A stretch of DNA of 63,190 nucleotides, the filler included, from Licmophora abbreviata (taxonomy: Eukaryota): the NCBI GenBank assembly GCA_900291995.1. It is 9 parts of 9 records of this genome, joined end to end, with 100 filler letters (N's around TTAATTAATTAA, not from the genome) between each part and the next. Parts side by side here need not be neighbours in the genome. Positions count along the whole stretch, not along the records: positions 28,007 to 45,876 come from OLMU01001292.1; positions 45,977 to 57,078 come from OLMU01001293.1; 7 more parts are not named here. One strand, 5' to 3'. A program made the position numbers and the translations under genes. The notes under the pieces were generated by a model. It was not told the origin of the DNA. It made no database searches and saw nothing but the letters and a program-made list of their open reading frames with translations. Within the stretch, counting starts at the first letter, position 1, and every line of letters starts with the position of its first letter. This document shows positions 1 through 63,190 of this stretch, one piece after another.

Positions 1-2
1 CG

Positions 3-740
3 TTGGTCCGTGGCTCAATGAACGATTATGTCGACGGCTTGAAAGTGGCTGCATTCGGGAGGGGCGCCGTCGCGCACACAACTGAGAATCCGTACACGTC
101 ACAAAATCAAAGCAACAAAGATGTAAACCACTTTCTCGGATTTGCAGTTCATGAACTTCTCTTCCATTGGAGAGACAAAGATAAGGACTGCAGTTCAGTG
201 GGTGACGCCGACGAATTTGTCCGACTGTTGGAGAGTATGTGTATTTCTCACCTGGAGGCCACCTTGGACCAAGAATATCTCCAAAATTGTTATGCCTCGC
301 TGGATCAGATTAGAAACAGAGGGAGGTTCCATCTGATCTCGCCAGGCTACTTCTCCTTCGGGCGGAAGCTCATTCGTGCGTTCGACGCAATTTTCAATTT
401 AGAAAAACTGGAACGGGAAGGAAAGAAATTGCTGGAAATGGCATTTACTGCGTTGCACAACGACAAAGCGCTGACGCAGGAGTTCCTCAAATGCGGTGAG
501 GATGTCGAGAGCACGTGGGAGGACCAACTTATTCTCACTGAGAATGATAGGATTTGGGTACTTCGTCAGTTGCTGTCGAAGGCATGCCATGCGAGAGCCA
601 AGGTCGTGACGGATGCCTTCACTGAAAAACACACAGGGCGTTTCGTGAAAGGATCCTCCAAGCAGGCATTCAGGCAGACACTGCAAGCTGGTTTGAAGAG
701 AAAGAGCGAAGAGACGGCGGCAATCCTGAAGACAGGATGA
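3..740 (+). CDS. 5'-truncated ORF of unknown function, possibly the C-terminal part of a DNA-transposon-derived protein
   Basis: Intronless open frame from the window edge to TGA at 738-740. HFLGFAV and NRGRFHLISPGYF loosely recall the YIAGYV / RGGLxxPS elements of P-element/THAP9-type transposase C-termini. Followed by an AT-richer tail. Confidence 0.4.
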   Translation: MVRGSMNDYVDGLKVAAFGRGAVAHTTENPYTSQNQSNKDVNHFLGFAVHELLFHWRDKDKDCSSVGDADEFVRLLESMCISHLEATLDQEYLQNCYASLDQIRNRGRFHLISPGYFSFGRKLIRAFDAIFNLEKLEREGKKLLEMAFTALHNDKALTQEFLKCGEDVESTWEDQLILTENDRIWVLRQLLSKACHARAKVVTDAFTEKHTGRFVKGSSKQAFRQTLQAGLKRKSEETAAILKTG

Positions 741-1247
741 AGAGGATGAAAGCATCGTCGATGGAATGATGTGATTGTGAATCTAGAATGAATGAATCGA
801 ATGTGGTCCGAAATCTTGGAAGAGGCGGCCTTAAATCTAAGTGTTGTAGTATATTTATCTTCGGTGTTCTCTCGTCAAGGCTACTTAGAGAAAAGTTGCC
901 ACGGATGGTAACAGCGCGCTACGACCGTGTGACACCCCATATTCATGTACCCCTGAATCTCCTGGTGCTCTTTTGTACAGCATTCATTACAAGGAAATCG
1001 CGTATTAATAAGTTAAATAAAAATTTGCCTCGATACAAACATCCCGTCTTGAATACCTGCATAGCATTGTACATCATCAAGCTGCATTGAAGTATTCCTT
1101 TCCCGTCAGCGCGCGTCGCCAAACCACAAAAAAGAGCATTGCTTTCTACTCAAGACACCGCGGCGCACCAGGCACCTCACACCACAAAGCAAGTGCTTGA
1201 CCACCCTGAAGCAGATTCCACGAAGACTCTTCCGAAACAAAACAATC

Positions 1248-1794
1248 ATGTAAGTTAGACGGGAGGCAGTGAAAGTGGCGTGGGAGAGAGAATTGAGAAT
1301 GGGGTTTGTCAATGGCATTCGAAGGACGAGAGACGTCGATCGCGCGATGATGACATGGGCTGACGGGCTGAGACGACTGTCAGCAGTTTTCGTCGTCATT
1401 TTTCACTTGTGCGCTATTAGCTTGCATGCAACGACAGTGGCAGGCCGCAAACACGATCACTCATGCATCTGTCTGCTTGTATTTCTGTCTCGTAAGGGTT
1501 CTCAAAAAAGTACGCGCGAGTATGAAGGCCCGAAAGGAAAAGAAGGCGGAGGCCCAAAAGGCCAAGGACGCCCCACCGGAGGGGAATGCACCCGCAAAGC
1601 CCGAGGAGGCACCCCCGACACCCGAAGCCAAGGAGACCCCTCCCCCTGAAAAGCCAGTGCCGGAGGAGCCTCCTAAGGAAGTAGAGGAGGAAGAGCCCAA
1701 GGAGAAGGCTGCGCCTGTGATCGAGGACGAGGAGAGCGCATTGGAAAACGCGTTGGACGCAGGCATGAATTGCTGTGGAGTGCACTGCAGCTAG
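1248..1794 (+). CDS. Small Lys/Glu/Pro-rich protein with Cys-rich C-terminus (MVLKKVRASMK...MNCCGVHCS); start codon probably split by an intron
   Basis: AT at 1248-1249 in ACAATC context, GTAAGT donor at 1250, branch-like CTCAT ~1460, pyrimidine tract, AG at 1495-1496. G1497 completes ATG in frame with ORF 1426..1794. Confidence 0.55.
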
Positions 1795-2011
1795 ATTCCC
1801 GGCTTGAGACTCGGAAGAACCTCTGTGTGTCTTCGTGTGTCAAGGATCTCCGTTCGGTGTGGTTGGCTCGCGATCGACATGGAGCCACGGTCCTATCATC
1901 CTTATTTGTAGTACTGCGTATGTCATCCTAGTTATCGAGTGATTGTGATGAAGTTCTGGGAGTGAATCATCGTTACCACGGGATCGCTAACAACGGCTAC
2001 GAGTAGTAAAG

Positions 2012-3013
2012 TCAAAGCGGCTTCCAACCTTCATGCAATGCCACAATGCCTCCTGTCAGATTTGTATAGCGAACACTCTGGAATCCCGCATCCTTCATTC
2101 TCTGAACCAGTTCTGACTGATTCGAAAACTGGCGAATACTCTCGACGAGATACTGGTAGGATGGTCGGTCATTGGCCACTGCTTCTCCCATCGCTGGTAT
2201 CACATGAAACGAGTAGGTGTCGTATATGGCTCGCAAGAGCTCGTTAGGCACTTGAGAGAATTCGAGGCACATGTATCGACCCCCAGGCTTCAACACTCGA
2301 TAGGCTTCTTTCAATGCCAGATCGACATCGGTTACGTTGCGCAATCCAAAGGCAATAGTGTACATATCAAAACTGTTATCATTGAAACTGGACAAGGATT
2401 GCGCATTGCCTTCGGCAAAGCTCAATACTGTTGGTTTCTCCTCGTGATTCTTATCGAGCAGTGACGAATCGTACTTGGTTCGTGCACGGCGTTCTCCCAC
2501 CCGGAGCATTTCGGGGTTGATGTCGCATACCGTCACAGAAACAGAATTATGATTGATTCCGGTTGAATCCACTATACGAAAGGCGATATCTCCCGTGCCT
2601 CCGGCCACATCGAGAATGGCAAACGGCTCTACGCCTTCGGAACGCATCATCATGTTCGGCGCAATTACGCCGACCTTCGTTTGGTCCACAAAGTAGTCTT
2701 TCCATAGACGATGCAAGCCGCCGGACATGAAATCGTTCATTACATCGTAGTTTTCAGCGACATTCTCAAAAACTTCTCGGACACGGGATTCCTTTTCGTG
2801 AACCTGAACTTGCTGAAAGCCAAAGTGCGTAGTGGCGGCTGTGGAATCTTGAAGGGGAGGCGATGATGGCTCTGTATTTGCGGGACTGCTTGCTGTTGTG
2901 AATGAAGATCGAGGATTTACATGCTGGAAGAGCTGAGCAGTGGCTCCTGATCTGCTTTCAAGCGATCGACCAAGACGACGCAAGTCGAGGATGAGCCGTC
3001 GGTGCATTACCAT
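2012..3013 (-). CDS. COQ5: UbiE/COQ5 family C-methyltransferase (ubiquinone biosynthesis), mitochondrial
   Basis: THFGF, VFENVAENYDVMNDFMSGGLHRLWK, LDVAGGTGDIAF, YTIAFGLRNVT, YQYLVESIRQF. Arg/Ser-rich presequence from ATG 3013. Confidence 0.93.
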   Translation of the reverse strand: MVMHRRLILDLRRLGRSLESRSGATAQLFQHVNPRSSFTTASSPANTEPSSPPLQDSTAATTHFGFQQVQVHEKESRVREVFENVAENYDVMNDFMSGGLHRLWKDYFVDQTKVGVIAPNMMMRSEGVEPFAILDVAGGTGDIAFRIVDSTGINHNSVSVTVCDINPEMLRVGERRARTKYDSSLLDKNHEEKPTVLSFAEGNAQSLSSFNDNSFDMYTIAFGLRNVTDVDLALKEAYRVLKPGGRYMCLEFSQVPNELLRAIYDTYSFHVIPAMGEAVANDRPSYQYLVESIRQFSNQSELVQRMKDAGFQSVRYTNLTGGIVALHEGWKPL

Positions 3014-3310
3014 GGTGAGAGTGTTCGTATGATGATCAGCCGGCGCTTTGTGCTGCACCACGTACCATGTACAGACGAGTGGTCGATCTCGCATCCGGAT
3101 GGGGGACGGACCGTGAGTTTGAAGTTTGGAATCGCACGCACAACGCACATCGTCGGTCGCGGACTGCTGACATTAACCGCACAGAGATCGAGCAGCTAAC
3201 ACTCACCACGTTGTCTCCTGCAAAATCCTCGTCAAAACCGTCGTTTCACTGCAATCTGCAGAGATCTACACTCTTCTCGCGTCCACTTCTCCATATAGTC
3301 CAAAAGTCTG

Positions 3311-3904
3311 ATGCGTTCCTTTCTTCTCGTCGCCTCCTTGCTGGTGCTCTGTACTGCAAGAATACTTGCCTTTTCCTTGGTCATGATGGGATCGCGCCGC
3401 GGCAAGGGCAATCTCAAAAAGAGCCTGGATCCTGCCACGTCGGGAGACAAGCGGCTGTCGTCGTTCTCCTCCTCCAGCAACAGTCCAAGCGGCCAGCTCA
3501 ACAATGGAAGGGGCCAGGAAATTACGGGTGTGACGCTTCCGGCCGATGGCACTCTCAAGGGTTGGGAATTCGGGAACAGTGTTCGAATGGCATGTGCAAA
3601 CGTCAATGGCAGGTTCTATGCCCTGCAAGGAGCCTGTCCTCGATGCGGTTTTGATTTATGGAAGGGTGATCTCATAACGGACGACCCTGGCTTTGACGAT
3701 TTGCCGCTCGTCGCGTGCCCTACGTGTGCCACAACGTATGGATTGAGATCTGGTAAACATGGACCGCCTATAAAGCGGACCGGACTGTCGGGATTTGTGG
3801 GAGGGTTGGCCAAGTCGGCCACCAGCAGCGAGGCCAATCAGAATGCAAAGTCGTTCATTATTACGAGAGAAGAGGATGGACGCGTGTACTGCAAAGAACG
3901 ATGA
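3311..3904 (+). CDS. Plastid-targeted Rieske-ferredoxin-fold protein with non-canonical CxxC...CxxC ligand set
   Basis: Signal peptide + ILA-FSL. GRFYALQGACPRCGFDLWKG...VACPTCATTYGLRSGK aligns with the Rieske pattern GxxYAxxxxCxHxGxxLxxG...CPxHxxxFDLxTG; C-terminal EDGRVY strand. Confidence 0.7.
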   Translation: MRSFLLVASLLVLCTARILAFSLVMMGSRRGKGNLKKSLDPATSGDKRLSSFSSSSNSPSGQLNNGRGQEITGVTLPADGTLKGWEFGNSVRMACANVNGRFYALQGACPRCGFDLWKGDLITDDPGFDDLPLVACPTCATTYGLRSGKHGPPIKRTGLSGFVGGLAKSATSSEANQNAKSFIITREEDGRVYCKER

Positions 3905-4175
3905 AGAGACAACAGGCGCCGCTACGAGTGTAGTGAGTCGACACCGTCTACACGCCTCGATATGAGTAAGGTAATAGATTGCTGCTCTACTTACAAGCTA
4001 TCCTTGGGCTTGACTTTACATGTCTCTTAAAAGTTCATCATATCTCATAGCACATGGAGCGTTCCGCTGGTCTGCCAGAAGAGAAATAACCGTACACTGC
4101 CTCACGCTTGGATTTCCACAGTTTCATGCGCTCAGAAAACGATAAACCAGCCATTTCTTCCCCCGGAGACTGGCG

Positions 4176-4958
4176 TCAGATGGAGAATTCAATCAAATAC
4201 TCCTTACCCCACTGCACACGGGCCCATGCGCGCTCATAGAAGAACATCAGACCGGTCTTGAAGACGGCGTCAAATCCAGCAATCTTACTGGCAACGCTCA
4301 AATCCTTGGCGAAAAAGACGGCCATTGTGAGCGTGTTGCAAATTGCAAAAAGCCTCCAAATCAAAGCTTTGGCCAAGGAGCGACCGACATCATCGGCCCC
4401 AGCCTTACGTCCCGCCTGTGACTTGTTCATGAGTCGCTCTCCAATGAACATCGTAAACGCCTTGCTGAAGAAGTCAGACCCGACGATGCTCAGTGCTGTC
4501 GAGATGGAACCACTGAATCGAAGAGAGGTGGCAAAGGTGACACTTCCCGCAATGATACGCCACAGGAATGCCTTCACGGCCGATCGCATTGTAGTTTCGG
4601 AGAAATTCCCTCCCGGCGGGGCCTCAGTGACTTGGACGGCGGCCAGGTATTCCTGTTTCTTGCCTTGAAGCATCTCAAGGTTCTGTTCGTATTGCACAAG
4701 TCTCTCTCGAGCTTCTTCGCGGAGCTTATTGTACTTCTTCTCCTTCTTTTCGAACTCACGCAAGACGGCATCACTGTTGCCGTTAGTCATGGAGGGTATC
4801 GAAATGGAAGCCTGCAGCGGCCTTGGGTGGTAGTTCTGATGTGCATGAACCTTTTCCGATGCGGAGGAGAGGCGCGTTGCTGGGGACGCGAAGCCCATCA
4901 CGGTGGACGGCAGCAGAGCCACCAGCAAAACAGCAACGACGGATGACCTCGAGTACAT
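4176..4958 (-). CDS. Plastid-targeted membrane protein with two tandem DUF2061-like units
   Basis: Signal peptide + MG-FASP; coiled coil; ETTMRSAVKAFLWRII...ER and DDVGRSLAKALIWRLF...FFYERAW repeats typical of DUF2061. Confidence 0.7.
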   Translation of the reverse strand: MYSRSSVVAVLLVALLPSTVMGFASPATRLSSASEKVHAHQNYHPRPLQASISIPSMTNGNSDAVLREFEKKEKKYNKLREEARERLVQYEQNLEMLQGKKQEYLAAVQVTEAPPGGNFSETTMRSAVKAFLWRIIAGSVTFATSLRFSGSISTALSIVGSDFFSKAFTMFIGERLMNKSQAGRKAGADDVGRSLAKALIWRLFAICNTLTMAVFFAKDLSVASKIAGFDAVFKTGLMFFYERAWARVQWGKEYLIEFSI

Positions 4959-5304
4959 GGTGCGCGTGATATATGTGAGCGAAATGGCCTACTTCGGGGG
5001 TGAAAAAGTGAGACCTCGGCAAGAAACAATGCGAACAAAGAACTTCAAGCTGCATCTGGCGGCAGGCAACGCCACGAAAACGTGTGGAGGTCCGTTTTCG
5101 CGCCAAAACGTCAGTACCGCGATCTACGTCAGTCCTACGTGGAGGAGATATAGCTCCCTTGTCCAATGACTGCGGTTTCGGATGAGAGGTCGTCTTTCAG
5201 CGTTCGAACTTGATTTTGTCTTGCCGTAGGAATCATACTGCTATTCACGTAGATGATCGAACTCCTGCGACATTTCCAGGACGTCGAGACCCAGAAATGG
5301 AATG

Positions 5305-5324
5305 CGGAATTTCTAGAATTTCCC
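5305..5324. promoter_or_regulatory. Putative heat-shock element
   Basis: cGGAa-tTTCt-aGAAt-tTCCc: four alternating nGAAn/nTTCn units (two imperfect) about 100 nt upstream of the Hsp70-like gene. Confidence 0.35.
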
Positions 5325-5420
5325 AAACAAAATATCATTTCTCTCGTGAAGCCATTCGAAATCTGAAATCAGAAAAATAAAAAAATCTCAAATCTCATCT
5401 CGCAAAACATCACATAAACC

Positions 5421-7471
5421 ATGACACAGCTTCACCGGAATGGCGTCACCTGGCGGGGCTTTCGTCACCCTGCATATTACTCGTGGCATGTTTGAGCTTG
5501 ATTGGTCTTAAGTTTGTTCCAATTTCGGGGGCGTTCATCGCGTCGCCGTTCCGAAACGGAGGTCGACGCCACGCAAATGTCCGTCGACTATCATGCAGCA
5601 GCAGCACGTTGCTCGCTAGCAGTAGTGGCGCGTCCGAAGATGAAGGGATCGGCATCGGAATTGATCTGGGAACTACGTATTCAGCAGTAGCAATTTTGAA
5701 AGATGGTATTCCTACGATCGTCCCCATTCCCGAGAACGGACGTACCATGCCGTCGGTTGTGAGCTGGGAGGAAGCGTCCGGGCAGTTCTTGGTTGGAAAA
5801 CCTGCCATTGCGAACGAAGCGGAGAACCCTCAAGGATCCTATCGCAACGTAAAGCGCGTTATAGGAACGGGATCAAGAATGGCTGGAAAAACGGCAGAGG
5901 TGGTTCCGAATCTAATCGTGCGGAATACTGAGGATGACAAGCTAAAGCCGAAGAAGAGAAAGAAGAAAAACTCAAAAGAGATGAGCTTGGCCAAGCAAAT
6001 GGAAGAGTCGCTTGCGAGTCCTGCATTACTACACTCTCCGTCGAAAGGGGAGGATGGTCATCGAGGTGTGATAGAACCTGAAGTGATTTCCTCCCAGATC
6101 CTACAAACATTAATCCGCACGACGGAACAAGCTACCGGACAATCGGTGACTCGTGCCGTCGTTGGCGTCCCTGCCTACTTTCACGATGAGCAGCGTGAGG
6201 CAACCATCAAAGCCTGCCAGATGGCTGGAATTTCCAAAGTAAAGCTCCTGCGGGAGCCAGAGGCTGCTGCGCTTGCATATGGCGTTGGGAAAGAACAAAT
6301 TGGGCAAGGCGAAAATGACGAGTTGGTGCTAGTATTCGATTTGGGCGGTGGTACGTTCGATGTGTCCATCTTATCCGTGGGAGGCGGTTTGACGGAAGTT
6401 ATTAGTACTTCTGGAAATGTAAGGATGGGCGGATCGGACTTTGACGCTCGTATTGCCGAGCATCTAGCCAATGTTCTCCAGGAGAATGGAGCTGATCGAA
6501 ATATTTTGTCCCGTGGCGGCGCTGCTGCCGATGCCATGGTGCGAGCGGCTGAAGCTGTCCGCATCTATCTAAGTAACAATCGCAGAGCACTCTTGACGCT
6601 TCCGCTGAAGGAGGGTGATTGGTCCCATCTGGCGAACGCGACAGACGTGCTTGTGTCCACGTTTGAGGACGAAGTCCCAGAAGAGGGATTTTCTAATTCA
6701 ACGCATGTCGTATATGAGCTGAGTCGAAAGACAATTGAATCACTGTGTCGAAACGAATTTCAAGCACTGTTACGTCCATTACGAGAAGTCGCCATCATGT
6801 CAGGGGCCTTGTTGCCTGGGGATGCTAGACCGGGAGTTGTTGAAGCGGCATTCGACATGGAGGAAGAGTTTGAGCGAGTCATGAGTGGTGCCAATGCTGG
6901 CACCCCGGTCGCCTTTGAGGACTTTTACAGGGATAATGAGGGCAGAGATCTTGTAGCACAGGCGTCGACCGCTACAGCAGACGACGTGAAAGACGTTGAT
7001 CCTGATATGCTTTTGCAGATGCGGGAGCTCGACCTTAAGGAGCGGAAACGAGAGCAGCAGAAAGGCAGGAAGAAGGCTCGTAATTTGGCAAAGCAAGAAC
7101 GAAAGTTTCGAGAGGAGAAACGGAAAGTCGATGCCGACGCTGACGCGAAAGTGATAGATGGGATATCAGGTCGCCCGATTTCCCAAGTGGTGCTGGTTGG
7201 CGGTGCGACGCGAATGCCGGCAATTGGGCGGTTGCTGGCTGCCATGACAGGAGTAGTACCGCAGCGAACGGTGAATCCTGACGAGGCCGTTGCTCTGGGG
7301 TGTGCTGTTCACGTGGGCGTGTTAGATGGGAAAGAAGACCTTAACGGGCTGACTGTGCTAACGCCGATGCAAGCCGCTATCATGAGAGCCGTGGCGGAGA
7401 AGAATGGACTCTTGGACGGAACAGACGAAGATTTTGATGAACGTGATCTCGATACTGTGGAGCTCTTCTGA
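5421..7471 (+). CDS. Atypical plastid-targeted Hsp70/DnaK-family protein (ATPase domain only)
   Basis: GIDLGTTYS, VGVPAYF, LREPEAAALAYG, VFDLGGGTFDVS, VVLVGGATRMP, NPDEAVALG; no substrate-binding domain. No in-frame ATG precedes the signal peptide; adding one A near 5439-5440 joins ATG 5421 (MTQLHRKWRHLAGLSSPCILL...SGA-FIASP). Confidence 0.85.
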
Positions 7472-8245
7472 TGGGGCGAGGCACCCGAAAACTCTGCCAC
7501 TGCCGAGCTGTTGACTAGTCACAGCATACGCTTCGGATCATTGTGACGGCAGGTCGTGCGTATTGTTGCCGTGCACTTTGGGCTAGGCCTGTTGTCGTTC
7601 CATGTGCGTGCAATGACACCATGACACCTGTGACTCTTCCTGACGGATGCGGAACGAACTGTGAAACACTTATCTCCCCCAGGCGCACACTATTCTTGGC
7701 ATGAAGAGGAACAGTCCCATACACTTTCGATATGGGGCTGTGCTGTTGTAAAACCTGCAAGTCCCTCCTTCCCAATGGAATTTACTGTACTTCATTCAAC
7801 GGTTCCGTTTTCGTATGCCATGCGGTTCGGTTTCTTCCATCTTTTTATAATAATAATGATAAGACTATGATATCACTACGATTTTTTGAACATCTATTGG
7901 GTTCTGTACATAGAGTTGAAGCGCCAGGTGGCGCTCTTCCGAGTTGCGTTGACTGATCTAAGTCAAGTTCAAAGTACTGTACCTGGTATTGGAGAAGGCC
8001 GCGTTACGGATACCAGGTGCAGGCAATGAATTGAGAATAGAACGGAATGGGTTCGAGATAATCGAATATGACGTCACATGTCACCCACGCATCACCCAAA
8101 TTCCAAATTGAGAACCTCATGAGTCTTGTGTACCTTGACCGGATGTGAAACCTTGTACACAATACACAATGTTACAGTACCAGGCACAGCACATCGAACA
8201 TATCACATCTACCACCTGGGGGCCTAACCACATTCTACAGTTGTC

Positions 8246-9232
8246 ATGAGCCCATTCCGCTTTGCTCTTCTCCTCTCGGTGGTGCGTGTCCTCTCTGCGT
8301 ATTTGATTTTCCCAGCGCCTGGACCGAAAACTGCAAGTGACCCAGATGGCAAGACTTTCTCGTGCATTCCGTCCAAAAACAGGATTAAAGCAGATGGGTG
8401 TGAGGTGGTGACTCTTCCTGCGGAGTTCTGTGCTGCTTGTCAAGTTGTGGTTTTGCAAGAGAGCGGCAGGTACGGAGACTGCACTCGTGCAAGCTGGAGT
8501 CTGGAAAATGATAATGGAGAGTGCCTCTCCAAGTTCGCGGAGTACTCGGCGTTGAATACATGTGACCCAGAACGCGCTATTGCGTTGGACACTTATCTCA
8601 ATCCAGCGAACGAGGGACAAAAGGAAGACGCTCGCCAGCAGCTGGACTTCCTGGTTTACGCCCTTTGCGAGAATATGTGTGACTGTGTGCCTCAAAGGCC
8701 TGCCAACCCGAGGAACAAGAGATATGACGTGACTCGAGGCAGCTGCCAAGGTCACGCTCAAGGTGCACTCTGCAGAAGCTATCCCAACGTGAAGCTCATT
8801 CGAGGAGAAGGTGATCCGCCTGATGATGTGTCGGCTTTGCCGACTGTTTGTCCACAGATGCAAGCGTGGTTTGACGCCCAAACAATATCACCCATCCAGA
8901 TTTTTACTGGAGCCGACATCGAACCCGAAGTGTCGGTGTTCTTGGATCGCATGCTTCGTGCCGGGCAGATCCGGGAGGATAATACGCTCTGGGAAGAATG
9001 CCTGCACATGGAACGCAAGGCGTCCGTCGAGGTTCGACCCGCCCTGGAAACAGTGTACCCGGACATCAACTGCCGCCCAGTAACGACAAGCGGATGCCCC
9101 GATCCCTTCCGGGAGGTAGTGATGAAGCGCACAGACAGCTTTGGCGCTTGCTCTGATCAGTGCGTCTCTCATCGAATGGTCCCATTCTATAAGGAGGTGT
9201 TGGGCTATGATTGTGGCACGTATTGTGACTAG
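8246..9232 (+). CDS. Secreted cysteine-rich protein, unknown function
   Basis: Signal peptide MSPFRFALLLSVVRVLSA; many Cys (FCAAC, LCENMCDC, GYDCGTYCD); intronless 328 aa. Confidence 0.75.
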   Translation: MSPFRFALLLSVVRVLSAYLIFPAPGPKTASDPDGKTFSCIPSKNRIKADGCEVVTLPAEFCAACQVVVLQESGRYGDCTRASWSLENDNGECLSKFAEYSALNTCDPERAIALDTYLNPANEGQKEDARQQLDFLVYALCENMCDCVPQRPANPRNKRYDVTRGSCQGHAQGALCRSYPNVKLIRGEGDPPDDVSALPTVCPQMQAWFDAQTISPIQIFTGADIEPEVSVFLDRMLRAGQIREDNTLWEECLHMERKASVEVRPALETVYPDINCRPVTTSGCPDPFREVVMKRTDSFGACSDQCVSHRMVPFYKEVLGYDCGTYCD

Positions 9233-9875
9233 AGGATGGGTGAGAGCTACATCGTTTAGGATGAGCTAGTTGACCCTGAAAGGGACTGTCGACGCATGAT
9301 CAGGATTATAGTGTTTATTGGTTAGATAGTAGTTGCACTTTATTGCATTTTAATCTTTACTTCTGTACGCTGCCGTCTTACGGTAGGCACTTCCTGATAT
9401 TGCCCTTTGCCAGCCCTAGTAGTATTGTCATGCTGCCTCGTCGGTCGGCCTTCCGCAGATCAGTTGTCAACGCAGTTTTCCATAAACGTACCCTGTCTGA
9501 ACCTGTGCTTCTTCCCACGCAGTCTACGGTGAACGGGGTGCGTATTTCTAATGGAATTGTGCCAACAAATTGTTGGTCTTCGTGCAGGTGCCGGTACCCG
9601 TACGTGGCACACTGTGGTACTCCTACGACTCGACTGACTCGACTTAAACATCCTCACTCCTTATCGGTACGTTTTCGTAACGAAAGTCATTGAATAATAA
9701 AAAATATTGATTATTTTTGAATTTTGGAAAACGTTTCGTTTATGAGTACTAGGTAGTACCCCGTGAGAAAAGTCTAGTGAGATGCGTGCCTTCATCCGCC
9801 TTCATCCATCACAAATCGCAGATCACAGCCACGATCCCGTTTGTTGCCTGTCAAAGCGGAACCTCAGCGTCAAAG

Positions 9876-10574
9876 ATGCACAGTTTCGCCTTATCTATTG
9901 TCATTCTCATGTCAATTAGGCAGAACACAGTAGTTCGAGCCGCGGTGCCGCAGCCGGGCGATTTCTGTGAGATTGACGGAGCAAGTTTCCTTGAGGGTGG
10001 GAGTGAAGATGCGTTCACATCACGCATCGCCGGCGGTCCAGGATGCGCATTGGGCACCAAAACTAATTGTTTCTGCCACTCCAGTTATGATATTGCATCT
10101 ACCTTGTGGGTATGGACTTGTGGAGACGATATCTCATTTGGGCCTCTCCAGGGCAAGAGTTGTCCCGACACAGTTGCATACGAAAGGGGGTTTGCGGGGG
10201 ACTTGCCAGCATGCGACACTGCACTGAACCCATCAGGACTCACAGCGGACGATCCTCCATGTGGGTACCATGACTGTGCAGACGATGGTAGCGGGGAAAC
10301 GGCGACCTGTGGGTGCGTCAACCTTTCTAACTTTGGGCTTGGCGACGGTCCTGCGTGGGTTTGCCTACACTCTGGCTGCTCATGCAGTCAGCAGCAATCT
10401 TCACCTGCAAGGGCACCAGTGCCTCCGCCGGTGGAAGATGATCGCAAGACTCGAGTCCCTGACGGAACTACCCTGGGACCCACTCCTAGCTCAGCAGCAG
10501 TTATTGTCAACGGCAACTTGCTCCGGACGCTTTTCATTGTTGCGACGCTGCTATTTCCTATTCTTCATGCGTAG
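9876..10574 (+). CDS. Secreted Cys-rich, probably GPI-anchored surface protein
   Basis: Signal peptide from ATG 9876; two CxC...WxC-type Cys modules; Pro/Ser/Thr stalk; SSA plus hydrophobic C-terminal tail. Confidence 0.7.
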   Translation: MHSFALSIVILMSIRQNTVVRAAVPQPGDFCEIDGASFLEGGSEDAFTSRIAGGPGCALGTKTNCFCHSSYDIASTLWVWTCGDDISFGPLQGKSCPDTVAYERGFAGDLPACDTALNPSGLTADDPPCGYHDCADDGSGETATCGCVNLSNFGLGDGPAWVCLHSGCSCSQQQSSPARAPVPPPVEDDRKTRVPDGTTLGPTPSSAAVIVNGNLLRTLFIVATLLFPILHA

Positions 10575-11301
10575 AAGAAAACTTCATCGGATGACTGGAC
10601 TCCTTCCTATCCGCCATATCAGTGGCACCTGACAGTCGCACAATCAATACACTCTTGTACTAAGAAGTAATGTGCATGCCGGAGGTCTGCGTCGCACGGC
10701 ACTGATTCAGGACACCCAAAGTGACCGAGTTTCAGCATTGCGCCTGCCTTGCATGGGCGCGTATCGATAGCGGCACTCATCACTAGAAGAGAGTTTTGTC
10801 AATTGTAAAGCGGTGGTCGTCGGAGGTGTATCTTGTCTCCTCGTACCTTGATGAAACCGTACTCTACCTTATGCCACGGTAGGTAACGGCAATACATTGA
10901 ACATGTATATTTCGTACTCGGAGTAGTCTACAATTTGAAAGTACCGCGTGGGGCCGGTTTCATCGAGAGGTGCTTTTAGTCGGAGGAGTCGAGCGAGTCA
11001 GACGTCATGGTCAAGCGGCGCGCGGACTGACGGAGAGACGAAAAAATCGAAGCGAATGAATGAAGCACTGCTCGTATCTCGAATCTAGAGTCTCGCCAAC
11101 AATACTTCGTGGAAGGTTGCGCTGCAGGAAACGAGGGCTTTGTTGCTGAACTCGACCGCATTGAGGCTGGAAAGCATCTCTCACGTGACCACCTGTTTTT
11201 CTTGAAGGTCTGAAAGCTGCTCTGGAGCTTTTCGAGATCCGGAGACAGATTCGCTAGAATCGCTCGAAGTAAGAGGCATCAGCCCCGGAGACGCGAACAC
11301 T

Positions 11302-14300
11302 ATGACTTCGCAACATGACGACGATGAGGATGAGCTCTTGTCGACTCCCACGTCGGTAGATCTAGTTGACGACCCATCCCCACCGCCACCACCGAGAAAC
11401 GAGAGTAGCAATGAGCTGAGCCTGCTTGGCGAAGGACTCGTATCGAGCGGAAAATCACCCGGTGATATCGCCGAGTTTCTCTCCGATACTGCAGGAGTGT
11501 TAATGCCGCGGCTCGTGCCGCCGACGACTGTCNNNNNNNNNNNNNNNNNNNNNNNNNNNNNNNNNNNNNNNNNNNNTTAATTAATTAANNNNNNNNNNNN
11601 NNNNNNNNNNNNNNNNNNNNNNNNNNNNNNNNTCCAGCCCGTCCTTAGCGACGGTGGCGATGACATGCCATTTCCTGAGTCCATAATGACGGGCCCGTCA
11701 GGACCATCGTCGCATGGCCAGGACGAGGTCCCGCAAACCTCAGTCCCACAAAATGATAATCCAATGAGAGAACAGGTGAACCTGAATGATATTATCGGGG
11801 CCAGCCCACTGGAAGCTGAAGCGGAAACTGCGATTCTCCGAGTTTTGGAAGAAGAAGAGCTAGACCGAGAGGATCCGGCCGAGACTCGGCACATTCTCCC
11901 GCATCTCTCGGATGAAGATGCCAGAGCCTTTCAGCGAGAAGAACCAAGCAAAGAGGCACTTCATGTTGCCGTTCCGGAGAACGTCGATCGCGTGAAGGTG
12001 GATAGTGTGCGATCGTCGTTGCGGGCAAGTGTGACAGGTCTCTCGAAGAAAGCAGGGCACTCTATCCGAACAGCGGCGACGAAGGAAGAATCGAGAATGA
12101 GAGAAAGTAAAGGGCTTGAGCACAAGCTTATTGGTCTTACCCTTGCCATGAACAGACTCCGAGCGCAGTCGGAAGCGCGTCGTTCCGTTCTCGAGGAGCA
12201 AGCACGGGAGGCCGAGGGTGGCAATGAAGAAGAAGAAGATCTTCATACGTCGGAGCTTTTTGCAGAAGATGCAATGGTAGCGAATGCCAACCGGCTCTTT
12301 CGTCGCAAGATTGGGCGGCAAGAAGGAAGTTTACATTTGAAGGGTGCCGCAGCTGCCGGCCGGACGCATACTGCTGGTCACAAAAAGACAGATAGCGACA
12401 TTGGATCTGTACAGGGAGGCGACGACGAGATAGACGTAGAGCTAGGACATGATGTTGGAGCCCCGGATGTCACGGAAGACGAACCGCAGAAGACACTAGC
12501 ACAGTTCTTCACGGGGTTGTTCGTCAAGCCGGTCAAGCAAACAGCTCGTCGAACGGGAGATGACGTCATGGACTTTGGCACCTTCCTTTCGCGAAAGAGG
12601 CGTGGGATCATGTTCTTCACAAGCGTCATTGTGTTCGGTTTGATGATCCCTCTTCTTGGTGTCGCTGCGCTGCTGTACTATGCGTTGGACAATCCTCTTC
12701 TGGAGGAAGGTGGAGCTTCAGTTTCCTGGATTCTCATCTTCGTTGCACGTCAACTTTTGATGTTGGCTTTGGCTCTTGCCTCTCAGCTTTTCACAATTGA
12801 CTATCTTTCGCTACGGAGGCGGCTCACTGTGAAAATACTTGGCTCATGGGCCTCTCTAGGTCTTGTGCAGTCCAAGGGTTATCCGTTCTTGTTGGTTTCG
12901 TGGTCATTCTACTCATTCTGCTTACTGAGTGGCACGAATCGCTTCGCACAACACTGGCTATTCTGGCAAGACTCAATCGATATGTTCAATGCAAAGAATC
13001 CCAGTGGCAACATTGCATCATCTCATATTTACCTGTCGATTCTTGGAATGGCAATGTTCAATGGGATAGTTATCGCCTTGAAACGGTTGTGGTGGGGTCT
13101 GTACGTTGGGAAGAAGTCTTATAGTAAGTACTGCGAGATTCAGATTGCGTGTCCTGGTGGCACAGATACTCCAATGTCTTATTGTTTTCGCCGTTTTGTT
13201 CCTTTAAGTTCATTTTGGTGATCAGGTGGCGAAGACCATAGAACGAATGGTTCTGATATCAGAGGTGAGCCACTTGAGCGTTCTGTGCGCCCGAAAAAAG
13301 TCCACGAGGGCGAAGATTGCTACCTCGATGGAGCGGGGCTTCGCGATGGCGCAGTACTACGAAGATTCCACGCGTCCTGCTGGTGCAAGCCGTAAATCAT
13401 CAATGGGATCGACGAGACTTCCCGCTACCGGTACGACGAAGCCTTACTCAGAATATGACAAGATTATTGACGAGGCACAGAAGGACAAGAGAACCGGTCG
13501 TTTGACACAGTCCCAGAGGACCCGCATGAATCAACTGCTAGAAGCGTAAGTACCAAGAGTGGTCATTCGTCTCAGAGGAGATCTAGGGTATGTTCATTGG
13601 TACTCACATCCCCTCGACTTCCACACTCTTTTGTTTGCAGCTGGGAGGAGCCCGAAGTTGTTCGTCACAAAAAGGTAAGGAACGGTAATTGCCACATGTG
13701 ATGCAACAGAACCTTCTCTGGTAAAAAACCTCTCATGGTAGTGTTTTCAATAATCTTCTTCCAGGCACGGGTGTCGATCAATGCGATCCTCGAATTTAGA
13801 CAGGCTTTGACGTTCATGGATTCCGACTTCGTGTTCTCTTTGTCATTTGGTCTGGCTAATAGCAGAGTGGCTTGCATCGAGTCGTCTCAGCGAGTATTCG
13901 AACGCTTGCTTATGGCTACGCCTGGCCGTCGCGAAATCCCATTCGAAACAATTGCTGTTCTTGCCACCGACGAGGATGACGGATTGTTCGACCAGGCCAA
14001 GATGAAATCTCTCATCAGATTGTTTCGTCCCGGTCGTGACGGTGTTCTGACCCTACTTGAATGGGTAAAATCGACAGATCAGGTGTACAAAGATATGCGC
14101 ATGTTGCGGGCTTCGGTCAAGAATGCAGGTCAAATAGATCACAGCTACGAGATCATCGTGAACTGGTTTTTCTTCATTATTCTTGGAATCATCACTGTGG
14201 CGGTACTGGGGTACGATCCGCTGGCACTCTTTCTTTCCTTGTCTAGCATCATTTTGGCATTCGCGTTCATGATCAGCAGTGCCAGCTCCAAGTATTTTGA

Positions 14301-14666
14301 GGGGCTCTTGTTTGTTCTCGTTCGAAAGCCGTATGATATTGGTTCGTAGACAAATCTCCTCCCTGTGCTTTTCTATGCTCTGACTTTTCTGACATGCAGA
14401 GATCACCCCCCTGTTGTTTAGGTGACCGCATTCACGTCTCCAATGTCAATTCAGACACCTCAGCGGGTGGAAGTTCTACGTGGTTTGTACAAAACGTTGA
14501 TTTATTTACAACAACTGTTCGATACGCAACTACCAATGAAGTGGCGACTCTTTCTAACGGATCGCTCGCGAACAGCCGCATCATCAATGGCAGACGATCA
14601 CCGAAGGCAGTAAGATTCGTCTACATGAAGTTCGGAGTGAACATACCGTACCAAAAGGTACAGTTG
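11302..14666 (+). CDS. MscS-like (MSL) mechanosensitive channel, multi-exon, interrupted by gaps, 3' end lost in gap
   Basis: TM-rich N-part; introns 13124-13208, 13546-13640, 13675-13764, 14342-14421 and a donor at 14667. Splicing restores RKPYDIGDRI; also LFTTTVR and EVATLSNGSLANSRIINGRRSP; EF-hand-like LFRPGRDGVLTLLEW. Confidence 0.88.
11533..11632. other. Assembly gap linker (44N-TTAATTAATTAA-44N); also at 14709, 17132, 21204, 25066, 27907, 45877, 57079
   Basis: Identical 100-nt N-flanked spacer with stops in all six frames, seen eight times. Confidence 0.97.
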
Positions 14667-14915
14667 GTACGTATAGAGAGCAGTTGGACGACAAGGGAGC
14701 GAGAGAGCNNNNNNNNNNNNNNNNNNNNNNNNNNNNNNNNNNNNNNNNNNNNTTAATTAATTAANNNNNNNNNNNNNNNNNNNNNNNNNNNNNNNNNNNN
14801 NNNNNNNNTAAGGAAGGGTTACCTACGGTAGAGGCACGGCACAGTCTGTAGTTGAGCTATTCTTATTGTGAATCGAAACTCCCAAGCTGTACTGGTACCC
14901 GGTACCTGCTACACT

Positions 14916-15467
14916 TCACCAATCATGTTCTGGGTCACGGGCGTGAAACTTTTTCACGTCATCCTCGAGCTTGTGCTTTCTCAGAACTGACTCCTTGTCT
15001 TCATTCGCCGCCGCATCGTCGATAATGTGCTGCACTTCGGCGAGCTCTTCTTGGACATGTCCATCCGAATCACCGTCGGGACTATCCACTGCGTACGTCT
15101 TTTGGGCCTCGGCAATTGCTTGCTTGATCCCAGCGACGTGAGCTTCAATGTTCGTAATCTTGTCCAGCATGTGATCCAGAGTTTCCATTTGTTCAGGAGC
15201 CAAATGTCCTTCGTATTTGGGTTTATCGGACGTCTTTCGAAACTCGTCTACCTTGGAGTCAAGTATATCAATATGATCGTACATGTGAATCAGCGTATCC
15301 ATCTGCTCCGGGACGAGATGTCCGTCGTAAGGTGGCATGTTGTCGGAAGACTTCGTGCTCATCGGAGACGGGAACGCGCTACTCGGAGTAGTCAGCACGC
15401 GAGCACTGTTACGGGCGCTCCATTGGGCCGAGCGATAGGCCATCACGCGGAACGACGTCTTCATCAT
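14916..15467 (-). CDS. Probable mitochondrial protein with 38-aa internal duplication, unknown function
   Basis: Arg/Ser/Ala-rich acid-free N-terminus; PPYDGHLVPEQMDTLIHMYDHI / PKYEGHLAPEQMETLDHMLDKI; ends RDPEHDW. Confidence 0.7.
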   Translation of the reverse strand: MMKTSFRVMAYRSAQWSARNSARVLTTPSSAFPSPMSTKSSDNMPPYDGHLVPEQMDTLIHMYDHIDILDSKVDEFRKTSDKPKYEGHLAPEQMETLDHMLDKITNIEAHVAGIKQAIAEAQKTYAVDSPDGDSDGHVQEELAEVQHIIDDAAANEDKESVLRKHKLEDDVKKFHARDPEHDW

Positions 15468-15812
15468 GTTGCTTTGTTAGTACCTTGTCGTTGAGGGCTT
15501 GCTTCTGCGTTCAACTCTTGTGACAATATGAGTGCATCAACGAGAACATCGCTTGCTTCTTTGGAAGTTAGGGTTCGCATCGGCCAATCCGGGTTTTCGT
15601 TTGGCGCGCCCGTCTGTCTGGTCCCCGCGCGAGCGACTCACTCGACTAGCTCGCCCGCCGGGACTGACTGACTCGACTCGACTCATCGTTCATCCTCACA
15701 AATGTTTCGTGCTGTTCATCATCGTCGACTCACATCCACATCCGGAGCCGCCACATTGAACATTCAAAGTACCCCAAGCCGCCATCAGAGAGCGCCGAAG
15801 ACACATCTGGCG

Positions 15813-16637
15813 ATGAGGATGCTACTGGTACTAGAATCGCTGCTACTGCTTGCGATGTTTCTTGGGCCTTCCACGAGTTTGTCTGCGTACTCAGGGACTC
15901 GCCGCGGGCTGCTCAAGGCAGCATTTGCTTCGATCGCAACACCAGCTCTTGTGGCACCCAGTCCTTCTGCGGGAGCCGAAACGATCGGGAAAGATCCGGA
16001 CTGCGACGATAGTACCTGTCTTGGCGTCTGGGATGGTCTCTTGGCGGATTGTCCGCACGATAAACTCTTTGGGGGAGGGGCGGGGTGCACGTCGTCGCAG
16101 GATGACACTCCTGGAATTTTTGCAGAACCCTGGGACTACTCGGAAGCTACCGATAATTTTGACTGGGAAGTTCAGATGCGACTGCTAGTGCCGGCGGTGC
16201 AGCTTGCCTCCACCAAACGTGGAGACAAGGCAGATATGCTCGTTAGGAACTCGCGATATTTGAGAATGCTGTTCACGGATGGTAGGACGAATGAAAAGAG
16301 TATTGGAGAATTCTACTTCACACCAGCAGACACGACAGTCCAGTTTCGCATCGCTTCTTCAGGGGCATCGTCCATAAGTCCCTTCTCGTCATCATTGAAA
16401 AACAGCGAACGGTGTGAACTGATACGAAAGGAGCTCCGATACCTCAAAGTACCTGTGCTCCGCAACCGCAGGCGAACACTCCTGTTTGTGGAATCCGATC
16501 TAGATTCATTTGGTCCCGGATCGGCTTCCTTGGGACCTCCTGCAGAAATGACGACAGGAGAGCTAGAAGGACGACAAGATGTAGATCCAAAACTCAAGAT
16601 CGACCTTCTAGAAGGTTTTCCTCGGGTGGGAAAGTGA
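15813..16637 (+). CDS. DUF1499-family plastid (probably thylakoid-lumen) protein
   Basis: Signal peptide, TRRGLL twin-Arg, hydrophobic stretch, AGA-E. CTSSQDD...EPWDY, EFYF..DTTVQFR, NSERCELIRKEL. Confidence 0.72.
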   Translation: MRMLLVLESLLLLAMFLGPSTSLSAYSGTRRGLLKAAFASIATPALVAPSPSAGAETIGKDPDCDDSTCLGVWDGLLADCPHDKLFGGGAGCTSSQDDTPGIFAEPWDYSEATDNFDWEVQMRLLVPAVQLASTKRGDKADMLVRNSRYLRMLFTDGRTNEKSIGEFYFTPADTTVQFRIASSGASSISPFSSSLKNSERCELIRKELRYLKVPVLRNRRRTLLFVESDLDSFGPGSASLGPPAEMTTGELEGRQDVDPKLKIDLLEGFPRVGK

Positions 16638-16647
16638 CCGTGGCTCA

Positions 16648-18794
16648 CTAGCTATCGGTAGATGTTGACATTTCCTCGTCTGCGCTCTTCTGTGTACCGA
16701 CGAGTTCAGCAGGCGGTGACAGCGCCGGTAGAATGGAAGGATAGGGTTCGCACAGCTGTGTACAGAGGACGATCTGACTGCTTGTTCTCCCGTGTCTATG
16801 ATCCAACTCAGGCCACGGTAAACAGATCGCATTATAGATGCGCAGCTGCGCCCCTCTTTGCAGCTTCTGCTCACGAGCCGTTTCAAATGAAAAGGAAATC
16901 CAGGCATAAAAGGCACTTGTGGTGCCGTCTGGCTTCTGAGCTGCCCGTTTCGAAGTGGGGACGATGCAGTGTACGAAACCCAGCACAGTGACATGCGCCT
17001 GTTCTCCTTTCCACGGAATCGGAGGGCCGCAGACTGTAACATCCATAAAGAGGGCGGCCCGTCGTCGTGGGTCGTTGCGGTCAAGAGAAATTCCCAATCT
17101 GGGGAATGGATACATGCCGCTCTGAAATCGANNNNNNNNNNNNNNNNNNNNNNNNNNNNNNNNNNNNNNNNNNNNTTAATTAATTAANNNNNNNNNNNNN
17201 NNNNNNNNNNNNNNNNNNNNNNNNNNNNNNNGGTCCGGCTTTGAGTTTTCTCGACCGACGACGCTGGTGAGAGTGAGGTGCGCTACCATTGCTATTAGCA
17301 GCGGCGGTTGGAGAAAACACGCCACGCGGAAGAGGAGTTTGCTGGGACGGATCGAAGTTCGACGGTTGGGTGGCAGGAGCGTCTTGAACTTCGTCGGTCT
17401 GCTGTCGTGGCTTGGAAGTCCAAAACGAAGGCGCAAAGGAAGGGGCCGTTTGACTCTTTTTCGCGGTCTTTTCCGACGCCTGTGGCAGACTTCGCGGTTC
17501 CTTCTTCTTGTGGAAAGACGACAATGCACTGTGTGTATTCAAAGCGTCCAACAGCGAGCATCCCTTCTTGGTCTGGAATGGATCCGAGTTGAGGAGGTTC
17601 TTACTGTTCCCTGGTGGTTTTCGCCTCTTGGATATGACTGAGGGCTGCTGCGACAGTAGACCACCCGAGCCTCGACGTCCACCCCAGTGTTGAGGTCTGT
17701 AGCAAAGCATATATATAAGTCCGTTAGAAGTCTGCTATCTCTAAGCATTTGCCCACGTGTTCCGAGCGAATATCTTACCGTGATCCCACAATCGACAAAT
17801 CCGACGCTTCGCTTCGAAGAGGCTGTGACAAAGACGTCTGATGCGATGCCACCGCTGACCGCGCTTTCTTCCGAGGACCGTGCGACGCGCTCCGCTTTCG
17901 AGCGCCCTGGCTCACGGCCGACAGCTTTCGATTCTTGTCCAGTTCCGCTAGCAGGCGTGTGTTGTGTACCGGTTCCGAAAAGTGGGATGAAGTCACCGTA
18001 ACTGTGCTTCTCTTTTGATGATGATGGCGCTGGCGTTTCATCTCCATCTCAAAGGGCAGGTTCGCGACGGGCCGGTCGTCTGGCCAGATGCGACTCGTCG
18101 CCTGCTGCGCTGCTAGCGGGTGGCTACTGTGCTTTTCGCAAGCGCCTGTGCCCCTCGTTTCCCAGCTGGAATCCTTATCCTCCTCCTGCATTTGCTGTTG
18201 GGAGAAGCGCCATTCATTGTCGTCGTCGTCGTCGTCGTCGTCGGGATGCGGGAATTCAGGCTGTGAATCGTGGCTGAAGTGCTGAGCCGCTGCCACTGGA
18301 TGCGACTCCGTCACCGCATCAAGAGCAGGCTGCTGCTGCTGCTGCCCATCATTTTCCTGCTGACTCTGCTCATCGTGTACGCTCTTCTGGCTGACTTCGG
18401 CCGATCGTTCGGCGTCAGTCCGAGAATTCAAAAGAAGATCCTGTAATGACGCAAATGCCCCCTCTTCTTCTTCCTCCGGCTGGCTCTCATGCTCAGACGA
18501 CGCATACGACGAGTCATCATCGTCACCCTTAATGGCTCTTGCGACAGCTTCTAGACGCCTCCGTCTCTTTCGTTCCCGTCGAGGCAGAAGATTCAGCGGT
18601 GCAGCTGCGCCCTCCAAAGCGGACGGCGACTGCGAAAGCTGTGATGCCGGAAGCAGGTCCTCAGTACGAGCGTGTGGTAGGAAGGCATCCTTGTCAGAAT
18701 CTGTGGGGCCTTCCAGATAGATGATATCACCACAATCGTCGTCCGAGTCGCCATAATCGTACTGCTGTGGGTCGTAGTCGTCGTACGGGTCCAT
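16648..18794 (-). CDS. Largely disordered protein with C-terminal OB-fold, SPIDR-like
   Basis: ATG 18794 (MDPYDD); intron 17778-17697; gap 17132-17231. C-terminal ISFSFETA...LRIYNAICLPW...IVLCTQLCE resembles the SPIDR OB domain. The join across the gap is inferred. Confidence 0.5.
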
Positions 18795-19266
18795 GATGCT
18801 GGTGATGATGTGCTGCAATGCTGTGAGACGAGCTGCAGCTGTCCTTCTTTAGAAGCTGCCTGGAACCACCTAGACGGGTAGCTATCCAGTAACGCGATCA
18901 GTGGATCATAGAATGCGAACGCGGGAGAAGAGTGAGGTTACGGTTGGTCGATGACGAGGCTTTCGAATTCTATCTCTGTCTCGCCACCATGACAAATGTG
19001 TTGATGGTTGATGTTGGTGTTGTGTTGCTGTTTGTCCTCTCGCGCGTCTTGGCGGCAAGTTTGGAAGATACCCGTGGTTATGGGTCGAAGAAGTCGGACC
19101 TCTCACTCCGCGCTTCCCTGATCTCTCGGAATGGACCACGAGCAGTCTACCTACAACGGTATCATAGCAGATACCTCCGAACATACACGGTTCAACACTT
19201 AGATCACTGCTGTAATACTCTTTATGCATAGCTTCAGACACACGTTCAGCAAGCCCTCGAGACCTC

Positions 19267-20926
19267 CTATGCGAAGGCTCCTGCGCTGTGGTCCCAGTCG
19301 TCCTCTGCATCATTCAATGTAGATTTCTTTTTTGTTACCGTCTTGGGTGCTCGCCTGTGTCGGGAGGGCGGCAGCAGCTGGCCATGATTCAGGGATTGGA
19401 TGAGAAGATTCGTAATGGTGCGATGCAAGAAACAAGAGTAGATGCCAAGGCCCAAAGCCGCCACCGCCAGTAGGACGATTCCAAGCTTTTGTCCGTCAGT
19501 GACTTGCTGAGGAATATTTGAATCATTTACATCGTATATCTCGCCCTTTTCGTTGTACGTTCCAACCTGAAGACTTTCAATGAAGTTACACTCCGTTGAA
19601 TCATCAGTCTGCGTTGTACAGCATTTTCACAATGAGAAGAACGACAGGCTGGATTGATACAGTCTATCCACATGCGCTCTGCACAAACGTACCGCATCAC
19701 TGTTAAAGAGATCATACATCGTATTCGATTTGCATGCTGCACTACTTTGGTGCACGTTGTTGCACATCAGACTGTTGGCAGTATAGTAGGGAGGATCGTT
19801 CTGCGAAATGAAGTCGAGGGGGGAAAACCGTCAGGTCAGAGGCTTCGACGAGTGGATCTGTCGACGTGTCCTCCGCTAACGAGCTACTTACGCTGTCAGA
19901 GCAGTCCATACAACTGTCACTGTAGTAGTTCTCAAGCACACTGGTTTGAAAGTAAATGCCTGTAAACTGTTCCAGATTGATGTCGTCTCCTGCATACTGC
20001 GAACAGTACTGGTCGTAGAATGGGGCCATCTTTATGGTAGAGCTGTATGGATCACAGTATGGCCTTACCCAGGTTTGTCCGCCGCCAAAGCTTCCTTGAC
20101 CTTGTACTTGCACACAGTCAAGGTAGTCAAGAAAGTCGACCACGTCGAGGTAGCTACCGTCATCATCGTTCTGTTCGCCATCGCACCAGCTTCCAATGCT
20201 GTAACAGGTTTCTTCGTATGAGGAACAGTGGCGATATCCATTCTTAGGCTGGCTGCTGTCTTCGGAGCCGCTGGAGTCACCGTTCTGAGCATAGTAGTCG
20301 TCCTGTGTAGCATCTTCTTCTTCATTCCTTCTTCCTCCGATGTAACCGCACTTTTCACAGAACGAGCAGAGCTTCCTTCGCTTGTCAAGTGAGTGCTTTA
20401 TCATTATTCGGAGATAGTCACCCAGTCCAATGGCATACTCTACGTAGTCATAATGACAGCCGTACTGTTTGTTAGAGCTGCACGATTCTTGGGGACAAAG
20501 TCGTAAAATGATGAGGTCATCTGTCACCATGGACGAGTACTCTCCACTCTGAAGGGCTTCCTCCGAGAAACGCTGAACCGTCTGGCACTTCCCGTACTTG
20601 AGGGAATAGCCGGTGAAATTGTACAAGTAATCCGAGCCAATGTAATAATCATCGTTTTCTGTTTCCGATTCCTCCTCCCAGGTTCGTTCTTCCTCTTCAT
20701 CGTCACCCTGCAGGTTTCGCTGAATCCGAAAGCCAGTCTCGTGGAGCCCCGCCTCGTACTCCGCAAGAGGTACTGCCCCGCTGAGCAAAGCGTTATGCAC
20801 GCTCTCGTGCGTAGCAAGCGGCGGTGCAGCTCTTCGCACCGCATCGATCTCAAAGGACATTGCGATCGCACATTGGAGCGCCGCTGCTATCGCCAGAAAC
20901 AGTCGAAAGGCGGTCGCTTCCCTCAT
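19267..20926 (-). CDS. Type I membrane protein with Cys/Tyr/acidic-rich ectodomain (diatom-type family), 3 exons
   Basis: Signal peptide from ATG 20926; SLKYGKCQ, LRLCPQESC. Introns 19891-19801 and 19692-19609; last exon CNFIES..GTYNEKGEI, TM helix and basic tail. Confidence 0.78.
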
Positions 20927-21656
20927 GACCAAGACACGACGGCGCTGCTCAAGAAAAAAATGTGGCCATCACACGAAGTTTAAATTAATCATTTATACAA
21001 TCTTTATTACTAGTATCGTATGGTCGAACTGTTTTGCGGCATTGCTCGTCGCGTGAAGTCAACGTCTTCTAACGGATCTCTTATGTATATGGGTCGAGGG
21101 CGCGCGCGCCAGCCGAGAATGCGTTTCAACTTTCAAAGTTTCCATACAAACTGATGAGAGTTGACGACGCAGGACAGACATCGAATACGACGTACCGATA
21201 GGGNNNNNNNNNNNNNNNNNNNNNNNNNNNNNNNNNNNNNNNNNNNNTTAATTAATTAANNNNNNNNNNNNNNNNNNNNNNNNNNNNNNNNNNNNNNNNN
21301 NNNCAGGGTTTCCCATGCATATCACGCGATGACGAGCACGCGCGCACAGAGTAGCAGAAGGCAGAACATTTTAGTTTTTTTTCAAACGAGAGATCGCACG
21401 GAGGCAACAGAACACAGAACAGAACATACCGAGTACCTGTGCCTGTACCGGTACAGAAGATGCGATGGTGAGAACTTTCACTCTTTCATCGTCGACTGTA
21501 CATAGCCTACCGTCGTAGACAAGCGATTTTTTTCTTCCGGCCACACATTGACTTCGGACGAGGGAGTTTCAGCATATTATTATTTAGACGTGGACACGGG
21601 GCAGGGGGTCCGTCGTGGTCGTGTCTCAATTCGAAGTTTCAGAGGCAGCAAACAGA

Positions 21657-22862
21657 ATGAAAGAGACCACTGATGCAAAGCAGGATATTCATTCCTCCGG
21701 CGAAGAATTTCAATCCGGAACTTCCCGTCCTCCTCTCAAGCGTCATTACCCGATCTCAGAATCAGAAGTATCGCTGACAGCCCATGAGATCTTACCCGAT
21801 GGTAGTTTGGACGATTGTCAGGTTGAGGACGCCATTCGAAAGGTGCATGAGAGCACTTCTTCCTTAAACAGCGCCCTGTCCAGCAACGGTGGATCCTCTA
21901 CCTCCGCACCACGTTGCTCCTTTTGGGTCGATGTGGAAATCAGCAGTCAGAACGACTTGCCGTTGCTTGCTCGCCATGAGTCGCAATTGTTTAATACTCT
22001 TACCCCTTTTTTGAAGCGACACTTGCTGCAGCCGTCGCAGCTGGAGATCCCTCAGACGCTTGTCTTACCCCAGTCAGCTCTCATTGTGCTTCGCGTCCTG
22101 CCCAGCGATAGTGACAGCAACGTCATGCGACACGCTGCAGCGATCTGCTTGAAGGGTCTGTTGATTACCATTACCACTGCGAAGAATGCCGTCGATACCC
22201 AAGAAATCCTACGATCGTCGACCCGTCGCAATCTCTTCGAAAGCTCGTGGCGACACATGATGGACCTGTCACTGACGGAAGCGTCCACAACGGGAGCTTT
22301 GGGTATGTGGCTCTATGTGCACTTGACTCACGTCAGTGCTGCGTTGAACAGGATTCGTGTTACAAGTTTGAACCTCTGTGAACAGATTGATCGCGATCCT
22401 CATGACGTTGACTTGTCGGAGATTGTAAGCTTAAGAAATGCTCTCTTGCGTCTTATGGCCGTCGCCGAAGAACAAGAGGAAGTGTTGCAGTCGTTGTACG
22501 AGGGCCAAGCCATTACGCACACGTTGGACTTTACAGTGTCACTTAAATCTTATTTCAAAGCCATGCGGGCAACTTCCGGGGCAACGGAGCGCACGGCCGG
22601 TCGCTTGGACACTCGCTTAGCGCATGCCCGTGCCATGTACGATTCCATCCAACAAGATCGTATCAATCGACGGCTATCGACATTGACTATAGTGTCTGCT
22701 GTGTTTTTGCCTCTCTCTTTAATGGCGGGAATATGGGGAATGAACTTTGTCGACATTCCTGGGTTAGAGCAAGAAAATGGATTCTACTATGCATTGGCGT
22801 CTATGGTGGGGGTCGCGCTCGTGCTATTGGTTGCGTTTTGGAAACTGGGATGGTTCATTTGA
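21657..22862 (+). CDS. CorA/ZntB-family divalent cation transporter
   Basis: INRRLSTLTIVSAVFLPLSLMAGIWGMNF (GMN signature), second TM helix, ends KLGWFI. Confidence 0.9.
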   Translation: MKETTDAKQDIHSSGEEFQSGTSRPPLKRHYPISESEVSLTAHEILPDGSLDDCQVEDAIRKVHESTSSLNSALSSNGGSSTSAPRCSFWVDVEISSQNDLPLLARHESQLFNTLTPFLKRHLLQPSQLEIPQTLVLPQSALIVLRVLPSDSDSNVMRHAAAICLKGLLITITTAKNAVDTQEILRSSTRRNLFESSWRHMMDLSLTEASTTGALGMWLYVHLTHVSAALNRIRVTSLNLCEQIDRDPHDVDLSEIVSLRNALLRLMAVAEEQEEVLQSLYEGQAITHTLDFTVSLKSYFKAMRATSGATERTAGRLDTRLAHARAMYDSIQQDRINRRLSTLTIVSAVFLPLSLMAGIWGMNFVDIPGLEQENGFYYALASMVGVALVLLVAFWKLGWFI

Positions 22863-23129
22863 GGCGATAATGATGCGAACCCATGCGAACCCATTGCAAC
22901 CATCACATGCGCGATAGCTGTAAATGCGTCTCCTTGAATTGATTCTCATTCACTCCTTGATCAAAGAGTTCACAGTCCTATGCCAGAGTTACTGAATCTC
23001 TACTTTATTTCACTACGAACTTGCTCGCTTTTCCGTCCAGCCGACAGGATCCATCATGGTGTTTTGTCGTGCATTGTTGTTATTGCTGCGAATGTCTCAT
23101 CTCCTCCTCCGATAAATTTGGACGTACTG

Positions 23130-23522
23130 CTACTTGTCGGTGTCCCCACTCTCCTCTCGAAGGATCTTGAGTGTATCCATCAAGAGAGGGTCGCCTGCTT
23201 TTTTCGTTTCCTTGTGGAGAACAGGATGCACATTCGGCGCATGATCCTTCAGAATCGATTCCTTGATTTTATCGTCCCACGTTTCCATGACTGTATCCAT
23301 GATGGGATCTCCGTGGCCCTGGTGCTCGGCATGCAGGGGCGTGGGAACTGCATGATGCTTGACTTCTTGCAGCAATGGGTCGCCATGTCCGGGCGCGTCA
23401 TAGGACTCGTGTGGATTGTTCGAAATCGTAGTGTTCGTCACGGCGAGGCTGTTGGTGCCTTCCTTCCAGGCAACGGAAGCCAAGGGGTCACCATGGCCTT
23501 GCAATTCTAGGAGTTCGGGCAT
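23130..23522 (-). CDS. Small His-rich protein with four (GH)GDP[LI] repeats
   Basis: QGHGDPLASV, PGHGDPLLQEV, QGHGDPIMDTV, KAGDPLLMDTL; CAA-rich 5' leader. Confidence 0.65.
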   Translation of the reverse strand: MPELLELQGHGDPLASVAWKEGTNSLAVTNTTISNNPHESYDAPGHGDPLLQEVKHHAVPTPLHAEHQGHGDPIMDTVMETWDDKIKESILKDHAPNVHPVLHKETKKAGDPLLMDTLKILREESGDTDK

Positions 23523-23924
23523 GATGCTCAGTGCTTAAGTTGATTGTTGATTGTTGTTAAGACTGTTCTTATGTTTGATTTGTGAATGACGAGAAGCCTC
23601 GAAAAGAAAAAACATGAAGTGAGAAAGCCCGAGGTGTCAACTTTCAACTTTGAACTTTGAGAACTTGATGGAATCTGACTTTGAGTCGTATTGATCGAAC
23701 TCCAAAACGCTTTGGAGCCATTTTTTTGGAATCTGGAATGTTTGATGTTTTCAAAGTTTTTGAAAATGGCGCCCTAGCCAAGTTCAAAGTCCCAGGGGCC
23801 ACGGGCCAAGCCACTTGGAACCGAAGAAACATCAGCGTCGCGATTGACCTGTGGACCATTTTACTTTGTGGAGGCCCAAGGCTGGCTTGCTACTGGTTGC
23901 AGTGCTGCTGACCCTCAGAGCACG

Positions 23925-25425
23925 ATGGGAAATCAGTTTCATGAGTGCCTGTGCGTTTGGTTGTGTTTGAACGCTCTTTTGGTGAATGGTTTCGTCGCGC
24001 AATCCTCGTGTCATCGGTCGCTACTCCGGTTGACTGCCGCGGGTGCTGACATTGAACAGTCTCCCGCTGGCACAGCTTCTAGGGCTCCACAAAGACCGTC
24101 AGACTCATCGATGTCACCGCCCAATAGAGGAAATGTCAATGAAATTGATTTTTGCATCGCACCTGCAGACGTGTCTCTGTCACGGTCCTACAGCATCAGC
24201 GCCGCCCCTGATGTCGACGGTAGTACCAGTACACCCCAAACACTTTCCCTAACAAGAGCACTCAACAATGCCTCGAATCGTGCGATTCGGCGAATATTGT
24301 TAGCTCGATCATGGCCTTCGGCGGAAGCTTTGAATCTCAGTTTGAGACAGGTACTAGCCGAACGAGCAGCTAAAGAGCAAAAACAGTCGCCCGATATCCC
24401 ACTGGAAGACGACGAGGGACAGCAATCAGGCGGGTCGGAATATGTAGATAGCAGTGGTAGTTCTGCAAAGTGCCCGGTGCCCCGGCCCATTTTGAATATT
24501 CTTATGCGACGGAGGAATGATCCACAGAACGCTGTGTCAGGTGAGGGCGACAAGACTCCACGTCCCCGAAGTCGAACGGACGAAGAGTATGTGGCGGATC
24601 AGATTCGTGCATTTCGGGATCGGTACAGTGTCCTTCCAGGTTATCCTCTTGCAGAGGCATACTTGGAGTGTATCTTGAGCTTGGCGACTAGTGGGGTTGA
24701 GTCCACCCGCGTGGAGGAAGTCATGGAAGGTGGAGCATATGACAATTCCTATCGCCGTGTCAAAGTCGTGTTGGCTAGCGTCGGAGTTGTATTCGAACCG
24801 CTCCCAAGTCACCCCAGTCGGCAACGGATTGCAGAAAAGTTGATTGACCAAGACATCTGTCTGTCAATGTTGGACAAGATCAGCCTGAAGATGGAAGACG
24901 CCGGCAAGAACGTGACAACAACACGGCACCTGTCCGAGAACAAGACTTCAGATGCCGGGGAGGAAGCAGAGTGGGAGGATGCTGAAGCCGAGGAGTTGGA
25001 GGAGCTTCCAGAGCGAAAGGAAAAGAAAGGAAATGGCGAGGGAAAATTTTTTCTTAAGTTTTGGANNNNNNNNNNNNNNNNNNNNNNNNNNNNNNNNNNN
25101 NNNNNNNNNTTAATTAATTAANNNNNNNNNNNNNNNNNNNNNNNNNNNNNNNNNNNNNNNNNNNNATCCTGGACCGACACATCTTGACACGTGCACCTTC
25201 CAGGTGTTGAGTGACGACGGCACGATTCTCCAGTACAGAGGGTTCATTGATCGAGGGGCTCGGCTGGAAGCTCGATTCTCCAAGCGTTCTATTCGAATCC
25301 GTGGATCAGTCATGTTCCAGATGCGGGACGGCGACAATGTTATCATGGGAGAAGACTACTGGAGAGATATGCTACCGATCAACTACAAGACTGGGACGAC
25401 CAAGTTTGTCATGACCAAGCAATAG
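23925..25425 (+). CDS. Plastid-targeted protein of unknown function spanning a gap
   Basis: Signal peptide + NG-FVAQ from ATG 23925; open to gap 25066; probable C-terminus 25166-25425 (...GTTKFVMTKQ). The join is inferred. Confidence 0.65.
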
Positions 25426-25445
25426 CCCTGATGATAACTGGGGAA

Positions 25446-26516
25446 TCAGCACCATTGCCTTTGGCTCCTGCCGCCAAGGGGCTTGTCGTTTCGAGCCTCG
25501 CGAACTCCTGAGCGCTGCTGGGATGAGCCTTTGCGCTGTGATGATTTCAGCATCTGAAGTCTTTCCCTGTGAGGACGTGAGGACAAATGTTCCTTCAGCT
25601 GCACCGGACTCGTAAACTGCTTCCGACACAATTTACAATACGATCCTTTTCGTTCCATTTCTACTGCCTTTCTATGAAATTCAGTTCTTTTGTGCTGTAA
25701 GAACCCAGTCTGGTCCGAATATTGTTTGGCACAGACTCGACAGTAGAATGGCAGCCGCTCTGATGAGCGCGCCACGTATCCACTCAGAACCTCCTTCACG
25801 GCTTCCTCCAGTCCCTGCGACGTCATGCCTGTCTTCGGTTCCTTCTTCTTGGTGTCTTCGTCCCCGTCAATTCCTTTTAGTTTTCGCCGCTTGCTCTGTG
25901 GAAGACAGCTTGCGGGTAGTGGCTCAATGCGCTCCATTGCAACTTCCGAGAGACATACTACTTCTGTTTCGTCTGCTGGAGAGGACGCTACAAACGCATC
26001 AATCTCTCGAACAGAATTGGGGCCAAATCGTATTCTCCTATCGGACGATGAATCCTGATCCTGGTCGTCCTCAACTTCCGATCCCTCTTCGCTCTCCACG
26101 TCATTCGCAAGTTCTGCTTCGAGCCTCCTAATTTCCTCGTCGATATCAACAGTTTCAATCTCTTGCTTGTTCGATTCAGTGGTCGCTGTTTTCTCCGGAG
26201 CTTCGGGTGTACGGTCCGAGGCGGCTCGCCTTCGAAGTAGCTCTCCCATCGTCAAGGAAGAGTCATACTTCCCGCTGCCTTCCCCAGCGCTGGATGAAGA
26301 GCTTGACGAGGAATCTACCCATTGGTAAGAGTCTTCCCCTCTTCTCTCGACAAGGCCGCGGGCCACCAGCTTATCGAGCGCCTTTAAAACGTGTTTTCCT
26401 CGTATTCTTGGATGATGGCGCTGTATTTCAGTTTTCAAGTCGATCCGTGACCTGGCAGTCCTCGTTCCTTTCAGAAGGGACCGCAGGCCCTCTTTCGCCT
26501 GTCTAGAACGTTTCAT
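25446..26516 (-). CDS. Nuclear protein with two matrin/U1-type C2H2 zinc fingers and basic N-terminal winged-helix-like segment
   Basis: FYCRVCAKQY...QHKRTEFH and YCKLCRKQF...EHLSSRPH; KRRKLK NLS. Confidence 0.8.
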   Translation of the reverse strand: MKRSRQAKEGLRSLLKGTRTARSRIDLKTEIQRHHPRIRGKHVLKALDKLVARGLVERRGEDSYQWVDSSSSSSSSAGEGSGKYDSSLTMGELLRRRAASDRTPEAPEKTATTESNKQEIETVDIDEEIRRLEAELANDVESEEGSEVEDDQDQDSSSDRRIRFGPNSVREIDAFVASSPADETEVVCLSEVAMERIEPLPASCLPQSKRRKLKGIDGDEDTKKKEPKTGMTSQGLEEAVKEVLSGYVARSSERLPFYCRVCAKQYSDQTGFLQHKRTEFHRKAVEMERKGSYCKLCRKQFTSPVQLKEHLSSRPHRERLQMLKSSQRKGSSQQRSGVREARNDKPLGGRSQRQWC

Positions 26517-26866
26517 CGTTTGTATTCCTATACTGAGAGGATGAGTGTGAATGGACTCCGCGTCGAACAAAAGTACATCGACGACTTATATTGTGAACAG
26601 TCTCTTCATCAATCTCTCTTCGCGTCGTTACCACACATCGCGGCGTCGCGCCGCCCGTTCATTGTGTGTGTGTGCCTCTTTTTTCGGAAAGTGCGTCTGT
26701 CCGCCGCGCGCGGCAGCGAATCTCTAGTTCGAGCTCGCTTCGCGAGCTCGAGGTCGAAAGGGGTCGTACGTACTACGTACAGACTATGTTCAATATGAAA
26801 AGATGGGCGGCACCATGTTTTCGATGACGCATTGATGTGAACGGTGAACGGCTTGAAGTGACAACC

Positions 26867-27886
26867 ATGGTACCCTCCGCGACAACCGATGTTGTGGAGG
26901 CCTCCTCGACCTTGTTATCGTCTGTCACAGGGAATTCGAATCTAGTCGGGGCAACATGGATGATTTCGTCAGCGCTGCTGACCACGTACAGTACCACCAA
27001 GTATCTCAAGTACGAGCCATCGGTCGGCGTGTCATCAACGAGGAAATCAGTCTTGAGGCTGTCGAGGCCGACTCTGCTCACGCTATCTCGATTCGGAGGG
27101 TCCCTGTTCTTGGGTCTCCTGGCCCATCCTGATCTGGGGGTATCCACGAGAGTACGAGAAGTGCTGCAAAGTCTTTCAGATTTCGCGTTGCCCGCTGTCT
27201 TCCTATTTGTCGCTAACTTTTGCAACTCCATCAGCCTCGACCGCATTGGTATTTCCCTCACGTACACTTCAAAATGTGCCATACCACTCATGACCGTCTT
27301 GTTGACACTCCTGTTGGATGGTTCCAAGGCACTGCCTGACACATATGCGCTACTATCGCTCCTGCCGATTGCACTAGGCATCGCAGCTGCTTCGTGGAAT
27401 TCGCCCACCTTTGAAGCCTTCGGGTTCGCAGCCGCCATGGTTTCATGTATCTCTCAAAGTGCCCTGAATGTCAGCAGTAAACGCGCAATGACGAAAACTG
27501 GACTGTCGGGGCCCAAAGCCCAGCGATGTATGGTAGCGGTGGGCTTGCTTTTTGCCATCGTTTACTCAGGGTTCCAAACCGTGGCCGCAGCAGCACAGCA
27601 GCCAGACTCCGAAGCACTGGGTCAGCGACCACAACCGCCACCGACATGGCTAGCGTCCCTGGCGGTCCTAGCCTATCACATCGAGTATGTGCTGTCTTTC
27701 ATGTTTGTAGGGCTGGTGGAACCCATCACGTACGGTGCTTGCGATGCCGTGCGACGTTTGTCGATCATCCTCTCGGGTCGATGGATGTTCGGAGGGGAAC
27801 CATTTACAAAACTCAACATTTCCGGTATTGGACTGGCCCTATTAGGAGCGCTGTCGTACTCCGTTGCAAGTTCCACCGCTAGCTAG
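26867..27886 (+). CDS. Triose-phosphate/nucleotide-sugar transporter (TPT/DMT) family protein
   Basis: Multiple TM helices; ISLTYTSKCAIP, ALNVSSKR, VEPITYGACDAVRRL, GIGLALLGALSY. Confidence 0.82.
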   Translation: MVPSATTDVVEASSTLLSSVTGNSNLVGATWMISSALLTTYSTTKYLKYEPSVGVSSTRKSVLRLSRPTLLTLSRFGGSLFLGLLAHPDLGVSTRVREVLQSLSDFALPAVFLFVANFCNSISLDRIGISLTYTSKCAIPLMTVLLTLLLDGSKALPDTYALLSLLPIALGIAAASWNSPTFEAFGFAAAMVSCISQSALNVSSKRAMTKTGLSGPKAQRCMVAVGLLFAIVYSGFQTVAAAAQQPDSEALGQRPQPPPTWLASLAVLAYHIEYVLSFMFVGLVEPITYGACDAVRRLSIILSGRWMFGGEPFTKLNISGIGLALLGALSYSVASSTAS

Positions 27887-28747
27887 CTTGTAAACGAAAT
27901 TGAAATNNNNNNNNNNNNNNNNNNNNNNNNNNNNNNNNNNNNNNNNNNNNTTAATTAATTAANNNNNNNNNNNNNNNNNNNNNNNNNNNNNNNNNNNNNN
28001 NNNNNNCACTACGCAGGATAGCACTGCGAGGGTGACGAGACAGCGGCAAGGCTGCAGCCGTACCAGTAGTCGTCATTCGTCATTGTTGGAATTGGGCTTG
28101 GGAATTGGAGATCTGGAGTTGAGGAACAGGTTCTGAGCGCCAATCTGAAATCGTAATGCGACCATAACCCGATCGCACCGGCGGGGGAGAAGGAATAACA
28201 TCAACTGTGTCATGAGGGAGCTTGGGACGACATCAGCTGAAATGGAGAAACAAAGTGAGGTCGGAAGAAGGTCCAGTACTGCTAGAGATAGTCCTTCCTG
28301 TAATAGCTAGCTACTTTGTCCTAGTATTGTTCTCCCAAACAATTTACCGCCATGCTAAGCTCGGTTCGAGACCGCCACCGTCCCATGTTCTAGGATGACG
28401 ACAAGCAGCTATACACCAGCATGGTATATTCCTGATAATCAATCAACATGGTAAGGGTGTGACGCCGATGCTAATGATGATGTGATGTGAGATGAGATGA
28501 CACGCACCCCATTTTGAAAAGAGCTCGTCACTTGGGGAGCTCGGGACCTCACTTGCGATTTTTTTTCTTTTACGAGCTCGTAGTCACAAAAAGCTCACAC
28601 CATTCCCCACTGATGGTTTTGGCTGTGAAGCTGTGTGCTCGTTGTACATGCCTTCTTCCATTGGCTCTGATGTATTGCTGTGTTCGGCATCATACAATAC
28701 CCGGACGCTGACGAAAGGCTCTTCTCTTGCCCCCTGCCGCCACATCC

Positions 28748-29875
28748 ATGCCTACTTTTAGATCCATCAGCGTTCATCCGGACTTGCAAAAGCTCCTTGC
28801 AACTTTGGATCCACCGATTGAGACACCGCAAGCGTTGCTCTCTAGAGATCCCGCGTTACTAGCTGCCGTGCTCCAGGTGCCATCACTGCGCCAAATTGAC
28901 GAACTAAGAGCTGCTGTGGCCGATGCGCTGATATCCAAGACTCTCTATGGTAGCAGAGCACTGCGGGTCACTGCCGCGGCCGCCGATTCGGAGGAAACCG
29001 ACAGCTCTCGCCGTCCTCGTCCACTGATTGTTGGCGCTACGACAGCATTGGACTTGCTATCATATCAGACAAGTCTCCTTGGTCGACCGGGCATATCCAG
29101 TGGGAGTCTACAGCTCGATCGGCTGTTTTCGGCAAGCCATGGTGAATCTGGATTGCGATTCGGTTGTGTGACACAATTGACGGGTCCACCAGGCTCGTGC
29201 AAGACGCAGCTCGCGCTGGCCTTGGCGAAATCGCATGCCTCATCAAGTCGGAAGGTGTACTATTTCGCAAGTGGCTTTGGACATGGAACACTGTATCCCC
29301 TCACAAGGCGACTGCAGCACTTTTGTACCGAAGACAACTTTCAGATCATTCTGCAAAATATTGCCTTTACGACTGTTTCGAATGGACACGAGGCATTGCT
29401 GGAGCTTCAGAAGCTACTACAAAAAGAGCGACACAGTCAGACTGAGGATAAGGAAAATGCAACGCCTGCACTACTGATACTAGACTCTGCGTCAGGCTGT
29501 CTGTCAGAAGATTTGTACGCATCGGGGGAGGGCGGCGCTATACGGGCCCAGCAGGTAGGATTCACTCTTCGTACCCTGGCACGCCACTGTGGCTTGGCGG
29601 TGCTGGTCACAAACGGGACCGTTTCGGGTGGCGATAGCAGCAAAGCGGCGATGGGCAACAAGTGGGATGTCGGAGATATTTCACTGTGGTTGGAGGGTGA
29701 AGATAGAGACAGATTGCAGCAAGTTGACAGGCCTGACATTCCCGTCGTCGTTCTTCCGCGAAAGGTTGTCCACGCCCGTCTCGTCGAGGACCGAAACGCT
29801 CTTCATGACAGGGAAGAAATAAGCGCAGCTCGCTTTGCTGTCACTGCCAATGGAATCTCCGACGCTGCTGTGTAA
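28748..29875 (+). CDS. RAD51 paralog, RAD51D-like
   Basis: ISSGSLQLDRLF...GLRFGCVTQLTGPPGSCKTQLAL (Walker A variant), LLILDSA (Walker B), LAVLVTN, KAAMGNKW. Confidence 0.78.
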   Translation: MPTFRSISVHPDLQKLLATLDPPIETPQALLSRDPALLAAVLQVPSLRQIDELRAAVADALISKTLYGSRALRVTAAAADSEETDSSRRPRPLIVGATTALDLLSYQTSLLGRPGISSGSLQLDRLFSASHGESGLRFGCVTQLTGPPGSCKTQLALALAKSHASSSRKVYYFASGFGHGTLYPLTRRLQHFCTEDNFQIILQNIAFTTVSNGHEALLELQKLLQKERHSQTEDKENATPALLILDSASGCLSEDLYASGEGGAIRAQQVGFTLRTLARHCGLAVLVTNGTVSGGDSSKAAMGNKWDVGDISLWLEGEDRDRLQQVDRPDIPVVVLPRKVVHARLVEDRNALHDREEISAARFAVTANGISDAAV

Positions 29876-29960
29876 GACCCTCATGCTTTTAGAACTACAC
29901 TTCATTTTCAGCGTGAACGAGTCGAAGGCAAGCAAGGGAGTCAAGTCACATTCATTCTAC

Positions 29961-31458
29961 TTATTTCTGTGCATGTCGTACCCTTTCTATCCACGTCGGC
30001 CAGAAACTATGAAATCGCTCCATTGCCTTTCGTACTGTTTCGATGCCACCCGCGTATGAGATCCGAAATCGTCGGTCGCCCAAGCTCGTGGAGGGATCTT
30101 CAAAGTCATTGCCTGGTGTAAATGCCACATACTCTTCTTCCAGCAATGCACGGCACATGGCCACCGAACCGAATCCCGGGGACACGTTGTTTTCTCCGAG
30201 GTCAACGTAGATGTAAAAGCCACCGTCGGCTGGAGCGATATTTTCCTGATCGAGCTCCTTTATGCTCGCAAGCTCATTTAAAATCAAGGTTCGACTCGTC
30301 CGATACTTTTCCACGTGCATTTCGAGTTCCTGTATCGTTTCGCTGTCCCAACATTTCATTGCGGCTGTCTGCGAAATGGTCGGGGCATTGATAAACATAT
30401 TCTGCTGTAGAGAATTGATGGGATCAATGAGCGCCTCCGGGATCACCATCCAACCAAGCCTCCAGCCTGACACTGTCGGAGAAAGAGAGAGGTGACGCGA
30501 TGCTTGTAAGAGATGAAACCATTCTATACGCCGTACAAAGTACCCCACGCCATAGCTACGTACTCGAGTAGTACTTGCTGAAGCTGTTGATGACGAGCGC
30601 CTTGCTTGAGTAGGTCAATGCCGTCGCCTCTTTCGCTGTTCCGTACGAAATTCCATGGTAAATTTCGTCCGACAGGAACTGAATGTCGTGCTGGTCGCAC
30701 AGCTCACAGATCTCCTGCAATTCAGTAGGAGATAGCATGGCTCCAGTTGGATTTGAGGGGGATGACAAAATGAGTCCTCTCATCGGCTTTTCGTTGGCTT
30801 GCTGCCGTCGAACAATTTCCTGCTGCAGTTCGTGAGCAGTCAGTTTGAACTCTCCGTTAATACCGACAATGGCTAGATCACACCCCAGTGCCGAGAGAAT
30901 GTTGCGATAGCAAGGGTATCCAGACGACGCAATCGCGACAACATCGCCAGCATCAAAGCATGCAGTGAAAGCCAATAGAAAGCCCCCGGAGCTTCCTACC
31001 GTAACGACGATCCGATCAGTCGAAATGGGCTCTAATAATCCCGGATAGCAAGAAGTGTAGTGTTCCGCGATCTTCACTCGGAGACTCAATAAGCCAAAGG
31101 CGTCCGTGTAACCCATGACTTGAGGTGGATTGGTCAGGGCTTCGACGGCAGCCTGGGCGACGTTGGACGGAGCACCTGTTTCCGGTTGACCCACTTCGCA
31201 ATGCAGTACTTCATACCCCATGGTCTGCAGCTCATTCGCTCGCTGCAAGACATCCATCACTTTGAAACTTTCTACGGCCGAAGATCGCTGACTGACATGT
31301 ACTTCTTGTGAAGCTGATGTGGTGCTGACGTCCGACAGAAACGAGCTTGACTGCAACTTCTTGGGAGCAGCCGAAAGCGAGAACCCCGTCGCTCCAAACC
31401 CTTTCTGAGTGAGAGCATACCCTAGTGCGACTGCACAGGGAAGCGAAAACCTCCACAT
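29961..31458 (-). CDS. PLP-dependent class I/II aminotransferase, probably plastid-targeted
   Basis: SSPSNPTG, SDEIYHG; intron 30563-30473 restores SFSKYYSMSGWRLGW; DGGFYIY, FRISYA; signal peptide + TG-FSL. Confidence 0.9.
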
Positions 31459-31769
31459 CGTGATTCGAGAGGGGTGAGGCAATCTTTCAATCATCGAGTG
31501 ATGAAATGTGAGTGATGTGTGGTTGTGTCATCGCGTGGGTGAAAATGAGGCCCGCCAACGACTTGACACGGACGGCGAGCAGAGGAAGATGTTTCGACGG
31601 TTGCGAACAGTTGACTCGACTCATTCGACTTACCAGCGTCGTGGTCAAAGACTGATCACTCATCTGTGTTGCGTTGTCCTTCCATAGGTACATCCCCGAT
31701 GGAGCTGTGTGTTGTGACTTCCGTTTCGATACGTAATTTCTAACTAACAGTGCCCCATTAAGACTCAAG

Positions 31770-32912
31770 ATGATGCTGCAGAGTGTCATAAGGAACAGTC
31801 AGGGTACACTTGCTGCATGCAAGGCTGTTCAAAGAGCGCTGAGCTCAAATCCAATCGTGACGCACTCTTCCGGCAGCAGCAGCAGCAGACTGGAATCGCT
31901 CCGAGAACAGCTGGAGAATGATGCAGAAGACTTGCGTGATTTTGCGGCCACAGCTTCGCCACCCAAACGCAAGAAAGCACCTCCACGCAGTAGTAAAATT
32001 CTTCCCAAGCCTCGATGGTTAAAGGCAGCGCCTGCGACTTCGGAGAACTACAAGACTCTTCGCAGTACAGTGCGTGAACTTGGACTCGCAACAGTCTGCG
32101 AAGAAGCGCGTTGTCCGAACATTGGAGAGTGCTGGGGTGGCTCGGAGGATGGGACGGCGACTGCTACCATTATGATCATGGGCGATACATGTACGCGGGG
32201 ATGCTCGTTTTGCAGTGTTAAGACGAGTCGAGCGCCACCGCCTCTCGATCCCGAGGAACCCAACAAGGTAGCTCAGGCGATTGCCAAGTGGGGGCTTGAC
32301 TATGTCGTCCTGACCAGTGTCGATCGAGACGATCTGGAAGATCAAGGGTCAGAACATTTTCGTCAGGTCGTAGTACGTTTGAAGGAACTCATCCCTGAAC
32401 TGCTGGTTGAAGCGCTCACGCCAGACTTTCAGGGCAACAGAGAGTTGATCAAGGCAGTAGCCACATCAGGACTGGATGTATACGCACACAATATTGAAAC
32501 AGTGGAGCGTCTAACAAAGCGAGTCCGAGATCGCCGTGCTGGATACAAGCAGTCCCTGGAAGTGCTTGACTACGTCAAGTCTCTGGAAACTGGTTGTCTG
32601 ACCAAGACTTCTATCATGCTGGGACTCGGCGAAGCGCCTGAAGACGTCCGTACGACGTTGCAAGACTTGCGCTCCGTAGATGTGGATGTGGTGACGTTCG
32701 GGCAGTACCTGCAGCCCACGCGTCGTCACTTGCCAGTCAAGGAATATATTACGCCGGAAGCGTTTGAGGAGTGGCAAGCAGAAGCAGAAGGTATGGGCTT
32801 CAAGTACGTTGCCTCGGGACCTCTGGTACGCAGCAGCTACAAGGCAGGAGAATTCTTCCTCAAGAATCTCCTGACCGAGCAGAGAGAAGCTGAGAAGGCA
32901 GTTGTCAACTAG
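31770..32912 (+). CDS. LIAS: Lipoyl synthase (radical SAM), mitochondrial
   Basis: [43 protein letters not shown]. Confidence 0.96.
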
Positions 32913-32982
32913 ACAAAATCCAGTCGCATAGGCGCTTCAAAAGTTTGTTTTATGCTTATTATCATGTCCTCCTTTTATTCTA

Positions 32983-34202
32983 TCATAGTTCCTTCTCCTC
33001 TGCCTGTTCTTCACTTAGAATCTTCTTGATCGCTTTCTTCTGGGCGTCAGTCAACGTGTCAGGGAAGTCGACTTCAAACGTCAAATAGAGATCGCCGAAG
33101 CCCTTGCCGTTACGCCGAGGCATTCCCTTGCTCGGTACGCGCATGACGTGGTCGCACTCGGTCACCTCATCCACATTCAAGGTGAACTTATGCCCGTCCA
33201 AGTGACTCAGTGTGAGCGAAAATCCAGTCTGTGAAACAAGTCAGATGTGACAAGTGAGAGTGTGAACAATGTCAACGCGGTGAAACGAATCGCCACTCAT
33301 CAAACACGTCTGAAACTTACCAACGCATCGACCAATGGGATCTCCATAGTCTTGTACAGGTTGTCCCTGTCTCTGTGGTACACGTCATGATCTTGTTGGA
33401 CAATCAGGAAACGTAAATCGCCTGGGGTAAATCCAGGCTTTTCATCCGTTACGCCTTCAAATGTAATGTGTTCTCCAGGTCGCAATCCTGGCGAAATGTC
33501 CAGAGTGAGTTCGATTTTCTCAGTTTGGGTCTTATTGGGACACGCCTTACAGTCCTTTCGCCACATTTTTCCTCGAGCGATGCAGCGATCATCTCGCTGC
33601 TGCACCTGCTGGACGAATCCTGGCGCAAGTTGCTGCACGCGGACTCTCACGCCAGGGCCTTGACAGTCATCCGCCTTTTTCATACACTCTTCCCAGTTGA
33701 CACAGAGAACTTCACGAGAGTATTCCACATCGATGGTTTCTCCTAGGTAGAGCTGTTCCATTGTAAGATAGATTGGTATTTCGACAGAGGGAGTCTGCTG
33801 TTCTCGATCCTGACCTCGCCGACGTCCGCCTCCGAAAAACTGCGAAAAGACATCGTCGAAGCCACCTCCCCATCCGCCATCTCCTCCTCCTCCACGCTGC
33901 TCGTGCTGTTTGAGACCTTCTTCTCCGTGGCGATCATACACGTCTTTCTTGTCATCGTCCGTTAGAACTTCGTAAGCCCTGGCAATCTCGGCAAACTTGT
34001 CGGCGGCTCCCTCGTCTTTGTTTTTGTCTGGATGAAACTCGAGGCTCTTGGCGCGGTAGGCCTTTTTGATCTCCTTGTGAGTCGCATCTCTCGAGATTCC
34101 CAGCAACTGATAAAAGTCTGTAGCTATCACGGAAACCTGAAGAACAGAGAGCAGTGCCAGTACATACTGGCAGAGAAAGCGCCGTGGACGGGGCATCGTC
34201 AT
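32983..34202 (-). CDS. DNAJB11: ER-luminal DnaJ protein (ERdj3/DNAJB11 type), 2 exons
   Basis: Signal peptide; J-domain with HPDKN; G/F region; QLAPGFVQQVQ; intron 33320-33229; C-terminal EKEL retention-like signal. Confidence 0.88.
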
Positions 34203-34537
34203 GGTCGAACGCGATGGAAGTTTGCAACCGTCGGCGCGGTGGCGCGGTCATCCCTCCCGCGATCCAATGCTGTAGAATCTACGTAGAAACTAGTACTCAA
34301 AGAGTGGGAAAATGACTGGAGAGAGTGAGTCGAATGAGTCAAAACCTACCGACCCCTTTGACTCAATGGATTTCATCAGCTTCCACGTTGAACCTGCGGT
34401 TTTCCCGCCAAACGTATCGTGCGACTTCAAGTTCGAGGCCCGCGTCGCGGGGGGGGGAGGATGATGTGCCTCACAAACTGTCGAACAACTTGTTCCTTGC
34501 CTCTTTATCTTGGTAGAAATACAATCGCACTACCACC

Positions 34538-35339
34538 ATGAAGCTCGTTCGTGCCCTCTTGGCGGCTGCTGTCGCCTCCGCGTCACTCACCTCGGCTGGT
34601 GCTGCCGATGCCAAGGCCGACGCCCTGCGAGACCTTCAAATGGGTATGGAGGGACTCCAGGCTGCCACCAAGGATCCAGCACTGCTGGCACAGCTGATGC
34701 AGGATCTTCAGGTATGATAAACTTGGGAGAAGTCTTGGGTGTTCTTCGCTCGGTCTGATCTTCCTCTTGTACTCACTGTCTTGGCCACTCGCTCATGCCC
34801 ACAAACAGGACCCTGAAATGATGGCCGAGGCCAAGAAGATGATGGACAACCCAGAATTCAAAAAGCAAATGAAGAGGATGTCGAACAGCAAGGACTTCAA
34901 GAACAGGTGAGTTTTGAGAGCCAATGTCACTGGTAGGGAATCGCCTGAACCCTGTTCCTCACTCGTATCGTCTTGCTTTCTCTCGCTCTCTGCGCTCTAT
35001 GAACACAGCGTAAAGCAGTCGGTCGACATTATGAAGGACCCCAACACCGCGGCCCAGATGGAGGCCAAGATGGAGCACATGGTCAATGTCGGTAATAACG
35101 AGCTCAAAAAGAATGCTCAGGATGCCATGGTAGAAGCTATGAACTCTATGAAGGATCCTGAAGTCATGGAGGAGATGACTCGAATGATGAAGGACCCCAG
35201 TTTCCAAGGACAACTAGCGGCCATGGCCAAAGACCCGTCTTTCCAGAATTACATGAAAGCAATGGAGGGAATGATGCAGGATCCTGCGACCAGGCGCCAG
35301 ATGGATGAGATGAAGGATTCGATCCGAGCGTCGTTGTAG
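34538..35339 (+). CDS. Signal-peptide-bearing Met-rich STI1/DP-repeat protein, 3 exons
   Basis: MKLVRALLAAAVASASLTSAGA; introns 34712-34808 and 34907-35008; repeated DPEMM/DPEVM/DPSFQ helices. Confidence 0.78.
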
Positions 35340-35513
35340 ATGAGCATCGGCGAAGCTGCGAACGTGAGGAGCATGCGACTGTCTGAGATGCCTTTCTGCT
35401 AGAGTGATGGTGGGGGTCTTCTTTGCTGTATTTCCGCAGCCATCGTACATGATCCAAATAGATTTAACTCTTTGCGTCATCCATTCTAGTAGGTAGAATC
35501 CTGTCTTATTCGA

Positions 35514-36335
35514 CTAGTCAATGATCCTATCGAAATTGACTCCAACGACATACGCAAGGGCCCCACCGGCACCAGCAATAATGAGATTTTCCAATGCCGC
35601 AGATGTGCAATTTCCTCGCGTTGCCCACGTTTTGATCATTCCCACAATCATAAGCGCTGCTATGGTGAAACAGGCAGCGACAATCAAGCCTGTCGTTGGG
35701 TCCTTCGTGACAGCAAACGGTATGACCGATGGAAGCGATCCCAGTATGAACAGTGATCCTGACATGACTCCTGCCATGGCTGGAGATCGCTGCTCCTCAT
35801 CGACTACACCGAACTCAAGAACCTTCATGATTTTCAGTAAAGCGCCGGGATTGTGATCATAAAACTTCAAGAGGTCGCGTTTCATCTTCGCTTGGTGGTC
35901 GTCGATTCCAATCATTGTCAGGAGCTGCTCAAGCTCTTCCAACTCATCTTGTCTGTGATCGTGAACATGCCTTTGTTCTAGTGCCAGCTCCCCACTCATG
36001 ACCTCGTTCTGCGACTTCGTTGCTACGAATTCTCCTGCACACATGCTCACGGCTCCCGCAATCGCACCGGCAATGCCGGTCAACAATATGTCCTTCGAAG
36101 AAAGCCCTCCACCGGCGACTCCGACGACCAGTAAGAATGTTGATACAAGTCCGTCATTGCATCCCAAGATTATATCTCTCCAATACTGGCGATGCTTTCC
36201 CAGGTGCTCGTTTGTCCCCGGACCTACGTTACTGTTGTTGTGACTTTGCTTGACAGCGTGCACGCTATCGTAGAATTCGCCGGCGCTGCCCAACCCCATT
36301 GCCTCACCGGAAGAAGCGGCGCCCTCTTCTCTCAT
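35514..36335 (-). CDS. VIT1/CCC1-family Fe/Mn transporter
   Basis: RDIILGCNDGLVSTF, AGAVSMCAGEFVATKSQNE, Glu-rich cytosolic metal-binding region, five TM helices. Confidence 0.9.
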   Translation of the reverse strand: MREEGAASSGEAMGLGSAGEFYDSVHAVKQSHNNSNVGPGTNEHLGKHRQYWRDIILGCNDGLVSTFLLVVGVAGGGLSSKDILLTGIAGAIAGAVSMCAGEFVATKSQNEVMSGELALEQRHVHDHRQDELEELEQLLTMIGIDDHQAKMKRDLLKFYDHNPGALLKIMKVLEFGVVDEEQRSPAMAGVMSGSLFILGSLPSVIPFAVTKDPTTGLIVAACFTIAALMIVGMIKTWATRGNCTSAALENLIIAGAGGALAYVVGVNFDRIID

Positions 36336-36808
36336 AGTGATTTCGCCGTTACCACTGCTCTTCTCCTTCCAGAAAGTTCATAAACTGGATAGCCACATGG
36401 AGTCCAACGAACAATGATTGGTAATGGGCACTGGATTCGACCAAGTCTAAGAGAACAATATTGCCATGAAGCTTCACAGTTTTTCTGTACGACCTCCAGA
36501 TTCGACCTGGTCCTGACAAGCCTCTTCTTCTTTTGAAGTGCCGTCTTTTCACTTATAGTTGTGGAATGAACTCATGGCACTCCGATAAGACGGATAGACT
36601 ACGAGACTAAGCATGGCACGAGGTGCCGGGGTAGTCAGTCGCACAGCGTCGCGGTGAGACCGAGCCTTTTGAAGCTTCAGCCGCCGCGCAGTTCCCGCTT
36701 TTCCCGCGCCCCCTTGGTGAGTGTGGTCGCGAATCTCGAAGTTCATTGTATCACTGCAACCATATCATACTTACTGTACTGGTCGCTCATCCTACAAGAA
36801 CGATCGTG

Positions 36809-38176
36809 ATGGAATCGCTATTGGATGCTGCTGATGCCCTGTTGGCACAGAACCCCGAAGAGCCACCTCGACCGGACTTTGAATTACCGGAGGATGCACC
36901 TCAACCGGAACTACTGCTGGAGTGCAGGGAAACGCCAGGCAGAGGACGAGGGTGGTTTGCCAAAGTCGGTATACCGGCGGGCACTATTCTATTGATCGAT
37001 AAGCCTCTGGCTATGGTCATGGACTGGCAGGATGATGTCGGGGGTGAAGTAGAACGAGACGAAGAGGAAGAGGAAGGCGTTCCCGAGACGCGACTGAACG
37101 AGCTCTTGTTGTTGGAACTCTTGAATCGTATCCTGGAGGACCCATCCCTGTGGACGACGACTCTTTCAAATTTATTCCCGAGAGACGACAAGACTGCGGC
37201 TGAACTGCCTGTTTTGGTGTGTCAAGACGATTCCGTCTTCTGTGAAGTGGAAGCCTTGCTTCAACAGATGGAGGCCACTCACAAGGAACTACCTGTCAGA
37301 CTTATTGCCAGTCGATTGCCTCTCATTATTCGCTACAATGCCCTCTCGATCGAGACATGTCCCGAGCTTCTGATTCATCCTGGACCAGATGGACATGCCG
37401 CCTTGACTGGGACAGGCCTTTTTTACAAACCAGCTTTCTTCAATCACAGCTCGAGGCCCAACGTGTCTAGATACGGCGTCGGCGACATTTGTTGGCTTGT
37501 AGCCAACCAAGACATCCGTGCAGGCGAGGAGGCTTGCATCAGCTATCTGGAACACGATGTGCTATGCGAGAGTCCATCTCGACGCACGCGCATGCTTGAC
37601 TTGGACTTTTACGAGGACGGGGATGGGGACAACGAAGAAATGGTCAGCCAGGTTGAAGATGGACCGGAACTTCCTGTGGTGGATTCGGATGTTCAAAATG
37701 AGCTCATGCAGATTGATCCATTGGAACGACTTACAGCCATTCAAGAACTGTTGGAACAGGCAACTGGTGAGAAGGCTCCCGCTGAAGGTGACGAGATGGA
37801 AGAAGGCGAGCCATCCGCCTGGTTTGAATGCGACGCTCAGAATCTGCGAATCATTCGGGCCATTACGCTGGATGGGCTAGGACAGTCGCGGGAGGCTCTC
37901 GAATCCTGGGAAGCCTGCGTAGTTTTCACGGAGTCTAAGCTTCCACCGAATGATGAAGTGTCAGTCGTGATGAGAGTACAGGCCGCCCTCTGTGCTTGCC
38001 ATGCAGGAGACCTAGATCGCGCAAAGGTTCATGCCACGAAGGCACTGGAAATGCACAACAAACTCTTTGGTGGCGGAGTTTCGACATTTAGGAGGCGCTA
38101 CCAGCGCGAACTGAAGCTAGCTTTGCGTCCTGGGGCCGATTGCGGTTCTGCAGCGAGCGATCTATGGCCCCTCTAG
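36809..38176 (+). CDS. SET-domain (SMYD-like) lysine methyltransferase with C-terminal TPR-like helices
   Basis: GRGRGWFA, FFNHSSRPN, IRAGEEACISY. Confidence 0.85.
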   Translation: MESLLDAADALLAQNPEEPPRPDFELPEDAPQPELLLECRETPGRGRGWFAKVGIPAGTILLIDKPLAMVMDWQDDVGGEVERDEEEEEGVPETRLNELLLLELLNRILEDPSLWTTTLSNLFPRDDKTAAELPVLVCQDDSVFCEVEALLQQMEATHKELPVRLIASRLPLIIRYNALSIETCPELLIHPGPDGHAALTGTGLFYKPAFFNHSSRPNVSRYGVGDICWLVANQDIRAGEEACISYLEHDVLCESPSRRTRMLDLDFYEDGDGDNEEMVSQVEDGPELPVVDSDVQNELMQIDPLERLTAIQELLEQATGEKAPAEGDEMEEGEPSAWFECDAQNLRIIRAITLDGLGQSREALESWEACVVFTESKLPPNDEVSVVMRVQAALCACHAGDLDRAKVHATKALEMHNKLFGGGVSTFRRRYQRELKLALRPGADCGSAASDLWPL

Positions 38177-38382
38177 AGCCAATGATGTGGACATGTACCT
38201 GCTAGACTTCTAAACTGATACCGGTATCATCATTCTCGCAGTCTAATGGAATACTCGACAGCCACATCATTGACCCCCACAATATTGGACGGCGCACGGA
38301 CGCCAACCTGTTGCGCGCGCCCTCGCGCGACACGAGGCAAACACGAAAAACAGCAAACACATCACACTGTCTCTCATGAACC

Positions 38383-40104
38383 ATGGCGGCTATGACGGCG
38401 GCTCCTCCTCCTTATGAGCCTCCCGCGTGGTCGTCAGTGCCTTCTCAGAACGGATGGAAACTCTCAGAAATCAAAGGGGGGGTTGAGGTAGCCTCGTATT
38501 CATTGGACAACAAGAGCTGTATTGTTCTGGGTCGAGCTGCCGACATGGTCGATATTGTCCTGCAGCACGAAAGCTGTTCTCGTCGACATGCTCGCATCGG
38601 TTTTGACAAAGAGAATGGGACACCGTGGCTTAGAGACTTGGGAAGCGCACATGGTACCAAAGTGAATCGAAATCTTTTACCTCCGCAAGCGGTCGGATCC
38701 GTCGAATCAGACTCCAGGAAAACGGGAAGCAGGGGAGTCATCTTGTATGTTGGAGACATTATTCAGTTTGGTGCGTCGACTCGTCTGTACTGCTTGGAGG
38801 GGCCGGTTGAGTACGAGCGAGGAGCAGTGCTTAAGGTAAAGCCTGATTCAAAGAAAACAGCGGTTTCGATGGAACCTATCAGGGAGCAGAAGGCCGCTGC
38901 TCTGGTCATCCCACGTCGGTCGGATCTGGAGGCTGAGTACGAGGATGAAGAGGCACTTCGCGCGTCCAATGGGGCTTCTGCGAAGGAACGCTCGATAGCC
39001 TTAGAAAAGCTCAATCCCATGGATGTGCCGGACAAACACCGAAAGCTGTGGGAGAGATTGCGGGCTCGACAGTACAAGCTGGCAAACATACAGCAGGAAA
39101 GCGAGCGGATACGAGCAAAAGGCGAACTCACAGAGGGACAGCAGAATCAGCTGGCGAAGAACGCTGAACGAGAAATGAAAATGAGCGAAGAAATAGAGGG
39201 AGCAGAAAGAGAGCTACATGGAAAGATCTTCAAAACGTCGACCGAACAGCCGTCGTCAAATCAGCAAAAAAAGGCGACTCGCCTCGATGAGGACGATGTC
39301 GATGACTTCTACGATCGCACCAAGAATGAATCAAGCAGTCATCCCGATGCAGGGGAGGGGGAGACAGAAGAAGATCTTGTGGCGAAGTGGAAGTATCAGT
39401 GTCTGGAGTGGACAAGACTTTCCGCCCCAGCGGACCATGCTCAGACAAAGATGATACAACTGGGGGAACGAATACAATCCAAGGCCGCAGACGACGACGA
39501 TCTATTCTTTCTCCAGAATGAATTAGATCTGGCTCGTGACGAACTTCGACGATCACAGGAGCGCATGAATAGTCTGGAAGTCGATCTGAAAGATACAGAG
39601 CGCCTGCTGCGGGTAGTCAACGGTAGGCTGGTTTTTGACCGGTTCACGGGCTACGTTGGCAATGAGGATACTGTCCGTCCCTATACTCCTTCCAGCAGTA
39701 GGCGAGATCCAAATCAGGAGAAGCCTTCTGGTAAGGCCTCCTCGCCGCCATCCTCATCGGCAGGGGCTCCACCAAAAACGAGCGAGGCCATGCTTCCACC
39801 TCCAAAACGCGCCCGGATTGCTGGACCATCCATGCCGCCTCCTGTTGCTCGTGATCGTATTTCCATGCCGCCTCCGCAGCAGTTGAAACAAAAACCGGGG
39901 CCTCCCGTGGGAACTCTGTCGGTTCTGTCCTCTAGTAGTACGAGGAAACTTCCCGGTAATACTGTATTGGTGGTCGATGAGAAGGGACAGAAACGTAAGA
40001 AAGTACCTTCCTTCAACGCCAAGAAAGACGAGTGGCGAGCACCGGACGGTCAAGATGGAAGTGGGATCACAAAACTTAACGAAAAGTTTGCCGGGCGCTA
40101 CTGA
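38383..40104 (+). CDS. Kanadaptin/SLC4A1AP-like FHA-domain protein
   Basis: PYEPPAWS...IKGG, FHA motifs LGR, HESCSRRHA, DLGSAHGTKVN, FGASTRLY; DDFYDRT; C-terminal WRAPDGQDGSGITKLNEKF. Confidence 0.87.
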   Translation: MAAMTAAPPPYEPPAWSSVPSQNGWKLSEIKGGVEVASYSLDNKSCIVLGRAADMVDIVLQHESCSRRHARIGFDKENGTPWLRDLGSAHGTKVNRNLLPPQAVGSVESDSRKTGSRGVILYVGDIIQFGASTRLYCLEGPVEYERGAVLKVKPDSKKTAVSMEPIREQKAAALVIPRRSDLEAEYEDEEALRASNGASAKERSIALEKLNPMDVPDKHRKLWERLRARQYKLANIQQESERIRAKGELTEGQQNQLAKNAEREMKMSEEIEGAERELHGKIFKTSTEQPSSNQQKKATRLDEDDVDDFYDRTKNESSSHPDAGEGETEEDLVAKWKYQCLEWTRLSAPADHAQTKMIQLGERIQSKAADDDDLFFLQNELDLARDELRRSQERMNSLEVDLKDTERLLRVVNGRLVFDRFTGYVGNEDTVRPYTPSSSRRDPNQEKPSGKASSPPSSSAGAPPKTSEAMLPPPKRARIAGPSMPPPVARDRISMPPPQQLKQKPGPPVGTLSVLSSSSTRKLPGNTVLVVDEKGQKRKKVPSFNAKKDEWRAPDGQDGSGITKLNEKFAGRY

Positions 40105-40191
40105 TTAACAATGGATACGTTATGACACTTTCTTTTGAGCGTTCACTAACTACCAGGTACCGGGACAGTCTCAGAAGAACCTCCTTAAGTT

Positions 40192-42166
<1,975 letters not shown>

Positions 42167-42951
42167 TCACAGAGTAATGATGGGCCGAGTGACGAGTTAC
42201 TAGTAGAGGATGTCAAACTCAATTCCATCAACATTCTGTGGAGCGCAGCACCCGGGAGAAAGGAAAAATGTGTGTGCGGCTGTCGTTACGTCTGGTGCCC
42301 ACGTATTTTCTAAACGCCTGATTCCTTATGATCAGTGCTACTTTCTCCTCAAGACAACGGAATCTCGAGGATCATCGCCGGAGCGTCGGCTGAACCTGTG
42401 GGCTGACAGCCATACATAGGACAGACAAGCAGACGTATATTCATCTATCTACTCGGAGTACTCGGCAATCTCTGCTACTAGAGATCTCAAAATAGAAAAT
42501 AGGACTCGAACCTTGTACCATGGCGGGTTTTTCGCCACAGCTACATCAAGTGTTGACGTTTGCGGCTCCTCTATACAAACAGTTGGTGCCCATGGACAGA
42601 GTAAAAAAGGGTACCCACAAGGGGCTACAAAGATTGGCGTATGGCCCTTATCTTGTCACACCACGGACGTCTCTGGAAAAATGCAAGAGACGTTGATATC
42701 TTAGTGCGACAATAGGCAATGAAAACGGTGATATTAAAATATTAAATAAGTGTAACTTATGCTTATTGGCCGGATAGCCCATCGCGTCGATGCACGATGC
42801 ATACAGAAGCTTTTGTTGAGGTGCATACGCATCGTCGATCCGTCCACTGTCGAAACTACATCTCTCCGGTGCAGGACCATTGCTAGTTTTCCTAGCATTG
42901 TGATATTCGTATGATAGACAGTAGGACCTGCGCAGAGAGAAGAATTAAAAA

Positions 42952-44460
42952 ATGACGCAAACAAGTCCCAGCCCCGCCTTGAAGCCACAGGCGAAGAACC
43001 GAATACCTTCGGGTTTCCGCGTTGCGAGCATTGTCAAGGAATCACATCAAAAGCCCATTTACTCTTTGGTGTGGTCGGCAGACATATTTCACGGGGAGAT
43101 CAAGCCCTCGGACGATCCAGACAAGGGATCTGGTAGCTCAACGGAAACGGAAAACTCGAAGAAACCTGAAGGTTGGGGAGAAGCTGATGCAAACAGTCGT
43201 CGGTTCCGGTACCTGGCAACTTGCGGTGGAAATCAAGTGAGTGTATATGAAGTCGAATTAAGAGATGGAAAGAGGATGCCTGTAAACCGAGATTTTGTGA
43301 TACGACAGGCTTACGTTGACGCCGACGAAGAAGAGGAGTTCTATGCATGTGCTTACGGGGGACGCTGTTTGGGCCAACCGTTTGGATACAAACCGATGCG
43401 TGTGGAGGACGGTTTAACCATCTTGTTGGAAGCTGATACCGAGTCACATGTCAGCATAGAACCCCAGGCTGGTATGAAGCGATCCCGAGACGATGCGATC
43501 CTTGCGGCCTCTTCTCCAGGAAGAAAGCAGCTATTTCAGACCATGACCGAGATGGAGTCGTTCGATGGCCCTCAGCTACTCTGCGCTGCCGGTAGGAGTC
43601 GGACCATCAAGGTCATCGACACGGTCCGAAGGTTACTGTTCTTTACACTATCAGGGCACGAGGACGACATCTATGACCTTAAGTTCAGTCCGACTGACGA
43701 ATGGCTCCTTCTCAGTGCCTCAAAGGATGAAAGTGTTCGTTTGTGGAACGTCAAGAATTCGACCTGTGTGGCAATCTTTGCTGGACATGAGGGTCATCGA
43801 GAATCGGTCTTGACGGTGGCTTGGCATCCCCTGGGAGCTGCGTTTGCGAGCGGTGGTATGGACACGACAGTCAAACTCTGGAATGTGGACACGAACACTG
43901 ATGTTTTCAGGACGATTCAAGAAAGTCAGTCAGTCCGCCCTCGTCTCTGGGACTCGTCCGGCAATTCGGCTCGGGCTCAGCCGTTTCGCACCATTTTCGA
44001 GCAAATACCAATCTTTTCGACCAACAAAGTCCATCTAAACTATGTGGACAGTCTAGAATTTGTTGGCGACATGATTCTCTCGAAATCGATTGACAATGAG
44101 GTAGTATTGTGGAAGCCGGTAGGAGAAAAGTCAGCGCTATCAACCGACGAGAAATCACCACAACACCACAGGCTCCCAAGCGAAGCGACTGTCCTTCGGA
44201 CGTTCAAAATGCAGAGTTGCCAAGCTTGGTTCACTCGATTTCACACGAGTGAAGATGCGACAATGCTTGCTTGCGGCAACGATATCGGTGACGTGCGCGT
44301 GTGGTCTATAGACGCCAAACCGAAGAAAAACAATTTTACGAAATTGACGAACCACAATTGTACGAGGAGTGTAAGGATGGTTGCGTTCAGTCCAGATAGC
44401 GACTGTCTGGTAGCATGCTGCGACGATGCTTCAGTTTGGAAATGGGACGCGGTCTACTAG
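42952..44460 (+). CDS. EED: Polycomb PRC2 WD40 subunit EED/ESC/FIE
   Basis: YVDADEEEEFYACA, LLLSASKDESVRLWN, CVAIFAGHEGHRESVL, VHLNYVD, ILSKSIDNEVVLWKP, WFTRF, LACGN. Confidence 0.9.
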   Translation: MTQTSPSPALKPQAKNRIPSGFRVASIVKESHQKPIYSLVWSADIFHGEIKPSDDPDKGSGSSTETENSKKPEGWGEADANSRRFRYLATCGGNQVSVYEVELRDGKRMPVNRDFVIRQAYVDADEEEEFYACAYGGRCLGQPFGYKPMRVEDGLTILLEADTESHVSIEPQAGMKRSRDDAILAASSPGRKQLFQTMTEMESFDGPQLLCAAGRSRTIKVIDTVRRLLFFTLSGHEDDIYDLKFSPTDEWLLLSASKDESVRLWNVKNSTCVAIFAGHEGHRESVLTVAWHPLGAAFASGGMDTTVKLWNVDTNTDVFRTIQESQSVRPRLWDSSGNSARAQPFRTIFEQIPIFSTNKVHLNYVDSLEFVGDMILSKSIDNEVVLWKPVGEKSALSTDEKSPQHHRLPSEATVLRTFKMQSCQAWFTRFHTSEDATMLACGNDIGDVRVWSIDAKPKKNNFTKLTNHNCTRSVRMVAFSPDSDCLVACCDDASVWKWDAVY

Positions 44461-44498
44461 CAATTATGGATGGAGTGTATGGCGATGCTTCCACGAGC

Positions 44499-45077
44499 CT
44501 AGTCGATGGGTGGGCATGGACTGTTTTCTTCGTCTTCCGCCGTGACACTGCCGGCACCAGTAGACGCCCCTTCCACTGGAGCCTCTGCCTTGTTGGCTCG
44601 ACGACGCTTAGAGGTGGCCCTCACTAGCAACAAAGCAACAACAGCAACGCCCGCAAGACATGCAAAAACGATTCCAGCAGTGGCTCCACCGGAGAGAGTG
44701 CTTTCCGAAGACGAAGGGGAATCTGTACCAAGAGAGTTGACCTCTTCGCACAGGACTCCTCTGAACTGGGATGGGCAGTCACAAACAAAGTCTGTCGCGC
44801 CAGCAACAAAGGCATGCTCGTCCGATGCATGGTCACATTGGCCCCCGTTCTGGCACAACAATGGGCAGGCTTGCTCGCAGACGGTGCCCATGAATCCGCT
44901 TGCACAAGAGCAGAAGCGCGCTTTGCCTAGATCGTTGTTGCATGTGCCTCCATTCAAACAGTCGACGTTCCTGCTGCAAACGGCATGTGCCACCGACAGA
45001 AGTAGGAGAAGAACAAGAGTTCTGAGGAAGAACGTAGCGTTGGGGCGGGTCTTCGAAGGTAAGGCTCGTTTCAACAT
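44499..45077 (-). CDS. Type I membrane protein with two EGF-like domains
   Basis: Signal peptide; CLNGGTC...CSCASGFMGTVCE; CQNGGQC...CDCPSQFRGVLCE; TM helix plus KRRR. Confidence 0.88.
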   Translation of the reverse strand: MLKRALPSKTRPNATFFLRTLVLLLLLSVAHAVCSRNVDCLNGGTCNNDLGKARFCSCASGFMGTVCEQACPLLCQNGGQCDHASDEHAFVAGATDFVCDCPSQFRGVLCEEVNSLGTDSPSSSESTLSGGATAGIVFACLAGVAVVALLLVRATSKRRRANKAEAPVEGASTGAGSVTAEDEENSPCPPID

Positions 45078-45206
45078 TGACTGCAACAACTTCTGTCCTG
45101 CGTAAGCCTTATGTATGCATACTCTGGTAGTGATGATGAAAAATGAGACGACTACAGCAGGTGGTGGTTTTCAGAAGTTCAGGGCACAGGCACATCGATG
45201 AAATGG

Positions 45207-45338
45207 ATGGCCTTTTGGAGTCTATACGCTGGACTCATAAGTAAAAACGAATGGCCTTTTGCAGTAGATATGCTGGTACTCATAACTAAAAATTATGGCC
45301 TTTTGGAGCCTATACGCTGGCACTCTTAAGTACAAAGC
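45207..45338. repeat. Three imperfect tandem 44-bp repeats (ATGGCCTTTTGgAGyctATAcGCTGG.ACTCaTAA...), partial fourth at 45391
   Basis: Units start at 45207, 45251 and 45295; partial ACGGCCTTTTTGAGCCT at 45391; AT-rich divergent intergenic region. Confidence 0.88.
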
Positions 45339-45550
45339 TAGCATAGAATGGTATATAATAAAAAGAATTGAAGGTTTATAAAAACTAATTACGGCCTTTT
45401 TGAGCCTGAGAAATGCCTTCAGTTATCGGAGTTACCGGTACATACCTGGTTGTACGAGTAGGCTCACAATTTCGATCCTAAAACCTACGAACAAGTAGTC
45501 TAGGTCTACCTGTAGTAACCCTGTACCTTGGTACCCAAACCGCTCCAACC

Positions 45551-47086
45551 ATGAAGTTCACACCGAACACTGCTCTACTCTTTGGTGCCATCTTGCACCG
45601 CTTAGTTGCGTCGCACGCTCAACATGAAGATGAGCTGGAGTGCACTCATGGGACGCTGTATATGAGCGACCTCAACGCCGCCAAGCTCTACACGTTCGAT
45701 CTAGACGACGGGCTCTCTTCTCTCCAGGTCGAAAGTACTCTAGACGTCCCTGGAAATCCTGGCCAGGTTCTAGCGGTTACGGGTTCGGGGACAAACATTG
45801 CGTCTATGTTTCGAGGAACGGCTGGCATCTTCTTCACTGATGGCCGCGTCAACTTCATCAAGACAGGCGTGTCGACNNNNNNNNNNNNNNNNNNNNNNNN
45901 NNNNNNNNNNNNNNNNNNNNTTAATTAATTAANNNNNNNNNNNNNNNNNNNNNNNNNNNNNNNNNNNNNNNNNNNNCCCTCCCTCCTCACGAACGCTGGG
46001 TTCGACTGTGAACGCCCAATTCACTTTGTTAATCACGACGGCAAGGTTGCCATCTTCTGCGACGGGTCCGTTGACGCCATGCCCAACCAAATCAACTCGA
46101 CCGTGTGGGTTCTAGACGAAACTCTCATGGGAACCACCGGTAGCGCCATCGTCTTTAACGAAACTCTTCAAGGAAGTCACCATGGAGTTGCCATCCCGGT
46201 GGATGACGATCATGTCTTGTACTCCTTGGCCACGCCTGAGCGTGTCGCCGGACTGGAGTCAAGTTCACTTCCTGATACCTTCCAAGTCGTGGACTACGAC
46301 GGCAACGTGCTCCACTCGCTCGACGACCCAGCCGATCCCAGCAAGTCTTGTTCTGGATTCCATGGCGAGAGTAGTCTTCCCAACACCTTCTCTCTCGCCT
46401 GCAACGACGAGCACGGTGGAATCCTCATCGTAGATTACGAGCCGACGTCTGGTGCGTACACCTCGCGAGCCCTCTCCTATCCCATCGATGAACATCGGAC
46501 CGGGACCTTTGCCGACCACCACGACAGCCCCTACGTCGTCGGAAACTTCGCTGGAGAGAACACCGAGTTCCACCTTATTGCGTTTGATCCCATGCAACAG
46601 ACGTCCATTGAAATGTCGCACATTCTAACCCTGGAGGCGCGCCAGTGCTCCTTTTCCTTTGAAAAGGCGCATGGCGAGGTGCTTCTGGTGTGGCTCCCGT
46701 CGGGCAAACTTCAGGTGTACGAGTTGGAACCGGAATGGACCCTAGTTGACGAACTTCAAGTCATTCCAGGCATGGTCTCTTGTACCGAGGCCTCCATGGT
46801 GGCTGGATACGGCCAGGCTTTCATCGTTGCCGCTGCCGCCCAAAAGCTGTACGCTCTGGACCTTGAGCACGTGCATGAAGCGGGAGGCATCGACATGTAC
46901 GAATCCGATCTCGGGTTCACGCCTAACTCGGCGATCGTTGCTGGCGTCCCGGATGGATTCGAATGCGAAGAAGAGCACGACGACCATACGCACAGTCCCA
47001 CTCCCGACACGTCGTCTGCATTCTCTTCCTTCACCACTTTCAGCGCTACTCTCGCGGTCGCATTTGGAGTGCTGAGCACTGTCTGA
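45551..47086 (+). CDS. Secreted, probably GPI-anchored AztD-like metal (zinc)-binding beta-propeller protein; spans a gap
   Basis: Signal peptide; after the gap, in frame, PSLLTNAGFDCERPIHFVNHDGKVAIFCDG; HHGVAIP; CSGFHGES; EEEHDDHTH; SSA plus hydrophobic tail. Confidence 0.7.
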
Positions 47087-47553
47087 ACGAAGATTCGGAT
47101 GGAAGACCAAACAAATGAGTGAACGCAGGCCTTGGCTGCCCGGCAATAATTGTTATAGGATCGTGAAGTTGAATCACCAACTTAGTCAATAGTTGAGTAT
47201 ATGTAGCAAGCAGGGACCACAGCAGCTAAGCGTCAGGGAAGAACGTGTTGCGGGCTTGATTAGTCAACTTTGTAAGCGAGCATGAGGGTGGACGAAACAT
47301 GCGTATGGAAATGAGGCGTAGTCTACTAGCGTTCGCTGAGGAGGGGTACAGTGATGCTTCCACAGCCCTAAGGTATAATTCGTGCCTCCTTCTAATTGTG
47401 CCACCGCGCACGTCATAGATGTTCTACCAGGTAATCTTGTCAGAGCATCGTGTCCACGTACCGTGCATACAGAGTGATGACTTTCTGAAACGTCGCCAAG
47501 TTCGGACTAAAAAATTTGGTACGCCACCGATCAGCAGTCTTCCGGTAGCAAAC

Positions 47554-48583
47554 TCAGCGCCCAGAGCCGGTTTGATAGTTTCGAGGGTCAAATGCTTGTT
47601 GTTGTTTTTTACTTTCGGGGGCCTTGAAGAAGGGAATGCTGGAAAATGTCGATTGGTCATCCGTGGCCGTGTGGAAGAAATTGGAGTTCGAAAAGCTAGT
47701 GCTCGGGAATGGATCTGTAGCATCCGAGTTAGAAAAGAATGAGCCGAGATTGCTTGCGGTAGGCGAACAACTTTCCTGTGCTGGCGGCGTGGTATCCCGG
47801 GGTGGTGCTGACAAAGGCGTCCCCGGCCCTCGAGCGGGTGTGTCGTTTGAAGGTGGTTTCAACGAGAGACCTTTCCCTGCGTCATGCCCTCCTGCTGTCC
47901 TTTTCGCTATGGAAAAGAAGACAAATCGTCAGGGTTAGCCAGCTACGCTCTTCGGCCAGTCCCCTATCGTTTTCCATTTGCGACAGACGATACTCACCAG
48001 CATGCTTTGGGATGGACACGTGAATCTTTTCTCCCTTCTTGATGCTATAATCTCTGGCCGGACCACTAAAGGCCGGGACAGGATTCTTTTCCAGTTCTTT
48101 TTCCCGCCGCGAGTCCTCTAGTGATGTATTAAAATCAAAGGCATCGTTTCGTTCATTGAATGCCACTCCGATGAACATGTGTCGGCCATTCGCATTCTCT
48201 ATCCGCAAAACAAAATACCGGCTCGAGTCGACGCATCGGTCGACTGCTCCCTCTTTGACCGGGCACACGGCAAAAATCGAACCCTTGCTTCGATCCACTA
48301 ACAATACTGCCGTAAGGTCTCCTCGTTCCACGACTTTGACTGTTCCTTGCCAGACTTTCTCAGTCCAGTCCGCGCCCCGCCATCCAGTCGACGCCGATGG
48401 TCGTGGGGGCAGTTTGAAGACATGAGCATTCTTAATTGTACAACGGACACGTTCAATGATCTCAGCGTCCTGTAGCGATTGCAAAAAGACAGCCGCATCA
48501 CTCGCAGTACCGTGACCATCGTCCATGGCACCGGATGGCGACGTACGACTCGCGGCATTCCCACCACCGGACGATCGTCTCAT
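47554..48583 (-). CDS. NECAP: NECAP (adaptin ear-binding coat-associated protein)
   Basis: HVFKLPPR...GWRGADW, DSSRYFVLRI, FIGVAFNERNDAFDFN, DYSIKKGEKI; intron 47997-47907. Confidence 0.9.
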
Positions 48584-49067
48584 TTTCACTGTTCTGGAAC
48601 GAACTTCACGACGAGTATATTTCACTGATCGACTTCTGAGGAGAAAAGAGCATCAGAAGGCGAGGGGGTAGTGGTCAGTTAAACGGCCGAGACGAGGGGA
48701 GTACAAGGCAGTGGTATCATTGTCTTTAATGGCCAAATGGTACAAAGCAGAGCACGAGATGGGCTTCGCCATCACACATGCCAATCATAAAATCATATAC
48801 AGGTCCGAAGGTGATTGCATGTTCGTCGCTCACGAACACCAACAGCGGCAAAGAGAGTCGGAAACTGACAATCTCTTTGTCCTTCATTTTGTCCCCTTCG
48901 ATCTTCTAGAAAATCTATTTGATCATTGTGAAGTAGTTTCTTACCGACGTGTCGGAAGGGGAAGCAGCAGTGTAACAAACAGTGACTGGATTGGTTTTCG
49001 TGCGGACCACTTGCTGAGACTTGCGATGCCGGCGTGTGTTCGAGTGTGCGTGTGATCGCTATCATTC

Positions 49068-49108
49068 GATACGAGTTTTCGAGAAGTGTATGATACGAGT
49101 TTTCGAGA
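49068..49108. repeat. 17-bp direct repeat GATACGAGTTTTCGAGA x2
   Basis: Copies at 49068-49084 and 49092-49108 in the divergent NECAP/fibrillin intergenic region. Confidence 0.8.
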
Positions 49109-49230
49109 GAGTGTGACAGGTCAAGTCGAGTCAGTCAATCTAGTCGGAGGAGTCGATATGGCAATCCCGCCAAGCGAGCCACAACATGACACCGAACACG
49201 TACGCACGCCAGAAATATTTCGAATCGACA

Positions 49231-50016
49231 ATGGCGAAGATGAAGCCGTTCGTCCTGTTTTGTCCTGTGTTGCTCCTTCTCCTGCGGCTTTCAGAAAGCT
49301 TACCGCCAGACATCTCGAGACGAGCTGCCTTGCGCACACTCAGTGCTTCTCCGGCGCTTGCCTTCTTGATCAGTCATGATTCCTCGGCAGCCGCGACGGT
49401 AGCACCTCCACGAGACGCGCTCTTGCAGGTCATTTCCTCAGGAGCCGAAGAATCTTCCGTCATGACAGCTATTGAAAACTTGGTTCCTGGTGATCCTTCC
49501 AAAGGAAAAGTCACTCCAGATATGCTGGATGGCGAATGGAAGCTTCTGTGGTCCGCCAAAGCCGAGGCATTTTCTCCGCTTCTCCAACTTCCAAGTCCAT
49601 TCAAACCCACATCGTACCAGTACTTTGGAGACGTGGCGGCGGCTGAAGTAGGCACGAATCGTGTCGCGCAGGGTCTGACCGGAGGCCTATTAGGCACCAA
49701 AGAGCTGTGGCTGTCATCAGGTGTACAACCCTCCACCCAAAACCGTTCCAGTCTCACCATTCTTCCGCCATTTAGGTTGCAATTGGGGGGTCGGCCAGGA
49801 GTGACCCCTGACACGAAAAAAACGTTGGTAGAGGCTGGAAGCGATGCTGAATTTCGAGCTTTGAATAGTCGCTCTGTGGAAGCCCAGCGGGCACCCCGGA
49901 ACGAATACCAGCAGCTCTATGTGGAAACAGGCGGAGCGGGTTCGCTTCGTATCTCGACGATTACATCGGGAGATCCAGTGATTGTGGGAGCTATCTTTGT
50001 TCACGAAAAGCTGTGA
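49231..50016 (+). CDS. Plastid PAP/fibrillin-like protein
   Basis: Signal peptide, SRRAAL twin-Arg, IENLV..DP, LDGEWKLLWS, LYVE...LRIS, C-terminal IFVHEK. Confidence 0.68.
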   Translation: MAKMKPFVLFCPVLLLLLRLSESLPPDISRRAALRTLSASPALAFLISHDSSAAATVAPPRDALLQVISSGAEESSVMTAIENLVPGDPSKGKVTPDMLDGEWKLLWSAKAEAFSPLLQLPSPFKPTSYQYFGDVAAAEVGTNRVAQGLTGGLLGTKELWLSSGVQPSTQNRSSLTILPPFRLQLGGRPGVTPDTKKTLVEAGSDAEFRALNSRSVEAQRAPRNEYQQLYVETGGAGSLRISTITSGDPVIVGAIFVHEKL

Positions 50017-50192
50017 TCGTTCAAATAAATGCGATCTTTGACGTAGGTTGAATCCAGTAACTCTATTGCAGTAACAACTCGTTAGCAATTAGCAGTATCT
50101 AATCGGCGGAGCTTCACTTGTTATACTGCGAGAAAAATACGCAAGCTTCGCAGACTCGTCAATCATGCGAACACGGGTAACGTTTATGAAAT

Positions 50193-51614
50193 CTATCCGA
50201 GTTGCAGCTGACTTATTGCAAATGCTGTCATTGCTAGACCAAGATTGAAGAAAAATGGCAAATTGGTCAAGCCCCACCACTTTCGTCCTTGGACGTACAA
50301 ATTGCTATACCAGATCGGTCCAATCACTTTCAACAGCCCGAGAATAGCCGCACGTTCACCTGCCAGTTCTCCCTGTGGAATGCCTGTTTTATGACCCTCC
50401 AATACAAGAGCAGCTGTTATTCCAAGCGTCGAAGCAGCTCCCAAGAAGCCCACGAGAGTACCCACAAACAAGCCTCGGAACTCAAAGAAGGCTGCTCCAA
50501 TGGAGCTACACATAGAGGACAGGGTCGCAATCGCAGTGAATCTTCTTATCCCAAGCTTGTGAACCAGAATGCTCCCTGCTGTATTCGATAAAATTCCGAG
50601 GACCCCTATGACTGCCACGAAGGACGAAAACTCCTTGGTTGATACGTTCCATTCGGTCTTTGCAAATATTTGAAAAAAGTCTCCCATATTGATTGGTAGC
50701 GTCTGCAGCATGAGGATTATCGCAAGGATTCGTACCTTGCTACCGTGACGAAATAGTATTCGCGTGCTCGACAATGGGGACTGTAGCAGCTTCTTTCCCT
50801 CCCAGGGTACTCGTTCCGATGATGGGAGTGTCTCCGGCATGCACAGACCCACCAGAAGTGCAGCGAGCGATGTCACAATCGAGGATGCTCCATAAGTGAT
50901 TGATAGTCCGAGCTCCGCTAGTCTTCCAGCTATGATGGTTCCTACGAGAAATCCTCCACTCGTGGTCGCCATCGTCAGACCCATGGCGGAGCTCATTCGT
51001 TCCGGGTTGTCAGCAGCAACGTCGCCAATGATTGCCTGTGATGCGATGAAGAACAATCCAATTCCAAAGACCCCCATCACCTTGGCAGCACAGATTGACA
51101 GCACAGACGGGGATGCTGATACCATGGATTGACAGACCGTCAGAGAGACGCAGGCCGCCACAAGTACTGGTTTCCGACCAACAGAGTCAAGGGTGCTTCC
51201 AACAGCCGGCGAAAGAACGATTTGTGCGAGTGCGGCGCTTGCTGATAAAGCGGACAGTGTTGAAGTTGCGCGCTCGGTTCCTAGATTGGCCACCAGGGCA
51301 TGTGCAGGAGAAAAGGCAGTCAAAGCCGTCCCAATAAAGAAGAGCAGAGACGATGCCCGCAATACCCCGAGGGGCCCAATTGATGACTCAATTGTCCCTG
51401 ATTTCTGTGCTTCGAGCGAGCCCCCATGGGCTGGCAAAGACTTGGACTTCAAACGATCGATTCGTGAGCTATTTGGTTTAATGGTAACTGCTGACCTTCT
51501 CTGGGGACCCAGACCTGTAGCGTGTCCTGTATGCGATGAAGACGGTAACGCCACGGTGAGGGCCAACAGGCCAGAAAGTATCTTCCGCCTTCTTGTCATG
51601 TCGTACTTCTTCAT
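50193..51614 (-). CDS. Major facilitator superfamily transporter (DHA1/TetA-like)
   Basis: Motif A GSTLDSVGRKPVL; AIIGDV; MPETLP; QGELAG; ~12 TM helices; N-terminal signal-like peptide. Confidence 0.85.
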   Translation of the reverse strand: MKKYDMTRRRKILSGLLALTVALPSSSHTGHATGLGPQRRSAVTIKPNSSRIDRLKSKSLPAHGGSLEAQKSGTIESSIGPLGVLRASSLLFFIGTALTAFSPAHALVANLGTERATSTLSALSASAALAQIVLSPAVGSTLDSVGRKPVLVAACVSLTVCQSMVSASPSVLSICAAKVMGVFGIGLFFIASQAIIGDVAADNPERMSSAMGLTMATTSGGFLVGTIIAGRLAELGLSITYGASSIVTSLAALLVGLCMPETLPSSERVPWEGKKLLQSPLSSTRILFRHGSKVRILAIILMLQTLPINMGDFFQIFAKTEWNVSTKEFSSFVAVIGVLGILSNTAGSILVHKLGIRRFTAIATLSSMCSSIGAAFFEFRGLFVGTLVGFLGAASTLGITAALVLEGHKTGIPQGELAGERAAILGLLKVIGPIWYSNLYVQGRKWWGLTNLPFFFNLGLAMTAFAISQLQLG

Positions 51615-52056
51615 CTGCCATTCGCTTCTGTGAGACTCATCGGTTCATGCGCTGATTATGATGTCGTCCGTGGTAAGCCAATTACAGGTAGTGCGATCTA
51701 GTCAGAGCATCGCTGTTATTGAGACACAACCAGACGAAGTACAGTTGCAAGGAGATCTACATGGTCATGATGAGTTGGAGGCTTGCGGTTGGCGCGCAAA
51801 ACACATACTTCGTCGAGTGAGTCACACAGTCACGAAAGTGATGTCATAATGTTGAGTCAAAAGAAGATTGATTGATTCAGTCCGTCCTACCGTCTTTTTT
51901 TATGATATCATAGTCTACGGATCGATCTGATCCATGTCTGACATGAACATTGAACATCTCTAGACTACCGGTGCTGGTACTTGATGGTACCGGTATGCAT
52001 ATCGGTACCTGTACCGTTCTTTCTGTTCCTACCTACTCGGAGTAGTATCGAAGGTC

Positions 52057-52079
52057 TACCGGTACCGGTACCGGTACCG
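52057..52079. repeat. (TACCGG)n palindromic microsatellite
   Basis: taccggtaccggtaccggtaccg. Confidence 0.8.
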
Positions 52080-52170
52080 CTTATACCCCGACCTACCATA
52101 CCATACACAGTAAATACTGGAAGAACAACCATATACCGGAGAAACCAACAGCCCATAACGACAGGCTTAA

Positions 52171-55100
52171 CTAAACCAAAGTAGTGTCTTCTTCTTCGTC
52201 CAGGCTCATGGAAGAAAACAAAGCAGGGAACGATGATGCCAACCGTGCGGTTTGGCTAGCACCCCGAACGAGACGTGTAGCGCCGGTGTTGTGGACTTTG
52301 GAACCCACCATGAGATAAGTCTTTTCCACTTTCTCAATCGGGTTGATGTTATCCTGGATAACTGTACCCATTATGTCTTCTTCGAACGTATGCGTGATGG
52401 CAACAACTATGTGTAATTCAGCACAGGCGATCGGAAGGGACCCACTCCGGCTCAGCGCATCGAGTAGGTCGAAAGCCTTTTCCTTCTCTGACTTAACGGC
52501 ATCTGCGGACAGAAATGTCTTGACAGATTTTGTGAGGAGGCCTCCCTGGCGGGTGCGGTCCCATATAGACCCTGTCTCAATGATCGTCGATCGAATGGCG
52601 CCATCAGTGTCATTCTTTTCGAACAAAGCATCCAACTCCTTTGGAATCGCTGTAAAGTCTATTCCCTCGCCCCCTCTGAACTCACATTCACTATTCTTAG
52701 ATGTGAGGACTTGATTCTCTGTGGAGGGTGGCATTGATACGGGCACTGGCGTATTGATCTCTGTAAGAATCGGTGGCACCTCTGCGGAACCAGCATCTAC
52801 TCTTTTGGATCGCGTCTCCGCCATCATTGCCAATGGAGGTGATTCTAGGAAGATGGAAGCAGTGTCGGCTTCTGCTCGCATACGCAATTTTTGGGGACCT
52901 CCCAGCCTGCGGACCAGGTGAACTTCCGACCCGTCGGTAATGTCGTAGTGCGAAAGTGACCGACCACTCGCGAGCTGCTTGCCCGAAAACAGTAGGTGCA
53001 GCTGGTCCCGAGGGATGCCTTCATGTTGCTCGATTGTATCCTTTAAGCTATCAACTGAGTCCTTGACATTGACGGCAAGCAGAATGCCATTTCCTTTCAG
53101 GGTTACCACGATTATCTGTATGCTGCCTTCTTTAGCTTCTGATACGCGTTTCTGGATAGACATGTCGGCCTTCTGAGTCGCCTCCTCCAATTCTGCCTTC
53201 TTGGATTTTTCGATGACGTCCTTCACGGCCTCGACGTGACTCTTCACGGCCGCAATTTTGTCTGTCATGGCGGCGTCCTCCGATCCGTCGTACGAGAGCA
53301 AGTCAGAAGGAATTTGATAGTCAATGAACAGTGACAGAAGATCTTGGGTCAACTGTATCTCCTTGGCGAGAGCCTCCGGCGGGAGGTCTAGCAATGCCTC
53401 AAGCTGTGGTTTGAGCTGCACTACACAGACTCCAAACACCGACGACTCCAACTGCATTCCGCGGAAAGATTGAGCGAAACGCTGCTGCTCTGGGGACAAT
53501 GACGCAATCGCATCCTTGAACTCTTTCGCAGTCGGAAGCTCATTGAGCAGCAGTGGAATGATGATTTCATCCTTGTTCTGGACTATAATGGCGTCTTTCG
53601 GATTGAAGCTGTCCGGGCCAGCGACAGTTCCAATCATAAGCAGAAAGCCAGAAAACTGTCGAGCTCGAGCAGTTAGCAAGGCTCGCCGCGTGCCGTGAGT
53701 CGATGACGACGTAGCAAAGCGATGTTGAATCCACCCGTGTAGAATCATCTGTCCAGTGAACTCGACTGATGTTGCGGCACTGATGGGGAAGTAAAGTGGT
53801 GCAGACTTATCGCCGGAGAAAACGTGGGTCAATGTATGGATGGGCTCAAGCTTGTTCCCCTCCTCCTTCTCAATACTCAGGATACCAACGGGGTAATGGT
53901 TGGGGCGCCGAATCGAGTAGCAGAAGGGCTTGGGAGAGTATACGTCATGAAACAGTTTGCTCATATGAAACTGCATAAATTGATCAAAGTCTTTGGGCTG
54001 AATCTCCTTTCCAATCGCGGCAACAAGCTGCTTGCGAAGCATGTCTTCGATGTATCCTAAGCTACCAATGTAGCCGCGGCACAATGAACTTGCGTGCTTC
54101 CAATGAAGATATAGGCTCGCCTCGTCAGATGTTATCAGCTTGGAGGCGTCTCTAGATGGATAGCTTCGTTTGATATCGTCGTTTGCCTCCTTCAGAGAAC
54201 GAATCTGCTCATTGAGAAAGACATCAACGTCTCCTATCGATAGAAGCGGAGAGCTCGTCTGGTCTAGCACGGAAGACCTGACGGCAAGGATTGACTTTCC
54301 AGGTACATCATGAATTGCTATGTCGTCGCCCTCGCGAGTCTTCTCCATGAGGGGCAGGATAGGACAGAATATATTCTCGCCACAAATGGTAAACAGGCGT
54401 TTAGGGGTCGTCTGTGGATCGTCGCTCCCAACCGGAGAGTGCTTGGCCAGAATTAATCCCTCGACACGATCCGTAAAGTGGTTCACTCCGATGTCTGACC
54501 AGTGACTCTGGAACGTCGAAAAGAAGTTAATGGCATCTTCAATATTTTCGTTGCGGTGCGGAGTGCGACATGTGACCTTGGAACGATCAATCTTGAAGCA
54601 GCACAACAGCTTCTCGCCTGTATAGTTAATATGCCCCAGCAGCCAAGTGAGGGAGACGTCGACCGGAAGATGCACTGTTCGCTCCGGAATCGGAGATATC
54701 TTGTTGCCTGATGTAGTGATCACTGTTGACCCAGTTCGCGACTGAAGCACGACTCGATCCTTGTCGGGTTGGCTCCCAGCGAAAGAGAAAAGTGTGTACG
54801 AGTGATCGACTCTCCAGTGAAACTCACGGACCTTCCTCGACACCTTGATCTTCGTTGTTTCGTTCACTTTCTGGGAAGATCCTAAAAGTCCAGAACTCTC
54901 CTGGCTTTTCTCTACTTTGTACTCGCTTTCTCTACTAGGGATCTGCACGACCTCTTCCCTGAGAAACACGCAGGAATCTTCTGCAACGAATCGCAATGTA
55001 ACAGAGCGCTTGTCTTGATGAACCACGCTCATCAGCTTGTGAAGGCTCTCTTCGTTGAGACCCATAGACTCCAGCACATTCATTTGGGCTGCAATGGCCG

Positions 55101-55344
55101 TGTTGGTGAGAAACTCGGCCAGCGCATACTTGTCCTCGTATGTGTGATCTTGATCTTCGGCATAGGTCGGTGTTCGTGTTACATCGAGAATTTTTTGGAC
55201 TTCCTCAAGAGCCTTGTCGATCTGACGACGAAATTGTAGCTCATGGAAGGCAGTATACTTCATGCCGAGAGGTGAAAGCAGGTTCTCAGTAGATGTTGTT
55301 GCACAATGGTGATGGCGATACGAATGATGACACTTCTCATTCAT
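52171..55344 (-). CDS. Large intronless protein of unknown function with internal ubiquitin-like domain
   Basis: ~1,057-aa ORF (alternative ATG 55263). UBL at 53121-52897: IQIIVVTLKG...EGIPRDQLHLLFSGKQL..GRSLSHYDI...VHLVRRLGG. Confidence 0.85.
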   Translation of the reverse strand: MNEKCHHSYRHHHCATTSTENLLSPLGMKYTAFHELQFRRQIDKALEEVQKILDVTRTPTYAEDQDHTYEDKYALAEFLTNTAIAAQMNVLESMGLNEESLHKLMSVVHQDKRSVTLRFVAEDSCVFLREEVVQIPSRESEYKVEKSQESSGLLGSSQKVNETTKIKVSRKVREFHWRVDHSYTLFSFAGSQPDKDRVVLQSRTGSTVITTSGNKISPIPERTVHLPVDVSLTWLLGHINYTGEKLLCCFKIDRSKVTCRTPHRNENIEDAINFFSTFQSHWSDIGVNHFTDRVEGLILAKHSPVGSDDPQTTPKRLFTICGENIFCPILPLMEKTREGDDIAIHDVPGKSILAVRSSVLDQTSSPLLSIGDVDVFLNEQIRSLKEANDDIKRSYPSRDASKLITSDEASLYLHWKHASSLCRGYIGSLGYIEDMLRKQLVAAIGKEIQPKDFDQFMQFHMSKLFHDVYSPKPFCYSIRRPNHYPVGILSIEKEEGNKLEPIHTLTHVFSGDKSAPLYFPISAATSVEFTGQMILHGWIQHRFATSSSTHGTRRALLTARARQFSGFLLMIGTVAGPDSFNPKDAIIVQNKDEIIIPLLLNELPTAKEFKDAIASLSPEQQRFAQSFRGMQLESSVFGVCVVQLKPQLEALLDLPPEALAKEIQLTQDLLSLFIDYQIPSDLLSYDGSEDAAMTDKIAAVKSHVEAVKDVIEKSKKAELEEATQKADMSIQKRVSEAKEGSIQIIVVTLKGNGILLAVNVKDSVDSLKDTIEQHEGIPRDQLHLLFSGKQLASGRSLSHYDITDGSEVHLVRRLGGPQKLRMRAEADTASIFLESPPLAMMAETRSKRVDAGSAEVPPILTEINTPVPVSMPPSTENQVLTSKNSECEFRGGEGIDFTAIPKELDALFEKNDTDGAIRSTIIETGSIWDRTRQGGLLTKSVKTFLSADAVKSEKEKAFDLLDALSRSGSLPIACAELHIVVAITHTFEEDIMGTVIQDNINPIEKVEKTYLMVGSKVHNTGATRLVRGASQTARLASSFPALFSSMSLDEEEDTTLV

Positions 55345-55600
55345 CAAAGTGATCGTGGATATTGTGATGGCTCTTCAGTTCTGTGGCGTGAACGCGTGAG
55401 AAGCGAGTCGAGTCGAGTCGTGGCTCCGTGGTGGTCCCGTTTCAGTCACGGTGGGCCCCCACAGCCACTCACCACAACTCGGTGGATCTTTCCTAGGATT
55501 ATTCGGTGTTGAAGGTCTACTGTACGGTAGGTCTAGACTCTATAACAACAAGAACATATCACAAGATGCATCAGAGAAACTCTCTTGTTCTCATCGCCTT

Positions 55601-56794
55601 TTATAGCCTGGAAAGCAGAGTGTTTTCCTTGTAAGTCACATTCCGAATCGCTTCTAGACAGAACTCTTTGACTGGAGGCAACATCTTGGGATGCACAATG
55701 AAATCGTGACGAAGTTCGTCTATATAGGTTGTCGATATGTTGCTTGGAATTACCTTGCGTGCCTTGAGTTCTTCTAGATCCTCCACATGATGATATGGGC
55801 CCCAATGGTCTGGTCCACCACAGTATAGCATGACAGTGTCACAGTATTTTGCCACCAAGCGCAAGCCACTGACATCTGGGACGATGGGCAGGTCCCGTAT
55901 CTCCTCACAGCCGAGTTCGAAAAAGTTTCTTGCAAAGAGTGGCTGTCGCACCAAGGCCGTGGCAACCTTCCGGCTTCTCTCGTCCTGCACGCTTGATCGA
56001 AGACAGGCATTCAACCAGGTCTCGGGTAGCATCCGTGCCAATCGAAAGATGGATCTTGCGGTACCAATCATGACGTTGGGATTGCGCGCGGCAAATTTTA
56101 GCATAGTTCGTTGTGGCTGGGGGGCATCCATGCGAATGAACGGCATGAGATGTATGATCAAAGATGTGTTTTGAAGGATTTGACGTTGATGCAAAATACA
56201 GAGGCGCTGTACCATGAAGGCCCCAATGGAATGGGAGAGGAATATGAACCTCGGGAGTCGGTGTCGAGACGATGTGCTCTGATCGGGTAGCCACTTTCTT
56301 GCTAGATCGTTCATTTCCTGTCGAACATGGTCCATCCATGCAACCTTATGTCGAATCTGTCCGTCAAGAGTCCAAGGAGTGCGGGTGTCTCGGGTCTCGC
56401 TTTCAGCATCGTCCCAGCGTTCGACATTGACCACATCCTGCGTTAAGCCATGTCCAGCATAAGAAAGGCCCCGAGCGGCATATCCCACTCCAAGCTCTTT
56501 CACGAGATCTTCCAGAAGGGGTGTATACCATTGCACCAAGCCAGGATTTCCGGGTACAAAAAGCAGGAGCGTGTGCGGAAACCGTTGGATTTCGGAGCCA
56601 CCGAGAGGCCCCCCCCAAAAATCGACAGAGACCGTGTCGGTTGGCCAACCTAGAAAAGGACGGATCTCCTGAAGCACACGAGGGCGTCTTGGGACTCCGG
56701 AAAAGGAGGGTGCCACGGTTGACGGATCACCACCGCGACGCACTGTCTTGAAATGTGTTCGGTCATGAGTTTCCGGCACCAAAGTAGCATGCAT
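55601..56794 (-). CDS. Lipid droplet-associated hydrolase (LDAH/DUF2305) family alpha/beta hydrolase
   Basis: LLFVPGNPGLVQWY, YAGH, LDGQIRHK, SHSIGAF, DHWGP, HDFIV. Confidence 0.85.
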   Translation of the reverse strand: MHATLVPETHDRTHFKTVRRGGDPSTVAPSFSGVPRRPRVLQEIRPFLGWPTDTVSVDFWGGPLGGSEIQRFPHTLLLFVPGNPGLVQWYTPLLEDLVKELGVGYAARGLSYAGHGLTQDVVNVERWDDAESETRDTRTPWTLDGQIRHKVAWMDHVRQEMNDLARKWLPDQSTSSRHRLPRFIFLSHSIGAFMVQRLCILHQRQILQNTSLIIHLMPFIRMDAPQPQRTMLKFAARNPNVMIGTARSIFRLARMLPETWLNACLRSSVQDERSRKVATALVRQPLFARNFFELGCEEIRDLPIVPDVSGLRLVAKYCDTVMLYCGGPDHWGPYHHVEDLEELKARKVIPSNISTTYIDELRHDFIVHPKMLPPVKEFCLEAIRNVTYKENTLLSRL

Positions 56795-57180
56795 TCGGAC
56801 TTTTAGCTTCTGTGGTCGAGTAAGCGGTCGAATGACTGGTCGGTTGAGCGATGATGATGAGTGAAGCGGACGCGATGAGATGATTTTATGTTGATGAATG
56901 TTGCGAGCGAGTTTCAAGTTGCGATTGCATTGCCGCGCGACGCGCGAGAGGCCCGGCCGGCGCGGGGTCGTGATGAAGTTTGAAAGTGCGGGGCGTGTGA
57001 CATGACGGGGGACGCGACAGCACCGCCAACATTGAACATGGGTGACTGAACTTTATACGCTGCTTGCAAGGATGGATTNNNNNNNNNNNNNNNNNNNNNN
57101 NNNNNNNNNNNNNNNNNNNNNNTTAATTAATTAANNNNNNNNNNNNNNNNNNNNNNNNNNNNNNNNNNNNNNNNNNNNAA

Positions 57181-57873
57181 TTTTGGGGGTATCTCGATAA
57201 CGACGTAATTCTGGGCGATATTCGTTCCTTTCTGCATCCCAAGAGACTCTCCGAATCGGATGTTATCAGTGCTTTCCCTAGGAGAGATAGCAGACAAATG
57301 TCCGGTGCTTTCACTTTGTACCGCAACATTCCAAAGATAAACGAGCTCTTTCGACTGGCGGAGCGTCCACTCGAGGAAATCTTCGCTGTTCAGGAAACGC
57401 AATTCTTTGACGAAACTGGCGGGAAGGACGAAGAATCATCCATGTATGGCATTATGACTCGTCACCACGAACGGCTTGGCATTCGGTTTACCGGCATTGT
57501 TGGAAGAGTAGCATGGGATGGGCTCTGTCTCGAAGATTTCCCGTTCGGACCTTGCAGCGGATGCAGACTCTCTCTGCAATTGAATGGCAAGCAAGTGCTG
57601 AGGAAGACCTGGTCTGATGGTAGTCGTACGTTTAGAAAGGCGCAAATGCTTTGCCACTATCAGTACACCAAAAACATCCTTGAGAAGTACCTGGAATCCG
57701 AATCTCTCATGAGCGAGCTGCTGCGAGAACGACAGTTTCTATATGAGGTCCATGGAGGCTTCTTCGACTTGAATGGGACACGACTTCGCAATCAGGGACC
57801 CATCTTGGCCGTACCTAGAACAAAGAAAGAATTCCGATCAGAGAAATTCTGGGAAAATGCTACCGGCTGCTAG
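57181..57873 (+). CDS. 5'-truncated DUF6625-like putative glycosyltransferase
   Basis: In frame upstream of ORF 57298: FWGYLDNDVILGDIRSFL...GAFTLYRNIPKINELF...FFDE. Confidence 0.65.
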   Translation, partial: FWGYLDNDVILGDIRSFLHPKRLSESDVISAFPRRDSRQMSGAFTLYRNIPKINELFRLAERPLEEIFAVQETQFFDETGGKDEESSMYGIMTRHHERLGIRFTGIVGRVAWDGLCLEDFPFGPCSGCRLSLQLNGKQVLRKTWSDGSRTFRKAQMLCHYQYTKNILEKYLESESLMSELLRERQFLYEVHGGFFDLNGTRLRNQGPILAVPRTKKEFRSEKFWENATGC

Positions 57874-58459
57874 TAAAAGGGGCACCCTTGCGCCCTTGGA
57901 ATCTCTCACAAACGCTTACTCTCACGCAGCGCTCGGTGTTTCGCGTCACGAGTCTGCGCTCTTGATGTTTGTGGTCCGTGAGACTATTTTGGCTTCGTTC
58001 TCAAATTTCTCCGCAATCCTATATTGTGGCGAGGAATGAGGCCACGCCGCGCTTACTTACGCAAGGAGGTTTGAAATTGGATGGTATCTGTACTGCAGAA
58101 CGCTTATGGGGCATTAGAATCTTTCAGGAGTGGCCTTCAGCGTACCGTTACTGTCTAGATGGCACGAACGTAGCATCAGATTTGGTTGAATAATGCAGAC
58201 CATTATTTCTTTAAAAAATACTTCTCGTAAGTTGTACCGGTACGCCACACGCCACATGCATTCGCGCAGTTATTATGAAGGTGAACCAAAGTCTGTCACA
58301 GGTAACGCGATGATTCCTATTATATGGATTTACCCACGATTATGATGGCATAGAGTACAGAAGCCGAAGCAGTACTTTTCCCAGCTTTCGTAAGAATGAT
58401 TGTTCCTTTTTAAAGTCTAGTAGTTTTCAATCGAGTCGTCAACGTTGAGCCTACTTTCT

Positions 58460-59862
58460 CTATGCTTTAGCCTCGTTCGGTGGGGCTTCTGCGTCCACGG
58501 GTGGACGGGCATGAACCACTAACCTCCAATCTTCCACACTAATGTATCCAGAAAATGGTTTTTCTTCTGATTTGTCATTTGCCGTATCAACTGTCACATT
58601 AGAAGGGAGTATATGTGATCGGACGAACTTCCGTGCCAACAAACATCCTTCCTCGCGCGCCGACTTTGTGACACGTCTCAGGTCCTCCACTCCATCCCAA
58701 AAGATGCCGGATTCCGCGGACCCACACTCCAGTCAGCATAGGTGATGCGCTTTAGGTTGATCGTTGGTGCCGATGGTAACACTCCTAGAAGTCCCAGTGC
58801 GGTAGGAAAATACAGCTCGTCGCTAGCTTTGGTATCTTCAAAGAATTCCCATAGAAAATGGTCGCGCGGCAGGTTCCGATCAATCTGCATAATGGCGGTG
58901 GCATGAGCATGACTCAGAACCATCCACTGATCTGCTTTCCAAAGACAGCTGTCTGGAACCGCAGGATGAATCTTGTCGAACTGAAGCTGCTTCGAGTAGC
59001 CATTGTTTGGTGTATTGCGAGCATTGACCCAAGAGACGTGCTGCTGAAAAGATACGTCGCCAAACAAGGCCTTCCTCGCCTCAGGAAGAGTAGTCACCGG
59101 AATGCACGTTTCACTAACAAAAATAAACTTGTCCACAGGAGCCAGTGGTGACGATGATAGTATCTCTTCTGGCGTGTTGAGGTCGAAGGCGTAACGTCGC
59201 GTCGAGAAGCGATAATCCGTTTCCTTGGCCTCACTCACCCGCCCCCCAAGCAGAAGACCCTCGTGCAGCAAGTCCAACATGGCCCGTGTGATTTCAATAG
59301 ATCCCCATTCTGGACAGCGGGAGTGATAGGTAGGCGCTTGATACTCGTGTCCTCGTCCGATGACGGGTGGATCCACTAGCATTCGCTGCTGCAACCATGT
59401 ACTCTTGACGCGATGAGGAAACTTGGCGTGACAAAGCAGACTGACTTGGAGATTGGCAGAGTCCGCTTCTGAAGCCCATGCCTTCCACAAGTGCTCATGT
59501 GGCAAGTCTTCGATGGAGATCATTAAAAGAGCGATATGGCGGCGTTGCTGCTGGGGGAAAGCCTTCTTCGATGCTGGCTTCTGTTGTGTCTCGGTCGTCA
59601 GTCGGAAATGAGGCAGCGTTGCGAGAGCTCGTTTGAAAGTATGATCGTTCAAATAGCGTCGTCCCCGGCGCTTTGTTAGAGAAGGAGTGTTCTGTGGATG
59701 GCCTCCTTGATGCTGTCGCTTCCGTCCATGTTGTCGATTCTGGCCGTAGCGATGATGCAGCTCGCCAGCGTCGCCTCCGCCACCCGATGGTTCGGCGCCC
59801 CGTGAAGCAGCCGCATTGTCAGCTTTTCTTTGGAGATTCGCCAATTGCGAAGAGAAATCCAT
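58460..59862 (-). CDS. DUF266/BC10 (GT14-like, core-2/I-branching) glycosyltransferase-like protein with an apparent frameshift near 58695-58702
   Basis: IALLM...LPHEHLW, WGSIEI, FIFVSETCIP, KADQW, DELYFPT, TYADWS; conserved LLARKF lies in the next frame (ORF 58460..58690). Confidence 0.8.
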
Positions 59863-60195
59863 CTTTGTGCGGGAGACGCGACTGCCTTAGCCTTGAGCAC
59901 TTTCGATGTTTCAATGCAGAATATGATCCAATTGTGTGCCTTGGTTCTTGCCGTGGTGCCATGGCAAGGCCCACTGTCTCTCCTTGAATGTACGAGAAGT
60001 CTAGGTTGTGTTGTCAAGTTCCGAATGCCATCAGAGGTGCGGTCCCGACGCGTGTCGAGTCGAGTCAGTCGAGTCAAGTCTACTCGGAGTAGCAAACAAC
60101 ACTGATCTGCGACACATCGAAAACCTTCGACCGGTAGGAAGATGATGGAAGATGAAAGATTATGTAGTTCGCCATATACGCCCAGTCCTAGGATC

Positions 60196-63190
60196 TTAAC
60201 GTTTAGGCTCCATCGCTTTCATCAGTGAGCCACTTAGGATGCTCAGACTATGGATTTTGACGAGATTCTGCTTGTTGCCGGCGGTAGAAGCCAAACTCAG
60301 CAATCGCAAGACCAGCAAGTGTGTGCTCGAGAGCGAGGCTTCGACGTCACCCGTTTCTTCCGCAAGTGCTTCCGACATCTCTGCTTCTTCTCGGACCCAT
60401 TCACATGTGTCAGCGTCAAGCAGGCCGATGATGCCACGAACCTGGGGCGAACGATTGCCGAGAACATGGTTCAACCGTCGACATGCAATTCCGACGCCAT
60501 CTTCGATCAATCTGTCAAGCTGCATATTTCGCTCAGTACTCATTGTTAGCTGTTGGTCAACCAGGGAGTCCTTACCAAGTTCGTACATCACGAGCACAAA
60601 CATTGTTCGAACATCTCGGAGGTCAACGTCCCACAGGTTCGCCAGAATCTCAATCTCCCCCAAATCCAAGCGATCCATAAACGTCGATCGCTGTATATCC
60701 TTGGCTCGCGAGACCACGGCATGTTCCAGGAAATCCATTTGCTTTTCCCCATCTGGAGTCCCTTCTCCCAAAGGTGCAAACAACGATGCGGGCAAAAAAG
60801 CGCTGAAAATATCGGGGACACATTCACTTAGCGAGTGTAGGTCGGTCGACAGCAAAGTGCCGCATATAATTACGCGGTGTGTATCAAGTGTCTTCTTGTT
60901 TATCGGAAGCATTCGATCCACAATTCCTTTTAGAATGAAGTCCTCACGCACGGCCGGCCATCCACCTGTCTCCGGTGCTTCCGACGCATGCCAAGCTAGT
61001 GCGTTTCCAGCTTTGGAGAGCGTCGCTGAGAGAAGGTTCAAGAGTACCAGCGACCGTTGCCCTAGCCGTTGCACGAACAGCTTATCTTCCAACAGAGGTG
61101 CTACACTCTCCCGATCGAGCTCGTGGACGTCATCGAAACCGAAGAAGAGGGCGCGATAGACGGGGCGAATCACTGACTCCCACACATCCAGGATGACTCC
61201 GGTTCGCAGAGAGACAGAGTTGTTGCTATCATCGTCGAATCCCTTCAAGGCATCTAGACAATCATCAAGGATACTGATCTTGCTTGGCTGAATGCAACAA
61301 AACAGAGGTGTAAGCAAGACTTTCAACCAAAAGCTAAAAATTGACCGCGAAGTTTACTTGCCGTTTGATGCCATTCGCTAGCCAGTAGAAGGGCTCTGTG
61401 TGCCACCATGAGCATGGGGGCTATGTGGTGCTTCAGAAACAGAAGCAATGCTCCTAGAAGATCATCGTCATTCATGTCTAACATGTACTCCTCGCGCTCA
61501 GCTTCGGTGATGGCCGACGCTAAACATGACTGATGGAGCAACTTCAAACGCTTCGGGCTGTCGCCGACTTCGGTCGAAGGGTCAAACGAAAGCCCGGACA
61601 TGAGACATGCTTTCTCGAGCGACAAAATTTCATCTTGTCGATGGCTCATTCTGAGTTCGTCTTGAGCCAGCCATTTGCACACAGAAAAGATATCATCAGC
61701 CTCGACATTTTTAACAGTAATGGGGAAGGCCCCTACGTGAAGCCCGTGAAGGCGAAGCGAAACGAGCAGACAGACCCGCAGTTTTCGAAGCAACTGCTTC
61801 CATGGTATTACTGAGAAATGAAAATTCATGAGAGACATTTCGACATATCTTGGGGTAGTATCACATCATGCTCTCACCTGCTTTGGACTTAGAAACGAGT
61901 CCATACGTTCTGTCCTCCTTCTTCTTTGATGCACTCGAAACTGCTTCATGGCCAAGAGATGCAAGGAGAAAAGCCCTTACGAGATCAGCAGATTCCGAGC
62001 AGAAGACGTGCAGGGCTTGAAGGACAACGACGTCCTCGCCCTCTGGTATCGAACCCACAATGACACTTAGCTCGTTGCTCGCCATGTCGTGCAACCACCT
62101 CAGAATGGGAGAGTAAGCGACGAAGAAGCTCCCCCGTGCAGCTTCTCTAGCAGATGTACTCATGAACCAGTCTCCAAAACACTGCAGAGTCGATTGCCCG
62201 GTGAGTTGCCATAATGCTTTCACAAAGACAGGTAAGCATATCGCTTACCTTGAGCAAGTAGGCTATATCGCCTCTGTCCTTAAAACTCACACCAAGCGAG
62301 CGAAAAACTGAAGCGACAACTTTGAGCTTGAAGACGTCTCTAAGAAGAGGCCCGAAGACGTGCACAAGAACCTCTGTTCGAAGTTTTGGACTCCCAGTGA
62401 AATAGATCCTGTGACGACCCGTGGAGTCGCCAGTCAGCACGCCAGTAGACGAGCAAGCTTTCGCCAAACTCGAAAACCTGAGAATCTCTCGATCCGGTGG
62501 AGCTATGCCTGCGTCGATATCAGAGCCGGAAACAGCTTCATAGGTAGTCAGCCAAGACATTCCTTCGATTGCCCACGGTGACGACGGAGAAACCCGATCC
62601 TCTTCACCAGCTGCGCCGACATCTTTTGATTCAAACTTTCGAAGCGTTTCATAAGCCTCTACTAGCTAATGAGACGGAAAGGAAGCCGCACGTGAGTCTG
62701 GCGCATGCATTTCCATTGGAACAAATCGTCGTGAGGTGTACGCACCTGTGCGTGGTACACGATTCTTGACTCGAATACCTTGACCAGAGCACTGTCTTTT
62801 GCAGACGATCCAGCATTCTTAATTGTTTGTTCAAGTACAACCTTGCAGTGTGAGACGGCCGACGCATGAAACTCAGACCCTTCAACACCCATGCTGTCTT
62901 CAAGCTGATCAGCTTCAGCTAGAACGTCAAGGGCGGCTAGAAGGTCGTTCGGTGCGGTGATCTGAGTGAACGCTTCAAAAACGTCATGTGCCTCACAAGG
63001 AACTTGAGTCTTCGCCAAAAGCTGGCGTAAGAGCTGCAGTCGCATCGCAGATTCGTGTCCCGATGGTTTGTTTGTGTCACGGGGGCGCACGTTCGCGGAT
63101 GACGTTTTCTTCACGCCAGTTTCAGTAAAGTCCGTCTCGTCGAAATCCAGGGGATCAATCTTGCTGGCAGAGGTTCCGGATGGACTTGGT
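60196..63190 (-). CDS. RAB3GAP2-like (Rab3 GAP non-catalytic subunit) C-terminal part, multi-exon, starts beyond the window
   Basis: Five consecutive minus-strand helical ORF segments with intron-like interruptions. LANLWDVDLRDVRTMFVLVMYELGKD...GIACRRL resembles the RAB3GAP2 C-terminus. Confidence 0.6.

Follow-up and report, generated by a model that had tools for sequence, protein, structure and literature searches.

A predicted plastid protein of the diatom Licmophora abbreviata with two CxxC pairs at the ligand positions of a Rieske-type fold

A gene of the diatom Licmophora abbreviata encodes a small protein whose mature domain is predicted with high confidence to adopt the Rieske-ferredoxin fold, with cysteines in place of both histidines that ligate a Rieske cluster. 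Because an engineered archaeal Rieske-type ferredoxin offers a close analogy, we consider it probable (at roughly 0.7) that the four cysteines would give this Rieske scaffold a mononuclear M(Cys)4 site. A cluster with two His and two Cys ligands is the defining feature of Rieske proteins; the kinship of their metal-binding loops with the knuckles of rubredoxins and zinc ribbons is supported by structural arguments and by one demonstration through protein engineering. The fold assignment is already known, in that databases label members of this family "Rieske domain-containing" or "nitrite reductase/ring-hydroxylating ferredoxin subunit"; these labels probably misstate the cofactor. In the titles and abstract starts covered by our literature search (subscription journals lay mostly outside its scope), we found no description of a natural Cys4 Rieske-fold protein, and no prior report of the ligand switch, of its conservation in two paralogues, or of its match to the engineered design.

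The gene, its setting, and the predicted import of its product

The window, that is, the whole stretch of DNA analyzed, is 63,190 nucleotides long. In it, the open reading frame starts at the first ATG downstream of a stop, and the features of the gene and its product are as follows.

3311..3904, + strand: complete single-exon open reading frame, 197 aa plus stop, with an ATG start and a TGA end (translation)
3311..3373, + strand: signal peptide (residues 1 to 20), then Phe21 directly after the predicted cleavage at ILA|F (hydrophobic N terminus in the translation)
3374..3499, + strand: basic, Ser-rich, predicted-disordered region, residues 22 to 63 (low pLDDT)
3395-3418, + strand: R-R-G-K-G-x-L-K motif, residues 29 to 36 (conserved across diatoms)
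3500..3901, + strand: predicted Rieske-ferredoxin-fold domain, residues 64 to 197 (AlphaFold2 model, Foldseek, and VIA)
3635..3646, + strand: box I, C109-P-R-C112, where Rieske proteins have C-x-H (profile alignments)
3716..3727, + strand: box II, C136-P-T-C139, where Rieske proteins have C-x-x-H (profile alignments)
3785..3820, + strand: conserved α-helix inserted after box II, residues 159 to 170 (DSSP helix 96 to 107 of the model)

The two CxxC pairs (CPRC and CPTC) lie 23 residues apart in the 197-aa protein, and the codons of their cysteines are at 3635-3637 (C109), 3644-3646 (C112), 3716-3718 (C136), and 3725-3727 (C139). Both boxes had been reported at these positions in an earlier note on this DNA, and a residue count in the translation confirmed them. 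A 231-base contig of a marine metagenome run matches positions 3630-3860 without a difference; it possibly has the same source as the window and so backs the reading of this segment only weakly.

The Rieske-like gene is divergent from a ubiE/COQ5 methyltransferase gene (2012..3148, - strand; E 9.3e-79). On the other side of the Rieske-like gene lies one for a DUF2061 membrane protein of 260 aa (4176..4958, - strand; E 1.3e-24). Since the GC content is 47.5 to 52.9 % in 3-kb steps along the 63-kb window, no tRNA genes are found within the window, and COQ5 is a neighbor, we conclude that the gene is nuclear and not plastid-genome DNA. In tblastn searches, no second copy of the protein or of its paralogue (families A and B, respectively, described below) was found within the window. 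Regarding the two neighbors, the ubiE/COQ5 open reading frame is listed with a GTG start, and translation probably begins at an ATG inside it. The DUF2061 protein starts with a signal peptide that ends in G|F and may be another plastid-targeted protein.

The hydrophobic signal peptide of the Rieske-like protein ends in I-L-A and is followed by F21, whose conservation across 20 diatom sequences is 90 % or higher. An A|F junction (the ASAFAP motif) is a hallmark of the bipartite plastid-import signals of diatoms. The signal peptide and the A|F junction together predict that the protein is imported into the plastid; the earlier note had spoken of a plastid protein, which holds as a prediction of import, the gene itself being nuclear. 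The mature model has a pLDDT of 55 to 57 in its first 40 residues. Within the predicted-disordered region, the R-R-G-K-G-x-L-K motif aligns (hhalign) with R-G-R-G-S-x-L-K of paralogue family B, a conservation that is unusual for a disordered, transit-peptide-like stretch, and this segment may be a linear motif. In the portion of a Thalassiosira pseudonana plastid-fraction proteome supplement that we examined, the motifs of the Cys4 Rieske-fold family were absent.

Rieske kinship and the four ligand positions

The Rieske context proposed in the earlier note is invisible in the single sequence. The full 197-aa protein gave no Pfam Rieske match and only weak zinc-ribbon matches, and the mature domain fell below the cutoffs of both Pfam Rieske (PF00355; 13.3 bits against 20.3, E 0.078) and Rieske_2 (PF13806; 12.7 bits against 27). 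The best NCBIfam match was NirD (TIGR02378; E 0.0086), at 16.2 bits below its cutoff of 74.65, and HcaC-type ferredoxins were also among the NCBIfam matches, far below cutoff. Zn_ribbon_4 (PF13717) scored 14.8 bits against a cutoff of 30.3 and covers only residues 71 to 86 of the domain, box II included, while the rubredoxin family (PF00301) had no match to the domain at E <= 1. A phmmer search of the protein against the PDB likewise returned nothing significant (best E 0.59).

At the family level, the Rieske context stands. At E <= 1, Rieske_2 was matched by 35 of 55 aligned relatives (best E 6.6e-06) and Pfam Rieske by 33 of 55 (best E 4.2e-05), with weak Zn_ribbon_4 matches in 28 of 55 (best E 0.0035). 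The profile built from the 55 sequences retrieved BphA3 at E 0.0024 and then TodB, BphF, and CarAc (E 0.0024 to 0.056). In a language-model atlas, the nearest neighbors are two diatom clusters that are unnamed or called "putative Rieske" (0.95 and 0.91), followed by Rieske families.

The predicted structure points in the same direction and bears out the fold presumed by the earlier note. The AlphaFold2 model of residues 64 to 197, built on the 55 sequences, has a pLDDT of 92.7 and a pTM of 0.85 and displays the Rieske β-sandwich with its two-loop metal-binding tip. Foldseek returned 16 PDB matches at E <= 0.001, all of them Rieske-type, with TodB (3dqy) at the top (E 7.7e-05). By VIA-align, the model superposes on 5bok with Z 13.6 and rmsd 2.4 over 102/102 residues, on 2qpz with Z 13.4 over 103/103 residues, and on 4nbc_F with Z 13.1. 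A wide structural search, independent of Foldseek and run over 48,161 PDB representative chains, gave 20 chains with Z >= 8, and all 20 are Rieske-type (ferredoxins, NirD-type subunits, oxygenase Rieske domains, and Rieske subunits); the first clearly unrelated fold appears at Z 3.7. The protein resembles rubredoxin neither by profile nor by fold; over its whole length, the domain matches Rieske ferredoxins.

HMM alignments to TodB and BphA3 place C109 on the first Rieske Cys ligand and P110 on the middle residue of the box; the first Rieske His corresponds to R111, with C112 one residue later, and the second Cys and second His correspond to C136 and C139. Judged from these alignments, box I has changed from CxH to CxxC, the His having been lost and a Cys acquired at the next position, and box II has changed from CxxH to CxxC through direct replacement of His by Cys. 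Profile alignments thus put the CxxC pairs on the Rieske ligand positions, as the earlier note had read them. Neither of the Rieske signatures, C-x-H in box I or C-x-x-H in box II, is present in the protein, which instead has the rubredoxin-type arrangement of two CxxC pairs, equivalent to four potential thiolate ligands.

The surroundings of the site are also distinctive. Around both boxes, residues F114, D115, L116, K118, G119, T141, and T142 are 85 to 96 % conserved, and the inter-box loop is 7 to 8 residues longer than in TodB/BphA3-type ferredoxins. In and around the helix that follows box II, conservation is 87 % or more at G158, V163, L166, A167, A170, and T171. Two further cysteines, C95 (3593-3595) and C194 (3890-3892), are conserved in diatoms; across the relatives, both are present in 103, neither in 30, and the remaining 39 are mixed, which means that the two usually occur together or not at all. 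These two residues could form a disulfide or simply a buried pair.

Conservation, a paralogous family, and relatives in the red lineage

At E <= 0.001, a word-indexed search recovered 258 relatives, and identity to the query ranges from 55 to 78 % among the best 120. Diatom homologues, complete transcripts among them, align from M1 to the C terminus at 55 to 78 % identity. An exhaustive HMMER search of 1.84 billion representatives yielded 131 sequences at E <= 0.001; 68 of these have E values of 1e-10 or lower, and 16 have values of 1e-30 or lower. The diatom sources include Seminavis, Cylindrotheca, Epithemia, Thalassionema, Thalassiothrix, and Odontella, among others, and Chrysoparadoxa, Heterosigma, Phaeothamnion, Florenciella, and Pelagophyceae sp. 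CCMP2097 represent other ochrophytes. All named relatives are ochrophyte algae, most matches coming from unnamed contigs.

The alignment of these relatives comprises 256 of the 258 stored sequences, two long multi-repeat proteins having been dropped, and 159 of the 256 cover the site (at least 40 of positions 100 to 145). Cysteines occupy positions 109, 112, 136, and 139 in 156 of these 159 relatives. The three exceptions are fragments of 85 and 116 aa and a 275-aa model whose sequence departs from the others within the domain, and a His is found at a ligand position in none of the 159. The four cysteines are moreover invariant both in 20 diatom sequences and in 55 diverse sequences. From this conservation across ochrophyte orthologues, the four cysteines can be taken as neither chance nor sequencing error, in line with the view of the earlier note that an error was unlikely. 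At position 111, which corresponds to the first Rieske His, Arg is found in 168 and Lys in 7 of the 186 aligned relatives that have both box I cysteines.

A second ochrophyte Cys4 family, here called family B, has members from Pseudo-nitzschia, Nitzschia, Cylindrotheca, Tetraparma, Heterosigma, and a source whose cut-off name reads "Chatto". It is homologous to the family of the L. abbreviata protein (family A), with an hhalign probability of 99.2 and an E value of 6.2e-20 over 152 columns. The CxxC...CxxC arrangement is present in 65 of 89 family B matches, mostly as CPQC, CPSC, or CPKC followed by CDFC or CDLC; the other 24, inspected by eye, are models that break off or enter unrelated sequence before or inside the domain. 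Family B is further characterized by a longer β-hairpin before box I. Since Cylindrotheca fusiformis carries both families, we regard A and B as paralogues.

The red lineage seems to contain relatives in other ligand states. The chain 8jng_A, a protein from Porphyridium purpureum that carries the name "methanesulfonate monooxygenase ferredoxin subunit", was modelled into the in situ PBS-PSII-PSI-LHC map (8JNG, linked to EMD-33597). Among structures compared with our model, it has the longest overlap (117 residues, Z 12.0, versus about 102 for the bacterial ferredoxins), and it is also the top PDB match of the family B profile, a weak one (E 0.23); its sequence similarity is low (16 % identity). 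In the family B profile alignment, 8jng_A keeps the canonical ligands C-P-H and C-A-Q-H, and the alignment with it continues through the post-box-II helix. In the reviews and related papers searched, no role for 8jng_A in the photosystem megacomplex was found and the word "Rieske" did not occur; the ModelAngelo preprint reports six unidentified chains, with no indication of which of them is the 8jng_A protein.

A Rieske-like protein of T. pseudonana, Thaps3a_29842, was detected in the plastid fraction (supplement of PMC6683858). By eye, it resembles 8jng_A around the helix and has none of the ligands, with C-P-P-V at box I and no CxxH. These comparisons by eye hint, weakly, at a helix-bearing Rieske-fold clade of red-lineage plastids, whose members seem to exist in three states: His-ligated, ligand-less, and Cys4.

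The putative metal site and its known counterparts

The closest precedent for the proposed site is a variant of ARF, the Rieske-type ferredoxin of Sulfolobus solfataricus. According to the review PMC2946596, the triple mutant H44I/K45C/H64C binds a single Fe/Zn, and a figure legend there calls its site a "Rd-like, mononuclear (Fe/Zn) center". It has the same ligand pattern as the L. abbreviata protein and turns out to be the engineered archaeal equivalent that the earlier note had mentioned. We propose that the small, soluble, nuclear-encoded, and predicted plastid-targeted protein has descended from a Rieske-type ferredoxin, and that its two tip loops, which normally place two Cys and two His around a [2Fe-2S] cluster, have become two CPxC knuckles. 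By analogy with the triple mutant, four thiolates at CxxC spacing would then wrap a single metal ion tetrahedrally, the arrangement known from rubredoxins and zinc ribbons, and a binuclear cluster is not expected. Against this reading stands the position of the protein below every Pfam and NCBIfam cutoff. The conserved tip and the post-box-II helix might dock onto a stromal or thylakoid partner, a proposal whose one basis is the modelling of the red-algal relative in the photosystem megacomplex map.

A different cofactor on the same fold would be an all-Cys [2Fe-2S] cluster, making the protein a low-potential ferredoxin. The scaffold evolved for such a cluster, and PMC2946596 describes two variants that speak for it: ARF H64C, with three Cys and one His, still assembled a low-potential [2Fe-2S] cluster, and a C42A variant of a rubredoxin can assemble a [2Fe-2S] cluster too, so that ligand spacing does not fix nuclearity absolutely. 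In the same source, however, cluster assembly failed in ARF H44C and was largely impaired in the double variant H44C/H64C, and the CxxC-spaced triple mutant, whose pattern is the one seen here, gave a mononuclear site. Moreover, the box I Cys is offset by one residue from the His that it replaces, which would produce knuckle geometry. We therefore hold the all-Cys cluster to be improbable.

The cysteines might also bind no metal at all, the CPxC pairs serving as dithiol/disulfide switches regulated by the plastid thioredoxin system. Conservation of all four cysteines would suit such a role, and CPxC does resemble the active sites of thiol oxidoreductases; yet the predicted fold is Rieske and not thioredoxin-like, the cysteines sit at the metal-ligand positions of two facing loops in a classic Cys4 metal-site arrangement, and the local matches come from zinc-ribbon profiles. 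A metal-free switch thus appears decidedly improbable to us. It is highly improbable that the resemblance to Rieske proteins is convergent, with a zinc ribbon embedded in an unrelated β-sandwich: this would account for a single sequence that yields only weak zinc-ribbon matches in Pfam and nothing significant by phmmer in the PDB, but not for the family-level E values of Rieske and Rieske_2, a profile alignment that spans both boxes and the C-terminal strands, a Z of 13 across the whole ferredoxin, or the presence of the same extra helix in 8jng_A, a relative with canonical CPH...CAQH ligands.

If the site is the mononuclear M(Cys)4 center that we favor, the identity of the metal can be argued in two ways. 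Cys4 sites made of CPxC pairs usually hold zinc, and one relative appears to function without any ligands, hinting at a non-redox docking role of the clade; both points favor Zn, in a structural or redox-switch site that would stiffen the docking surface, and we consider this assignment possible, at less than even odds. Fe, which would make the protein a rubredoxin-like one-electron carrier, is favored by the descent of the protein from a redox protein, by the location of the site at the exposed electron-transfer tip, and by the strong conservation of the residues around both boxes; we regard it as a tentative and somewhat doubtful assignment.

A broader proposal would see in these proteins a new class of ochrophyte plastid electron carrier, with a rubredoxin-type Fe(Cys)4 site on a Rieske fold, derived from a His-ligated ancestor like 8jng_A and represented by two paralogues with distinct partners. 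We rate this as rather unlikely, but its consequences would be considerable: the iron cost would be halved and the potential shifted, and the family would be the natural counterpart of the 2005 design (the ARF triple mutant, reportedly by Iwasaki et al. 2005), a living Rieske-to-rubredoxin interconversion. More generally, a conserved natural family with the exact engineered ligand set would show that evolution made the same switch, and it would offer a native system for the bioinorganic question of what decides between mononuclear and binuclear assembly. The hosts, diatoms and other ochrophytes, are major and often iron-limited primary producers, and the family is predicted to reside in their plastids.

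Several known systems share part of this combination of features. The ferredoxins of bacterial ring-hydroxylating oxygenases (TodB 3dqy, BphA3 2e4p, BphF 1fqt, CarAc 1vck, NDO 2qpz, and 5bok) match the model over their full length (Z 12.4 to 13.6, rmsd 2.1 to 2.6, 100 to 103 residues, 19 to 25 % identity), but they have CxH...CxxH ligands and a [2Fe-2S] cluster and lack both the post-box-II helix and the N-terminal targeting region. The small subunits of the NirD type (Rieske_2; 3c0d, 4aiv, and 2jo6) have the Rieske fold without the Rieske cluster, at Z 10.1 to 12.1 with the model. To our knowledge, NirD has no conserved Cys4 site, whereas the algal protein keeps Cys at all four ligand positions. 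In rubredoxins and zinc ribbons, a single Fe or Zn is coordinated by the four thiolates of two CxxC knuckles (CPxC in many cases), as proposed here for the algal protein; they are domains of about 50 aa, and their overall fold differs from that of the algal Rieske-fold domain. The protein 8jng_A shares with the L. abbreviata protein the Rieske fold with a post-box-II helix, its ligands including His where the latter has Cys4.

The ARF triple mutant, as described in PMC2946596, belongs to the same scaffold class as the algal protein, and both show the same exchanges: a non-ligand residue at the first His position, a Cys immediately after it, and a Cys at the second His position. The mutant is man-made, archaeal, and cytosolic, while the algal protein is natural and bears plastid-targeting signals; the non-ligand residue is Arg in the algal protein and Ile in the mutant. 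Compared with ARF, the algal protein also has an inter-box loop longer by 7 to 8 residues and the extra conserved helix after box II.

Follow-up and report, generated by a model that had tools for sequence, protein, structure and literature searches.

The locus at 45551..47086 on the plus strand of the analysed window (the whole stretch of Licmophora abbreviata DNA, 63,190 nt) raises the question of whether a diatom gene encodes a surface-bound relative of AztD, the periplasmic zinc metallochaperone of bacteria, and whether such a protein would capture metal from sea water. Zn, Co and Cd are in short supply in surface sea water, and the carbonic anhydrases of diatoms draw on them; to our knowledge, the means by which diatoms concentrate zinc at their surface are only partly known. 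A first-pass annotation had read the locus as an intron-free, horizontally acquired AztD-type propeller redeployed on the cell surface, with an assembly gap in the middle of the gene.

The gene was read as a single exon broken by a contig spacer, with its ATG at 45551 and its stop codon at 47084-47086. The N-terminus reads MKFTPNTALLFGAILHRLVASHA, followed further on by ECTHG; the last residues of the left contig are FIKTGVS, and positions 45875-45877 are acN. The artificial spacer at 45877..45976 (unstranded; 44 N, TTAATTAATTAA and 44 N) recurs identically, so that the window has 8 such 100-nt spacers in all; its length is therefore arbitrary, and no meaning attaches to the frame that seems to continue across it. 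On the far side, the stretch 45977-46078 shares the frame of the ORF beginning at 46079 and is translated as PSLLTNAGFDCERPIHFVNHDGKVAIFCDGSVDA. In an alignment with 10 full-length homologues (A1), the N-part stops at column 122 and the C-part begins at column 136, and the homologues have 13 residues between these two columns in 9 of 10 cases and 9 residues in the other. The 13-residue interval indicates that both sides belong to one gene with approximately 13 codons missing. We concluded, on the strength of the alignment, that the N-part and the C-part are one gene. Two full-length homologues, P0005 and P0031, are collinear with the gene in a single tblastn segment over 45638-47074, which indicates a gene without intron, as had been proposed. 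No paralogue of the gene was found within the window. Its neighbours in the window are SET, FHA, WD40, EGF, NECAP-like, MFS and ubiquitin-domain genes; eukaryotic genes lie on both flanks of the locus, and judged by these neighbours the gene is eukaryotic and nuclear. On the metagenome contig L002, the same divergent EGF-protein neighbour adjoins a homologue. A promoter repeat motif turned up in none of the 53 loci searched for it. Among the public sequencing runs listed as sharing words with the gene, the best were marine metagenomes (at most 0.33 of the words) and no RNA run appeared. Reads assembled on 45977-47300 gave 10 short contig pieces with lengths of 95-313 nt, 9 of them at least 99% alike, and none reaches the gap; two of the pieces came from a run only guessed to be RNA and so are silent on expression.

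Only one family model, NCBIfam AztD (NF038015), matched the C-part (P0002, to which the residue numbers His16, His69, C125, His129, C142 and S346-A348 below refer), with E 1.1e-20 and 73.7 bits. The cut-off of this model is 400 bits, and a score so far under it marks the protein as a distant relative and not an equivalog. The same model was the sole match for 12 of 12 relatives tested, bacteria-like ones included (44-156 bits). Pfam gave zero matches; a family-5 solute-binding protein domain was not found in Pfam or NCBIfam, where AztD was the only match, and a phosphatase or other enzyme family was likewise not matched in the two collections. A homologue from Cylindrotheca closterium is labelled 'Alkaline phosphatase' in UniRef. 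A sequence search of the PDB returned only 2 distinct sequences, both of them AztD (6cmk, E 6.7e-9; 6ck1, E 6e-4), and 103 homologues were found with E as low as 6e-138; together with the family-model score these values amount to more than chance. The fold was examined with two models. The AlphaFold model of P0005, a full-length homologue 56% identical to the protein (pLDDT 91, pTM 0.88), had AztD at Foldseek ranks 1-9 (E 1.9e-22 to 5.2e-17, target-normalised TM 0.82-0.86), and the next match after AztD fell to E 2.5e-10 and TM 0.17. The AF2 model of the window's C-part (pLDDT 90.5) also had AztD at PDB ranks 1-9 (E 6.2e-16 to 3.5e-12), and by these matches the protein has an 8-bladed beta-propeller fold superimposable on solved AztD. 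The ESM Atlas yielded only weak leads, with an 'AztD' cluster in third place (0.78). We concluded from sequence comparison and modelling that the gene encodes a predicted extracellular 8-bladed beta-propeller homologous to AztD; profile, PDB sequence and fold all agree with the first-pass annotation on this point.

The ligand equivalences were taken from a HMMER alignment to 6ck1_B, and conservation was counted over 109 family rows and 75 other rows. In Paracoccus denitrificans AztD (PdAztD), His124, His167 and His218 form site 1, while His99, His102, Asp104 and a C-terminal His form site 2; the ligands of both sites bind zinc in AztD crystal structures, the C-terminal ligand is His408 (conserved in 68% of AztD), and the authors call the role of site 1 unclear (PMC6689063). 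All three site-1 pore histidines are present in the alignment. His16 (PIHF, 46022..46024, plus strand) corresponds to His124 and is H in 109/109 family and 71/75 other rows; His69, the second His of SHHG (46181..46183, plus strand; the two His codons of SHHGVAIP occupy 46178-46183), corresponds to His167, with H in 108/109 and 73/75 rows; His129 in CSGFHGES (46361..46363, plus strand) corresponds to His218, again with H in 108/109 and 73/75. The three are almost invariant over the 184 bacteria-like and eukaryotic rows, and the His motifs that had been named as AztD hallmarks thus align with known ligands. C125 and C142 are conserved as well: among the 109 family rows, Cys stands at these two columns in 109 and 108, and among the 75 other rows in 74 and 74. 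The two cysteines probably form a disulfide bond.

Site 2 was judged from relatives. Most relatives have an HGDHxH/D hairpin within the 13 residues that correspond to the spacer at 45877-45976, where this gene is unreadable; this is where the first-pass annotation had placed a His-rich loop, and the relatives bear it out. The hairpin ligand columns are H in 85/109, H in 67/109 and H or D in 69/109 family rows, and the hairpin is incomplete in part of the family, the Phaeodactylum tricornutum member included. The C-terminal His/acid patch EEEHDDHTH (46967..46993, plus strand) stands directly behind the last conserved Cys and comes after the last strand; by position it would be the counterpart of the C-terminal His ligand of site 2 in bacterial AztD, and two bacteria-like relatives, P0104 and P0105, have EEEEHDH at their C-terminus. 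At least two His within 20 residues after the last Cys were counted in 47 of the 65 family rows with a GPI-like end, and hairpin and patch are both missing from the TM-type and Cys-rich subfamilies. The two co-occur in the family (36/22/12/28 of 98 rows, Fisher p 0.002), and this co-occurrence did not hold up in a comparison of phylogenetically independent pairs (4.3 in the same direction vs 1.9 in the other, median p 0.69). A second, exposed site is predicted from the relatives, composed of the hairpin and EEEHDDHTH, perhaps with the short His/acid run HAQHEDE of the N-part.

The remaining parts of the protein bear on where it would be located. A probable ER signal peptide (MKFTPNTALLFGAILHRLVASHA; 45551..45619, plus strand) was read from the translation by inspection; it is followed by QHEDELECTHG, with no aromatic residue behind the likely cleavage site, and M-K/R plus a hydrophobic stretch begins 10/10 full-length homologues in A1. 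The segment 45620..45876 (plus strand), with the N-terminal strand and the blade or blades that open the propeller, aligns with residues ~20-100 of the full-length homologues and carries the family's first conserved Cys (in ECTHG; C in 94/109 rows) as well as the run HAQHEDE. The remaining blades (45977..46966, plus strand; P0002 residues 1-330), placed by the AF2 model, Foldseek and conservation counts, include a conserved NST sequon at 46094-46102; an NxS/T sequon is retained in 100 of the 102 family rows having the Asn, and eight Cys are near-invariant in the family. From these residues the protein is probably N-glycosylated and disulfide-bonded. ECEEEHDDHTH (46964-46993) is followed by SPTPDTSSA and an uncharged 21-residue tail. 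A classical GPI signal has small omega residues, a polar spacer and a hydrophobic end without cytosolic residues. The segment at 47012..47083 (plus strand) looks like such a signal by inspection and hydropathy: S-S-A is followed by a brief polar spacer and then by a hydrophobic end that bears no charge and has nothing cytosolic behind it. After the last charged residue come 25 more, and the last 18 have a mean hydropathy of 1.62. Signal peptide and C-terminal signal together have the GPI-type layout, and the protein is probably held at the outside of the plasma membrane by a GPI anchor attached near S346-A348. The signal peptide, the in-frame stretch 45977-46078, HHGVAIP, CSGFHGES, EEEHDDHTH and SSA with its tail were all located where they had been described. 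A literature search on GPI-anchored diatom cell-surface proteins found nothing useful.

The gene is a member of a diatom-wide family that is large, algal and uncharacterised, and its closest relatives are diatom proteins. In 108 family rows the C-terminal ends were GPI-like in 65, a TM helix with a short tail in 20, a Cys-rich tail in 13, other in 4 and truncated in 6; the close relative P0120 has a Hint module in place of the other tethers. In the tree, the diatom family groups with dinoflagellate-like and cryptophyte-like rows beside Bosea-type alphaproteobacterial AztD, and the union of Bosea-type AztD with the algal rows has an SH-aLRT of 97. A single eukaryotic clade was rejected (p-AU 0.0012, for a group named after the tree was seen), and the Diplonema propellers sit elsewhere than the diatom family. 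The genome scan used the four-row sister clade as its profile and by design recovers only that clade. Bosea-type AztD corresponds to 'cluster 4', which Neupane et al. (2019, PMC6689063) describe as without ABC-transporter link and possibly of new function; the azt/cluster A-I association is reported there for only about half of bacterial AztD. At the one Bosea locus that was checked, there is no zinc gene within 5 kb. A bacterial origin of the gene is compatible with the tree, and to that extent the proposed horizontal acquisition stands; the gene is not a one-off redeployment, for it belongs to an old, diversified algal family with several tethers, and the nearest bacterial group in the phylogeny lies outside azt operons. 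In PMC6689063, AztD is treated as bacterial (577 sequences from bacterial taxa), and no eukaryotic AztD appeared in the literature searched, as judged by titles and abstract openings, in keeping with the earlier statement that none has been characterised. The P. tricornutum member (B7FTS9, XP_002178201, EEC49866) goes unmentioned in the searched literature, including one 1,878-character supplement of PMC9010474. 'AZTD' in one diatom-related paper proved to be Arizona Test Dust and was set aside.

Links to zinc uptake were found outside the diatom clade. In Diplonema papillatum, related propellers are fused to ZIP in four gene models, which lie on two contigs: P0126 has 5 propellers and a Zip domain (E 5e-52), and P0195, P0272 and P0273 are likewise fused. 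In bacteria-like relatives, ZnuA is fused to related propellers in P0147, P0163 and P0217, and ZinT in P0175. All fusion partners of known role among those found are thus zinc-uptake proteins (ZIP, ZnuA, ZinT), which by analogy favours zinc as the metal. The Diplonema fusions support this role for the propeller domain, not directly for the diatom clade. Near the locus itself, neither aztABC nor a cluster A-I binding protein nor a ZIP gene was found within the window.

These observations suggest the following sequence of events, in which the GPI anchor, the identity of the metal, its delivery to ZIP and any control by metal supply are inferences. The signal peptide would direct the protein into the ER, where it is probably N-glycosylated and disulfide-bonded, and a GPI anchor would leave it exposed on the plasma membrane, facing outwards. 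The propeller pore keeps the three-histidine site 1, and hairpin and EEEHDDHTH, perhaps with HAQHEDE, would build an exposed site 2. Zn2+ from sea water (possibly Co2+ or Cd2+) would be captured at the cell surface and handed to a membrane importer, e.g., a ZIP transporter, in a handover that would mirror the transfer from site 2 of bacterial AztD to the binding protein AztC. We regard this reading as a whole, a surface-tethered AztD-like propeller capturing Zn2+ (possibly Co2+/Cd2+) for an importer such as ZIP, as reasonably probable. A wider picture is more tentative, and we would sooner doubt it than accept it: the diatom, dinoflagellate-like and cryptophyte-like propellers might be the missing extracellular zinc-capture part of an inducible high-affinity Zn/Co uptake system in marine phytoplankton, tethered by a GPI anchor, a TM helix, sterol (via Hint) or a Cys-rich tail and passing metal from the hairpin plus C-terminal site to ZIP; Diplonema would have made such a partnership permanent by fusion, and the family would go back to one ancient transfer from an alphaproteobacterium-like donor.

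Several other explanations were weighed. That the locus is an assembly chimera of two genes, or bacterial contamination, is suggested by the position of the halves on different contigs with an artificial spacer between them, yet the halves are consecutive parts of the same 10 homologues with ~13 residues missing, eukaryotic genes flank the locus, the closest relatives are from diatoms, and the EGF-protein neighbour recurs on contig L002; we consider this explanation very improbable, and the concern that the two sides of the gap might belong to different genes falls away. The hydrophobic C-terminus could instead be a short transmembrane anchor, or the protein could simply be secreted. Of the 108 relatives, 20 do have a genuine TM helix followed by a cytosolic tail, but the tail here has ~15-21 moderately hydrophobic residues with nothing behind and S-S-A and a polar spacer before, the same GPI-like layout as in 65/108 relatives, and we judge either arrangement unlikely.

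If the tethered propeller is accepted, its ligand could still be Cu, Fe, Mn or Ni, or some complex of a metal, in which case the family would serve a nutrient besides zinc. Neither His3 nor His/Asp sites are specific for one metal and a three-His site leaves the metal unfixed, the nearest bacterial clade (Bosea type) has no clear zinc context, and diatoms have propeller or transferrin-like surface receptors for iron, as described for ISIP1 (PMC5955625, PMC3491386) and ISIP2a (PMC9010474). Against this, every fusion partner of known role is a zinc-uptake protein, and the ligands of site 1 and site 2 bind zinc in the crystal structures (PMC6689063); another metal seems to us a minor chance. A role away from metal transport, with structural or catalytic histidines, appears less likely still; the protein might then be a receptor, act in adhesion or at the cell wall, or be an enzyme, for instance a phosphatase. 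It would fit the many roles of beta-propellers, the UniRef label on the C. closterium homologue, the finding that TM-type and Cys-rich subfamilies have lost both the hairpin and the C-terminal patch, and the unclear role of site 1 that its authors acknowledge (PMC6689063). It agrees poorly with the family and structure searches, which returned only AztD and no enzyme family, and with pore histidines almost invariant in 184 rows. We retain the capture of zinc at the cell surface as the preferred reading.

Should that reading be true, the family would be a potential biomarker for metal stress. Across the family, one ectodomain goes together with four kinds of membrane tether. AztD would extend to eukaryotes, in a field whose searched literature treats AztD as bacterial. 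ZCRP-B is so far a proposed ligand (Kellogg et al. 2022, PMC9010474); a second, unrelated and widespread membrane-tethered family that keeps the zinc ligands of a bacterial metallochaperone of known structure would be a concrete candidate, testable by mutation.

Compared with known systems, the closest is AztD itself (Paracoccus denitrificans 6CK1; Citrobacter koseri 6CMK/6N01), which has the 8-bladed fold, the site-1 His and the disulfide in common with the diatom protein; AztD is extracytoplasmic and has a signal peptide, as predicted for the diatom protein, and it shares the HGxHxD/H hairpin and the His-rich C-terminal end with the diatom protein's relatives. The diatom protein differs in its ~20% identity, its eukaryotic nuclear gene without AztABC or AztC partner, its six further conserved Cys and conserved N-glycosylation sequon, and its GPI-like membrane tether, whereas AztD occurs free in the periplasm or as a lipoprotein. 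The nearest bacterial group, Bosea-type AztD, has all ligands present, but is bacterial, 425-445 aa long, without membrane tether and outside azt operons. The Diplonema papillatum 'KE4-like' proteins (KAJ9458053.1, KAJ9459350.1, KAJ9459351.1, KAJ9459353.1) are likewise AztD-like propellers from a eukaryote; most of their domains keep the site-1 His, and their ZIP/ZupT-like domain implies a role in metal uptake at the surface; unlike the diatom protein, they have 1-5 propellers covalently joined to a transporter and belong to another part of the tree. The ZCRP proteins are described in PMC9010474. ZCRP-B, which is NikA/CntA-like, belongs to the solute-binding proteins and has a TM helix at its N-terminus, follows the same proposed logic of a membrane-tethered extracellular Zn/Co ligand feeding ZIP transporters, but is unrelated to the diatom propeller in sequence and fold and has proteomic and localisation data; ZCRP-A is COG0523, and the diatom propeller is distinct from both, as the first-pass annotation had expected. 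ISIP2a is described in the same source as a transferrin-like surface iron receptor. ISIP1, a surface receptor of iron-starved diatoms (also in PMC3491386), is 7-bladed with a Cys-rich centre, has no prokaryotic homologues and acts in the endocytosis of siderophore iron, according to PMC5955625. By these descriptions (PMC5955625, PMC3491386), it resembles the present protein in having a signal peptide, a predicted single beta-propeller ectodomain and a C-terminal membrane anchor, and TM-type members of the family, e.g., P. tricornutum XP_002178201.1, come close to the ISIP1-like architecture with their stalk, TM helix and short ExxxL-containing tail.

The AztD-like gene at 45551-47086 (+) of the window is read as one open frame, broken at 45877-45976 by 44 N, TTAATTAATTAA and another 44 N. 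The identical 100-nt element (44 N + TTAATTAATTAA + 44 N) is present eight times in the window (11533-11632, 14709-14808, 17132-17231, 21204-21303, 25066-25165, 27907-28006, 45877-45976, and 57079-57178). Since it only joins contigs, its length is arbitrary; a frame seen across it is meaningless, and ORFs that seem to end at or cross any of the eight spacers are assembly artefacts. The left part of the protein (P0001, 109 aa, + strand) begins with the signal-peptide-like MKFTPNTALLFGAILHRLVASHA and its last residues are FIKTGVS. P0002, which is the right part (369 aa, + strand), begins with PSLLTNAGFDCERPIHFVNHDGKVAIFCDG, contains SHHGVAIP and CSGFHGES, and terminates in C-EEEHDDHTH-SPTPDTSSA followed by an uncharged 21-residue tail. 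The motifs quoted in the first-pass annotation are thus all present at their positions on reading the sequence. When both parts were aligned with 10 full-length homologues (alignment A1), P0001 ended at column 122 and P0002 started at column 136; the residues in between number 13 in nine of the 10 homologues and 9 in the remaining one. Two full-length homologues, P0005 and P0031, each match 45638-47074 as a single tblastn segment. Therefore, a single gene, free of introns, runs on from the one contig to the other with ∼13 codons missing, in agreement with the earlier reading of no introns in the sequenced part. The His-rich loop expected to fall in the gap is also seen in the alignment: most relatives read xxHGDHxH/Dxxxx there.

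The same annotation had assigned the protein to the AztD-type propellers, and profile, PDB-sequence, and Foldseek searches all returned AztD matches; its first refuting condition, absence of any match by profile or structure, is thereby ruled out. Pfam scan of P0002 gave no match; the sole NCBIfam match was NF038015 "zinc metallochaperone AztD" (E 1.1e-20, 73.7 bits vs. a cut-off of 400 bits). Among all PDB sequences only two distinct ones match P0002, both of them AztD (Citrobacter koseri 6cmk, E 6.7e-9; Paracoccus denitrificans 6ck1, E 6e-4). Structure models were made with family alignments for P0005, which is 56% identical (pLDDT 91.0, pTM 0.88), and for P0002 (pLDDT 90.5, pTM 0.85). In Foldseek searches against PDB, ranks 1-9 were AztD chains for both models. 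The AztD chains matched P0005 at E 1.9e-22 to 5.2e-17 (target-normalised TM 0.82-0.86, rmsd 2.8-3.7), and the match after them at E 2.5e-10 (TM 0.17); the corresponding values for P0002 were E 6.2e-16 to 3.5e-12 and 6.8e-9. We concluded that the gene encodes a distant variant of AztD from a eukaryote, probably tethered to the membrane, and not an AztD equivalog.

Two zinc sites are distinguished in the AztD structure paper, and zinc transfer to AztC goes from site 2 (PMC6689063). Ligand pairing was counted along the HMMER alignment of P0002 to 6ck1_B. The AztD site-1 ligands His124, His167, and His218 are matched by the PIHF His (46022-46024, +), by the latter of the two His in SHHG (46181-46183, +), and by the GFHGE His (46361-46363, +), respectively. 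These columns hold His in 109, 108, and 108 of 109 family rows and in 71, 73, and 73 of 75 more distant rows. The two Cys flanking GFHGE are as conserved as the ligand His and correspond to the conserved disulfide of AztD. Judging from their equivalence to crystal-structure ligands, the ligand residues would cluster in three dimensions. The site-2 hairpin columns, which fall within the gap in this gene, have H in 85/109, H in 67/109, and H or D in 69/109 family rows. The C-terminal patch EEEHDDHTH occupies the position where bacteria-like relatives end in EEEEHDH. The hairpin tends to be accompanied by the C-terminal His patch (36/22/12/28 of 98 rows, Fisher p 0.002); the association was not significant on phylogenetically independent pairs.

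Of 4757 candidates in a word-indexed search, 103 were homologues; when 1.84 billion representatives were searched with a profile, 728 proteins reached E ≤ 1e-3 and 151 reached E ≤ 1e-30. The top homologue is 70% identical, and therefore the species of the window is absent from the searched collection. Every organism named for the homologues is a diatom (Cylindrotheca fusiformis, C. closterium, Nitzschia inconspicua, Amphora coffeaeformis, Seminavis robusta, Fistulifera solaris, Cyclotella cryptica, Phaeodactylum tricornutum, Epithemia clementina, and a Bacillariaceae MAG); the named homologues are annotated as hypothetical, except for one that was automatically labelled "Alkaline phosphatase." In 108 family rows the C-terminal ends were sorted by type, and His residues were counted within 20 residues past the last conserved Cys. 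The GPI-like type (hydrophobic end, at most 6 residues beyond), to which the gene studied here belongs, accounts for 65 rows, with at least two His in 47. A TM helix with a short cytosolic tail is found in 20 rows (at least two His in one), including P. tricornutum XP_002178201.1 with the tail ...KKREKKALFDLEKANKGQSA; 13 rows have a Cys-rich tail (none), four have other ends (three), and six are truncated (none in the one scored, five left unscored). The close diatom-type relative P0120 (757 aa, Logan contig, 57% identical to P0002) has a Hint module (PF01079, E 2.5e-20) at its end instead, which suggests hedgehog-like autoprocessing as a further means of tethering the propeller. By its sequence the tail here is likely a GPI signal, being laid out like one: small residues (S-S-A), then a polar spacer, with no charge at the end. 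Four kinds of membrane or surface tether on one ectodomain argue for an extracellular, membrane-proximal role, as do an NxS/T sequon kept in 100 of the 102 family rows having the Asn and eight near-invariant Cys.

Fusion partners were read from a Pfam analysis of 19 family matches that were long or had been selected. In Diplonema papillatum, KAJ9458053.1 combines five propeller stretches with a Zip domain at 2114-2422 (E 5e-52), KAJ9459350.1 has a partial Zip and two propeller stretches, and KAJ9459351.1 and KAJ9459353.1 have ZupT-like ends by NCBIfam. In these four gene models (P0126, P0195, P0272, and P0273), one to five AztD-like propellers are joined to a ZIP/ZupT-like transporter domain. 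The sole annotation of the Diplonema fusion models is "Histidine-rich membrane protein KE4-like." ZnuA is joined to related propellers in P0147, P0163 (SAR202 MAG), and P0217, and ZinT in P0175. The site-1 His is kept in most fusion propeller domains and lost in the second one of P0195 and P0273. The ZIP, ZnuA, and ZinT fusions, from gene models not close to the diatom clade, support a putative zinc-uptake role of the propeller domain, and the Diplonema gene models suggest that the receiving partner in a eukaryote may be ZIP. The mechanism with the most support, putative and in our estimate somewhat more likely than not, is that the protein captures zinc at the surface and hands it over to a transporter.

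The gene is flanked by ordinary eukaryotic genes: a SET-domain protein, an FHA protein, a Cpn60-like ORF, a WD40 protein, an MFS transporter, a ubiquitin-domain protein, and, downstream at 47882-48583 (-), a DUF1681 protein (NECAP-like, endocytosis-associated; E 7e-47). The neighbourhood of the locus contains no ZIP, ABC, or COG0523 gene, and the AztD-like gene occurs only once in the window. Head to head with it lies a gene for a small single-pass membrane protein (44499-45077, -) with a signal peptide, two EGF-like modules, a TM helix, and a short tail. An EGF-type neighbour recurs on metagenome contig L002 (1444-1929, -; 32% identity, E 4e-22) beside an AztD-like homologue 50% identical to ours; just two more homologues of the EGF-type protein were found in a 5.8-billion-protein collection, and at the Phaeodactylum-type loci L003 and L004 its upstream place is taken by a RING/PA protein. 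The EGF-type and AztD-like genes may form a divergent pair that is conserved, or this could be plain synteny. Their common 473-bp intergenic region holds three 44-bp tandem repeats (45207-45337, consensus beginning ATGGCCTTTTGGAG) and a degenerate copy (45391-45404). The repeat motif has five matches in the window vs. 0.46 expected, four of them in that region, and is absent from all 53 fetched loci; the array could be cis-regulatory or a mere minisatellite.

Two unrooted trees were built, with a taxon label missing for most rows: a FastTree of 184 rows (219 domain rows that cover at least 340 profile positions, less 35 members of near-duplicate clusters) and, with IQ-TREE in "quick" mode, one of 78 rows (74 hand-picked to represent groups plus 4 of 49 named bacterial loci). 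The two agree. The diatom family forms one group (SH-aLRT 98), joined by a group (99) to which Symbiodinium natans and an MMETSP transcript belong, then by one with Rhodomonas salina (92), and then by a bacterial group (97) that the genome scan (49 loci) assigns to Bosea, Chelatococcus, Microvirga, Pleomorphomonas, Bradyrhizobium, and Beijerinckiaceae. The Bosea-type group is "cluster 4," set apart by the AztD authors as lacking ABC-transporter context (PMC6689063); at one Bosea locus examined the neighbours are MFS, GtrA, CMAS, and EamA only. The Diplonema propeller domains are placed elsewhere, among bacteria-like rows, and forcing all eukaryotic rows into one clade, a group named after the tree was seen, was rejected (p-AU 0.0012). 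The trees are compatible with the horizontal acquisition proposed previously; a single ancient transfer from an alphaproteobacterium-like donor to algae is the simplest reading of the unrooted trees, not a proven one.

No eukaryotic AztD was found in the literature searched on AztD, consistent with the earlier statement that no characterised one is known, and no mention of the accessions of the P. tricornutum member was found in the literature searched. The family had been held separate from the known diatom metal proteins ZCRP-A as well as ZCRP-B, and it does differ from both: according to PMC9010474, ZCRP-A is COG0523 and ZCRP-B is NikA/CntA-like. ISIP1 is described in two papers as a surface receptor that has a propeller, a TM helix, and a motif for endocytosis (PMC5955625, PMC3491386); judged by these descriptions, the TM-type members of the AztD-like family resemble it in layout.
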